A DNA stretch of 63,978 bases, filler included, from Lenisia limosa (lineage: Eukaryota; Protista; Breviatea), in NCBI GenBank assembly GCA_001655205.1. It is 10 parts of 10 records of this genome, joined end to end, with 100 filler letters (N's around TTAATTAATTAA, not from the genome) between each part and the next. Parts side by side here need not be neighbours in the genome. Positions count along the whole stretch, not along the records: positions 20,085 to 25,668 come from LPNZ01003799.1; 9 more parts are not named here. One strand, 5' to 3'. Positions 1 to 63,978 of the stretch are shown here, piece by piece. The position numbers were made by a program, and so were the translations under genes. The notes beneath the pieces are model-generated. The model worked only from the letters and a program-made list of their open reading frames with translations. It was not told the DNA's origin and ran no database searches. Position 1 is the first letter of the stretch; each line of letters opens with the position of its first letter.

Positions 1-81
1 GAGATGCCCACTTACCATATTAGGGTTGGAGGGCTCTTTACATATTACGGTTGACCACTTACCATATTAGGGTTGGCCCAG

Positions 82-3000
82 GTGAAGAACATCAAGGACG
101 TTGATAAGCTCAGCCACCTAGATGAGACCAAGTTATTTGAGGTGTTTGTTGAGGACTACAACACGTGCTCCATGCCCACTGAACAGTGGGGGGGATTGTG
201 GGGGAGTGAAGCTCTATTATTGGTGTTTTTTATTGGTGTTCTAATATCGCCATATATGTAGTTCTATCGAAAAGAATCTCGAATATTGGCGCTGTTAAAA
301 AAAATATAAAAAGTGGTAGAAGTGGTATTTTTATGAACAAAATTAACAATTAAAGGTTAATTTTTTACAACTATAATAGACATTTTTTTAAAGAGCCGCC
401 CCATTTTTCCTCCCATTTCTGGTCACTCACATGATACTCAACAATACCAAAGTGCAGGTTTAAAATACAACTCATGTATCAGATTTTATGATTTTAACTC
501 ATTTTGCAAATAAATACATTGGGTACTACTACAAACAAATTAAAACTTCTCCCATCATTCAAATGAATCTCTAATACCCTCACACTGCAGATTTTACGAC
601 CTCCAAGCCTGGCAATCTCGCCAAGCTAACGACAAGGCCGCTATCATAAAGGAGATCAAGAAGACTGAGAAGGACATGGTCAAAATTGAGGCTAAGTAGG
701 AGGTGTTACAAATTGAGTATATGGGTGTAATAATTCCTTGTACAGAAAAGATAATATACTACATTCTGATTGGAAAAAATATTGAGAGCGACGGAGAGAG
801 AGAGAGAGAGAAGGGGGGGGNNNNNNNNNNNNNNNNNNNNNNNNNNNNNNNNNNNNNNNNNNNNNNNNNNNNNNNNNNNNNNNNNNNNNNNNNNNNNNNN
901 NNNNNNNNNNNNNNCCAATAAGACTGAAACATAGAACATGCTGTGTTGTCTTTTTGAAATATATTTGAAATAAAAGCAACAACAAGAAATGACAATTCAG
1001 GAAGCTCGCAAGGAAGATGAACAAGAAGAAGCTGAAGAAACTGAAGAAGTTGGCTAAAAAGGGGAAGATATCTTCGAGTGAAGAGAAGGAACTCTATAAG
1101 CTGAAAAAGGAAGCGAGTAAGCTTAAGAAGGAAAAGAAGAAGGCTAAGCACATGCGAGAAATCGAGCGTATGATGAATGATGACGTGAGGGAGGGTAGTG
1201 ATAATTAACCCATCCACATAAGTGATTTATAGGGCTAACTTTCGAGTCGAGGTGATGGAAAAGAATAACACGTCGTTGAGACTTGTTAATCAATAACCAC
1301 ACGAGTGAATATGAGGTAAAGTAGCACTGCGCGGAAGATGATGGCTCACACGTGTAAATGTCCCAAAAAGTGATCTTGTCTTCATAACTCCCATAATGTG
1401 CATATATATATACACATTATAAATCCCCCATTTCAACGATGAGAAGCATATATCATCTTATTTCGCATTTCACACTAAACACATGTATTTCAAATGTATA
1501 ATGATATATTCATAGTGTTTCACATTGTAGATCCCGGATTTCAACGATGAGAAGCACGTGGAGTTTGCTGCCAAAAAGGCCGTGGAAACGCGAAAAGAAA
1601 AGGTGGGCAATAAAAATAAAGTAATATGTGACCCCCCTTCTTACTCTCCCCATGGGATGAATGCTACAGAAGTGACTTGCCTGTGCTTTGTTTGTTTTGT
1701 TGGTATCAACCTTCGTGTTTTTTCAGCCAATAGAGTTGATTTGGGCTTTTTGTTTCATAAATTTTCCAATTTTCCTCTCCGATTTTCGAGTCAAAATGAA
1801 GAAAATAACACGTGGGTTTATTCCGAGTGTATCAGAGTATCATTGAGTCTGATAGGTATCATAATACTGTGTGGTAAATGATTGTTCACGTGTTTGAAAA
1901 TGATAAAAAAAAAATGAATATGACCGACTTTCGAGTCGAATTGATGAATGAAGATAGTGTATCAGAGTATCATTGTTGGTCACTGTGTGGAAAATGATTG
2001 TTCACAAGTGTGAAAATGCTCCAAAAAGTGATATTATGGTAACCAATAATTCTGATTTTTTTATTTCATCTCACTCTGTAGGCGGCAGCAGAATATGTTG
2101 TTTTCCTGAAGGAGCAAAATGAACTTGGTTTGGAGGGGGTGATTCTTACCTGTGTGTCAAGAGAAACATCATTACAGAAGCTAGCCTATTTTGATTGGTC
2201 GGAGTAACCCTTTATTTTTACTAATTTTCGAGAAGAGGATTCAAGGAGCTTCACTTTTATTCGAGAGAAGTATCTTTTATTTTATTTATTTATTGTTCCA
2301 GAGAAGCAAGGGTTCAAGGCTCGCGCGTACATCGCACAAGGTTAAGCCATTTGTTTGCGTATGGTACCCTCTTTTGACATTCATTCCCCTTTTTCTTTGA
2401 TTGGTAATCCAGAATCGTTTATGATTCGCTATTTTTCGGAAAAAATTTGTATCGCTTATACAATCAAGCAATACAACAAGGGTTTTGGTAGTCTTTGAAG
2501 ATTTATCGAAAAATGCAATGTTTTTTGACTTAGATACAATACAAAACATACATATAACTAAAAACCGAATTACCAAACATTTCGTCAACGCAGCGGACTT
2601 ATGCGCTCCCATTACACCTCACTCAAATAGTACTTTTCTGCCCTTCACACGACACCCACTATTCGTTCACCTAAGAGGGGGGGGGGGGNNNNNNNNNNNN
2701 NNNNNNNNNNNNNNNNNNNNNNNNNNNNNNNNNNNNNNNNNNNNNNNNNNNNNNNNNNNNNNNNNNNNNTGACGGGATCAACTTGTTTTTAAGGTTGCCA
2801 TTAAAACTGTTAAACATGCAATTAATGTTACAAATGTAATGGACAAATGCCATAAACATCAAATGTGGAGAGATTTAGAGAGATAGAAGCGATAGAAGCC
2901 AGTGTAGAAGAGTATAAGAGCGATATAAGAGAATAACAACAATTTTGTTGACAGTATCGGGCAACAGAATGTGATCGGGACGCTGAACGCCCCCCCGCTC

Positions 3001-3582
3001 TTCCCTTCTCCGCTTGCCTTCCAAACGAGTTCCTCCTAACATCATGGAAGAAGATGAGGACACCGACCCACACTCAGGACTTGCCCCTGTCCCGCCAACC
3101 TTCAAGAATGCGCCTCAAGTTGGGGGGAGGGTGGTGGTAAAACGAAGGAAATTTCAGTGAAATATAATAGCAGGAAGGTAAACGAAGCACTTTTAAGACT
3201 ATTGTCGTAAAGGTGACAGTCACCTGGGGTGGGGTGGGATCAGTCATCTTCCATTTCTTCATCTGTTTATGTGAGGAGACCGGAGGGGTGGGGCTTTAGG
3301 AATCTCATATAAGTGTTATGATGTGGACGGCTTTTTTAATAACTTGTGCCAGATATACTACTATGACTACGGTTTGAGCAAATCCATGTTGAATTTGTCG
3401 GAAACCTGTAATGAATTAAGTGATATATGCGTGATGGTGTGGATGGCCCATATTTTATAATCCAATATAACTTATATGCGTGATGGTGTGGTCAGATATA
3501 ACCTTGTTTTATTTCATCTCCGTACCGTACGTATCGGAGGGTTTCGGTGAGGACTTACCAAGAGCACCCATCACAGCATTTG
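82..3582 (+). CDS. Spliced hypothetical protein with a Lys-rich low-complexity middle; both ends probably truncated
   Basis: GT-AG exons 82-185, 591-695, 1001-1184, 1531-1602 and 2082-2127 join in frame: VKNIKDVDKLSHLDETKLFEVFVEDYNTCSMPTEQFYDLQAWQ...KKLARKMNKKKLKK...IPDFNDEKHVEFAAKK. Further probable exons at 2955-3118 and ~3540-3582. The EDYNT..MP...FYDL motif resembles an uncharacterised eukaryotic family (from recall only). Confidence 0.65.
1238..2035 (+). repeat. Dispersed intronic repeat R3: three copies here (~1238-1378, 1790-1905, 1925-2035) and one at ~12440-12565
   Basis: Shared GTATCAGAGTATCATTG...GTGGAAAATGAT(A/T)GTTCAC(A)CGTGT...AAAAAGTGAT. Confidence 0.7.
1652..1781 (+). repeat. 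Dispersed intronic element R2 copy
   Basis: ATGGGATGAATGCTACAGAAGTGACTTGCCTGTGCTTTG...ATCAACCTTCGTG...CAGCCAATAGAGTTGATTTGGGCTTTTTGTTTCATAAATTTTCC. Confidence 0.8.
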
Positions 3583-3630
3583 GGTGGAGCACAGGGGTTT
3601 GATCAAAACAGAAAAGTGACTATTAATATT

Positions 3631-3730
3631 NNNNNNNNNNNNNNNNNNNNNNNNNNNNNNNNNNNNNNNNNNNNTTAATTAATTAANNNNNNNNNNNNNN
3701 NNNNNNNNNNNNNNNNNNNNNNNNNNNNNN
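3631..3730. other. Artificial scaffold linker N44-TTAATTAATTAA-N44; the same 12-mer core recurs at 20029, 25713, 34470, 40357, 43250, 51664, 53380 and 59511
   Basis: An identical 100-nt spacer with stops in all six frames. Genes are cut mid-structure at each occurrence. Confidence 0.97.
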
Positions 3731-3735
3731 TACAC

Positions 3736-5440
3736 TTTTTGCTCCTGAGCCACGGCAATGAACTCGCTGTTATGAAGGAACCTGGGGAATAAAACAAATG
3801 AATTTTCGATGAAAAATATTGGCGTAAAGGTACCTGGGGGTAAGATGGGGTGAGGGGAGGATTTAGATATGACGGGGGTGGGGTAAGAGTAGTGCTTCAC
3901 TTCGATTCGAAAAAAGACTGAATTTCTCGATAACTCCTCGAAAACTATCGATATTTTACTGGTCTTTTTTGAACCGAAGTGGGGCCGTGGGTGGGCGACG
4001 ACTGAGGAGAGGTTGCAGATTGTGAGTAAACTAGCAAATTAGGACCCTTAAGGGGGTGCGGGTGATTTGGTGGGAGGAAAGGGGGGAGGGGGAGTAAAAA
4101 TGGACATTTTGTGAAACAAAAACAAAAGCCCATAATCAACTATGATAACAATAACACACGAGGGTTGAATGACAAAACAAAACAAAGCCCAGGCCAGTCG
4201 CTTCTGTAGCACCGCATCCCATCAAGAACTGAATTTCTCGATAAATCTTCGATAAATATTAATGCTTGAGTCTTTTTCCGACCATAGGAAACCCTACTGC
4301 CCCCCCCTCCCACTGGACATCACGGATGGTGTCGTTGACGTTGATTTCGGTGACAAGCTTCAGCCGCTTCCAATCAAACATAGTGATGTGCCCCTTACGC
4401 CCTGCAAGGGCAAGGCGGCTACAAAGATCACGAGTTGACCGTTGATACGCAAAGAGAATGGTATAATGTGGAAATAGAAAGCTGAGTGGTTATTCCGTAC
4501 ATAATCAAATATAAAGCTGGTTGGTTAATCCGCACATAATTAAATACAAAGCTGGGTGACCCTACTTTCCATCTCTTGAATAAGACACGTTATAGGGTCC
4601 GAGTTCCTTCATGTCCAATGAAAACATCTATAACGGTGATAAAGCCACAACTAAACACACAACGTTATACACATGAATAACTATAAAGATAATCCCTTTG
4701 TCTTTTGTCAGATACCCCCGCTTGAATAGAGTCAATTAACCCCCCCCCCCACCTTGGCTTGGGTTGCAGTATCAACTTCTTCCTTGAGTACTTTCTGTGT
4801 CATGTGGTATGTCCGTTCATCCTTATCCTCGGTCATCAGAAGCCTGGGAGGAGTTATAACTGTTGTTGTTGTTGCTGCTGCTGCTACTGTTGTTGTTGTT
4901 GTTGTTGCTGTTGTTGCTGTTATTTGTTGGCTAAGCATTTGATAACATCCACTCATACATACATATAAGGGTTTACAAGATCACATCAACAACAAAAAGA
5001 GCAGCATAAAGCACGCCAACAAGAATTCTTGTAAAAAGTCCAGACACCATTACCCCCATCCCACCCATCAACTTCTCCAAGAAGGAAGTCAGATTTAGCT
5101 GCCGCTTCTGCTGCCCTCTTGTGGGCTTTACTGTCCAGCTGGCTTTTCTTGAAGATGGTTTCCTAGAGACATAAGCAAGCCGAAAGGTGGCATATGGTTC
5201 TTACATCTTCCTTGATAAGACCGCTGGTCTTGCGATATTTCGATGCATTTGTCTAAAGAAGATGTTAGAAGGAGTCAGATAGGAGAGAGGTGCCCTTACC
5301 CCAAGGCTGACGACGATGTCAGCTCCGTCTTTGGTTCTAACCTGGCTGCGAATCTCTTGATCCGCTTTTCTTCTTATTTCCTCAGCTTTATAAGCCTTAT
5401 TTTTAGACCTGTTGGTCTTATTCTGATTCGGTTCCACCAT
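3736..5440 (-). CDS. UTP7: U3 snoRNP/SSU processome WD40 protein UTP7 (WDR46/BING4), 3' truncated
   Basis: Spliced exons give ...AAEAAAKSDFLL..GLLMTEDKDERTYHMTQKVLKEEVD..MFSLDMKELGPYNVSYSRDGK.RLALAGRKGHITMFDWKRLKLVTEINVNDTIRDVQ.FLHNSEFIAVAQ, matching the Utp7 pattern (LGPY....R.G..L...GRKGH). ATG at 5438-5440. Confidence 0.9.
3892..3987. mobile_element. ~95-bp MITE (family M1), degenerate copy in a UTP7 intron
   Basis: Termini GTGCTTCACTTCGATTCGAAAA ... TTTTGAACCGAAGTGGGGCC with the shared core. Confidence 0.75.
4075..4232 (-). repeat. R2 copy, sense to UTP7
   Basis: The reverse complement reads GATGGGATGCGGTGCTACAGAAGCGACTGGCCTGGGCTTTGTTTTG...CAACCCTCGTGTGTT...GTTGATTATGGGCTTTTG...TTTTACTCCCCC. 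Confidence 0.8.
4858..4925. repeat. (GTT)n/(GCT)n microsatellite in a UTP7 intron
   Basis: Directly visible in the sequence. Confidence 0.9.
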
Positions 5441-5818
5441 TCAAGATGTCTTTTAGAAATCTATGGTCTTTTTTAAGCTTTTACTTGAAAAATAAACAAC
5501 AACACACCCAACAACCAAGTCAAAAAGGGTTTTCTTGAAAAATAAAAAAGTTTTTATATTTTGCGACCGCGCAAGCGGAACTGCGTCCGGTCCGGACGGA
5601 CTATCCGAGCCAACGGACTTTTCTGTCCGTGTTTTCTCATTATAAGCGTAAAATGAAGGATCAACTTTTGAAATTATATTCTCATTTTTATTTTGATCTT
5701 AAATACCGCTGAACTGCTTTCATAAATAAAGTACTTTCAGAGTTACTAGCTTATCTTCAAACACAGTTTTCTTCCTGCCTATCCCTCGGTCTTATTACTT
5801 GATTCTCAAGAATAAAGC

Positions 5819-8800
5819 ATGGTTGAGGGGACGGATAGCCAAACGGACGCCACCCCTTCCAAGAATGAAGTGGGCTTTTTGCTGTTTGATCGTTGCCTTT
5901 TTGATGAAAGTCCAAGATTCTCATGTTTTAGGAGTCTCCCCAATCATCTCCAGTTCCAATGATTAAGTCACATTTCTTCTCTTCGCTTATTGCACACCAT
6001 CCCTGCAAGATCGTGGGCGGATTCAGGCTGATATCCGAAACATGCCTAAAACGTCAAAGACAGCACCTTCTTATTTTCTTTAGATTTGGGGCGTTATCGC
6101 CATTTGCTTTCTTGCCATTGTTATTGCCGTTGTCATCGACCCCGTTGAAGTGAGGGGTGGTGCTAGAGGGTTGCTTCTTTCTACTTGCCTTTTAGAATCT
6201 TTTCAATCATTTGTCTATTTCAGCCATAGCCTCTCATAGGTATTCTTTATATGGGGATATAAGCATTTTGGATTTATAGGGGAAGACAGAGGCCTTACCA
6301 AATGTGTATGAAAACCTACTTTGTATGAAATGCTAAACAAACTTTGTTTTTGTGTTTTTCTTTGAAAATTCAATGATTATTTGTGTTGCTTTGTTTCATG
6401 TCGTAATGCCACATTACTGAATCAATTCAATTTTCACAATTTGCCTTTGCTCCCCACAGTGTACTCGCTTCAGTATTTTCATTATCCCATTTGCTCATTC
6501 TAAAATACATACAATGTTGGTGTTTCTGACATAATATTATTTCTCATTATTCTATAAGAAATGTATAATATACATATTATCAGATTATAGTGAGGTTAGC
6601 ACGTTTCTAGATGTACTTAAATGTAACAAATTTGATTTAAATGAGTCTCTTCTGTTATAAATGTATCATGTATCGATACGATATAATGTGAGATACTCTT
6701 TGAGTTTTGTATATTGTTCATATGAATAATGCACAGAGTCATCACGTTGTAATATACTGACTCGATCCAGCAAGGCTTCGGAGAGTTTTTAGCCCGAAGC
6801 TCCGAGTCTGCTGAGAACTACGATGCGATGTTCATGCTCTCTTCCGAGGTCGACCCTCTGGATAACACCATATTGGTGGGTGGTGGTCTTAGATTTCAGC
6901 AGGATGTATTCTTTACTAATATCATGTCATACACCAGAAACAACTATTTTTTATAATACTCATCTTTTATCCTTATCCTTTCTTAACATCTGTAGAAACA
7001 AGCTCAACAATCCCAAAACGTCTTCTCTATGGAGCTGATCTTTCGTGACGAGGATGATAATCAGGTTTGTGACTGCTCTTTAATCCGAGAGGGACTGGTA
7101 AAATATCAATAGTTTTGAGACTCTTTACAGAAGACTGAGTAATATATGAATACATATAGTATGATATTAATAGTATTTTTTCATTGCACCCAAGTTTGAT
7201 TACAAATACAGTCTGTGGGCGGCGTCCTCGTACACCCTTGTAATTTTCATATTCTCTATATGATAATGATGTGGATGGCCCCACCCCTCACCATTCAGAT
7301 TCTCACCGAAGAGCGTCTTGCTGAGATCAGAGACCACGCGAATAGCCTGGTTGATGTTGAGGACTTTGACAAGCATTGCTGGAAGCTTGAAGGACGTGAG
7401 GGGAGTATAGAGCTGGCATTGCCTTTTTTGAGCTTCATCGTGCAATATTGGTATTGAGGATTTGTTCAGAACTCAGTCTCCTTTCTAAAACCTGAAGTGA
7501 AGTTCAAGTTTCGATATGCCTCTATGTTGAAAAGCTCACGTGATATGCGATTCAATAATAGTCGTTCTGATTTTCACATTGATTATGGGTTTCTATTTTC
7601 AGTCTCATACAAAATGAAGTTCTAACATCAACAGAATGCGTGAATCCCTTCACCCCCTGGGACCACTTCTACCATTCCAACGGGACTCTACGTGCCCCCA
7701 TCAATGAGCAGATGGCCTTCTTGGCCTCCAGTGGTATGGACTACTTCCTCGGCGATGAAGCTTCCTTGAGTATGTCGGGTTTATTTGAGGGGTTTACAGC
7801 TTCACCTAGATAAACCGTCTTTTTTGGGAGTCATTTGCTTTGATATGACTATTTTTTGAACATCACTTCTCTTTACACTCGTGTTTTTATAACAGGGTTG
7901 TTTTATTCGGGGGGGGGGGGGGNNNNNNNNNNNNNNNNNNNNNNNNNNNNNNNNNNNNNNNNNNNNNNNNNNNNNNNNNNNNNNNNNNNNNNNNNNNNNN
8001 NNNNNNNNNNNNNNNNNNNNNNNNNNNNNNNNNNNNNNNNNNNNNNNNNNNNNNNNNNNNNNNNNNNNNNNNNNNNNNNNNNNNNNNNNNNNNNNNNNNN
8101 NNNNNNNNNNNNNNNNNNNNNNNNNNNNNNNNNNNNNNNNNNNNNNNNNNNNNNNNNNNNNNTTTGAAGAGCAGCATCACCCGCTGTCTGTTCTACTACG
8201 CACTGCCTATTGACGGCTATGACCGTTCTGGCGTGGTATGCAGTGGTGCTGGACAAAAATTTCAGGAAATTATTCTGTGGGATGGAGGGATATATCTGAA
8301 TAATTATTATGGACTCTATTCCTCATGTCAAATTAACCTTCCCAGCCCCCCGCTACTACCTGGGACTTCTCCAATGACGATCTGTTTCTTGACCAAGAAG
8401 AAGTGGGTGGGTGAATTACCCTTAAACCAAAAGGATAAACATGTTATCCAACTTGCAATTAACCTGATACATTAACCTTTATTACAATGCCCCCTTACTC
8501 TCCTTTCACTACCCCTAAGAATTGATGAAAGAACTAGTATTTGGTATTTAGACCCCACCCCCCGTGCGCCCTAGATTTTTTACGTCTTTTTCAGGTCTTT
8601 GACGACTGGATCCAAGGAGAAACCTGGAAAAAACTCAAGGCCATGTCTTCTGAAAGCGGCCTTACTGTGGGGGTATAATTGTATTTTTTTGTGTTTTTCC
8701 TTGGGGTGGTATCCCTTTGTATTAAAATACCTCTCCTCTTTTCCGAGTACGAGTTATTATTGTTTTTTGAAGACGGGCTTTATTAGTTGCAAAGGGACGA

Positions 8801-11800
8801 TGGGCATATTTCATAACCAAGGTCTTATTTGTGAGCTCACACCTTCCATCCTCAAAATCCTTCATTGTTTTAGATTCTGTGGTTCTCCAAGTCACTCTTC
8901 TGGGCTGAGCTTTTTGAGCTAATTGAAGAAGATATGAGTAAGCCACCCTAGTACAGTTCTGTCAAAATTTATTTTGAAATCTTTTTAGGAATACAGATCA
9001 GATGTAATTTATTACTTTTTGCTGCTCGCAGTATTCTGTGATGTAAAATGCTCTTTCTCCATTGACTCATATCACTATCAAGAGCTTCATTGCTTTCACC
9101 CAGTTCTCCTTTTACTCCATCGTAACATTGATTTCCGTTTTACCTGGCAGTTTTAGCGTCGGTAGCGATACTGTTGGTGTGCGCCATCGTAGGGCTTCAC
9201 ACCCGTTCTGCGTACCTTACTGCTATGGGCATTTTGCACATTCTTGTGAGGAGGGAGGGGCTAAACGAAGGATATTTCGACGAATATTTAAGAAGAGTGG
9301 TGTAAAACAAAGGATAGTTTTTGAAGGTGTAGGGAGGAGGTAAAACGCTATTTTGATTATAATGGACATATTTTTTACAAAACTCAATTAACACAAAATG
9401 TCAGCTAAAAACCCTAAGGAGAGTGACCTTTGGTAGTAGTGTTAAGTACTAGTGTACTATTGACAAAGAAATAAGGCGGAAAGTTGCTTCTTGACTTTTT
9501 ATTCCATTTTTATTTTATGTTTGACATAAATTCATAAATAACGTTTTTCTCTTTTCATCGATATATATTTTAGGATTCAAACTGATCCCCCTGACTTTTC
9601 AGCTTGCTATCCCCCTTTCACTGGTGTTCTACCACAGCGTGCTCGGGATCAGAATTCTGCCATCAATGGCGTACATGGGCGTTTTCGTCATTCTTGGAAT
9701 CGGGTAGGCCTCAGGGCATTTTCGCTATATGACTATCCCTAGGGGTTCCATTCAGTCCTAAAAATGACTGCATTTCTCAATAAATCCTCGATAAATATCG
9801 ATATTTGACCGGTCTTTTTAAGACCATAGGAAAGCTCTACATATCCACCACTTACCTTAATAGGAACAATTGTCATATTTTGAAGGGACTTTGAAGTTAA
9901 AATACTCAAATGTGATATGGTTTATAAAAATAAATCTAGGGCTTTGTCGTGTTAAAAGAAACCTATGTTTTATTTCCGTATCCATTCATCTTGTCCATGT
10001 TCATCTTGTCCAAAATTCACCTCTCAGTGCTGACGATATTTTCGTTTTCCTTGACGGTATGGTGGGATAGGTCGGGGCTAATCTGGATCTTTTTCGCTTG
10101 GATTTGATATTGTCATAATTATTGACTGTTGCCTTTGTTTGTTGTCACATTTTCACAATGGGATAATGGGATGATATTCTTGTGAATTAATTTGTATCCT
10201 TGGTTGTATTTCAAATTAAATGATGGTGTGTTTAGCTTGGTACCCACTTTATAGCTATTTCTGTACATTTGTTTGCCATATTCTTGAAATGGAACCACAG
10301 TTTTGACCGTGTTAATCCCACAGCTTGGAGGCAATCGCATGCTGTTGGGGAGGAAATCCAGAAATCTCTTGAGTTAAAAATGGTAGGGCCTGATGCTGGC
10401 TTTTGGTGAATACATTTACGATATTATACTATTTTATTGCAATAATCATAATTAAGTTTTTTTTGAAAAAGAGTAATAATATACATTAGAAATCTAGGAA
10501 AACAAACAATAACACCACAGACATTCGCATTCAATAGGGCGTCACATGCCATGGCCATTACTACCGCTACCACAGCTCTTGCATTCTTGGCGTCACTCTG
10601 GTATGTGCCCTCCCATACACTTTGTCCCTTTGGTACATATTCATATTTTATACCCTTCCCTACCCCTTGTATTTTATGTCTTCTGCCCTTCTTATTTGAT
10701 TTGTTGGTTTAAACCTTGTGTTTCTCAAATATTGTATCCAACAGAGCTGATTGTTTTGGTTCAATATTTTTACCCAAATTTTCTTTTCATCTCAAAACAA
10801 TCAAAGACACAATAAGGCTTCTAATACAGTAAGGCTTCTAATGTAACCCACTCAAGGTCTCCTATCCCCTCGATCTACAGTCTGGGTCTCTTCACTGCCC
10901 TGCTCATCTTCTTCAACTACATCCTTGTCGTCACCATCTTCCCCGCAAACATCATCATTTGGCACAAGTAAGAGAATTGTTCATAATCAATTATATAGAT
11001 ACATATTCACTTCGGTCGAAAAAAGACCGAAATTTTCGATAAAATCTCGAAAACTGTCGATTCTTTTTGGATTTTTTCGAACCGAAGTGAAGCCCTATAT
11101 ATGAGTAATGGAGTGGCGGATTCGATCAAATACTTCAGTCAATTAATGTCATTATATTTGACTTCGGCCAAGAATACAATACTCAGTATCTTGTTTTGCG
11201 TGATGGCATACACGGCTTTGGCCGGATAGTATTGTCCTTCCCTTATACCGTTCTGTAAATATCCGTGCACTTCTGATGGTCATATTTTGATGTAAGTGAA
11301 CTACTGTCAATAATCTAAGAGGGGACACGGTTGCCAAATACTCTGATTTCAAATTTCGCGAATCAGTTTCACTTACCATTTTGCTTTGCTATTTTGGAAT
11401 TTACTCTTATGTCAACTGCAGGGTACTTTTTTAATCCAGTGTAGACACTGGGAGAATAAGACCGGCTTCTGCACGTGTTGTTCTGAAGAGAAGGAGGTGA
11501 GACAATAAGCCTATCACCACTACTATGACATGACATACACCAAATAATCGATTAGACCACCGTCACTCCAGCGCCAGTTGCCGCTCCCCAATCTGGACCG
11601 GAAATAGATCCTGCCACTGCTGCCGAAGGCGATGCTGTGGACCCTTATGGTGGGGGGTAAGCAGTGCTAATAAAGTGTAGCATATGGGGTGGTTTGCCAT
11701 GGTGGGTGATAAGGAATCTATTACACACTCATATTGTATAGTATGCTTGAGGACGTGATGTTGTAGATCAAGGAGAGAGATGTTGTCATATCGATATATC

Positions 11801-14800
11801 TAGCTTTACAAAATATGATGTCATATTTAGGGCTTCTTTTCTTTAGTTGAGCCAGCGCCCTTGTTTATTTTCGTTGATATCCTTTTCTCACCCATTTACA
11901 ATCGTTGTTTTTGTTTCGTTTCAGCAAATTGACCATTTCAATGGAAGTGACTGGCCTGGGCTTTGTTTNNNNNNNNNNNNNNNNNNNNNNNNNNNNNNNN
12001 NNNNNNNNNNNNNNNNNNTTATTCATAAATTGTCCAATTTTACTCTCCTTAGCCCTGGACTTCAATGTCGCTGAATTAGGGACAGTGGAGCGGTTTTACC
12101 ACTCTTTCGGCTTCAAAATCCACCGCAAATTTGGCAAGATTGAAGTACTCACGTATGCGATGAATCATTCTGTGTTGTATATCTGGCTATTTGTGGATAG
12201 GAAATCATCTGTTGCAATAGCCATACACTGACACAACTTTTTTCTAATTTGATCCATTCGGTCTATTCTTTGATTCCACCAGGTACCTCCTGCTTACGGC
12301 TATCTTCTTCTACTTTGCACTCCAACTCTCTAAGCCAGAAAAACAGGCCGAAGAGTTCCCGTCCGAATCAAACGGTGGGACTGAGATTGATGAACAGTGC
12401 ACATGATATAGAATATACTAGATATTTTAACTCATATCGAGGGTTTATCCCGAGTATATCAGAGTATCATTGAGACTTGCTAGTCAAATATCACAAGAGT
12501 GGATATGATCACATCGTGGAAAATGATAGTTCACACGTGTACGTGTGAAATTGAAGTGATATAATTGATATTAATATTTTTGGTGTTGACCTTCCCTACG
12601 CAACCCTTTGATGAACCTCCCATCCATTCCACCTAACCCCGCAGCTAACCAAGCTTGGATGATTTTGGACGACTTTACCCCATCTTCAGCGTCAGAGAGG
12701 CCTCAGGTAAGTAGTTTTTCTTGTTTTTTTTGTTTTGGGGGTATTACATACGTGAGGGGTTTTTATAATGGGTCCGGCTAATTGTGTTATCTCTTTTCGT
12801 TAATACAATTACATGACCCCCAAATTTGCCACATAGATATGATATGAACAATTTTCTCATTGATTGAATATTGACGTATCATATAATATAACATCAGAAT
12901 TATGATTACGTAAAAGCGTACATGCTGCTCATTACTTGCTACTTAATATACCCAAAACCTTCCAACTCCCAACCCTCCCACAGGTCAACCTGGTTTACGG
13001 CGTGGACACAATCGACAGGGACGGCGTAGACCCCAATGACATCAAAGCCCGCGGCGAAGTCGTATTGTGGGAGGGAGGTATTATTCTAAGATATGTTGTG
13101 GGTGGTAGGGCTTCACTTCGGTTCAAATTAACTGTTAAAATATCGGTAGTTTTCGAGGATTTATCGAGAAATACTGTTTGTTTTCGAATCGAAGTGAATC
13201 CCTTATTGTGGGGTAGGGTGTGTGTCTTGTTTTTTTTGGGGGGAGGTATTATGGAAGTGGAGTGGGTGTACTTGATAAGGGTTGTGTTTTGATTGCGGGA
13301 GTTGCATTATTGCTGGATATGGGTGTTTAGTGTAGTATTGGGGGGCGGAGTCTAACAATACAATCTAAGAAAACGTGAGAAGTGTCCTGCACATCACTTT
13401 GTAACGCTGTAGTGATGAGACATTTGACATGTCTTCGGCCGCCTGCCAACAGCACATTTGGGACACTATTGAAGTTTTTATTGCCTCCTCAATCACTGTC
13501 GGTATGCATGGCTTGTCTTGAATTATAATATCATATATAATTCTGAGTTGTGATACTCAAAAGATTATTTTTGGTTTTTGTTGAATTTTTTGCCTGTTTA
13601 CAACGTACTTGAGCCTCTTTATTCACTCCTCCCCCCATAGACACAGAGTCATACTCGATTTTACGCTACTTCCGTGAATGGAGAGTCAAGCACTGGGGGG
13701 CTGGCTCTGAGGTGGGGGCATGGGAATAGCTTGCTGAAAGGTGGTTATTGGGGTCAAATAACCTAAATCTATACATGTCGTGACTTTTCTCATTCAACTA
13801 CATATCATCAGAGTACATACATTTTTTATCTAACAGATCTCATGTTCTCGCCACATAATGTGCAGTGTCTCCGATTGCTAATAGATCTCAGATTATTGCC
13901 GACAAAGATGAGTTCTATACACAGTGGCGCAACTTTACTAAGGCCAACTGGGTCCAATCCGGATCAACAGGATGGAAGAGGTGGGGGGTGATAGGAATGT
14001 AAGTAGGGTTTCACTTCGGTTCGAAAAAGACCGGTAAAATATCGATAGTTTTCGAGAATTTATCGAGAAATTCAGTCTTTTTTCGAACCAAAGTGAAGCT
14101 TTAAATGTAAGAGATTACTTCTGTCAACAAGATTAAAAATGTTAGTTCAATAGTGATATACACATACCCAAGTTAAAAAAAGATATTCATTCATATCACA
14201 AGTTCATGACGAGATATACTATGATAGGATTTTCTAAGTGAGCTTGACGGTAGACATAAACTGACTTCTACAGTGTCAATTCGGTTCAGTTCCTCAACAT
14301 TGGTTTCAACTCTTCAATGTCCACACTTGCGTCTCTGGATGATATCGGGGTGAGAGGGGTCATGGGTGATGATAATGTTAGACGTTAGTTAAGAGGATAT
14401 GGTGATATTGGCAAGAGGAGAATGATAATTCCGGGGGGTGCAGCCAGGTACCACTTTTTACCCCATTCCAGGCAGAGCAGTCCAAGTGGGATGATATTTT
14501 GGAGAAGCAAATGGCCTCAGCACCGAAGGGATGTAACTCAGCTTACCACGCTAATGCATGGTTGGTGATTGTGGGGAACCTTGCCTTTTTTGGAAAATTT
14601 ACTCATATTTTTCAAATATGTGGGGGGGGGGGGCAAATTNNNNNNNNNNNNNNNNNNNNNNNNNNNNNNNNNNNNNNNNNNNNNNNNNNNNNNNNNNNNN
14701 NNNNNNNNNNNNNNNNNNNNAAAGGTGAACGTAAAAATATCGATATCCACGCTCTCCTTTCGAATCGTAGGTCTGACATCAACCGCCTTTCACTGTTGTA

Positions 14801-16770
14801 GGTGGAGTTGGTACGAAACGACAGAAATCATTGTGGGTGGTGGATGTGGATTTGATCATGGCCTGGTCTTTTTTTGGACCGAATTCTCGATATGCTATAT
14901 CGACATCAGCCCTTATATGTTTTCTAAATGCTAAACAGTATTGATTCTAGATTCTTTTGTTTCATAGATATTCCAATATTTAACCGCCCCTCCCCAGACG
15001 AGCGCCGCAGTAGTGAATGTAGTTATTGCCATGGCCCTGGCTTATGTGATCCTCCTGGGAACTTCCTGTGAGGGGGGTTTTCCATGATGCTGTGAGATAG
15101 TGATGGGATGGAGTTATGATGGGGGTTGGAGTATGGCCTAAGTTGAGGGGCTGAATGGACGAGTTTCAGAAAGGCTCTGTCCAAATAGTGTTATTATTTC
15201 AAAACTTAATTGGTCAGTAATTTTTAGCTTTGTTTTGTCCTATTTCGGTCTCAAAATGCTTCACATTTTGTACACCTAGTTTAATAGGAGGATGAGGTCG
15301 GTAAATTATTGCAAGTTTCTCTTACCCGACAGTGAACATAATTGTTTCAACCCTATCGCTCTTCGCCATCATTTTGACCCTTGTTTGCTTCACCGGTCTC
15401 CTGGTCATTTACGGCTGGTATATGGAGTAAGCGGAGTGTTTTTGGGTTTGAAGGGGTTTTGAATAAGTAAACTGGTAACATAAAGAGTAAGTGAAGTAAT
15501 CTGGTAGTAATATGTATTGGAGGCAGTTTTTGGGGTGGACTGTTTTAGTTTAGTAATGGTGGTATATGGGTAGGAAGTAAACAATTAGATGGGTTGATAA
15601 CAAACACTCACTCACTGTTCAGCTTCACTGAAGCTTACGGACTCGTCATTGCCGGTGGACTTTCCATAGGTTTGCAGATATTGTAATTCTTGCCCTGCTC
15701 ACGGAACAACAATTTTTTATTTTGAAAAAATGTGAAATTTAAATCTTGAATGGGTATCTCGTCATAATATTCAAAAGCAATTCTCAACTATTAATTGCAC
15801 ATCGTCCTTGTGATATTTAACATGTCTGTATCAACAAATTCTACCTGTTCCACCCCAAACTTAGATTCTGATGTCTAACACCCTGACTCAAAACACCACA
15901 CTAACACTCTAGACTACCATGTCCACATAGCCACGGCCTTCCTTGAGAACTCGTACAGTTCCTCCAGCCAACGTCTGCGCTACGCTATCACCACAATGGG
16001 TGTCAGCACAGCTGGGTCGTTCTTCACTACCGCTGCCTCGTCGCTGATGCTCATGTTTGCCCAGGTGAGGGGTTGGGGTAGAAGTAGGGCTTCACTTCGG
16101 TTCAAAAAAACTCGGGGGAATATCGATAGTTTTCGAGGATTTATCGAGATATTCAGTCTCTTTTCGAACCGAAGTGAAGGAGATTTGTATGTAGAAGAAA
16201 CCAGGGAGTTGTAAAGCGAAGATGCTGAAGGGTGGAGTAATATTGGAGTCATATTGGAAAATTTGTAAAACACGAAAAGTCCAAATCGACTCTGTTGGCT
16301 GATAACACACGAGGTTTGATAACAACAAAACAACGAACAGGCCAGGGGGGAGAGGGGAGGGATGTTTGCGTTAGGGGTTATGAAGTTTGAGTGAGCTATT
16401 CTGGGGGAGTGAAGGTATTCACACACACCAACATTCTAGCGCCAATCTCCTTTTTGACCCAAAACAGATGCCAATGTTCAACAAGTTTGGCACAATGATC
16501 TTCACCATCATCTGCATTTCCTTCGTTTCCGCCACCGTCTTCCTTCCCCCCCTTCTGCTCATTCTTGGGCCTTGTGGCCTTAAGGGCTCGTTTAAGGTTG
16601 GGTAATCATAAGCAGTTGTAACTACTACGTGGGCTACAACCTGATGTTTTCACCTCCGTTTTCTTCTACCCTCTCCTTTCCCCTCACTTTTGCTTATTCT
16701 TTTTTAGTGCAAACCCAAATCCAAAAAAGACAAGGAAGAGCCTCGGGAAGCGCAGCTACAGACTTGCTAA
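5819..16770 (+). CDS. Dispatched/Patched-family sterol-sensing-domain RND membrane protein, >25 exons
   Basis: TM1 region HHPCKIIWGVIAICFLAIVIAVV; SSD motif VILGIG|ADDIFVFLD; HAMAITTATTALAFLAS; loop VNLVYGVDTIDRDGVDPND; second TM bundle GGLSI|DYHVHIA...MGVSTAGSFFTTAAS...FNKFGTMIF...FLPPLLLILGP. ATG at 5819, TAA at 16768-16770. Confidence 0.85.
9738..9840. mobile_element. MITE sister subfamily M1b (same core, different termini); partial copy also at ~4226-4298
   Basis: The core ...ATTTCTCAATAAATCCTCGATAAATATCGATATTT... is shared with M1. Termini are TAGGGGTTCCATTCAGTCCTAAAAA / TTTTTAAGACCATAGGAAAGCTCTA; the 4270-4298 copy ends GTCTTTTTCCGACCATAGGAAACCCTA. Confidence 0.6.
11003..11095. mobile_element. 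MITE M1 copy in a Dispatched-like intron
   Basis: TTCACTTCGGTCGAAAA ... TTTTCGAACCGAAGTGAAGCCC followed by TA. Confidence 0.8.
13108..13202. mobile_element. MITE M1 copy
   Basis: TA-GGGCTTCACTTCGGTTC ... GAATCGAAGTGAATCCC. Confidence 0.85.
14006..14101. mobile_element. MITE M1 copy
   Basis: TA-GGGTTTCACTTCGGTTCGAAAA ... TTTTCGAACCAAAGTGAAGCTT-TA. Confidence 0.85.
16087..16181. mobile_element. MITE M1 copy
   Basis: TA-GGGCTTCACTTCGGTTCAAAA ... TTTTCGAACCGAAGTGAAG. Confidence 0.85.
16225..16345 (-). repeat. R2 copy, antisense to the Dispatched-like gene
   Basis: AAATCGACTCTGTTGGCTGATAACACACGAGGTTTGATAACAACAAAAC is the reverse complement of the R2 core. Confidence 0.8.
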
Positions 16771-16935
16771 TATGCTAGTATGCATATCATATCTGCTTAT
16801 GGTTATTTCACTGTTTCTTTGCTTTAATTTTATTATTTGATGAAATTGTACAATTTTGACAAAAAGTTAGATCATTTACATTGTATTAATAGTACATATT
16901 CAACATCTTAATCACAACATCATCATAGACGGGGC

Positions 16936-17868
16936 TTACTTGTCCATCAGAATGGAGGTCGAGCTAGATGGATAAGTGGAAAGACAGTAAGACAAGTTGA
17001 AATTGGGGTCTACTGATGCTGAAGAGACATAGCGCTATTCGCTTGAATCTCCCACCCCCAACCCTCCGTTTTTTTCTCACCGTCATATTACGAGTCCCAC
17101 TCCTTCTCCTTCCCAAACATCCAACTACTTCCCCCCCCCCACTCATCCCGCTCGATGCTGCTCGAGGACGGGAGGGCCTTCAGCTGCGGTGAGTTGCTGG
17201 CGTTGTACTTCTTTGCCGCCAAGGAAACGTCGTACATTGGAGGGTCGGACGGGAGTGGGGCTTTGAGGAGACCGTCGGGAGAGGCCTCAACGTAGTAGCA
17301 TTGCATCTGTAGGGGAGTAAAATGGGAAACAAAAAAAAAAGGCAAATCAACTCCGTTGGCGGACAACACACAAGGTTTGATAACAACAAAACACAAAGGC
17401 CAACGTGAATATAATATGAGCATCTGTGGGGGTTATATTATGGAACTCGAGGGGATGTGGGCATCTGTGTGAGTGTACAAAAGACTGAATTCGAAGTGGC
17501 TGATTTAGTATACCATTTTCCTTCAACCCTCCTCCCTCACTTCTTCCCTCTCTTTCCAATATTGGTCATCGAAATATCCTTTGTTACCCCCACCTTGCCC
17601 TTGCCCTTGACATTGAATTCTCCTCTCAGGTTCAGTTTGAAGCCATCCTGAAGGGATAAATCGAACAACAATGGGAAAGAATGAACCCCTCGTCCCCATC
17701 AATCAACACATTACCCCCCTCTTGGCCCACATTCTGTAGTCTAGCGGCGGTTGTGGACGAGACGTTGATGCACATGGCCGTACTGAGGCTTTCCATCCGA
17801 CTTGCTACGTTAACTGAGTCGCCAAAGAGGCAGTAGCGCGGCCGAAGGTCGCCGGCTACCGAGGCTAC
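16936..17868 (-). CDS. Class III nucleotide cyclase, guanylate-cyclase type; C-terminal exons only
   Basis: Exon 17731-17868 reads [27 protein letters not shown], 17594-17647 reads [18 protein letters not shown], then 17306 MQCYYVE. The YCLFG Cys is the GTP-specificity residue of guanylate cyclases. Upstream exons were not found. Confidence 0.85.
17307..17405 (-). repeat. R2 copy ending at a cyclase acceptor
   Basis: The reverse complement ends ...TTTCCCATTTTACTCCCCTACAG|ATGCAATGC. Confidence 0.8.
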
Positions 17869-18408
17869 CTAGGGGGAGATGAATAAAGAAAACCTTGGGG
17901 GGGGGGGCAATATATACATCCATATTACATCATTTACTAAATATGATATATCATATGTCTATATATCATACATATCATTACAAACATAAGGTATAATAGT
18001 AATTATATGATATAATATTAAATATCATAGACATATACATGTATGTATACATATCATTTGATGACGTCATCCTGTTAATTGGTGCCTGAAATTGATAAAG
18101 TAGGTACATTTTGATCCGATAATTAATTTTTTTGCTTTGATAATGCTTAGAGTCAGTTACTTTGGCATTTCTGTGTGTTTGTTTATATGATTGGTGTTTT
18201 ATTGGCAACCCTCCGATATTCAAATTCTGATTTATTTGGTGAGCTTTCTTGTCAAATATTGTTCTTTGTGAACCGTTTCTTCTTTTCTAGAGTATAAATG
18301 AGGCATTTGTCTCAACAAATGGATAAATCGAGTTGTTTTTAAAAGAAACGNNNNNNNNNNCAACCCTGTCTTCACTTTTATTTGTGATCTTTTCTATTTA
18401 CTTCTCAT

Positions 18409-19984
18409 AGAGAACGTTGGATTACTTCACAAGGCCATTTTCCAAGTGATAATCAGCCGGCAAACCTTGTATGTGTTTAGTTATTTGCTAACTTCTTAGT
18501 TGTGTATACTCACATACAATCTAGGCTTCTTCGCTGTAAGATGATTCACTTGGATCAACATGTTGATAAGTACTTACGTGGCTTGATGTCCCTGAAGAGG
18601 TCAAGGAAGCTGTAGCCCGCAAGCAAGTTGACGAGTACCTGGTTGCGAAGACTCAACAAGACACTCTTGGGGAGCAATCCTATTACGAACGAAAAAAGAG
18701 GGGCATTATCAGGGTAGGTGACGTTATGTCATTTGATTTGTACTTGTTCAGTGAAAATGTTGACATGCTTGTAGGTTCAAAAAGTCAACTTCCACCAATA
18801 TTCCGACAACGGATCAATTCTCAGAATCCCTTCATCGGTGTTCGATAGGGCAATCAACAGACATAAACACAATGAATACCCTTTGACAGGAAGAAACGCA
18901 GGAAGAAGACCAGTCGAGCACGATGCAGTCATCAGAACTCTTCAGAAGTATGAAGCGGTAAGTTTTGGAACTTTAATGCAAACTGTACCCACCTCGACTT
19001 CGACCGCAGAGCACAGTCTCAAGTAAGCAATAAGCATATTGCATGATAGGGTGTCAGAAGGGTTAAAATGCTGCAAATGTGTCTTCTGCTGAATTTGACT
19101 TCTTTAGCCAGAGATCACACTTCAAAACGGAAGGGGCTTCTCGCAAGGAATCCGAATGATCAAGACCGTCAAACATGCTGTCCGTAACATGGATGGCAAA
19201 GAGGTAAGGAGGCGCGGAAGGTGCGGCTAGAGTTTTATGGAAAGGAGGAGATTGTCGCCAATGCTTTATCAGCCCTACGCTGGGGAGCTACTCAGGAGAA
19301 GGAACTACCCAAAGAAGGTTTGTAAATATATTTGTATGTATATTGCTACTGATTTGTGGTGTCTAGTCCGTCTGATGTCTTTTAGAGAGAATTAAGAAGG
19401 CCCTTGACATACTATCTGCTCCTCTCCATGAACCATTTGAAAGCATAAGGGACGATATTTACCACAGAATTGACCTTGAACTCAAAAACGAACTGAACAG
19501 AGTTACAGACGTTATCAAAGTTAACATCTCAAAGTCTGTGGTCCTTCTTAAGAAGATGCGAACATTATCTCTGGTCAACCATGATGTCACACCCAATGAA
19601 GAGGTAGACCCAAGTCGCATCCTTTTTGGAGACGAAATTGCGTTCATGGGCGCTTTCTTCGGAGAGATGCCTGGCTTCCCTCGATCTTCGGCTTTATGCC
19701 TTCTCAGTGGCATGGGCGATTTAGCAATGGCAACGTGCAACCTTGGCGGTGACGACATCAGTTCAACCAGTGGGGAGAGGCCGGCAGTTCCTCTAGAGGA
19801 GTCAAAATGGTAGCGCCCTCAAGATTGCTTTAACGACTGGAAGGAAGAATACTCTCTTGCGGACCACTAAGAGCCCCGCCTCCGTCTCTCATTGTCCAAG
19901 AACAAGCTTCCAGGAAAATACGGACTCTTTCATGCACCAGATCAGCCCTCTTCAACACGGAAGGTTTTGTTAGATCGCTGCGCT
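18409..19984 (+). CDS. Spliced hypothetical protein with short introns; no family recognised
   Basis: GT-AG bounded open segments: LTWLDVPEEVKEAVARKQVDEYL..., VQKVNFHQYSDNGSILRIP, RRPVEHDAVIRTLQKYEA, EITLQNGRGFSQGIRMIKTVKH, and a long exon RIKKALDILSAPLHEPFESIRDD.... Confidence 0.55.
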
Positions 19985-20409
19985 NNNNNNNNNNNNNNNN
20001 NNNNNNNNNNNNNNNNNNNNNNNNNNNNTTAATTAATTAANNNNNNNNNNNNNNNNNNNNNNNNNNNNNNNNNNNNNNNNNNNNCCTAATACTCCCTCTT
20101 TTGAAAAAAAATAACATCATAGAATAAAGAACATAATGATATTTTATCCTTTGTTATGAGGATGTTTGACCTGCCCAACGCCTGAATCGTCAGAGTACAT
20201 AATGGGAGAGCTATGGAGCCGATAAGTATGTATTTTTTACTCATTAGTTCATTCGACAGATAAAGAATCCGGCGTTAAAAGTTTCTGACCTTTGACCTTG
20301 ACGGTGGTGATATTTCCAGTGTCTTCACTCATCAAATCCATTTACCAAATGAAAGCAAATGAAGATAAGAATCGGTATTTACAGGGCACGTGCGTCAGCC
20401 CATCATCAC

Positions 20410-23400
20410 TTTGGCCTCAGCAGTGACGTTCGCGCCGGAGCTTAGCAAAAGTTGGACTATTTCAGCATGGCCTTTGTAGGCAGCATCCTGCAGGGGTGTC
20501 TCCTGTGTCTAAAGAAAGTTAATTGATCCAAACCTCCCTCTGTGGGCTGGGGGTATGGTGTGAATGGAACCTTTTCAGCATTTCGAGATGCAAATTATAG
20601 GAATAGTTACCAATCGATGTGATAATACGTGATGATTAGTGGCAGCAGACAGAAACACAGCAGGCCTCAATATTTCCACTCACATCGTCACATGCGTTGT
20701 TGACCTCAGCGCCTGAGCTGAGAAGAATTTGGACAATTTCAGCATGGCCTTTATAGGCAGCCTTATGCAGGGGTGTTTTTTGTGTCTGAAGAAAGTTAAC
20801 TGTACTGGGGGTATCGTGTGGATGGAATAAATTGTAAAATTTGAGTGGAAAATCCCTAGGAGGCGGAAACCCCTATGGATTTCCAAGAGTTTGACAAACT
20901 CATATTTTTGAAAGAATCCACTAAATTTTTGTTGGCAAACTTATACGATGGCCCTGGGGTTTACAGTGAATATACCAAAAAAATTTAAATTAAATAGCCA
21001 GTCAATTCTTTATCTACTACTTAAGATGCTTGAAAACAGATAGTTACACTCTCAAGGGCACAGAAAGAAAATAAAGGAATTCTAATTTCCGAGATCTCCA
21101 ACATTTTCCGGTTTGGTACCTTTATCTCTCCTGTGACCATCTGAGGGAGCACAGTCAAAGAAAAACGTTGATTATTCAGTTTTCTGTGAACAGTATGGTA
21201 GACCCCGCTCTATGTGTTTATCTTGAACTAAAGCTTCTAGATCGAAGTAATCTACGTAAATTTTGTTTTTGGCTACTTATTTGCTCCTTGAAAGTCTCTA
21301 CTTGTCCTAGCTTGTCACCCCTCGTCCTCTTCTCTTCTTTTCGGGTCTTCTTATAAGCTTAGATCAAATGTTACATCGTTTTATTGCGGTTTCGTTCAAA
21401 AATCCATTTTTTACCCATTAAGTGGACTCCCGCTTTAAATATCAAAGCCAACTAACTGTTTGTAGAATGTCTAAAAATAAGAGAATCTTAGAGATAAGAA
21501 GCCAGCCAACTGCAGCGACGGGTTTTTGTTGTTTCCAACCCTTTGGTCTCTAAGATCGGAATTCCATTTTCGATGAGTTGTTTCATGAAATAAATCGTCT
21601 TTGTAAATAACCCCTTCAAAGGGACAGCCCCTCAGTCCTTCAGACTACACCGGAAAGTATTCAGCATTTCGAGACTACTGCAAATAATGTGAATAGTTCT
21701 CAACATATAATGTTCTGACATTGGAGAGTATAATACTGTTATGTACCTCATAGAGGAGAGTTAGAGTGAACTACACCCGCTCTGAAGTAGTAGCCGATTT
21801 TTAACAAAATCGGCAATAGAATAAACACCAGGTAGAATAAACACCAGGCCAATGTTTACACTCACCTTGTCACGTGCGTTGACGTCCGCGCCGGAGCTTA
21901 ACAGAATTTGGACAACTTCAGTACGTCCATAATCGGCAGCCTCATGCAGGGGTGTACGTTGGTTCTGGAGAAAGTTAATTGATACAAACCTCCCTTGACG
22001 GGGTTTGGTGTGAATGGAAAATAGTCAGCATCTCGAGACCGCACAAAAAATGGGAAGGAATATTTCTCAACCGATATAAAAATGTATTGACTTATTTCGA
22101 GGAGTATGCTTTTAATGTATCTCTGAAGAGTATTAGCCGAATTCCTAACACAAAATTGGAGGCAGAATATATTACAGCAGGCCTCAAAAATTCCCCTCAC
22201 CTTGTCACATGCAGTGACGTTCGCGCCGGAGCTTAGCAATGTTTGGACTATTTCAGCATGGCCTTGATGGGCAGCCTTAATAAGGGGTGTCTGTTGGTCC
22301 TGAAAAAGTTAATTGGTCCAAACCAAGTTCATATGATATGGTAAATGGTAAATAATAACATCTCAAGCTCTATGATATCATATTATATTATACTAGATGA
22401 TATGTACGTCATATGAACACAGTTCTAAAAAACTTGGAGAGCGTGATTTATAGTGGACACTCGTTGAATCTCAATCTATCCCAAATCAACGGCAGAATAT
22501 ACAGCAGGCCCCAGTATTTCCCCTCACCTTGTCACATGCGTTGACGTCTGCGCCGGAGCTGAGTAGAATTTGGACACTTTCAGCATGGCCATGATAGGCA
22601 GCCGCATGTAGGGGCGTCTGTAGGAGCTGAAGAAAGTTAATCAATTCTATCGGCAGGCTGGGGGTATGGCATGAATGGACGATATTCATTTCGAGACCAC
22701 TGCAAATGATAGGAACGTTTCTGAAGCGACAAAATAATTATCTGCCATATTTTGGAGAGGATACTTTAATGCACCTTATGAAAGCGAGAGAGGCATAACC
22801 CACTCTGAATACCATTATCCGAATTTCTAACACAAAATTGGCGGCAAGCATACACTCAAAAATTCCCCTCACCTTGTCACACGCAGTGACGTCCGCACTG
22901 GAGCTTTTCAGCATTTGGACTATTTCAGCATGGCCTTCATTGGCAGCATGATGCAGGGGTGTCCGTTGGTACTGAAGAAAGTTAATCGATCCAAACCCCC
23001 CTCGACAGGCTGGGGGTATGGTAAATGATTAATATTAACCCATATTGTATAGGGAAATATAAATATGACCGAATTGAAGGTCGATATGACAACCGAGGAA
23101 AACACAAGGATGTAGCCCAAGTGAACCACTCGTTGAATCCCTCAAAATTTCCCTTCACCTCGTCACGTGAGTTGACGTCCGCGCCAGAGCTTAGCAGAAC
23201 TTGGACAACATCAGCAAGGCCTAGACTGGCAGCCGCATGCAGGGGTGTCTGCAGGAGCTGAAGAAAGTTAATCTAATCTTCCCTCAATGGATGGGGTGGT
23301 GTGAATAAAACATATTCAGCAATTCGAGATCACTGCAAAGGAAGTATTTCTCAACCGATATAATAATGTTCTGACTCATTTGGGAGGGTATGCTTAGAAT

Positions 23401-24763
23401 GTACCATATAGAGGCGAGTTAGCGGGAACTACACCCATGAAGAGTAATAGCCGAATTTCTATTCATCATAACAAGGCGGCAGAGAATACACCATCCCTCA
23501 ATATTCCCTCACTTTGGCAACAGCGTTAACGTCCGCGCCGGAACTTAGCAGAATTTGGACAATATCAACATGGCCTTTATAGGCAGCCTTATACAGGGGT
23601 GTCCATAGGCTCTGAAGAAAGTTAATTGTTTCAAACCTCCCTCTGTGGGCTGGGGGTATGAGGTTAATGAAACATATTCAGCAATTCGAGACTACTGCAA
23701 ATAAAGGAAATATGTCTCAACCGATATAATAATGTTCTGGCCCATTTGGGAGGGTATGCTTATAATAGAGGGAACTACACCCACTCTGAAGAGTTTTAGT
23801 CGAATTTCTATTCATCATAACTCGGCGGCAGAGAATACACCATCCCTCAATATTCCCTCACTTTGGCAACAGCGTTAACGTCCGCGCCGGAACTTAGCAG
23901 AATTTGGACAATTTCAGTGTGGCCTTTGAAGGCGGCATTATGCAGGGGTGTTTCACCATTCTAAAGAAAGTTAATTGATCCAAACCTCCTGTGTGGGCTG
24001 GGGGAATGGTGTTAATTGAACATATTCAGCAATTCGAGACCACTGCAAGTTATAGAAATATTTCTCAACCGATATAATAATGTTCTGACTCATGAGAGTG
24101 TACTTATAAAGGAACTTACAGGTAGGTGAGAGGACCCCACCCGCTCTGAAGATTATGGGCCGAATCTCAATCTATCCCAAATCAACGGCAGAATATACAG
24201 CAGGCCCCAGTATTTCCCCTCACCTTGTCACATGCGTTGACGTCTGCGCCAGAGCTGAGTAGAATTTGGACAATTTCAGCATGGCCTTCATTGGCAGCCG
24301 CATACAGGGGTGTTCGTTGGAACTGAAGAAAGTTAATTGATCCAAACATCAGTCGTTAGTGATATGGAGTAAATGGAAAATATTCAGGACTTCGAGACCA
24401 ATCCAAAACTCTCTTGGAACCCATTGTGCGACACACATTATTCAACTATTGGACACTCTTAGGAATTGCTTTAGTATCACAATATTTATCGTTGTGCTAA
24501 TACATCACCCCAGCCAATGCCAATAAACTGTGTTTAAAGACTGCATAAAGTCATGAGACTCAATTAAAATAACTAAGAACAAAATTGCCATCGCTAACGG
24601 TAAATTATAAATTCGAATGACCCATCAAAAATCACTTGATATTTCAACTGACAGTGTCCTTTGCGTTGACATCAGCGCCATTGTTGACAAGCGTTTTGGA
24701 AGTTTCAACATCGCCATTTTGAGAAGCCAAAAGCAGCTGCGGCTGAGAGCGCGTAGCAAACAT
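20410..24763 (-). CDS. Ankyrin-repeat protein: N-cap exon plus 10 single-repeat exons
   Basis: Exon 1 (24653-24763) reads [37 protein letters not shown]. It is followed by 99-nt phase-0 exons at 24224-24322, 23862-23960, 23513-23611, 23159-23257, 22873-22971, 22528-22626, 22201-22299, 21866-21964 and 20410-20508, plus 20684-20785 (102 nt). Each encodes [33 protein letters not shown]. Confidence 0.93.
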
Positions 24764-26141
24764 TGTTGAGGATTGAAGAGGAATCTACAAACTGACGTCA
24801 GAATGTCAGAATGGGTTAAACTATGATGGTAATAGTATTTGTATGGCCAGTTCCGTGTGGATCAAAAATAACGATATATGCAACATAATTACCAGCTTTT
24901 CTACATACATAATGACATAATATACATAAGAAGATTCTCACTGGATTACTAGCGAGTGTGTGACGAGTGTGTTGCTTGCAGTGTTGCTCTTGTGCCCAAG
25001 GGGCCGCGGGGATTATGAAGATCCACGGATCCGCGCCAGATCGGGTCAGCTCGCCACGGGGGTGGTGCCCTAAGGGTAAAATAACTATACAATTATGGTC
25101 TCGTACAGAATTTTATCGTTTACGGTTTCAAAGTCTATCATCGGTTTTAGTTAGTCAGTGTATTTATTATTGTAAATTCGGTAAGCGGTAGGCAATTCAC
25201 CATCACAGTCTCGAGATCAACGCACTTTGGTTCACCCCCTCAAGAGTTCCGTTCTATTCCGGTATAAAAACACTTTAGTTTGCTTTAAAAACTCTTGTAA
25301 GCGGCGTCAGACCTTTATGGGACTCTTTCAGGAGTCTTGTCCTCCTCAATTCTTCTCTCTCCAGACTGCCCATTTTCATGTACATCTTATCATTTTTTTT
25401 TTTTTTATCTGGGGTGTATATGGTATATAGTGTATAGAATTACATGGGGGGTACAATATATATTGTATTGTTTATACACCTGTGCGTGTATTGTGCATTG
25501 TATTTGTATTCCTCCAGCTACAGCTACAGCATGTACATGCATTGTGTAGATATGTATTCCTCCAGCTACAGCTACAGCATGTACATGTATTGTGTATCTT
25601 TTCTATTACTGGGGTATCTATATAGGGTATAGAATTACATGGGGGGTACATATAACAGTTTTGTATTGNNNNNNNNNNNNNNNNNNNNNNNNNNNNNNNN
25701 NNNNNNNNNNNNTTAATTAATTAANNNNNNNNNNNNNNNNNNNNNNNNNNNNNNNNNNNNNNNNNNNNATGTAGGAGAGTGAGAGAATGTCAAGCATCCG
25801 CGTTGCAAAACTTTTCCTTTGATAAGTGCCATTCATAATATGAATACATGAAGGTGGGTTTAAAAAACGATTACTTGAATCTCACAAACCGATGAAAGAG
25901 TGAAGGAGAAGAGAAAAAAGGGAAAAAGGACAAGAGGGAAACCTTATATTGAGCACTGACTTCCTAAGTGACATACAAAGAAAAAATCCTTTTCCACCAT
26001 TACAACTTTCGTGTACCCTAATGAGAAGGAGAAGATTGGGGTGGGAATGTTGATAGAAAACAACAAAAGCAAAAGGAGTTGTTGAAAAGAAATAAAAAGC
26101 AAGAGGGGGAAACAGCTATCAGCTCTTTGTCTTCAGCAAAC

Positions 26142-26288
26142 TTTTCCAAGGGCAGCATTGATCTTAGCAGCGGCTTGCTGGGCTCTGAGGAGTGCTGGGG
26201 ACATGGTTCCACCCAGACTTGATGGCGGGGGGATAGCTGCTCCGCTAATAGGTCATTAATGTAATTCTCACCAACAAACAAACCTCAT
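26142..26288 (-). CDS. 5' end of an unidentified gene (MSGAAIPPPSSLGGTMSPALLRAQQAAAKINAALGK), truncated
   Basis: The ATG at 26286-26288 joins the next exon in frame across a short GT-AG intron. The AQQAAAKINA motif is reminiscent of N-termini of RNA-binding proteins such as FUBP or PUF60 (recall only). Confidence 0.4.
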
Positions 26289-26581
26289 ATTGCCGTTCGG
26301 AGTCCTAGTTTACCCAATGTAAAAACTTAAAAAACAAAGTGTGCTTTTATTCCAGGAAAACCGTTCCTTCACTCTACACCCGCTATAAACGAGGTTAAAA
26401 GAAAGAAAATGAAAAAGGAAAACATATTTTAACCTCAAAATCGGTAGTACAATCCCCCAGAAAATTTGATGTTGAATAATTCTGGCGCAGGAGGCATTGA
26501 GGACACCTGTAATGAGAAGTTCACGATTATTATTTTGGTAGTGTAAGAAGCATTTAATTATTGGCATAAAATTGGTTAACA

Positions 26582-29500
26582 ATGGTTTGGCCGCCAACTC
26601 ATTGTTTAATTATCAACCTGTTGCTTCTCTTCGTGCCCTTCATCCACTCCGAGTTCTACTTTGAAGGTTATACTTCGAATTTAGCGATCTTGAAGCCTTA
26701 TGGTTTGCACCCTTCTCTTCTTCTTCTTCTTACCTTATAGGTGTTTATGACACACACAACATTGGCTACCCTGTGGAGCTGAAACGCCCTGATCTTGTTC
26801 CTTTGGGATTTGGTGATGATGTGGTTGTGTTGGAGGTGAGCCGACTGTCTGTCTTTCAAACTTATTCCGGATGTAACTGTTCAACGTATTTTGTGATTGA
26901 ACTACAAGGGATTATTTTGTCTCTCTTCGAATCACTCCAGTTTCTTAGTTACGGGAATTCTTATCATTATTTCAGGTTTCCTTCGCTCCCGAAATGCAGA
27001 CTTTCACGGTTGAAGATTCTGCGGGTAAGGGAGGGGCTATTTCATCCCACGGGTACCATAATAACTGCATGTTTTTTTCAGTCTGGCTCCCTATTTCACT
27101 GTTGCAGGACGAGAGTGTGTGCAATGTCATATGACAGAAACCATTTGCTCAAGTAGGTGGATTTTTTAAGGCTATGTGACTGAGTAAAATAATTGATGCG
27201 CTAATTCAGAATATAACTGTTATTAACGAAATGCAACCGCCAATCGGTTATCATTTCCACATATTTGAAGCGAAGGCAGATAAGCGTCTTACCAACAGGT
27301 CGCACATGTAGTACTCAGATGATGGTGGTTGCAAGCGATGGCCTGTCAGCTGTGGGGTACCCTGTTCGAGGTAAATGGGCCTAATGGCTGTTGTATTGTA
27401 CATTGTTACGTAACAACTACTTTAAACCGAGAGAGTTTCAGCACCTTTCAGTTTACACTATAGATACGGCAGTTGGGTACCTCTCATACCCTTGGGATAG
27501 TCCTATCAAACGCAGTCTTGACGGTCCGGGTTTATCCTTTGCTGTTCGGGGTAGGCAAGGTGGCTTCTGAGCAGAATGGAAATACTATTTTTTTCTGATT
27601 ACTTCATGATGTCGCTTTATGATCATCATATTTTAACATTGGAAACCTGTACGAGTTTATTTCCTGGTTATCTGGTATACACCAATGCTTACTCCCGTAC
27701 CCCCAGATGACGGGGTGGTTGTCGCTTTTGGTGAACTCACAAGTCTCTCGGGTACCGGACTTGACTCTCTGGAAGTTGGATTTCTGGCTTTGCTTCTTCT
27801 TCCGATTTTTACATCTTTCCATTGTTTTAACCTGCCAGGGATTTCCTGTAGTGAATGGGGTGACCAACGCCACGCATCTAGCCCTCTCGGAGTCAACTGC
27901 AATCCTCTATGATGGTGAGTGAGATCGGATAATTTGGTGGAGTCCTGCCTTTTTTTTTCATTTTACAGGCATATCTTTCTTTCTCTGTGGAAATGGTGCT
28001 CCTTTGTCTACCAATGATTCAACAACTTTTCAAGAGGTCAACACCACCGCTCTGATTGGGGAGGAGACTGTCAGCCATATGGCCTTTTCAGCTTCAGATC
28101 TATTGGTGTCAATGGGTGGGATTGGCGTATCTTCTCTCGCCATTCCTCAAAGGGTTATAACAACACTTTAGTTCAAATTTTGCTGTTTAGCTTTGATCAA
28201 TTGTATATTTTCAATTCCTTTCTTAATTTCGATATTACATTCTTATTTCGAACTAAAGCCATTCTCATCGTCCAGAATCAGGGCAGTATTGGATGAGGTC
28301 CTCCAGTGGTCCGTGTGTTTCTTCCACTCTCAAGGTCTGTTACAAAATATCAAGGGGAAGTCTTCAAATTGTTTAACATGATCGTAAATGAGACAAGATA
28401 GCCTTGCTAAAAAAGTTGTTTTTATCAAACACTCAGGTTTGTTCATTGTCCCTTCCAAAGGCCNNNNNNNNNNNNNNNNNNNNNNNNNNNNNNNNNNNNN
28501 NNNNNNNNNNNNNNNNNNNNNNNNNNNNNNNNNNNNNNNNNNNNNNNNNNNNNNNNNNNNNCAAATCATTAGTACTCTTTAAAAGAAGTAAGCACAAATC
28601 TCATCCTACCCAGAAGATGATGCAGTTTACGTGGTCGGGCAGAATGCGAAGAAATATGTAGAAAATTCCCTGTAAGAGGGCAGTTCTTTGCGAGAAATGG
28701 ACTACAGGCACGATACTTATCAGCACCAGTGTGTATGAAGACACAGGTGCGTCTCAATTCGGTCCTTTCAACCTTGGCATCCATGAAGAGGGAACTAAAC
28801 TGATTTGCCACACGCCTGACCCCACTGTTTTGGAGGTTGGTGCTTGAATGGGATTAGAGAGAGAGACTGGTGTGGTCATTTCATGAGCTTTGCTATGACA
28901 ACAGAAAATACATTTTTCAATCTTGGGGATTCCCCTGTTTCTCACTATCAAGCCCACAAACCAATGGAAGATGTACTTGAATCGGGCCACGTCAGACGTG
29001 CAACTTTACGCAGTCTCTGCTGCTGACAAAGTCCAGCAGTTCCATGAACTTCCTCTTGCAAAGCCTGATGGAACTTCCAACTCGTGGGAATGGCTTGGAA
29101 AAGGCCAATGATATTCATTACTGCCCCTCTTCTCACCCTTTAGGTTCATTTTTGATGCAGGATGCGGTGACACGTTTTGCCATAAAATTGAATGTTCGCT
29201 AACCGATGTTCTCATTTCTTTTTAATCATGTTTTGCAAGTCCCCTTTACTAACTACTTAGTTGATGTTGGGACATCTCTTCCCCATATCAGCTTCATGGG
29301 CAGTCAGGATGCAGTTCACTACGAGTCTTTCCCTGCCAACACTGTAAGCTAATATCATCGCATGGGGGCCTTCTGAGCTTCTTTAAATAGTCTTGTTATA
29401 ATTCCTTCGCAGCCTGTTCTCAGCGAAACCCCTGGGTGGCTAACGCCGTCATTTGCCTCCACTCCAGTTGCGTTCTTTGACCAAAAGTCGAAGTTGGTTG

Positions 29501-32500
29501 TCTTCAGTTTGCGGGTCGAAACCTCTTGAAAGGGGATGAAGAGAAACTTTTTTATTGGTGTTTTACTGCTTCAGACAACGGGCAAATTGGGCGCCTTCTC
29601 AGCTCGGGATCCGTATTTGTATGCTGTGGTCTGGTAAAAAGCTGTATGTAGCATCAAGCAATGGATTGGGCAATTAAATTTTATTTTTCTGTTCGAAATC
29701 AACTCCCGCGTGAGTGGGGACAGCGTTGGTTGACAGGCAGTATAGATGGCAAATCATGAAAAAATGCTTGTTTTTATTTTGAAAGCTGAGTATAAGAATT
29801 TGCTCTTGTGCAAGTCTTTACACCTCAGCCATTGTTCCTTCCCTACGGCAACAATGTATTCCAAGTGGACAAGTCCTTCGTTCTCTCTGGTAGGGCTCCT
29901 TTAGCATTATGTCAAAACCGACAAGTTCTAGTAATTACGGTTTATTTCTCAGACTTGGGGCGAGTATTCCGCCTTGAGAACAACAAAGTGATAGAAATTC
30001 AGCACGGTTTTACAGGTGATATTGTTGAGATAGCAGCGGCTGATGTCGCGGCCGTCATACTGAAAAATGGTTGGAATTTTTGTCTCGGTGAAGAAGTGTT
30101 TTTGAATTTGGTTTTTTCATGCACAATTTTGACTTCACTCTCCAGCCACCAATGAGTTCTATTCGACCGGGGTATGCCGTGAGGGCCAAGTGCCAGGACT
30201 GGTGGGAGCCGGCTCTTCGATCTCGGATTGGCCCCATTTACGGTTTTAGGTTGACTTCTCGGTTCATCTCTTGCCAGATGAGGGGATCGCTCAGATGGTG
30301 ATCCTCGAGGGTGACAGTAATTCATTGTTTCTTGGAGGTGTGCAAGCAAAGGAATAAATCAGTCACATGAAACGAATACACCCTGATACTTTACCTCTAA
30401 TACACATCTTGTACTTCATCTTGATAAAATTATGCATTTAGACCAAGGAACTATTCTGACGTGTACGCGCAATAAAACACCTGGGCCATTCATGACTGCA
30501 TTCGACTTTATTGTGGAGACGCCATCTGTGGTATGTTCGTGTCTGTCCTTTTGACTCCACTCTTTTCTTGGCTTTATTTGTTGACCCTCTAGCCAAGCTT
30601 CTCGAGAGTATCGGTATACCAGCCTGTTGGGCTGGCGGACGGATCGGATATTGCTATTGTCCAACGTGAGGTCTTGACTGGAGAGAGGCTTCTTGCTCTT
30701 CACCTTCCATTAACACACTTTTCATATTGCCATCTACTTTATTAGTACCAGTGGTCTTGCGGGTTTAAGATGTTTCAGCGATTTTCAATGCAATACTCAA
30801 ACAGATTGATTCCTACTTTATTAAACTATTTAGTTGACGGCAGCGTTCATGGAGGTTGGTGTCTTCTCTGACTAGTTAATTACACGGGCTCTGAGTAATT
30901 GATAAGATCAAAAAAAGTCATTATTTTGATAGTAGAATTCATTTATTGTAGCGTCATCGGTAGCCACACATCACCGCAACTATGGGGTTGCAACGTTCAC
31001 GCTCCCGGGACTTTTGAAGTGGGTAACACTCTTTAAAGAGGATAAACGTTCTTTTGTCTCACTTCTTCAGGTCTATCGAAACTGATTTAGGCTTCTTCCG
31101 CTTCGTCAGTCGGCGGGATCCTTCTAGAATTCTTACTCTTCCCATCACACTTTTTTTTTCAAATTCAGCCCATTTCCTAGCTTATTGCTCAGGTCACATC
31201 GCAACGCAGTACGTTTCGGCCACTATTGAGCCAAGCAGGATCATAACATCCACATACACCGACCTTGTCGTCACTCTCAATGTCGCTATATCGCTACCTC
31301 AGGTGTGCGAAGAGTGGATTGTGTCAGCGTCTCCCTATTCCAGAATCTTTCTTCTCTATCATGCCTAGTTTCTTGTAAAGTCCATTGGCATATCGTCTAT
31401 GTTTGCTTTGCCTCATTTCTTCAGTTCCAGTCAAGGGCTCCCAACTGGTGCATTTTCGGTAATGAAATCCGTCTGGCGGATGTCGAAATAATGGTGGGGT
31501 TCTATTCCAAAGCTGATCAGGTTGTTGAGATATGTAATTGAACTGAATGTATATATCAAAGCTTTCCCTTGAGGCTCTAACACCTCCAGGGTAGCCTTAC
31601 GTTGGTGTCATGCAGGTCTCCCCGTCTGTCCACCACGCTGAGCACTTTCTCGGTTGGTGAACAAAGAACTAGATCAAAGGGACATGGTGAATATCAAAAT
31701 TGAACTTGTATATCAGAAACAGAGGTCAATTATTATCATCATTGTTTAGGTCTATGTTGACGGAATTCGCTACGTTACTGACAAGTACATCACTGTTATT
31801 TCGCCTTTTGTTAACCCCTCACTTCCCCGCGAGATCATGTTGGTAGAACAACCTTGCACTTCTCTGAGAATGACCTAACATTTTCAATATATTCCTGGTA
31901 GTGTCTGGACAGAAGTGAAGGTCTCCTGACCCCCCCCCCCCANNNNNNNNNNNNNNNNNNNNNNNNNNNNNNNNNNNNNNNNNNNNNNNNNNNNNNNNNN
32001 NNNNNNNNNNNNNNNNNNNNNNNNNNNNNNNNNNNNNNNNNNNNNNNNNCGTCTGTTATCTTATCAGACCTCTATTCAGACTGGGAAAGAAAAGTCCCAC
32101 TGGAGATTCTGGATACACACCACGCCACTTTCCGCGCACCCAACGACACAATTTTCACTGAGTGTCACATTATGGTGGAAGTCTTGCAGAACGAAGGGGA
32201 CTCGTCATATATGTTCCGCACTGCACCGATTGTTGTTATTACCTACGGCATGCCTCTGATTACGGGTTGGGAATTTTGCCTGCTTGTCGATTCCGAATTT
32301 GGTTCATTGTTGCCTGAATCATTTCCGCCTGTTTCAGCTTAACCGTCTCCAGGGATTAGCCCCAAAGAGGTCAGCGCAGTCGACCTGCCAGACTCCATCG
32401 TACTCATGGGCGAATCATTTGCCGCTGACCAGAACTTCACGTGAGCGGGGGGAGACACGTTTACATTTGAATATTGGTGTTAGAGGCTAATTAAGAACTG

Positions 32501-34425
32501 AANNNNNNNNNNNNNNNNNNNNNNNNNNNNNNNNNNNNNNNNNNNNNNNNNNNNNNNNNNNNNNNNNNNNNNNNNNNNNNNNNNNNNNNNNNNNNNNNNN
32601 NNNNNNNNNNNNNNNNNNNNNNAGGACGCCAAACTCTCACGTGCCCCCTACCAAGCTCGGTCCAGACAATGTACAGTGCTGCTGTTGTTGTCTATGTCAA
32701 CAACGCTACTCTATTTATTGATACTCTCACAATCAATGGTTGGTACCTTGTCTGATCTAGGATTGTGTAGCCGTTATAAATAAAGAGCTTCTGTTGGATG
32801 CTATTTTGATAATTGATAATTACTTTGAAGTTGAACTTTGGTATTTTATCAAGACAAATCCATCGTTTCTGATGAATATAGTGGCGTTTGGGCTGCGTTT
32901 GGAGTCAGAGGAGCCCCAGCTAACTTATAACATTTACCCAATACAACCTCGTATACAACTCAGTGTAAGCATTGGTCAACTCTTTCTAATTGGATGTTTT
33001 TATATTCTATCTTTATTTCTTAGGTGTTTAATGTTATCACCGGAGAACCTGTCCCTGTCAATTCAAGCGCTTCTGTTAGTGGGTGATTGATGGGTTGTTT
33101 ATGGTTTAGCTTCAGTGTGAAAAATTTAATCGAAAACAATTCCTAAATTCAGAATACTTGTGTTCACAAACATTATTCTTTGCCCTCAGCTGAGTATAGA
33201 TATCGATATTGTTTTTTTACCTGTTTTTCCAGGTTGTTGTAACACCCTCGCCCGACTTTTCCAATGGTCTACTAACAGTGATTTCCAAAGGCCGTGCAGT
33301 CTTTGATGGGCTTGTCATCTCAGGGCCGCAAAATACGACTTATACGGTGAGACATATGGGGGCACCTTGGCTTTTAACTTCCGAAAAGACCGAAAAAAAC
33401 ATCGATATTTTTCATTATTTTTTGAGTGAAGCAGTGCAAAGGCATTTATCTCCTCACCCTCCAGCTTGACTTCCTTTCACCTAAGGTGGATGTGCCATTT
33501 TCCTTGGTAGGTAAATACGGAAGGGGTCAGATATTGCCAAGAGGATCAATTAAGCTGCGTATTAAATAAAAGCGGAATATTCAAGATAGTTTCCAATACA
33601 CAGATCAATTGAAATCAGCTTTTCTCTCACCTTACCTAAAAAGAGAGTAACTGTTGCTCCATGTTCGGCCATCTACACGGACTCGGTCCAAAACGGCCGG
33701 TATTGCGGCTGCAGTCCGGGGCACTTCCTCTCGGCCACCGTCTGCACGGCGTGTCCCAAAGAGTAGGGCCACTTGCACTCAAGTTTCTATCGAGCCATGA
33801 TGTATCAAATTAGTTTCTTGACACCATTGACTAATGCGCCTATTTTGGGTCATTCTTCAAACCATTGTGTCTTTACAAAGTTTGATTATATAGTGGAGAC
33901 AGCTTGTTGATAATGTACATACTATGCCGGGCTATTCCCATTTTACTTCTCCCAGCACCTACAGCGACAACATGACCCCCGAGCCGTGTACTGTATGTCC
34001 TTTTGAAATGATCTCAGAGCCAGGAAGGTGACTTTGGCATTCTTTGGCTTACATTGCTTCTTTGTCTTTGTTGACTCATGTAGTTCTTCGATCAGTGACT
34101 GTGTGTGTTCAAACAATCTCATCAGTGGCAAGAAGTGGGGGTACACCACCCATTAATGTTTTTCATTTGAATTAGAAAAATCCTGATAGGGACCCTTTTT
34201 ATGCTCTAATATTATGATATAATATACGGTAGTCTACTTTTATTATAGTCCGTTGGACTTAATAATACTGACTGACACCATAGTAACACCGGATGTACGT
34301 GCCCAGCAGGCAGCTTCCTCGACACGTCAAGAATGTGCCAAGACTGTCCCATTGGTCAGTATAGCCAGCAGGAGGGCACGGCCATGTGCACGCCGTGTGG
34401 TGTCGGCTTGACTACCATCGGCATT
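26582..34425 (+). CDS. Large multi-exon secreted/surface protein with C-terminal Cys-rich (GCC2/GCC3, ephrin-receptor-like) repeats, 3' truncated
   Basis: Signal-peptide-like start MVWPPTHCLIINLLLLFVPFIHS, many short GT-AG introns and beta-rich exons. At 33660-33760 CGCSPGHFLSATVCTACP; at 34290-34425 CTCPAGSFLDTSRMCQDCPIGQYSQQEGTAMCTPCG. The internal exon structure is not fully resolved. Confidence 0.7.
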
Positions 34426-34669
34426 NNNNNNNNNNNNNNNNNNNNNNNNNNNNNNNNNNNNNNNNNNNNTTAATTAATTAANNNNNNNNNNNNNNNNNNN
34501 NNNNNNNNNNNNNNNNNNNNNNNNNAATTTACCCCCCCCCCCCAGCCAGAGCGAGTGTGATAATTCCTTGACCTTCATTTTGAAAACATACTCAAAGTGT
34601 GTACATCCTCTATACTAACTATTGCCCTCTAAATGTTGCAAAGCCTGTTGCTTCAAACCTGAAATCACC

Positions 34670-36450
34670 ATAGGGTGGTCGTTTTGGCAGTCAATTGAGG
34701 CAACCGTGTTAGAGTGGCCCTCCAAAACATGGATCTAAGAGGTAAAATCGGTCCAGAAATTGGGCACAAAAAACAAAAGGGTAGCTGAGCCTTGCAAACC
34801 TGAGTTTTTGTACGCATGTCCCACACACGGACGACAGAGTCACGGCCGCCAGTGAAGATGATATCCAGGGTGGGATGGATGGCGAGACAGAAGCATCCGC
34901 TCAAGTGACCGTGATAATGACGGATAACTCGGTTGCATTCCTGGCACGTAATTAAATATGTGAAATAGCAAGGTTGGAAAGAGGCAGCAGCTTACCAAAT
35001 CCCAGCATTTGACTTGTTTGTCTTCACCGCAAGAGAAGAGGTAAGGGTGTCTATTGGAGATGGCCAATCCTCTGACGGTGGAGATGTGACCGGTGAGGGT
35101 GAGCTTCAGCTTAGTCGATGCCAAGTCCCAGACCTGGCGGTCACAAAGGCAAAAGAAACCACAGCTTTACTGAATGTGCTGGCAATACAGTTTACAGATT
35201 ATTTATAAATGAAATTGAAAAAAGCTCTCCAAGAAGCAAAATACATATCTCTCCATGATTGAGAAAAATAAGAAAAGGATAAAGCAAAAAAGAATCCGAC
35301 GAAAGACGACTCGGTATGCCCACCTTGATGACACGGTCAGCGGCACCCGTGCAGAAGAACTCGTTAGTATGATCCACAGCAATGGAACGCACCCAACCAG
35401 TGTGACCGGCTACGACCTAAATCATGAGGGACCCAGGCGAGAAGGTCTGAAATGCCATATCATATGATAGATTAAAAAATAACATAATACTGAAAATAAC
35501 AGCCTTCTCCATTTGTTGTTCTAAAAAGCCTCACCTTGTGCAGGGCCCAGGGGGCATGGTACTCCGGAGCCTCCTTTGCAGCAGGACCGTGGATCGGCTT
35601 CGGCCTCGCGACAGCTAGTTCCTTGCCTAGTGCATTAACATAGCCAAGTAGATCGGCTTCGGCCTCGCGACAGCTAGTTCCTTGCCTAGTGCACCAAGTA
35701 GCTTGTATTGAAAGAACAATCGCAAAAGGTGATTTCCGAAAGGATTGTAAAGTTGATAAGGCTGGCTGAAATGAGTTATCCCTTACCAGTACTGTCTGTT
35801 CCGACAACAACTGCCTTCTTCTCTTCTATAATTGTGAGAATTACAACAAGAAGTTCTCTCTGAAGCGAAGAAGAGTAAAAACAAAGGTAGACTATGTCAT
35901 TCTTTTGTAACTCTTCAAAACAACTTGAAAAAACCCTCACTTTAAACCTTGATAGTTCATAGTTATTCTTACATTCGAATGAACTTGAGAGGATATTGGA
36001 AGATCATGTTCCCACAAACGCTCAGAAAGAACTTGATCCATGATTTCTGACACTGAAGGAACATCCTCCTCTTCTATTTGTTCCTCTAAAAGATAGCGGT
36101 GAGAAGAAGAAGGCGAAAGAGAACAACACCAACCTTCAGCCAACACTTCTTCAACTGCAGACTTGGCAATCTTCTCCTTCTTGGGCTTTTTAGCCTTAGA
36201 ACGCTTAACAGGGGGAGGGATGTGACGAACATGTCCATACTCGTTTGCGATCTTCACTAAAAGAGCAGACTTCTTTCTACAGCGGCATTAATATTCTCAT
36301 CTTATCATTTAAATCATACCCAGGGAGGTTCTCTTCAGAAAGAAGGCCTGTGGTAGGGAAAACTGAACCTGCCTCCGCTGCATTGGGGTGAATGTACGAC
36401 GCAATCGTCGAGTCCTTCGAAGAAGCGGTATGTGACTCCTCCTCAGTCAT
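34670..36450 (-). CDS. PLRG1: Pleiotropic regulator 1 / Prp46 (NTC WD40 splicing factor), 3' truncated
   Basis: [13 protein letters not shown]..., [93 protein letters not shown]...[15 protein letters not shown]. Confidence 0.95.
35592..35693. repeat. 43-bp direct duplication (period 59) spanning a PLRG1 acceptor
   Basis: GATCGGCTTCGGCCTCGCGACAGCTAGTTCCTTGCCTAGTGCA occurs at 35592-35634 and 35651-35693. Confidence 0.9.
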
Positions 36451-36570
36451 CTTTAAAAGGTTTTGTTAGCAAAAAATTTTTGTTAACTTAGGTGCGTATT
36501 GTCCACCCAGAGATGCTTTATCTTGAAATGTTGTTATTCAACAACCCCTTTTACGATATAGACAGTGAAA

Positions 36571-38460
36571 ATGAGTCACGACGAGATTGAAGAAGTAGTG
36601 GAACAAGAAACTGTTCAGAAGAAGCCAGTCTCTGCAGCAAAGAGCATTCGCAACATAAAAAGACTACTTGCCAAGAAGGTGAGAGCAAAATAAAGACAAT
36701 GAGACTGAATACTAATAGTTTTGGGTATTAATTCCGCAGGATCTTGACCCTGAGGTGCGTGCAGCTCAGGAAGCTAAGCTTAAGGGTGGGTGGTGGCGCA
36801 TGCTGGGTGATCTTGAGTGATAAATGGGTATTCTTAGACTGGGCATTATGCTTCAGTCATTTGTTTATGTTAATATTATATGAGAAAAAAGGATTGTTGA
36901 AGCTGATGCCTCTTACCTTGTCAGAGCTCGAGAACCGACCTGCTGACACCACACAAATCACGAAGGTCAACAATGACAGATTCCAAATGATCAAGTTCTT
37001 CGATAAGAAGTGTGTCAACAAACACATCAAGGTGGGAAGTGGGAAATTCTTGTGTTGATACCACATTTGTGTCGACTCCATTTCAGTCCCATACAAAGCC
37101 TTTCACCCTTAAGAGTGCCACCAAGAAGTTGAAGGAAGCCACGAAGGAGGAGGATGGTGTTGAGGTTTGTGGAGGGGTATCGATTAAGCAGCTTGGGTCA
37201 TTGAATGCAATGGTAACACTTCAGGAGGCTAAAGCTGAGCTTGAGAAGCATAATCAAGATCTGACTTACATCCTGGTATGGTATCATTTTTGTGTCTCTG
37301 GAATCTTGTATTGAGGCCTTGCGTCACTGCATGTTGTTTACGAACGAATAGAAGTTCCCCGATTCCCTTCGCTACATTCCACTGTACCCCAAGGTCGAAT
37401 CCCATTTGGTAAGCGATCCAATATCTGACGCAAATGTATGACTTTTACTGGGCTTTTTTGGACTGTAGGGAAGTGCTACTCAAAACCCTGAACTGATGAT
37501 CCCCTTATTTCGCCTGTTCTGATCCACATTATTCAGTTTCCCTATTCTTGATGTATTATTTACTGACCATTTTCCATTTTATCCCCAAGGAGTCCCGTCT
37601 TGCTATGGTTGAAGCCATCCGCAAAGACATCAACGCCTTGATCAAATTCGAAAACGGTGAGCAACTCTCCCTCTCCCATATTTCATACATATCATATGAT
37701 ATACATATTAATATGATTGATGCCCAAAAGGCGGAGTGTTGACATTGTAGACCCCCAGGCGTCAGACAAGCCAACTGTTATCACTCAGAGGGATCTTCTT
37801 GCGGTATGTTATGGAGGATATTAAGGTTCCTTTGGCCCTTAGCATCATCTCAATCAATCCCATTTTGGATCAAATTGAAGCTCTCAATGTGATCAATTCA
37901 TTTTTATCACGCCTTTTTTTTTTTTTTTTTTGATTCCTCTTNNNNNNNNNNNNNNNNNNNNNNNNNNNNNNNNNNNNNNNNNNNNNNNNNNNNNNGAGGA
38001 CAAAATGGACGTGATCCTCGACAGGGCTGAGAGGAAGGACAAGGTCAAGCTTGCTCGGATGAAGCAGAAGAAGGCCGTGATGGAGGAGAAGAAGGAAGAT
38101 GAGATGGTCACCCTAAGTGATATGAGCGATATGGAACCGGAGGAGTCTGAGGAGGAAGAAGAAGAAGAGAAGGTTGAGAAAACCGAAAAGAAGAGCAAGG
38201 AAGACAAGAAGGTCAAGAAGGACAAGAAGAAGGCAGTGAAGAAGGATGGAGAGCGTTCAACTTGCATTATCTCAGACCCTTTCTTCAACACTACTAAGGA
38301 AGAGCTGAAGATTGAAGCTGAAAAGAAGGAGAAGGAGGAGAAGAAGAAGGAAAAGAAGGAAAAGTCTGAGAAGAAAGAAAAGAAGGAAAAGAAGGAAAAG
38401 TCTGAGAAGAAAGACAAGAAGGAAAAATCAGATAAGGTGAAGAAGGTGAAGAAGGATTAA
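36571..38460 (+). CDS. EFG1: rRNA-processing protein EFG1-like with a long KKE-rich tail
   Basis: KSIRNIKRLLAKK|DLDPEVR..., FQMIKFFDKK, DLTYIL|KFPDSLRYIPLYPK follow the Efg1 pattern (IRDIERLL...MVRFFE.KK...DLNY..YFP...YISLY). ATG at 36571, TAA at 38458-38460. Confidence 0.75.
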
Positions 38461-38820
38461 ATGTAACACCTACTTAAAACAAGGAACGAGATAACATAAA
38501 GCACGTGTTTGTCTGTTTGCTACTAGTTATTCAGTCTAATGGTACTATTCAATTGCTTTGCTCTTTCTTCTCAGTGGAGGATTTGGATGTTGATGCTGGT
38601 ATACTCATTCTTTTGCAGCTCAATGCTATCCAAGCTGTGATCATTAAAAATGAAGGATAGGAAATACCAAATAGAAATTGAGAGAAAACAACTTTACCAT
38701 AAACCACGTTTCTTATCGACTAACCAAAACTGAAAATAAAAGAAGAACACTGCATTCAATCACCAAATCAAAAAGGCCTGCATTCGCCTGGGATTGGGAT
38801 AAGAAAAACGATCATCATTG

Positions 38821-40159
38821 TCACTTCTTTGGTGGTAGCACAAGACGAAGCTTTGTTTGTTTCTTGGCGGGGGGCACGGGGGCGACGGGCTCTGACGGAG
38901 GCGGCAATTTGACGTCATCGGGATGCTTCGGGACCGGTGTGTTATACTGCTGCGTGACAGACGGGAGGCCCTTGTTCAGAACGGGGAGAAGCTCGTCCCT
39001 GTGGGGTGGTCAACAAAATACTGTAATGATAGCGAAGTAATTGTCAGAAAACAACCAAATACGTTCAAAGCTTAAATGGACAGTAAAATCAGAAAAAAAT
39101 AAACAGTAGTCATGAGATTGTCAAAAAGTAGAAAAGAAGCGCTTATAGAGTAAATCCCTGCATCTCAATATTCCGGATGGGGAAAGGGCAAAAAAGAACC
39201 ATGGAACCAGAAAAGCAAACAAAGCCTAGGCCAGTCGCTTCTGTGAACAGTAAGAAAAACAAAAGCCGGGATATCCTCCTTATAAATGATTAACTTCAGG
39301 CTAAATGCCAAGCTCCTGATCGAACTTGAAATTCTGTTCTCACCTATATTTTGCCAGCATGGTGTGCTTGCCTCTTAGATGGTCATTCTTCTGCTCAACA
39401 AACTTCGTGAGCCCGTCAACATAGTCCACCGTCGAACCACTAAACAGGTAAAATTGACAGATCCCACTTTATCTGGTGTTGAAAATTCTGCCAGTCATCT
39501 TTTTATCCAAGATTACATTGTGACTTCGTCAATAAAAACTCAATGATGGAGTGACCAGACAAAGAAACACGCGCAAGGACACAAATCGAAAGGAAGAATT
39601 TAATCTGAATACCCCATCAATTTCTTTCATAACTCTCTTTGATAACATATATCACTTCAACAACAAATCATAAGTATAACACTGGTTCCATTGATGATCG
39701 TCATTCCTATGCATACACCCACCCTCCTTGTACACAGTGTTATCTTTGAGAAAAGAAGAAAAAGCTCAAACTGACCACCCCATCCCGTGCGACAAGAAGC
39801 ATATGCTTACCCGTTATCAATCTGTCCAAGAACCTCAGTGGGGACATAGAGGGAGTCAAAGGCGGTAGACGTCGACATTTCTGCCATGAGTCGCGTGGAC
39901 TCCAGAAGGCTAGTCTCAAGTTGGGCCTGTAAGATCATAAGTTGGTGATATACCACTACGCCAGCATGCTGGTAATCACAAATCACAATAGCTTGTTAAA
40001 CATCCTTCTCACATGTGCTTCCTCAGTGTAGGGATCCTGTGACGCTGAATACTCGATCTGCAACAACAAGTCGATAAGCTTGTCGAGTCTTTCAATACCC
40101 ATCTCAACCTCAGGGCTGGGTTTGGGTTCAGGCGGGACTGAGGGCCCTGGTTCGCTCAT
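38821..40159 (-). CDS. MED10: Mediator subunit MED10 (Nut2)-like with a Pro-rich, basic C-terminal extension
   Basis: IERLDKLIDLLLQIE..., LYVPTEVLGQIDNG, YVDGLTKFVEQKNDHLRGKHTMLAKYR resemble Med10 (IPLEVL.YID.G....Y......N...KGK). ATG at 40157-40159, TGA at 38821-38823. Confidence 0.6.
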
Positions 40160-40499
40160 TTTGGTTTCTCTCTCTCAATGCTGTGACTGAGACAAAAGAT
40201 TCGGCGATGTGGAGGTGAGGGAGATGGGTGTCACAAGAGGCAGTTCTCTAAAAGCTCAAAGTCTAAATTTTATCTTGTTTTACACTTTATTGCTTTATTG
40301 TTTCCTTCTACTNNNNNNNNNNNNNNNNNNNNNNNNNNNNNNNNNNNNNNNNNNNNTTAATTAATTAANNNNNNNNNNNNNNNNNNNNNNNNNNNNNNNN
40401 NNNNNNNNNNNNGAAACAAAATAAAAGTGGGAGGGGGGAAGAGAGAAGTTCATTAATCCACCATAAAAGTAAAATAAATCTGTTTCAACTTTACCCCCA

Positions 40500-43204
40500 C
40501 CAGTAAGGAACGCTTGGGGGAAGAAGAAGCCGGGAAGCCAAAAGACCTTCGGGATTCCTGTGGCTGTCAGGGGGTGAAGAAATCAATAATGGTGATTATT
40601 TTTGTTCTTAAAATATAAATAAAAAACAAAAACAATGTAATCAATCCTCCCATCCAGGTAATTCTCTGATTCATCACACCCTCCATCTATACTCCCACCA
40701 AGACCGTAAGATGATATCGATTTAGAGAATAGAATTAAAGCTCAATTGAACACCCCACCCCCAGGATAGTACTCTTGTNNNNNNNNNNNNNNNNNNNNNN
40801 NNNNNNNNNNNNNNNNNNNNNNNNNNNNNNNNNNNNNNNNNNNNNNNNNNCCCCCACCCTCAGCAGCCCAAGTAGTGAGGAATTGGACACGCTGGTTAAG
40901 ATCGGCCACCCAGGCCGCCAGGGGCTTGAGAGAGGGGTACGCCTTAGCCTCCCATAACGCCGGGACCTGGGGGGGGGGCAATATTTAAGCAATCGAAAAA
41001 CAGAACCAACAAGTGTATTAATGAGAGATGAGAAAAACAAGGTTATATATGGCCGGAACTCTCCACACCTTCACGTTTATAGATATAGCTATATTATGTT
41101 TATTGAGTAACAATAAAATTCACCCAATCATTTGCCTTACAACTTCTGTAGAGATGGTGTCTTGTTTCAATTCGTCATTCAATGCCAATCACCCCACCTG
41201 GTTATTGAAGAGGGCGTTGGACATAAGTTCTAAGTCTTCTGAGAGTACCACTAAACCACAAAGAGCCTGAGCAAGTTAAGGCTAAGAAACAGGGAAAGTA
41301 TGAGTAGGTTACTGGTGACAGGGTTAATGGGACTAATAAGGAACAATGAAAATATGTGTGCGAAAAATAAGACTGTATGTATGTTGTGAAGAGAATGAAA
41401 CAACGTGCGGATGAGAATACGAAAAACACTAGCGTGAATATTGTTATTATAAAGATAAGTCACTTTTCCCCTCCTTCCCCTGCAACTTTCCGGTGAGGGT
41501 TGGAATAATCAGAATGTATGCATGTGAACAGCCCAACATCACACCCCCGTCTTTAAAAAACAAGACAACACACTCACATAATACAAAAAAAAAAAAATAG
41601 AAATAAGAAAAAACCCCCCCGAAAGTCCCAACAGACCTTCAGTAAGTCAGACAGCGTATCCTTCATCGTTCGCAGCAGTTTGTTGTAGCGCTCCACCTCT
41701 TGGTTGAGTACACTGTTCATCGACTCCTGGTACACCATGGGATGCTTCGCAAGAATTGCTACCAAGTTAATGAGGATATTGAAACGGTGGCTGGGGTGAT
41801 ATACTTGAAACTGCCCAAGTCGGATTGAGGTTTAACCTCAGCATCATGAGTTATATATAGGGACCGGGATAAGTTTTGAGCGATTTGCTATTTGAACTCC
41901 CAAGGAAAATTGGTCATGACTTTTCCCGGTCTCTGTATACTAATTAGATACCCCACCCCCCAACAAAAACAAAAACACTCTCACCTTCGGCATCAAGCTG
42001 CTCCGGGAGGCGGCGTCTGATATCGTCGGCAACCTGTCGGATGGTCTCGTTGCGGTTACCCTGGGGGGTGATAAAGAGTGAGAGAGAAAAGAGGGGGGGG
42101 GGGNNNNNNNNNNNNNNNNNNNNNNNNNNNNNNNNNNNNNNNNNNNNNNNNNNNNNNNNNNNNNNNNNNNNNNNNGATGGACAGAAGAGAGAAACAAAAC
42201 CCTAATCAAGGGATAGAGCAAGCATATCCTATACACCATCCCACCAAGCCGGAGGAGCTCTGTTGGGGCTGAATTGCGAGAATGGTATCGAGCATTGTGC
42301 GGGTCTCGGCCTTGGCAAATGTAATGTCTGCATTGACGTGCAAGCCAAATACCTGGGAGAAAAGGGAGGAAAAGTAAATTTGGAAATTATGTCACAAAAA
42401 AAAAGAAGCCCAAAATCAGGGAATGGAACAGACCTCGGGGGCATCGTTGAGCGGGAGGGTTTTGACAGTCTGGATTAAACTGGCTAGGGTTCCTTCTGAA
42501 GGGAGGGAGAGATAGTGGCCTGCAGTGGAGGTGAGGGTTTATCTTGGGAAGTGAGAAAACACTTAGGCAATTGAAATGAGAAAACGTTGATGGGTGGAAA
42601 TGGGCAGTTTTTAAACACAAAAAGTTGGTCCAAGAAGGAAATCAAGAAGGTAGAATGGTAAGGTAAATAAACGAGGAAAATATCTTGTTTATTCAATATT
42701 GGATTTCATTGAATGTAATTGTAAGCAAAATCACTTCAAAACATAATGGAACAATTCAATAATTAAAATCCCATGAGCATTAGATAGGGCACATGGAGTC
42801 ATATCATATCCCAAAGACCAGAGGGAGAGAACGAGTAGTCGTCTGTCAGGGCTTCTTTCGTGAGGAAGTTCTAAAACGATCAGTGTCTGCTTTTTTGCCT
42901 TGGTGAATGGTGATAGTGTTGGCTAGATAAATGTAAACCGTCTGTGATAAGTCCTGATAGAGCTTATTTATTAGTCAATTGTGTCAGGACTTGGCAGTAA
43001 GGGTGTCAGGGTCGTGATAGGCTTTCCCCTTATTTGTCGTGGTTGCATATGTTGTTAATATTGCCTTGAAACAAGGTCTCGATTTGGTATTACCCTTGAA
43101 TAAAGGTCTCGATTTGATATGCCAACAAACCCTACCTTCAATAGAGTGACAAGCAGTCTTCTATCCCAGTCATCTGTGACACGACCTCCATAATTGATTT
43201 GTCC
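40500..43204 (-). CDS. Axonemal dynein heavy chain, internal C-terminal fragment (inner-arm type likely)
   Basis: GQINYGGRVTDDWDRRLL, VFGLHVNADIT, YQESMNSVLNQEVERYNKLL, VPALWEAKAYPSLKPLAAWVADL, VFWLPGFFFPQAFLTG. Confidence 0.92.
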
Positions 43205-43326
43205 ANNNNNNNNNNNNNNNNNNNNNNNNNNNNNNNNNNNNNNNNNNNNTTAATTAATTAANNNNNNNNNNNNNNNNNNNNNNNNNNNNNNNNNNNNNNN
43301 NNNNNGGGGGGTGTTTTGGTGCCTAC

Positions 43327-45650
43327 ATTGGGGAGGATTCTGTAGGAAGCAGTGCAGACAGGTGACCATTTAGCATGGACCTGACCAACACCTTTTTCGG
43401 CGTGGCAACGGACCGAAATTTCCTGGGATGTCAAATACTTTTTGAATCAAAGAAACAAAACCTTGAGATAACAAAGTTTAAACAGTTGCGAACAAGTGGG
43501 AGTAAAACTGGCAAATTTATGAAATCCCCTGAGGAGTAAAAATGGATATTACCATATTGTAACTAGAACCCCTTTGTTGACACTTAAATTTCCAATTATA
43601 TCAATTGACTTAAACTAACTGCAGGAGTACTAATATTAAAAACTAATTATGGCTTCACTTTGGTTCGAAAAATATCGACAAAATATCGATAGTTTTCGAG
43701 GATTTATCGAGAAATTCAAGCTTTCGAACCGAAGTGAAGCCCTAATAATAATAATAATCCCGGGTGGTGCAGGTATTTCCTCGGAAGGATGTTTATTTTC
43801 CCTGGAGATGGGATGCTTCTTGAAGAGACACCTACATCGAAAGACCGTCCCCATCAAAAAAGCAATTACAACAAGGTGCCAGGGTGATAATGATGGTCAG
43901 TCATACCGTCCGATAGGGGGGAATCCCAGCGGGAAAAAGACAAAGCCGTATAAAGTGATGGAACTGACAAAAAAAAACAACAATCTCGGGGATCGAACTG
44001 ACCTGCCCAGGGCCAAGACGGGCGAGAAGAATATCGTCATTCACAGGACGAGGGGGATCGGCGGCGAACTTTTCTGCCTGGTTGCCCTGAGGTACCCACT
44101 TCAATGCCGATGACATCACTGACCGGTAAGAGCTGGGTGAAGGTACGGAAAAGATTATTAGACTCGTGTACCATGAAAATGATGCTCTCTCTCCCTCTCT
44201 CTCACCATCGGTATTCCCCCCCTCTCCCCTCACCATGAGTATTTGTGTATTTCTCTGACTCGGGGGCATCGTCAGCCACGCCAGGCACACGTTCGCACTT
44301 GGCGTTGAGCGTGAAGACCAGGTTGTTCTCCTCGTTATCTGCGTTCTCTGAAAGCGTTAAGCTTGGCAAAACAAGTGTAAACCTTCGTTATCTACTACGT
44401 AAGTTATCAAAACACGGTAACACTGTTTTATCTGACCAGTAAGCTGTCAAAATATGGTAAAACGGTGTTATCTACGAAAGTAGGATGGTCATAATACTCT
44501 TATAGACTCCCGTAATTGGCAAAAATGACCACTGATGCACAAACACCAATTTCGTCTTCTTTATTTTAAAAAAAACGTTCCAATACAGGGTAAGCCTGGT
44601 AAATCTTGACAGATTTTCCTTGGGGAACCATGTAGAAAATCGGTCAAGACTTAGAATTTCTCAGGTAATTGGGGGCTCAGCCACCGGAGAGGCCTTACAC
44701 ACACTGACTATGGAAAGTCTTGAACTATTTGCTACATGATAAAACGGTATACCTAACACCATTAAATCTCGCGGAGTTTGAATATCGAGGAGTTAGAGCC
44801 AAGGAGTTTGAATCGAGGAAGGAGTTAGAATCGAGGAGTTAGAATCGAGGAGTTAGAGTTGAATTGAGGAGTGAGAATCGAGGAGTTAGAGCCAAGGAGT
44901 TTGAATCGAGGAGTGAGAATCGAGGAGCTGGAGCCAAGGAGTTTGAATCGAGGAGTTAGAGCCAAGGAGTTTGAATCGAGGAGTTAGAGCCAAGGAGTTT
45001 GAATAGTTAGAATAGAGAAGTTAGAAGTTAGAATGACATTAAAAACATATAGCAATGATAAATAAAAAACAAGGTTAAATCAAACCGAAGCCGTCCCACG
45101 CCATATATCTTATTAGAGATATGGAATTTGCCTCAGAACCGATCATGTTAAAATGTCGGTGAGAGTATACTTCGTAAGTATTCATACCTCCCTTGTGGAT
45201 GAAGGCGCTGGGCTCAGCATAGATCGGCACAAGACCAAGACGATGAGCAAGAACCTCGTCTTGGATCACAGAGGTGTTGTTGATCATGAAGACCTTCTCC
45301 ACCGCCATTGTGGGGACCTCGGCAATCATAATACGTCTGAAGGCATTGGCAATCGGGGTGTCGATTCCAATGATGTCAAAAACCTAAGAAGGATGAATGG
45401 CATCGTGTGCATCTTCTGTCAAACCATCTGGGTCTCCGTCATCGACTTAATATCAATAGTCATGCCATCTTTCAGCTTTTCCACCCACTGCGCATCTCTG
45501 TCTTCAAAAGTAGCACCCTAGAAATACCGTTAATTGATATTCCGCTTTGATAATTCAAACATTCTCAACAGCTGTGTTTGTTAAGCGAGCTGAGTTTCTG
45601 ACTTCGTCGCATATTTCCTTATGTCCTGGTCCTTCTCCAGCGCTTCCCAT
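43327..45650 (-). CDS. POLR1C: RNA polymerase I/III shared subunit AC40 (POLR1C/RPC40), 3' truncated
   Basis: [53 protein letters not shown]; LKWVPQGNQ...[15 protein letters not shown]; [14 protein letters not shown]. Confidence 0.93.
43650..43742. mobile_element. MITE M1 copy in a POLR1C intron
   Basis: TA-TGGCTTCACTTTGGTTCGAAA ... TTTCGAACCGAAGTGAAGCCC-TA. Confidence 0.85.
44773..45030. repeat. Compound minisatellite (~28-bp unit GAGGAGTTAGAGCCAAGGAGTTTGAATC and shorter sub-units) in a POLR1C intron
   Basis: Directly visible tandem units. Confidence 0.9.
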
Positions 45651-46086
45651 CTTGATTTCCCAATACAATACTCTGTTTTAAGAATTAAACAAATATTCCT
45701 GCTACTGCTACGTGATTAAAGGTTTATTTTTTCAAATTTTCTTCTTTTATAGCCACGTTGCGCGTCGTCGTACAGTTAACAATCTGGTCCGTCCGACCCC
45801 CATATTTAAGTTAGTAGTCTGTATTTGCTCTGTGTTTTAGCCTCCCTTTGGCCTCTCCGCTGTCTTTTTGGGTTGAAAAATGCTAAAATATGAGAGAGCA
45901 GATAATAAGATGGGAAACAAAGCACCAGCGACAAAAATCCTAACGCGCCATTTTCAACCTTGTGAAGAACTACCATATCCAGTAAGTCAAATGTGCCTTC
46001 CCATTTAGTCTTCTTTTTACGAGGTTTTCTACTTTTTAGCTGGTGTTCTTGAGTTTTGATCCAGTTTGGTTGGGTATTTGGAGAGA

Positions 46087-49000
46087 ATGAGATTATTATT
46101 ACTCGTATTGGCAGCTTGTCTTTCCTTGGCTGGTATGGGTCTGGATTTTTTTATCCTCTTCCCCTTTTGAAAAGCGCAATTGATACCATATTCTGATATA
46201 TCATGTCCATCTTGCTGTTTTAACAAGCCTGTCTGAAATTTTCTGGTCTATATTCGTATTACTCACGTTCTAGTTGGACAGACAAGAAGTGGCAATGTTG
46301 ATGGAACTGGCTTAGGACTGAATTTCCCGAATGTGAACAGCAGAGGAGCCCCATACGGCAATGGCAATCACCCGCCTGCCTTCCCCGACCCCAATAGTCT
46401 GACGGATTCTGACAAATTGTTCATAGTTAAACCATTGTGATAACTTTCTTGCTTCTGCATTAACAACTGCATATGCTCAGCATTCGCAGGGCAGCGTACT
46501 CGTATTTTCCTTTTTTTCTGACGTCTTCAGACCCTGACTACTCTGAGTTTGGCCGAGTTGATGAGCGCACCATCTCAAACACTCTCGCTGATCAGGTTTG
46601 TACTTTTTTTCTCTTTCTTTTCTTTCTCTTTGTATTTCTATTTAGATATGATATGGGGAAATAAACCCCTGTTTTGACTGTAGTACTTTTTGATATGTAC
46701 TATTCATGTTTGTTGTTGCTTTTTTGTTTGGTGTTTCAGATTATTCGAATTATGATTAGTACCTTTACGCCAATCTTTCATCGATAGCTCCTTTGTTTAA
46801 TTAATTCTATTTGTTTTGGTTTCACAAATGTTCCAATTTTACCCCCCTTCCCCCACAGAGCGGAAGTATCACCTCTCGTTTTGGTTTCTCTGACTTGATG
46901 TGGACATGGGGCGAAATTGTCAGGTATGCTGGGGGTGGAAGGGGGGGTAAAAACATAGCAAATATATTTTGTACATCGTTGCTGTTTTGATAAATGTCCT
47001 ATTGTCACGATATCTGTACTACTCTCCATTCTAATTCTATACTCCCCCCCCTCCCACTATCAGCTGCCGATATCTATTCCAATACCAGCCAACAGAATGT
47101 CATAAATTCTCCATTTTATCCCCATCTCCAGTCATGAATCAGCTTGCCCATTTTGTCTTAAGCCATTTGTCATATTTTATGTCAGTTATACCCTGTCACA
47201 CTCCAGCAATATTTTGACACTAGTAATTTGTCATCTTTTTCCTGCTATATTTTGACTTCGTAGTCACGATGTCAACAACGTCCAAATGGGTGGTGGAACT
47301 CGCACTTTGACTGTAGGAATGGCTTCACCCGGTACCAAAGAGTCCGGTAAAAAATAATATCCTTATTTTTTTGGAGGATTTATGGAGTCTTTTTTTGTAA
47401 CTGAAGTAAAGGCCGTCTTTTTCTGGCTCATCTGAATATGGCGGGAATTATTTTTGGTGTCTATTGTTAAATAATACAAAGTGATAAAAGTGGCTCATTA
47501 TCCTTCTTTTGGCGTGAAGGTCTAGTAAACATCAGGTCTAGTAAACATCATTCCATCTTCATCAACATTTTTTATTTTATTTTTTTCATTATCCTTTTTT
47601 ACTGTTATCATCCAACAGAGTTGATTCGGGCTTTTTTTGTGTTATAAATTCTCCATTTTTACGCCCCCCCCCNNNNNNNNNNNNNNNNNNNNNNNNNNNN
47701 NNNNNNNNNNNNNNNNNNNNNNNNNNNNNNNTCTCCTTTTCCAAGTCCGTGTTCTCCAACGGCAACGCCATCAACACCGTCACGGGTTGGCTTGACGCCT
47801 CCGTTGTCTATGGAAGGTGGGTCACTACTGGTGTTTTAATCATGTTGATCGAGGGTTTTCGAGGGGTTTTCAAGGGTTTTTTTTTAGTTTTTCGAGGGTT
47901 TTATCATGTTTATGGGAGGTAAGGGATGGCTTTGGTCGTGATATGTTGAGGCTTATCAGGTCTATCGAGGGTGAATTGAGGATTTATCGAGGTTTTATTT
48001 AGGTTTTTTCAAAGGATTTTCGATAGTGTCATTGAATCATCAAGGATTAATCAAATTTTGACCTTTTAGCTCCGATGGATGGCTCAGTCAGCTTCGTCAG
48101 CCGAATAGCCCCCTCCTCAGATCACAGACGATCAACGGCCAAGAGTTCCCGCCAAACTTTGTGAACGGACAAATGGGCGAAGTCAACATGTTTGGATGTA
48201 GGTCAGTGTTTTGCTCATGACTTACTCTCCAGTGTATTACTCGTTCATTTCTCACCCTCTTAGCGGGCAGACTTTTCGCAGTCGGCGATGCCCGTGCCAA
48301 CCAGCAGCCGCTTCTGGTACGCCACATGTTCTTGTTAACAATGCAAATGTATATACTACTTATAAATGCCAATATCTCTTCTTAATACTATTCAAAACTC
48401 CAGTATTTCTATGCTGTAAGATGGAAGCTAGCATTCATAGAAGTTTTACTTTTCGAAAACACGATTTCATTAGTCGATAAATATTTTTACAAAACGCCAA
48501 TATTCCCCCAAATATTTAGTCAACAGAGTTGATTCTGTGTTTGTTATTTACATAAGAATTCCATGTTTAGTATCTTTACAACAATATTCTCCATTAAAAT
48601 TTCCTTTGTTTTACTCCTTTTTTTTAAGATGTCTCTGCACATCCTCTTCTTCCGCGAGCACAACCGTCTTGCCCGTTTAATTGATGAGTTCCAACCCTCA
48701 CTCTCCAACGAGCAGGTCTTCCAGCGCGCCAGAATGTTGGTGGTGGCGCTACACTGGGGGTGAAAATGGAAAGCTGTAGTGGGATGGCGCATTGACTTGG
48801 GTTTCTAATGTACAGTTAGAACATGGGAATTCCATAATATTATCTGGAAATCTGAAATAATATTATGGGAGTCCTTCGACCCCCCCCCCCCCCCNNNNNN
48901 NNNNNNNNNNNNNNNNNNNNNNNNNNNNNNNNNNNNNNNNNNNNNNNNNNNNNNNNNNNNNNNNNNNNNNNNNNNNNNNNNNNNNNNNNNNNNNNNNNNT

Positions 49001-51493
49001 TTCTTCAGTTGTTCCTATTTATCCCCCTTCAGGTGGGTTGCTGCTACTATTCAGGCCATCACTTACAAGGAATGGCTCCCTACTCTCATGGGTGAGTCGA
49101 ACCCCCTTGGAACCTACACTGGCTTCAAGTCCAACGTCAACCCCACTATAACCAACATGTTCTCGCATTGCGCCTTCAGGTATGCCCAGTTCAACAATGA
49201 TGGAGGTGATGATGATGATAATAATTATGATGATGATGGTGATGATGATGGTGATGATGGTGATGATGATGATGTCTACGAAAACGCCCTTCTTCATATT
49301 TCTCTATTACAAATTTGGTGACGGTTTTAATTGGGATGCAGAAGCGACTGGTCCGGACTTTGTTTGTTTGTTAGCTATTAACATACCTGTGCAAATGATT
49401 AGCCAACACTGCTTATATTTCTTTTTGGTTTCATAACCCTTGTACCTCTTAGCCAGAGTTGATTTTGGGTTTTTGTTTCATTAAATATACGTTTTCTCCG
49501 ATATCCCTAATTTTGTAGATTTGGTCACACTGAGCTGTCCGCCACCTATGCTCGTCTTGCTAATGATATGGATGATGTGGGGGGGCTGTTGATATGGGCA
49601 TATTATCTCATTTGATTTGACGTGTCTTCCCTTTTTACTTATTTATCACATCCTTTCTCTATCTGAATTTCCCCTCCATTTGTCGCGCACCTCACCCCCT
49701 CATTTATCAGGCCCGCATTCCCCAAGGAGACCACCTCGAGGACGAACCTGCCTTCAACTCCCAACCAATCATCGATGTTGTGAGTGGGACCCCCCCCCCN
49801 NNNNNNNNNNNNNNNNNNNNNNNNNNNNNNNNNNNNNNNNNNNNNNNNNNNNNNNNNNNNNNNNNCCCTCCTAGTTTAAACGCTTGTTGGAGGTTTGTTA
49901 CTAGTATCTAGAGCTTCACTTCGGTTAAAAAAAGACTGAATTTCTCGGTAAATCTTCGAAAATTATCGATATTTTACCGGTGTTTTTCCAACCAAAGTGA
50001 AGCCCACAAGTGTCCTTATTGGAGCTTCAACTTCACAAAAAAGGCCAAATTCTCTAAATCTATGGAAAATATTGATATTATTTTTGTGTCTTTTAAAACT
50101 AAAAGAATCAACCCTATGGCTCAGTAAATGAAAATCACTTGGATCATCATATACGTCTGATAATTTTAACCTGCATCTGCGGTAGCATTTTCAGACCCAA
50201 AAAAGCGTAATTTTAGTATGGTAAATCTTGGCTGACAGGAATCAGATTTAATTGGTCTTATCCTACTATGATGATTAATCCAGGCAATCTGACGATTTAG
50301 GGCTCTATTGACCCGTATGTCCGTGGTGCTGCCTTCCAGCTCGAACAAGACATTGACACCAAGATGGTTGATCTGGTGGGCTACAGGCTGATGAAGGGAT
50401 GGTGTTAACGTCGTTAAAAAGTGTGGAAACAATTACATATACTTATTCACACAATTATGCTCACCATGAAATACAAGCTAAACCGCCATTGAAATACAAC
50501 CTTGATCGCTAGTATGCTTACGCTACGTAATCCCACTATTACGCGCACATCTTGTTCACGCCACAGTTCCGCAACACGCCAACAGGCGCCACGTCAGCTG
50601 CCGACCTCATCGCTGCCGATATCTTCCGCGGCCGTAACCATGGTGCGTGCGAGTTGGGTGAAGTTTGCTCCCCATTTACGCCAAGACTCTTCAAAATTAT
50701 CTTCATTTTACTCCCCCACCCCCAGGTCTTCCCCACTACAACCAGGCTCGTGCGAACGAGGGTCTCAGCCGCCGCACCTCACTCACCCAGGTATAGTGGC
50801 ATTTTGAATTATTCTGGGATTAGTCTCAATATTACATGTGTAATTCTGTAATGTAATTTCATACTATATTATATAGTACATATGATTATTCTCAGTGTGT
50901 TACACGTTGTATACACAATCCTAAAAACGAGGAATATCAGCTCACAATGACGTTTTTTTATTAAAAAATTATGTGCAAGAGAAAAACAATATTTTTCCAT
51001 AGCTTCTGGTCTTTCCTAACATACTTCTCTTACAATTCCCTCAGATCACGCGTGACTCTACGCTCCGCGCGCAGATCAGCCAGGTGTACCCCGACATCAA
51101 CAACATGGACCCCTTCATCATTGGTTGGCTAATGGAAGAAACAAGGATAGCGTCAGAAAGCGTGATATGCGGAGTGACCATGATAAATCCTGATAGATAC
51201 TCAGCCTTATTTTTTGTCAATCGGGTTTGGACTTATGGGTCACGATGTTAATTATACAATTCATTTTCCAAGTAATTGCACGGGGTCACTGAAATCATAA
51301 CTCGGATTTTTGGGTCTTACGTCGGATTTTCGGCCAAATCCTACTTACATTTTTTGATTTTATTTGCCTCCTTATAAACCACACCAGGTCTTGCTGAGGA
51401 TGCTGACGGCGCTTCTGCCCTCGGTCCCCTCTTCACCTCAGTCCTCAAGCGTCAGTTCCGCAACCTTCGCGATGGTGACCCGAACTACTATGA
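46087..51493 (+). CDS. Secreted animal-type heme peroxidase (peroxidase-cyclooxygenase superfamily), 3' truncated
   Basis: Signal peptide MRLLLLVLAACLSLA; RTISNTL; WGEIVS|HD; INTVTGWLDASVVYG; GDARANQQPLL; LHILFFREHNRLA; AFR|FGHT; ADLIAADIFRGRNHG|LPHYNQAR; GLAE...GPLF...QFRNLRDGDPNYYE. Confidence 0.93.
49200..49275. repeat. (GAT/GGT)n microsatellite near the 5' end of a peroxidase intron
   Basis: Directly visible in the sequence. Confidence 0.85.
49911..50005. mobile_element. MITE M1 copy in a peroxidase intron
   Basis: TA-GAGCTTCACTTCGGTT ... AACCAAAGTGAAGCCC. Confidence 0.8.
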
Positions 51494-53624
51494 GTACGCC
51501 CCATGTTCTTGATTTTAGTCATTTTTTATCTCAAGTATTCCTCTCTCTACACTATTTCTACCCCCACAGACCCTTCCATACCAGTACCCCCAACTCCCAT
51601 CATCAATTTTCTATTTTTANNNNNNNNNNNNNNNNNNNNNNNNNNNNNNNNNNNNNNNNNNNNTTAATTAATTAANNNNNNNNNNNNNNNNNNNNNNNNN
51701 NNNNNNNNNNNNNNNNNNNATTTCCCTTTTGTTTTCGAAAGTAATCTCAATCTTAATTAAAGCATGAAACCCCAATTTACATATTGTCAGGTCAAAATCA
51801 AATTAAGTCCCTGAGCTCTCTGTTAATGGTCTGTCAAAAACAAGCAAAAACCGTTATAAAAGGCCACATTCAAGGAATAAATGGCAACTATCCGGGAAAG
51901 TTTACCCCTTGTAGACAGTGCTATTTTGAGCAATTTTCTCTCAAAATTCACCATTACATAGCCAAAGTAAAGTGGAACCCGGAACCAAATACTCCGAGGG
52001 GTGCAAATTTTTGTTTCTTAACACTTAAAGAGGGTAAGATTCAGAAAAAAATCCTGTGAAAAGGCAAAAGGGGGACCCCCGGGAGACCAAATTCACGGAT
52101 TTTTGACGTTTGCTCAAAATTGAAAAAAAAAGTTAGGGAACATTAGGAGGACCATTTCTCTTTGTATCTGTCGAAACAGATTTTCAAAAAACACTAGCAA
52201 TGGCCTATACAAGGCATTAACTTCAAGCTGTCCGGGAGTTTTGATGTGTCCGGGAATTTTGAATGATGTCCGGAGCTTTGAGGACCCACATATACACAAT
52301 TACAAGTCCCTCTTACCATATATAGACAATCACTCGCCCGCCTTGGTCAATCAGCGACACCTTGAAGCACGGTCAATGGATGGATGGAGAATGGCCTACT
52401 TCGCGAAATATTCCGATAAGTGACGTGTGGCAGTCAGCTGTCACCTCCACTGGTCCTCCTGATTTGGCACCCGGGCTTCTCTCGTGGGTACCTGGGTGAT
52501 TTAGGGTGCCCAGGTGTTGTTTGTTTTTTTGAAACAAGAGAAATAATAGAAATCTAGGGAAACAAATAAATACATAGGGATACCATAAAAAATTACTTCC
52601 GCACGTTTATAGGGGTGGGTATCTGATAAGGGGTACCCTCTGTTCGTATATTTCCCCCTCACAATGGTGGTTATCCAATATATATCTTACCCACTGACCC
52701 CATGACCCAATGCCCCCGTGGGTGCAAGTCGTACCACCTGAGTGGAACAGAAGTACCAAAAATATCCCAATTTTGACAAACTTGTGGAAAATATACCAAA
52801 ATGAATGCCTTGATCCCCTCTTTAAGAGTGAAGCATTGAAATACTATCTTATTTTTGAACTGAACTGAACTGAACTTCGGTTATTTAAGCAGAGTTCCCT
52901 TTTCACTGAAACCCTCTTGTATTTTAAGATAGTTGAGGGGTTATGTATGCTTCCGTCTATGGCTCAAAGGAGCTTGGATCGAGCCCGGAGTAGTCTGATT
53001 TTTTAACAAAAGTAAGTTTAGGGCATTTATTGTGGGAATGTGCTCTGTGTATAGTATTACCCCATTTATTCGTATTTTTCTTCCTTTTTATGTGAATTTG
53101 TACAACCATGTCTTCAACAGTGTCTTATTGGGCACAAAAGCCTTCATAAACAAATTTCAAATTCTGAATATACAATGATTTATAGGAACCATATTTCCAC
53201 AGATTTATTTCACTTTTTTGAACGATTTTGATGATTTAGATCGACTTAGAGTTGACGCAACAGAGTAGTTAATTTTGATAGTTTCCGTGGTACCTTTTGT
53301 TGTTGTTGTATGCGTTACTTTAAGTATTGCCGAGTNNNNNNNNNNNNNNNNNNNNNNNNNNNNNNNNNNNNNNNNNNNNTTAATTAATTAANNNNNNNNN
53401 NNNNNNNNNNNNNNNNNNNNNNNNNNNNNNNNNNNAGGCCAGTCGATTGTGCAGCACCACATCCCATCACTCTGTGAATAATATCAGATCATTGATAGAG
53501 CATTTCGTACACATTTCATCAATACACTCAAATTAGCCATATTATGAGAAAATATATATTACGTCTGCTTTAATGATATGCGATATGTACTAGGTAATTC
53601 ACAGTGCAATGGTAGGCCTAGAGA

Positions 53625-53707
53625 AAAATCGGTCAAGATAATCACAGTAAAATCGGTCAAGATAATCACAGTAAAATCGGTCAAGATAATCACAGTAAAA
53701 TCGGTCA
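53625..53707. repeat. 24-bp tandem repeat AAAATCGGTCAAGATAATCACAGT, ~3.5 copies
   Basis: Directly visible in the sequence. Confidence 0.9.
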
Positions 53708-53898
53708 GTATAAGAGGGCGTCTTCATTCAAAACACATCGTTACCTGGGTGACATTGAAGCCTAGAAACACCAGACACATTCCAAGACCTAAGGAGTTAG
53801 AGATATGTAACTTAAGAGCACGACTTTTGGAGAGATTTAAAAAGTAGAGTCTCAAAATTATAGGTGCTTGAATTCACAATGAACATCGTATCCCATAC

Positions 53899-54232
53899 CC
53901 AGTAGAATGACATTGCCTTTGTCTTCCGTCATCCCAAGGAAGCGCCTGCCTTGCATCTGAGCTGCACATGTTGGTCTGAGGGGTGAGAGAGGTTGTGAAA
54001 TGTAACAATATGGACAACTGTGTATGTCCTCCCATTTTATTAATACTTTACATAAAATGTCATGAGCTTGCCCAAATCTCACTAGAAGCAGCCCTAACAT
54101 CTCAACACCTTTCATAACCACAACTAGGGAGAGGGTGATCATGAACAATAATCAATAAAATGCGTCATTATCCATAACCCACGGTTGCAACTCATTTGTG
54201 CTAGCGTTTTTGACGTCCAAATCGGCCGTCAT
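53899..54232 (-). CDS. 5' exons of a hypothetical protein, truncated
   Basis: Three GT-AG exons join in frame: MTADLDVKNASTNELQPCCYERPTCAAQMQGRRFLGMTEDKGNVILL. Confidence 0.4.
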
Positions 54233-54553
54233 TGTGCCAACAAGGCGAAGAGATCAGCCGTTCGAGAACGTGTTCAACAGCGCTGGTATTCCAACTGTCC
54301 CGCAACTGCTCTTTAGATTTCACACTAATCTACACTGATTCCAGCTTTCAAGGAAAAGAGATAGCCCCAAGGAAAATTTGGGTAAAATGGGAAAAACTTA
54401 TCAAATCTAATCATCTAAACGAAGAATCTAAACAGCTTCTTTTCTCTCTAAAAATAGACGGATTTTGTTTATCTAGTGCTTTTATAATTAAATTAATTGG
54501 TATTGACTCCAGTCCAAAGTTATAATCAGATTTTCTGCGTCGTCCATTGAAAG

Positions 54554-57500
54554 ATGATACGCCTGCATCAGCTTGCTCTTATTCTACTACTCTTTACTTT
54601 GAACTCGATTAGCGCAGAGAAATGGACTTTAATGACTTGCAACGCAACACTCCCATTGTAAGTGATAGTTTTGACGTGCCTTTGGCATTTTTTGTCTTTT
54701 TCATCTCAATATGCCATCCGGGCGCAGAAACGTTAGATATTAGGATTATGAATACTTTCAAGGAGTTTGGCTGCTTTTCACCGCTTACAGTTGCAACAAT
54801 GGCTATTATCTCGAGTTCTCAGAGACCTCCAACGCCTTCCAGGGTCTCTACACCCTTGCTGCAGGTAATAAATGAGATTTTGGGATGTCATTTAGCTAAC
54901 TTCGATATTCCCCTAAATTGACCCCTCAAAGACACAATCATTCAAGACGAGTTTGGGCTTGACTGGCGCATCAAATCCGACCATTCCGTGACTATTTCTG
55001 GAGATGTTACAGCTAATGGTGTGCTGGGCTTTCCGTTAGGGCCTATTCGCTTGCCTTGATTTGGACGTGACTCTGTTTGTGCTCATCATTATCTCTCTTT
55101 TGTGATTTCATTTTTGGCAATGGTGAGACATACAAGGCACATTACTGCACAGTATATAACAGTGTATAACAAATATTTTTGACATGGGAGGTATAGAAGG
55201 TGAACCTCTATTTCTTCATGATAATGGGAAACGGAACCTTTTGTATTTTGAGATTATTTCTTTCACGCAGTTATCTTATTTTTGAGATTCTTTCTTTCAC
55301 ACAGCTATCTTATTTTGAGATTCTTTCTTTCACCCAGCTGTCTCATTATGAGATTCTTCCTTTCACACAGCTATTTCATTTTGAGATTCTTTCTTTCACA
55401 CAGCTATCTCATTTTGAGTCTTTCTTTCACACAGCTATTTTATTTTGAGTCTTTCTTTCACACAGCTATTTCATTTTGACCCTTTTTAGCCATGACCCTC
55501 ACACCAACAAATGACCATATCTACGACGCTCGCATTGACACTGCTGCCTGGAACGGGTGAGGGGGGGGGGGAACGNNNNNNNNNNNNNNNNNNNNNNNNN
55601 NNNNNNNNNNNNNNNNNNNNNNNNNNNNNNNNNNNNNNNNNNNNNNNNNNNNNNNNNNNNNNNNNNNNNNNNNNNNNNNNNNNNNNNNNNNNNNNNNAAT
55701 TCTACTATGTTCTTCAAATATTAATTCAATGGAGTCTCTACTATGTTCTTCAAATATTAATTCAATGGAGTTTCTACTATGTTCTTCAAATATTAATTCT
55801 AGGAGTTTATTTTTGAGGTGGGGTGCATCAGAGCGACTGACCTGGGCTTTATTTGTTTTGTTGTTTTCAATTCGCGAGAGTTGAATTTGGGCTTTTATTT
55901 GTTTCACTATTCTTCAACTTATACCCCTCAGAGAAGAAGCGCACTGCGCTGTCAACGGCAAATGTTGCCGCTCTCGCCGCGGCCTGTACAAGTCGGGGGG
56001 ATGGGGGGGGGGGGGNNNNNNNNNNNNNNNNNNNNNNNNNNNNNNNNNNNNNNNNNNNNNNNNNNNNNNNNNNNNNNNNNNNNNNNNNNNNNNNNNNNNN
56101 NNNNNNNNNNNNNNNNNNNNNNNNNNNNNNNNNNNNNNNNNNNNNNNNNNNNNNNNNNNNNNNNNNNNNNNNTGGTTCTTTTGTTTCATTAATAGCCCCA
56201 TTTTACTCCCCCCCTCCCCAGGTTCTATTATGTTCGTCGCACCACTAAATGGGACATTTACGTACCTTCAGAAACCTCCCTTGTTGTGAGTGGGCAATTT
56301 CGACAGCAGTAAATTTTGGTTGTTCAGTTACCTTCAGAGACACTTTTTTTTTAGAAGAACAACACATCGAATACTCTTGGGATACAAGAAATCACATGCA
56401 CACTTTGTTCATCTGCAGTCTTGCGGTCCTCTTCACTAACCACCGTCCCTGCAGTTCTCCTATTCAGCCCAAGTCAACGGACAGGTTCCTCACACTGCTT
56501 CCGATGCCGCACCCGTTTCTGACAGATACGACTCAATCGTGGGGGTACTTGTCTAGCAATTGTGACTAAAACCCACTCTCAGTTACTTCTAAATAACAAT
56601 TAATTACTTTCGCAAATCACCTGGCTTTTTAGCTGACAATTTCAGTTTAAAGTTGAGCCCACACAGTACAAAGACTGGCCAATGGAGACCCTTTTTGCGG
56701 TCATTAATGATACCTGTTTGTTGGGGCGGGCAACTGTAGAAATAATACGTATCACTGTAGTGGTTTGTATCACTGTAGTGGTTTGTAATCAAGCTCCGCA
56801 GTATTTTAGGCTGCTACAATGCCAATTTCTGTTGTAATCGGTCGTATTAATATTGTGGATTACTTCGTTTACGCCCAAGATGTGCCCATCAATATGACGC
56901 TTTGCCAAGGAAACGCCCACAATGTAGGCATCATGCATGGGACTTCTTTACTTCTGCGCATAAACGTAAATGATTCTGGGGTATTTCTGCATGTCACCCA
57001 TTACTATTTGTTACTCTTGGTTTGAATCCTAACTCTAATGAGAGCATGAGTGGATTTCCATTTTCTATTATCCCCACCCCCCCTTTTTTTTGGTTTAACT
57101 GATTGTTGCTGTTTATTTTGTCTCCCAATTCTGCTTCTTACCTACAAACACAATCCCCGTTCTTCCCTCATCCACGCAGTTCAACATCACGGACATGGCC
57201 TTTGCCGACTATCCAATGACTTGCGACACACTTGAGGACTTTGAAACCATTTTAAGGCCTGTTAACATGACCTCGGTAGGTAAGAGGTCTCGCGGTATTA
57301 AATCTAGGTTCGAAACTTATGATATCCATTGTCACCACCAGATAAGACCACTCATTACCCCCAGACTAATATTACACCACCCCCCCCTCACCCCCAGATT
57401 GCCGATATGATTGGGGGTAACATCTCCAATGAACTGAACTGCAAAGTGACGTCACGTTCAGTGAACAATTTGGTAAGCAGATAAATATAGGGAGGAATAG

Positions 57501-59308
57501 TAAAGGGAAAATATCCAAAGCCGTCCACTCCATCACGTATTCTATTTCTATGGGACAATAAATCAGCCATTTATTCAACCAACCATTTTCTATAGCTCCA
57601 TGCTCATTCCTACCAACATTTCTTCCGAAAATTTGCTTTATCTTCGATAAGTGCCGATATTTTTCCNNNNNNNNNNNNNNNNNNNNNNNNNNNNNNNNNN
57701 NNNNNNNNNNNNNNNNNNNNNNNNNNNNNNNNNNNNNNNNNNNNNNNNNNNNNNNNNNNNNNNNNNNNNNNNNNNNNNNNNNNNNNNNNNNNNNNNNNNN
57801 NNNNNNNNNNNNNCGTCCATCCCCGTCGCTGCTCAGCCGCTCAAACCTGTCGCTTCTATCACCGTGGGTGTTATGTTATCTTTTCTTGGTAAAGCTATTT
57901 CCCTAGTTCTTTTGCAATCCAATCAACTGACCTGGGCTTTGTTTTGTTGTTATCAACCCTCGTGTGTTGTCAGCCAACAGAGTTGATTTGAGCTTTTTTG
58001 TTCATAGATTTTCCATTTTAATATTCTTCATCGAAATTCCTTCGTTTTACTCCCCCCCCCCCTCTAGGCTGCTGCTGTTATGCCCTTCCCTGAGGGTTTT
58101 AATGAAACCGCCCTTGTCGTTCAAGTCAAAAATAGCGCTATTTTCTCGGGTGAGGAAGGGGGGATAGGCCAGTCGTATCTGGTAATTGTTTTCATTTTCC
58201 AATCTGGTAAACATAGAAATTCATTGAAGGTTTCAACCTGTTTACACCTAATAAATGGATTGCTTCTCTTCTTGGATATTGTTAATGATTTACCACAATT
58301 TTCGAATTTGCCACATTTTACCTCTTTACCCGCCATACCATCCCCCATGCTCCAGACGGACCCTATCTTACAACTGCAGGAGAAGTTGTTGTGAGTGTCA
58401 CATGCAGCCACCGTCAAGTCAAGGCCTCGCCCCCTCAGAACGTGGGTTACGTTCTTCATATGGATAAGGCTTCCTTTGATGCCAAAAGATTTTATGTTTT
58501 TTTGGTATAATTTTCGATTCATCTTCTTCCGACTAGAAAGACCCCCATAGCACCTTCGGATTAAGTTTGCCCCTCCCTTCCACAGGTGTCATTGGAGCCT
58601 CTGTCTTTTGTCAAAACCCCCTTGCTGTTCAAGGTCGCAACTGTGTCCTATGAAAACGTTGGTCACCTTTATGTTGAAGAATTGAGACAGCATGTCACTT
58701 TATGGATGCATGTCACTTTATGGATTCATACCTAAATTCCACTCATTTGATAATTGACAGTAAGTCTCAATGATACTATGATATACTATACTGTATTAAG
58801 GGTGGAAATCGAATATCGGTTCAAGGTCGTCATTCCTATGTATGAAAGTAGTTCAAGACGTTACATACATTCTTCACTGCCTCTAGACTACTCTTCCACT
58901 CGACTTTTTCTGTGCCGCTACACTGACACAAGGAGACGGATATGTCGGGGGGGGGGGGGGGGGCNNNNNNNNNNNNNNNNNNNNNNNNNNNNNNNNNNNN
59001 NNNNNNNNNNNNNNNNNNNNNNNNNNNNNNNNNNNNNNNNNNNNNNNNNNNNNNNNNNNNNNNNNNNNNNNNNNNNNNNNNNNNNNNNNNNNNNNNNNNN
59101 NNNNNNNNNNTTGTTTGTCTCCTTTAGATATTTAAAAGTTGTTTGCTTCCTTAAGTTATTTTTTTTGTTTTTGTTTCATACCTTCCTTCACCCCCCCAGA
59201 TATCAGACGAAATTACAGTGGAGATTGAGGAGTCGGCCTTGGCATTCGAGGTGTTAGCAGCACAGGTTGATTCGGACGGCAAGCTCTCCACCAACTGTGA
59301 TCTGCCTT
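54554..59308 (+). CDS. Secreted, probably N-glycosylated multi-exon protein of unknown family, probably 3' truncated
   Basis: Signal peptide MIRLHQLALILLLFTLNSISA. In-frame exons include FCNNGYYLEFS, DTIIQDEFGLDWRIKS, EEAHCAVNGKCCRSRRGLYK, FYYVRRTTKWDIY, FNITDMAF... and PEGFNETAL. Several N-x-S/T sequons are present. Confidence 0.7.
55245..55479. repeat. 31-34-bp intronic minisatellite (TTTTGAGATTCTTTCTTTCACACAGCTATCTCA), ~7 copies
   Basis: Successive periods of 34, 33, 33, 33, 33, 31 and 31 nt. Confidence 0.9.
55699..55805. repeat. 36-bp tandem repeat (TTCTACTATGTTCTTCAAATATTAATTCAATGGAGT), ~3 copies, starting at a gap
   Basis: Directly visible in the sequence. Confidence 0.88.
57920..58067 (+). 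repeat. R2 copy ending at an acceptor AG (58066-58067)
   Basis: CTGACCTGGGCTTTGTTTTGTTGTTATCAACCCTCGTGTGTTGTCAGCCAACAGAGTTGATTTGAGC...TTCCTTCGTTTTACTCCCCCCCCCCCTCTAG. Further full or partial copies lie at ~10700, 11938-12052, 39195-39247, 46790-46858, 47610-47672, 48515-48628, 49330-49500, 50690-50725, 53437-53470, 55820-55915, 56173-56221, 61950-62049, 63480-63542 and 63955-63978. Confidence 0.85.
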
Positions 59309-59574
59309 AGTGGGGGGAGGGGATAAACTTGATGAGAGCGATTTCGGCTAGGACTGAGTGTAACCTATAATATAATCATATCTCTGATATATATATATAG
59401 CTATACATATCACCTATTTAATTATACATTAGGCGGTATAGTACATGGCAAGAGATGGTTGCTTTANNNNNNNNNNNNNNNNNNNNNNNNNNNNNNNNNN
59501 NNNNNNNNNNTTAATTAATTAANNNNNNNNNNNNNNNNNNNNNNNNNNNNNNNNNNNNNNNNNNNNCCGCATAC

Positions 59575-60971
59575 CGACATCAGCCTGATGGAAGGCCACA
59601 ATAGCTGTCGGCTCGGCCCGTCGGCAGTCTTGTGTGGACTTCGCAGAGGTGGCAAATCCTGATCGTGAGAATGGTGCCGGTGAAAATGACAGGGTGAATT
59701 GACGGTGTTGGTGAGAAAATCATGACGCATGGTGGTCAGAAAAACGTAGGGTTAGTTGGTTGATGGAAAGATGACAGAACTTACAAATATCATTAATGCA
59801 ATCAAACGCAAAAAAATAGATATACAGGAGAAGTCTTGACCGATTTTCCTTGGCAAATCGGGCATGACTTATCCCAGTCACTAACTACTATTATATATCA
59901 ATTTCAAACAGTAGCAAATTCTTCTCACCCGACGCATTTGTCACCCCCCTCTATATTTGCTCCTCAACCGATCACGAGAATACTACTATTCTATCCACTA
60001 TGTAGCCGGGATGAGATCAGAAAAAGTATTTTAGTAAACAGAGACAATAATATAACCCCCATCAATACGTATACATGTGTCGCAAAAACAATAACAATAA
60101 TAGTGATACAAAACAACACTGGAAAGCAAGGAAAAAAGAGCTTTGATTATTGTGATAAGCTATAAAAAAAAACCCCAGGATCAATAAGTACCCGTCAGCA
60201 CAAAAGAGGAAGGTTCAACAGGACAATACTTGGGAGCAAACTCCTCCTTCCAATATGCACAAGATAAATAGTCCTAAGATCTCAACAAACAGCCAACTGT
60301 TTGTATCCCCTGTGAACCCATTTGCTCCAAACTTTATAAAAAGTGCCCTTTACCTACCAAGTGGAGCCTCAGCAAGAGAGTAAACAACAACACCCTGGTA
60401 TTGTGGGATGTTTTCGGTCATTCGTGCAAGGCCAGCCTGAAGAGAGATCAGACCTTGTAGGGAGAGACAATCCGATTTATCTCACTAAACATCATATACT
60501 AACCTTTGCAACGTGATTTCCGTAAAGGAAGGACTGCTCAGCGTTGTGCTTGACCCAGATCTTGTACTGGAAAGGTGAGAAGGGGTACATTAGGGATTAT
60601 CCCAACCTGAGCGTATTGAGCAAGGTAATCCAAGGCAGTAACGTGGAGTCTGAACTTTCCAGAGTGGGTGAACTTTCCAAAGCAGGTTCCAACAGAGATC
60701 AACTCCTTTCTGCTGCAATTCAACGCCCTCTTCAATATCTCTTCACTAAAAACGTTCAATAAGTCGGGCCCTCCACGAAATGTGCCTTACCTGACATAGT
60801 ACACGCGATCCTTATGAAGACGGAAAACATAAGGTTCATCCGGTCTGTCAATCAAATATTTGATGTTTCTTCCAATACTAAAGTATAAATCAACTTTGTT
60901 TAACCATTTACTTACTATTTGGCAAGCTTTTCGAAAAACACTTTCGTTTCTTCTTCGGTAAGTGGTCTCAT
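59575..60971 (-). CDS. NIP7: 60S ribosome biogenesis protein NIP7; last exon missing
   Basis: [18 protein letters not shown]..., [28 protein letters not shown]|[48 protein letters not shown]. Confidence 0.95.
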
Positions 60972-61202
60972 TCTTCCCTTATTTAATGGGTACACACAAA
61001 TAAAAGACTATACGCTGGTATAAACAAAGATTATAAAAAAGAACGAGTCAGAAAACAAATTTTACTAAAAAAGGTCAATATTCTAATATCGTAACTCCCT
61101 TTGTTGCAAAATTTTGGAGATTTTTGACCTCTTTACCACAAATATTATATCTGCGTGGTAAATTTGACTTTTATTGACTTTTAATAAGACTTTGACAAGA
61201 AG

Positions 61203-63694
61203 ATGTTTTCCATGAAGGTATGTTTCAAGAGGTTCCTTACAATTCGCGACTTTTATACTATGTTTGTACATACTGAATGTATTATAGGAAGAAAAGGGAA
61301 TTGAAAGTGTTTCAAACAATTTCTTATTGTCGTCTAGGCTCTTCTTTTGGCCATTCTGGCCGTTTTCGTGGTTGCCCACGATGTTCAGAAGGTCACTGAT
61401 CTCCCCCTTGTGAGCTTGAGACTTCTTTTATTTAAATGTTTTACAGAGATGTTTTTTGACGGCTTAGGACTTTGATATGCCCGATATGTTCAGCGGTTAC
61501 ATCGATGCTGAGTACAAGAATACCGGCAAGTTCTCCCATATCTTCCACTGGTATGCACAAAACGCCTTCAGTGATATTCTGGATGCATTCATGATAGATG
61601 TTGATAAATACACACATTCACAGCATTTTGGCATGTCAATTTCTTTTCACACGATTCAATCTTTTGGGTTGTGCAGACCTGTCTCACAGGACCAGATATG
61701 CTTCTGGTTGATCAACTATGTTTTTTTATTTAAGGATCACTTTTTGATACTTTGGACTCATACAACCATGCAACTCTCCATTCCTTGTCATGAACATTTT
61801 ATCCAGAGTGTCTTTGTGATAAAGTTGTTCTTTTCAGAATTGGCCATTTACCCCTGCAGGACTATTTCTGCTGAAATGAACCCTGAAAGTGCCCCCGTTG
61901 TGTTCTGGTTCACTGGTGGACCCGGATGCTCATCGGTAGGGAGGGTTCCCCTATGGCCTGGGCTTTATTTGCTGTTCTCAACCCTTGTGTATTGCTAGCT
62001 ATCAGAGTTATTCTTCATCAAAAATTCCTTCGTTAACCCCCCCCCCCCCNNNNNNNNNNNNNNNNNNNNNNNNNNNNNNNNNNNNNNNNNNNNNNNNNNN
62101 NNNNNNNNNNNCAGACGACCTTAAACTCATCAAAAACTACAACTCATGGAACCGTGCCGCCCACGTTGTATTCATCGACCAGGTGGGCGGAGAATAATTG
62201 GAAAATTTATGAACCAAAAAAAGAAGCCAAAATCATCGCATCAAAATCTCCATATTTTACTTCTTACCCCCGCAGTACCCCCATAATATCTTCACCTTCT
62301 CAGCCAATCGGAACTGGATTCTCATATGGTGACGAGGGTGTCCCAAGCCCCACGAACGAGACCATGGTTGCTGACACCATGTACAACTTCTTCCAGGTTG
62401 GGTGAATTTTTTGTATAATGGGGAGTTCTTTGCTATCGTAATGATTCAACTTCAGAGGACATTTTTATGCAAAGCGCTTCTTCGCTTCCAAACAAAGACT
62501 GAATTTCTCGATAAACCTTTGATAAATTTCGATATTTTACAGATCCAGTCTCATATTGCTCCATTCTGACCGTCTCATTTAGCTCCATTCTGACCGGATA
62601 TTGAGTTTTATACTTAGGGCTTCACTTCGGTTCGAAAAAAGACTGAATTTCTCGATAAATCCTCCAAAACTATCGATACTTTACCAAAATTTTTCGAACC
62701 GAAGTGAAGCCCAACATCGTACCAAGACTTACCACGGTTACTGTATATCTGATTATCCAACTCCATGTAGGGCTTCATGGAGGCCTACCCCACCCTTGCC
62801 AACCGCAACGTCTTCATTACTGGCGAGTCCTATGGTGAGGGGCTGAATGAATTCTTTTGTGGCATATAATAACCTCAAAAAATGCTCAAACATATTAACT
62901 TGATTGGGTTTTGAGAGAATGAGGGAGGGAAAACAATACTCAGTTATTGATAAGCTTCAAATAAATAATGCCTGGTTTTTGCCCTGTCGTTGTGAATTCA
63001 TGTGTCGTCACATTGTAGGCGGCCACTATGTCCCTGCTGTCACCGCCCGTCTTGCTGAAGGCAATGCCAAGAAGGAGGGTATGTATATTGGGGTAATCCC
63101 TCGAGTTTGTTTCAATTTATCATCATCAATGATTCTTAATTGAAACCGAGCTTATGTCTGTATTTTTGGCAATAATAAACAAACTGACATAAGAGAGCAA
63201 AAGTTTATGATGCTGAACAAAAAGTTGTGTTTATTGTTATACAGTATAAAATGACGCCACTAACACTTATTGTTCACATGTCCGTTATTATTTTCTTTTC
63301 TAACCATTTCAAATGCCCTATTCACCCCTCAGGCCGTCACATCAACGTGAAAGGCATGGCTATTGGAAACGGCTGGATCGACCCCGGACTCCAGACTATT
63401 GGTGGGGGGGAGGGAGATAGTTGTTTTAGTTGATTCTAATCACTTGTTTTTTGTTTGTTTGGAGTTTCAGATTCGGTTCGTGATTAATACCTTTACGCCA
63501 ATTCTTCATTGAAATGTCCTTCGTTTTACTCCCCCCCCCCCCNNNNNNNNNNNNNNNNNNNNNNNNNNNNNNNNNNNNNNNNNNNNNNNNNNNNNNNNNN
63601 NNNNNNNNNNNNNNNNNNNNNNNNNNNNNNNNNNNNNNNNNNNNNGTTCCTGAAGTGCAACGAAACCGCTTTCGAGTGCTACCACTACACCCAG
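61203..63694 (+). CDS. Serine carboxypeptidase, family S10, secreted; 3' truncated
   Basis: Signal peptide MK|ALLLAILAVFVVA; SGYID; PVVFWFTGGPGCSS; NSWNRAAHVVFIDQ|PIGTGFSY; catalytic ITGESYG|GHYVP; NVKGMAIGNGWIDP. Confidence 0.95.
62617..62712. mobile_element. MITE M1 copy in a carboxypeptidase intron; a degenerate second copy lies at ~62475-62540
   Basis: TA-GGGCTTCACTTCGGTTCGAAAA ... TTTTCGAACCGAAGTGAAGCCC. Confidence 0.87.
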
Positions 63695-63978
63695 GTAAGG
63701 GGGGCGTCTTCTCAGGTTAGAAAATTCGTTGCAAAATTATTAGTTGTCCATTGCATGACACTGTATCAATCTGAATGTTACGGAAAGCGGTTAAAACTAA
63801 CAAAGGAGAAGGAAGAAAGTTGGGAAGAGGAAGGATGGAACATGTTGATGGGGTGTTAAGAGTTACACTTCAGCAGAAAAGACCTTTAACAGGGCGTATA
63901 TTCTGTGGCGAATATATAATTAGTATTAAAACAAAACAATCCCATTTTTCACGTAAGAGATGCGGTGCTGCAGAAGTG

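Follow-up and report, generated by a model that had tools for sequence, protein, structure and literature searches.

The window, a stretch of 63,978 nucleotides from Lenisia limosa, carries on its minus strand an ankyrin gene in which an ATG exon is followed by ten AG/GT-flanked, phase-0 exons that encode one ankyrin repeat each. The gene is transcribed and spliced, its exon-intron units are homologous and share exact tracts, and its variation follows the binding surface of the repeat. We regard it as probably an ordinary ankyrin gene built by tandem exon duplication and expressed as a small binder, the scaffold of which is conserved while the concave-face residues have diverged.

The gene lies in the LPNZ01003799.1 piece of the window, and all features described below are on the minus strand. 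A scan for open AG-exon-GT stretches with TPL at residues 4-6 recovered exactly ten repeat exons, with a length of 99 nt in 9/10, 102 nt in 1/10, and phase 0 in 10/10. In gene order, with the residues at positions 1-3, 7-8, and 11-12 in parentheses, they are exon 2 (24224-24322; FQR, YA, NE), exon 3 (23862-23960; NGE, HN, FK), exon 4 (23513-23611; SLW, YK, YK), exon 5 (23159-23257; LLQ, HA, SL), exon 6 (22873-22971; YQR, HH, NE), exon 7 (22528-22626; LLQ, HA, YH), exon 8 (22201-22299; DQQ, IK, HQ), and exon 9 (21866-21964; NQR, HE, DY), all of 99 nt, then exon 10 (20684-20785; TQK, HK, YK), which has 102 nt with one added Asn codon, and exon 11 (20395-20508; TQE, QD, YK), in which the final 99-nt repeat (20410-20508) is followed by four codons and a stop. 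The earlier note on this DNA, made from the sequence alone, had described an N-cap-like first exon followed by symmetric phase-0 cassettes of one repeat per exon, nine of 99 nt and one of 102 nt, and had listed the residues at the three variable clusters; this architecture was borne out by the scan and the RNA joints, and the listed residues are correct in all ten exons.

Exon 1 (24653-24763) comprises the ATG and an N-terminal capping repeat of 37 aa ending in NAKDT, with the donor GTCAGT in phase 0 and an RNA joint from 24653 to 24322. It is weakly homologous to the repeat exons at the DNA and protein levels (nhmmer E 7e-8) and, lacking TPL, is a degenerate repeat. The 5' UTR (24764-24900) is at least 137 nt long and colinear with the genome: RNA contig 10 of run X2 spans 24653-24900 without a joint, and the transcript 5' end thus reaches 24900. 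An in-frame TAG lies 24 nt 5' of the ATG (24763), and this upstream stop together with the colinear 5' UTR fixes the N-terminus.

PolyA-RNA contigs of run X2 cover the repeat exons, exon 2 with a joint at each side, and confirm 9/10 splice joints, seen as CT..AC on the plus strand and hence as GT..AG on the gene strand; among them are the joint between exons 3 and 4 and the one from 20785 to 21866, by which intron 9 (20786-21865, 1080 nt) is removed. The joint between exons 4 and 5 is ambiguous, since the 30 far-side letters of the contig match the 3' ends of both exon 3 and exon 4, of which the aligner chose exon 3. The resulting joint (23257 to 23862) was not accepted as evidence that exon 4 is skipped: the 30-nt side falls within the final 51 nt that exon 4 has in common with exon 3, which makes the placement ambiguous, and a k=31 graph must branch there. 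Full-inclusion order is the only isoform in these RNA contigs, which as assembled contigs lose variants and cannot reveal rare isoforms; the locus is present in one DNA run only.

The spliced product, predicted to consist of ten contiguous ankyrin repeats and a degenerate N-terminal capping repeat, would be about 372 aa long and contain ankyrin repeats only, namely the cap and ten consensus-like repeats. All ten exon peptides matched Pfam PF00023 (best E 4.7e-12; 43.7 bits against a cut-off of 21.1 for one exon peptide). No signal peptide or other domain was found in the 372-aa product, no NOD, kinase, death, TIR, or other signalling or effector domain at the locus, and no further ORF or domain, Rfam family, tRNA, or credible additional ORF in the piece. 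The repeats are 61-79% identical to the first one, with a mean column identity of 75%. Variation is greatest at seven codons (1, 2, 3, 8, 11, 12, and 31) and is concentrated on the beta-hairpin and the inner helix. Outer-helix positions 19, 23, and 24 are invariant across the ten repeats, and position 15 is nearly so; in ankyrin repeats at large, these four rank with the most variable positions, as judged from pooled per-position entropies, the sole measure used, of a background of 11 proteins.

The exon-intron units are 277-362 bp long, except for one of 1179 bp, which owes its length to its 1080-nt intron. Their introns are homologous (70-85% identity in local alignments), TRF reported a 349-bp period with 87% matches, and the unit alignment agrees with tandem duplication. 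The duplication proposed earlier is thus confirmed, although the size then given to the units (approximately 300-450 bp) is not; the shared intron ends, GTGAGGGG.. at one end and ..TTAACTTTCTTCAG at the other, are present as described. Intron 9 has ends homologous to the remaining introns and a unique middle of approximately 800 nt, in which no exon copy was detected. No terminal inverted repeats were located by which this insert could be recognised as a transposon. No spare, inactivated, or antisense exons were found in the introns by nhmmer and six-frame hmmsearch, which returned the 11 coding exons alone, all on the minus strand.

Two tracts of 89 nt are repeated exactly within the array. 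One (23824-23912), composed of 51 nt of exon 3 and 38 nt of intron 3, matches 23475-23563 in exon 4 and intron 4, while the flanking introns are merely approximately 85% identical. The other (24162-24250), composed of 27 nt of exon 2 and 62 nt of intron 2, matches 22466-22554 in exon 7 and intron 7, that is, in a non-adjacent unit. Such exact matches indicate gene conversion between units. Exon 2 is a mosaic, because its 3' tract matches exon 7 and its 5' half is nearest to exon 6 (86%).

A profile search of 1.84 billion representatives returned generic consensus-like ankyrin proteins only; the best match to the spliced product was 49% identical, and the sources span amphioxus, bacteria, and fungi. 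The intron-exon DNA pattern gave 0 matches in metagenomes, and a peptide-pattern scan of metagenomes gave 43 loci, nearly all of them intronless ankyrin genes of the prokaryote type. Neither two intron-spanning ORFs (exact look-up) nor a 96-aa read-through (word search) found a match, and no paralogue, gene family, or close homologue emerged from the protein and metagenome collections searched.

There is moderate evidence that the variable codons evolve faster than neutral; the evidence for diversifying selection is modest. In an intron-calibrated, tree-based codon model, their nonsynonymous rate was 1.89 and their synonymous rate 0.89 relative to introns; the former differed from 1 (LRT p=0.001) and was reached by 0/100 null simulations that included post-hoc site picking (maximum 1.75). 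Scaffold dN/dS was 0.25. In exons 3 and 4, the youngest pair, for which the full unit alignment served as the neutral yardstick, introns diverge by 15.4% (480 columns) and exon nt 1-48 by 35.4% (p=0.0011), and 8/9 bases of codons 1-3 differ compared with 15% in the same 480 intron columns (P=2.5e-6). Free-end-gap pairwise intron distances were discarded as a yardstick, given that shuffled sequence likewise yielded p=0.26, and an initial codon model in which branch lengths were left free (omega 4.7) was set aside for the intron-calibrated one because constrained synonymous sites depress its dS. An ordinary binder does not account for the conservation of synonymous sites in codons 4-19, which is higher than expected (pi 0.14); the tree-based excess of about twofold at the variable codons hints at something beyond a static binder.

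Several other readings have to be weighed against an ordinary binder. It is possible, though we hold this only tentatively, that unconstrained surface residues have simply drifted, and that the rate excess arises artificially from intron divergence estimated too low, from conversion set against a single tree, and from sites chosen post hoc. Tree-free pairwise comparison fits drift, with pi 0.494 at the variable codons versus 0.434 in introns, a difference of approximately 1.2-fold that is not significant (p=0.14); the 4-fold sites in codons 20-33 have a pi of 0.451, about equal to introns; NG86 dN/dS inside the variable codons was 0.85. Intron divergence is probably understated, because the intron alignments are gap-optimised (the p=0.26 for shuffled sequence came from the same aligner), and recombination within the array is demonstrated. 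A nonsynonymous excess is seen in the tree-based model and locally in exons 3 and 4; in the pairwise comparison it is slight and short of significance. Drift does not readily accommodate the intron-calibrated rate, which no null simulation attained, or the nearly complete replacement of codons 1-3 between the well-aligned exons 3 and 4, and nearly every residue at these positions is polar or aromatic and none is Pro or Cys (tallied by hand), which suggests filtering. The other question is where the gene ends. After the exon 11 repeat the frame continues as ..AEAKVMMG to a TGA stop at 20397-20395, four codons on, so that the gene may end within the LPNZ01003799.1 piece with a 372-aa product. 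That the array is instead the N-terminal part of a larger multi-domain gene, with further exons past the 3' edge of the piece, seems unlikely to us. It is favoured by the piece ending 310 nt beyond the putative stop, by RNA contig 9 halting at 20403, short of the stop, with 20085-20402 uncovered despite a polyA-selected library, by the GT still present at the ancestral donor site, and by the best-scoring relatives being long multi-domain proteins. However, the same contig is colinear 7 nt beyond the former donor, with no mismatch or loose end, what was a GTGAGG donor is now a degenerate GTGATG, and the sequence downstream has lost most of its homology to the other introns.

The earlier note had suggested that the gene could be a diversifying recognition system directed against viruses, symbionts, or prey, the phase-0 cassettes of which can be skipped, added, or swapped. 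Alternative splicing, or recombination in the germline or soma, would then give rise to many binding specificities. We consider this very improbable, and the recognition library is unproven. It does draw on real features: every cassette is a symmetric 0-0 exon of the same length, the variation lies on the concave face with 5/7 of the most variable codons at positions randomised in DARPins, the nonsynonymous rate is approximately 1.9 times that of introns, codons 1-3 are almost fully replaced in the youngest duplicate, conversion tracts and mosaic exons are those of a recombining array, and the LRR/TPR exons of Ectocarpus (PMC3341825) and the ankyrin repeats of fungal NLRs (PMC4986451) set a precedent. 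Nevertheless, combinatorial exon use found no support, as the RNA contigs give the full-inclusion order and the lone skip joint reflects mapping ambiguity, and diversification of the Ectocarpus kind is not borne out by a locus in which neither spare, inactivated, or antisense exons nor a signalling or effector domain (NOD, kinase, death, or TIR) was found and the N-terminus is set by the upstream stop. Relatives are likewise absent from the collections searched, and mean repeat identity is 75% versus >85% in fungal hypervariable arrays. Neutral sites between units are near saturation (pi approximately 0.43-0.45), and most repeats are therefore old and not in rapid turnover. What survives of the proposal is the cassette array, its DARPin-like scaffold, the variation focused on the hairpin and inner helix, and moderate evidence for faster variable codons, with no exon skipping, family, or effector domain demonstrated, and with an architecture that also occurs in amphioxus. 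A germline-diversified 'natural DARPin' is a similarly long shot: short-tract conversion would keep the exon framework uniform, including the synonymous sites of codons 4-19, strong diversifying selection would keep the interleaved hairpin and inner-helix codons different, and repeat number, order, and binding residues would vary among individuals or unseen paralogues as an intracellular recognition repertoire, of which none is known in this eukaryote.

For the ordinary, tandem-exon-duplicated binder that we prefer, the array would have grown by unequal recombination between homologous introns; as each unit carries one phase-0 exon of 99 nt, each duplication adds one 33-residue repeat in frame. 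The units still swap short tracts via gene conversion. Purifying selection would preserve the scaffold of all ten repeats, outer-helix surface included, whereas the hairpin and inner-helix positions of the concave face have diverged repeat by repeat, at or somewhat over the neutral rate and perhaps under selection. The product is most likely an ordinary intracellular protein-binding scaffold or adaptor, presumably cytosolic, whose binding specificity would be set by the repeat-specific concave residues; location and binding are both predicted. As it stands, the gene is a clean, RNA-verified case of repeat growth by tandem exon duplication, and its ongoing gene conversion and binding-face variation make it a small case study in repeat-protein evolution that also aids the annotation of a poorly represented organism.

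The best PDB matches to the repeat profile were DARPins and consensus ankyrins (6mol, 2qyj NI3C, 1n0r, and 4gpm), followed by ankyrin-1/2, in keeping with a scaffold near the DARPin consensus. Approximately 20/33 positions (counted from the alignment) are common to DARPins, with the framework TPLH.AA..GH.EIV..LL..GADVNA.D. Binz and colleagues reportedly randomised six DARPin positions in 2003, including 3, 5, 13, 14, and 33. We take the exon position plus 2 to be the DARPin position, by which five of the six (3, 5, 13, 14, and 33) fall among the seven most variable codons. In contrast to DARPins, this is a natural gene split by introns. Gln mostly replaces the hairpin Gly, position 8 carries variable polar residues where DARPins have Leu, position 33 (DARPin 2) hardly departs from Lys at the splice donor, and the outer helix reads VQ.LLSS instead of VEVLLK. 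The membrane-binding domain of vertebrate ankyrins ANK1-3 is also made up of long ankyrin arrays, and these too matched the repeat profile (4rlv, 7tw3). Most of the 24 human ANK1 repeats are said, by Gallagher and colleagues in 1997, to be encoded by individual 99-bp exons. Those proteins, however, are giant and multi-domain, with old, diverged repeats and units without intron homology.

The amphioxus array XP_078583816.1, which at 49% identity ranks with the best full-length matches to the protein, likewise has at least 14 AG/GT-flanked 99-nt exons with one ankyrin repeat apiece and short introns between them. Its mean repeat identity is also 75%, with QRTPL in place of GxTPL, its variation clusters at the hairpin and where helix 1 ends, and its intron flanks have diverged (pi approximately 0.47). 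It differs in an intron position one codon off, in a length of 1976 aa with extra non-repeat sequence, in synonymous sites conserved over the entire exon, and in a lack of variation at position 8. The two genes are not orthologues, and since an amphioxus gene has the same architecture, the arrangement alone is no sign of a recognition library.

Fungal NOD-like receptors carry near-identical ANK, TPR, and WD repeats (>85% identical), joined to NACHT/NB-ARC and effector domains, in which polymorphic, positively selected positions lie on the concave face, along the hairpin and inner helices, and which undergo concerted evolution and repeat reshuffling with repeat-number polymorphism among isolates (Dyrka et al., 2014; PMC4986451). 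The present array differs from them in its 75% identity (below >85% over at least 100 aa), in neutral sites near saturation, in having no NOD domain at the locus, and in giving each repeat its own exon. Ectocarpus ROCO-LRR and NB-ARC-TPR genes encode one repeat per constant-length phase-0 exon (72 nt for LRR, 42 aa for TPR) with variable ligand-binding residues, and their loci contain inactivated and antisense exon copies in introns, clustered families with pseudogenes, and signalling-domain fusions (Zambounis et al., 2012; PMC3341825). Of these, inactivated or antisense exons and a signalling fusion (ROCO, NB-ARC, or kinase) were not found here, and the repeat type differs, whereas one repeat per exon, phase 0, and constant length are shared. 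Should the array prove polymorphic or turn out to belong to a family, it would match, for ankyrin repeats, the LRR/TPR systems of Ectocarpus and the repeat systems of fungal NLRs, and would offer a test in nature of which ankyrin positions are randomised by evolution.

Record LPNZ01003799.1 (20085-25668) carries a single gene, located on the minus strand, and no other ORF, RNA family, or tRNA was found within it. A scan for open exons flanked by AG and GT, with TPL near the start, returned exactly ten exons, nine of 99 nt and one of 102 nt, all in phase 0, which is the set described in an earlier note; the residues reported there for positions 1-3, 7-8, and 11-12 were all correct, and the observation as a whole is fully confirmed, now with RNA support. 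Exon 1 (24763-24653, minus strand) contains the ATG start, encodes 37 aa, and ends at a GTCAGT donor. Each of the ten repeat-exon peptides singly matched Pfam Ank, the Pfam repeat register being the exon register, and the product shows neither a signal peptide-like N-terminus nor any other domain. The ten introns are 175-330 nt long, except for one of 1080 nt, show 70-85% homology to one another in local alignments, and have common ends (GTGAGGGGAA... at the start and ...ATTAACTTTCTTCAG at the end). Units comprising one repeat exon and its intron measure 277-362 bp, with a single exception of 1179 bp, and TRF gave a tandem period of 349 bp with 87% matches. The 1080-nt intron 9 (20786-21865) includes ~800 nt of unique sequence, in which ORFs, exon copies, and terminal inverted repeats were sought and none found; a 16-nt perfect tandem duplication (21817-21848) lies close to its 5' end.

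Only two public runs contain the ankyrin locus, one DNA-type and one polyA RNA, both from the same study. Aligned to the record, their contigs showed nine of the ten predicted joints, each GT..AG on the gene strand, while the joint between exons 4 and 5 is ambiguous in the RNA contigs because its 30-nt side fits exons 3 and 4 alike. Combinatorial skipping, as the earlier note had proposed, found no counterpart: the sole apparent skip joint (23257->23862, bypassing exon 4) has a 30-nt side falling inside 51 nt exactly common to exons 3 and 4, and is a placement ambiguity of the k=31 assembly graph, with no evidence of skipping, in splice evidence made up of assembled contigs, which rare isoforms would escape. 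Upstream, the 5' UTR follows the genome colinearly as far as 24900, and a TAG in the same frame, 24 nt before the ATG, fixes the N-terminus. A CRE-type perfect palindrome, TGACGTCA (24793-24800), lies within the transcribed 5' UTR, ~30 nt upstream of the ATG. One polyA-RNA contig spans exon 5 to exon 11 and runs, with no mismatch, 7 nt beyond the former exon 11 donor (GTGATG), stopping at 20403. An in-frame stop (20397-20395) is reached four codons past the last repeat, giving a product of 372 aa. The gene probably ends near this stop, although no contig of the polyA run covers the presumed 3' UTR or any other part of 20085-20402.

Directly upstream of the transcript 5' end, 24947-25507 shows a DNA word depth of 540-1400, compared with ~35 on the gene, and small indel variants between contigs. 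It is a high-copy repeat (roughly 15-40x), possibly a transposon fragment or satellite. A 48-nt unit is present at 25505-25596 in 1.9 tandem copies (97% match), with similar versions of a ...GGGTATAGAATTACATGGGGGGTACA... motif on its two sides (about 25410-25460 and 25605-25650).

Neutral markers compared between units are near saturation, and most repeats are therefore old. The mean pairwise difference was 0.434 in intron columns (n = 172), 0.451 at 4-fold sites of codons 20-33, and 0.494 at variable codons. Against a background identity of ~57% at neutral sites, two exact 89-nt tracts were found, one linking exons 3 and 4 and the other the non-adjacent exons 2 (24322-24224) and 7 (22626-22528), and both cross the exon 3' end into the intron start. 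The 5' half of exon 2 is nearest to exon 6 (86%) and its 3' half to exon 7 (98%). The exact tracts and this split affinity thus indicate a mosaic array in which short-tract gene conversion is still going on. The variable codons lie outside both tracts, although two events are no proof of avoidance.

The solved structures best matching the repeat profile were DARPins and consensus-designed ankyrins, with ankyrin-1/2 next, and the repeats share with DARPins the framework TPLH.AA..GH.EIV..LL..GADVNA.D. In the alignments with these structures, DARPin position equals exon position + 2, so that the seven codons with the highest nucleotide diversity (1, 2, 3, 8, 11, 12, and 31) correspond to DARPin positions 3, 4, 5, 10, 13, 14, and 33. 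DARPin libraries are reported to randomise five of these (Binz et al. 2003). Outer-helix positions 15, 19, 23, and 24 are among the most variable in pooled ankyrin repeats (n = 503), but are invariant or nearly so in this gene. Variation is therefore centred on the hairpin and inner-helix face, and is not merely scattered across all non-consensus positions.

Scaffold codons showed a dN/dS of ~0.25. In a tree-free comparison, variable codons did not differ significantly from introns (p = 0.14). When intron columns were used to fix the branch lengths of a codon model, the seven codons named in the earlier note had a nonsynonymous rate of 1.89 and a synonymous rate of 0.89 relative to introns, values to be read with neutral divergence probably understated by gap-optimised intron alignments, a single-tree assumption broken by the demonstrated recombination, and a small number of synonymous sites among the variable codons. 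The likelihood-ratio test of this nonsynonymous rate against 1 gave p = 0.001, and in 100 null simulations, with the top seven chosen post hoc and 7 or 10 codons strictly neutral, the estimate never exceeded 1.75. The cleanest signal comes from the youngest unit pair, exons 3 (23960-23862) and 4 (23611-23513), whose introns show 74 mismatches in 480 aligned columns (15.4%), with 17 mismatches in the 48 positions of exon nt 1-48 (p = 0.0011) and 8 in the 9 bases of codons 1-3 (binomial P = 2.5e-6); exon nt 49-99 and the following 38 intron bases are identical. After duplication, concave-face residues have probably been under some positive selection.

At 4-fold sites of codons 4-19 of exons 2-11, the synonymous rate was 0.20 of the intron rate (mean pairwise difference 0.140; pi 0.14), these conserved sites interleaving with saturated variable codons, whereas codons 20-33 had a pi of 0.45. 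This may reflect splicing enhancers, or homogenisation that acts locally and is countered by selection.

The best explanation is an ordinary intracellular ankyrin-repeat binder, its array presumably built through tandem exon duplication, with units that still swap short tracts, a constrained framework, and diverged concave-face residues. The phase-0 cassettes and their variable codons had been read in the earlier note as a possible diversifying recognition system, and a combinatorial or population-level recognition library now appears unlikely. The exon-shuffling LRR/TPR genes of Ectocarpus are marked by inactivated or antisense exons in introns, a signalling domain, and a gene family (PMC3341825). 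By contrast, DNA and six-frame profile searches detected only eleven coding exons and no such intronic copies here, the gene lacks a signalling domain, and all searches for relatives yielded only generic ankyrin proteins (best full-length match, 49% identity) and reached no family. The metagenome DNA-pattern search gave 0 matches, the peptide-pattern scan generic loci only, and fragment look-ups no match. The fungal NLR arrays that are hypervariable at concave positions are defined by internal identity of >85%, the presence of a NOD domain, and a length that varies among isolates (PMC4986451), whereas the present array has 75% identity and no NOD domain.

The amphioxus XP_078583816.1 gene, among the best matches, has at least 14 AG/GT-flanked 99-nt exons with one repeat apiece, a mean repeat identity of 75%, a QRTPL motif variant also occurring here, and variable hot spots in the hairpin and where helix 1 ends. 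Relative to the present gene, the introns are displaced by one codon. Over the whole exon, its 4-fold sites show a pi of mostly 0-0.15 (two sites 0.38), compared with ~0.47-0.49 in intron flanks, and silent-site conservation restricted to exons may be a general property of 99-nt-exon ankyrin arrays. A eukaryotic JGI metagenome contig (Ga0307942_1016757, 369-467) carries an AG/GT-flanked 99-nt ankyrin exon in exactly the present register, reading SGYTPL...NKADT and best matching exon 2 (69% over 29 residues), and a second metagenome locus carries the same exon. In human ANK1, most repeats occupy single 99-bp exons. The one-repeat-per-99-nt-exon architecture is not unique to this gene.
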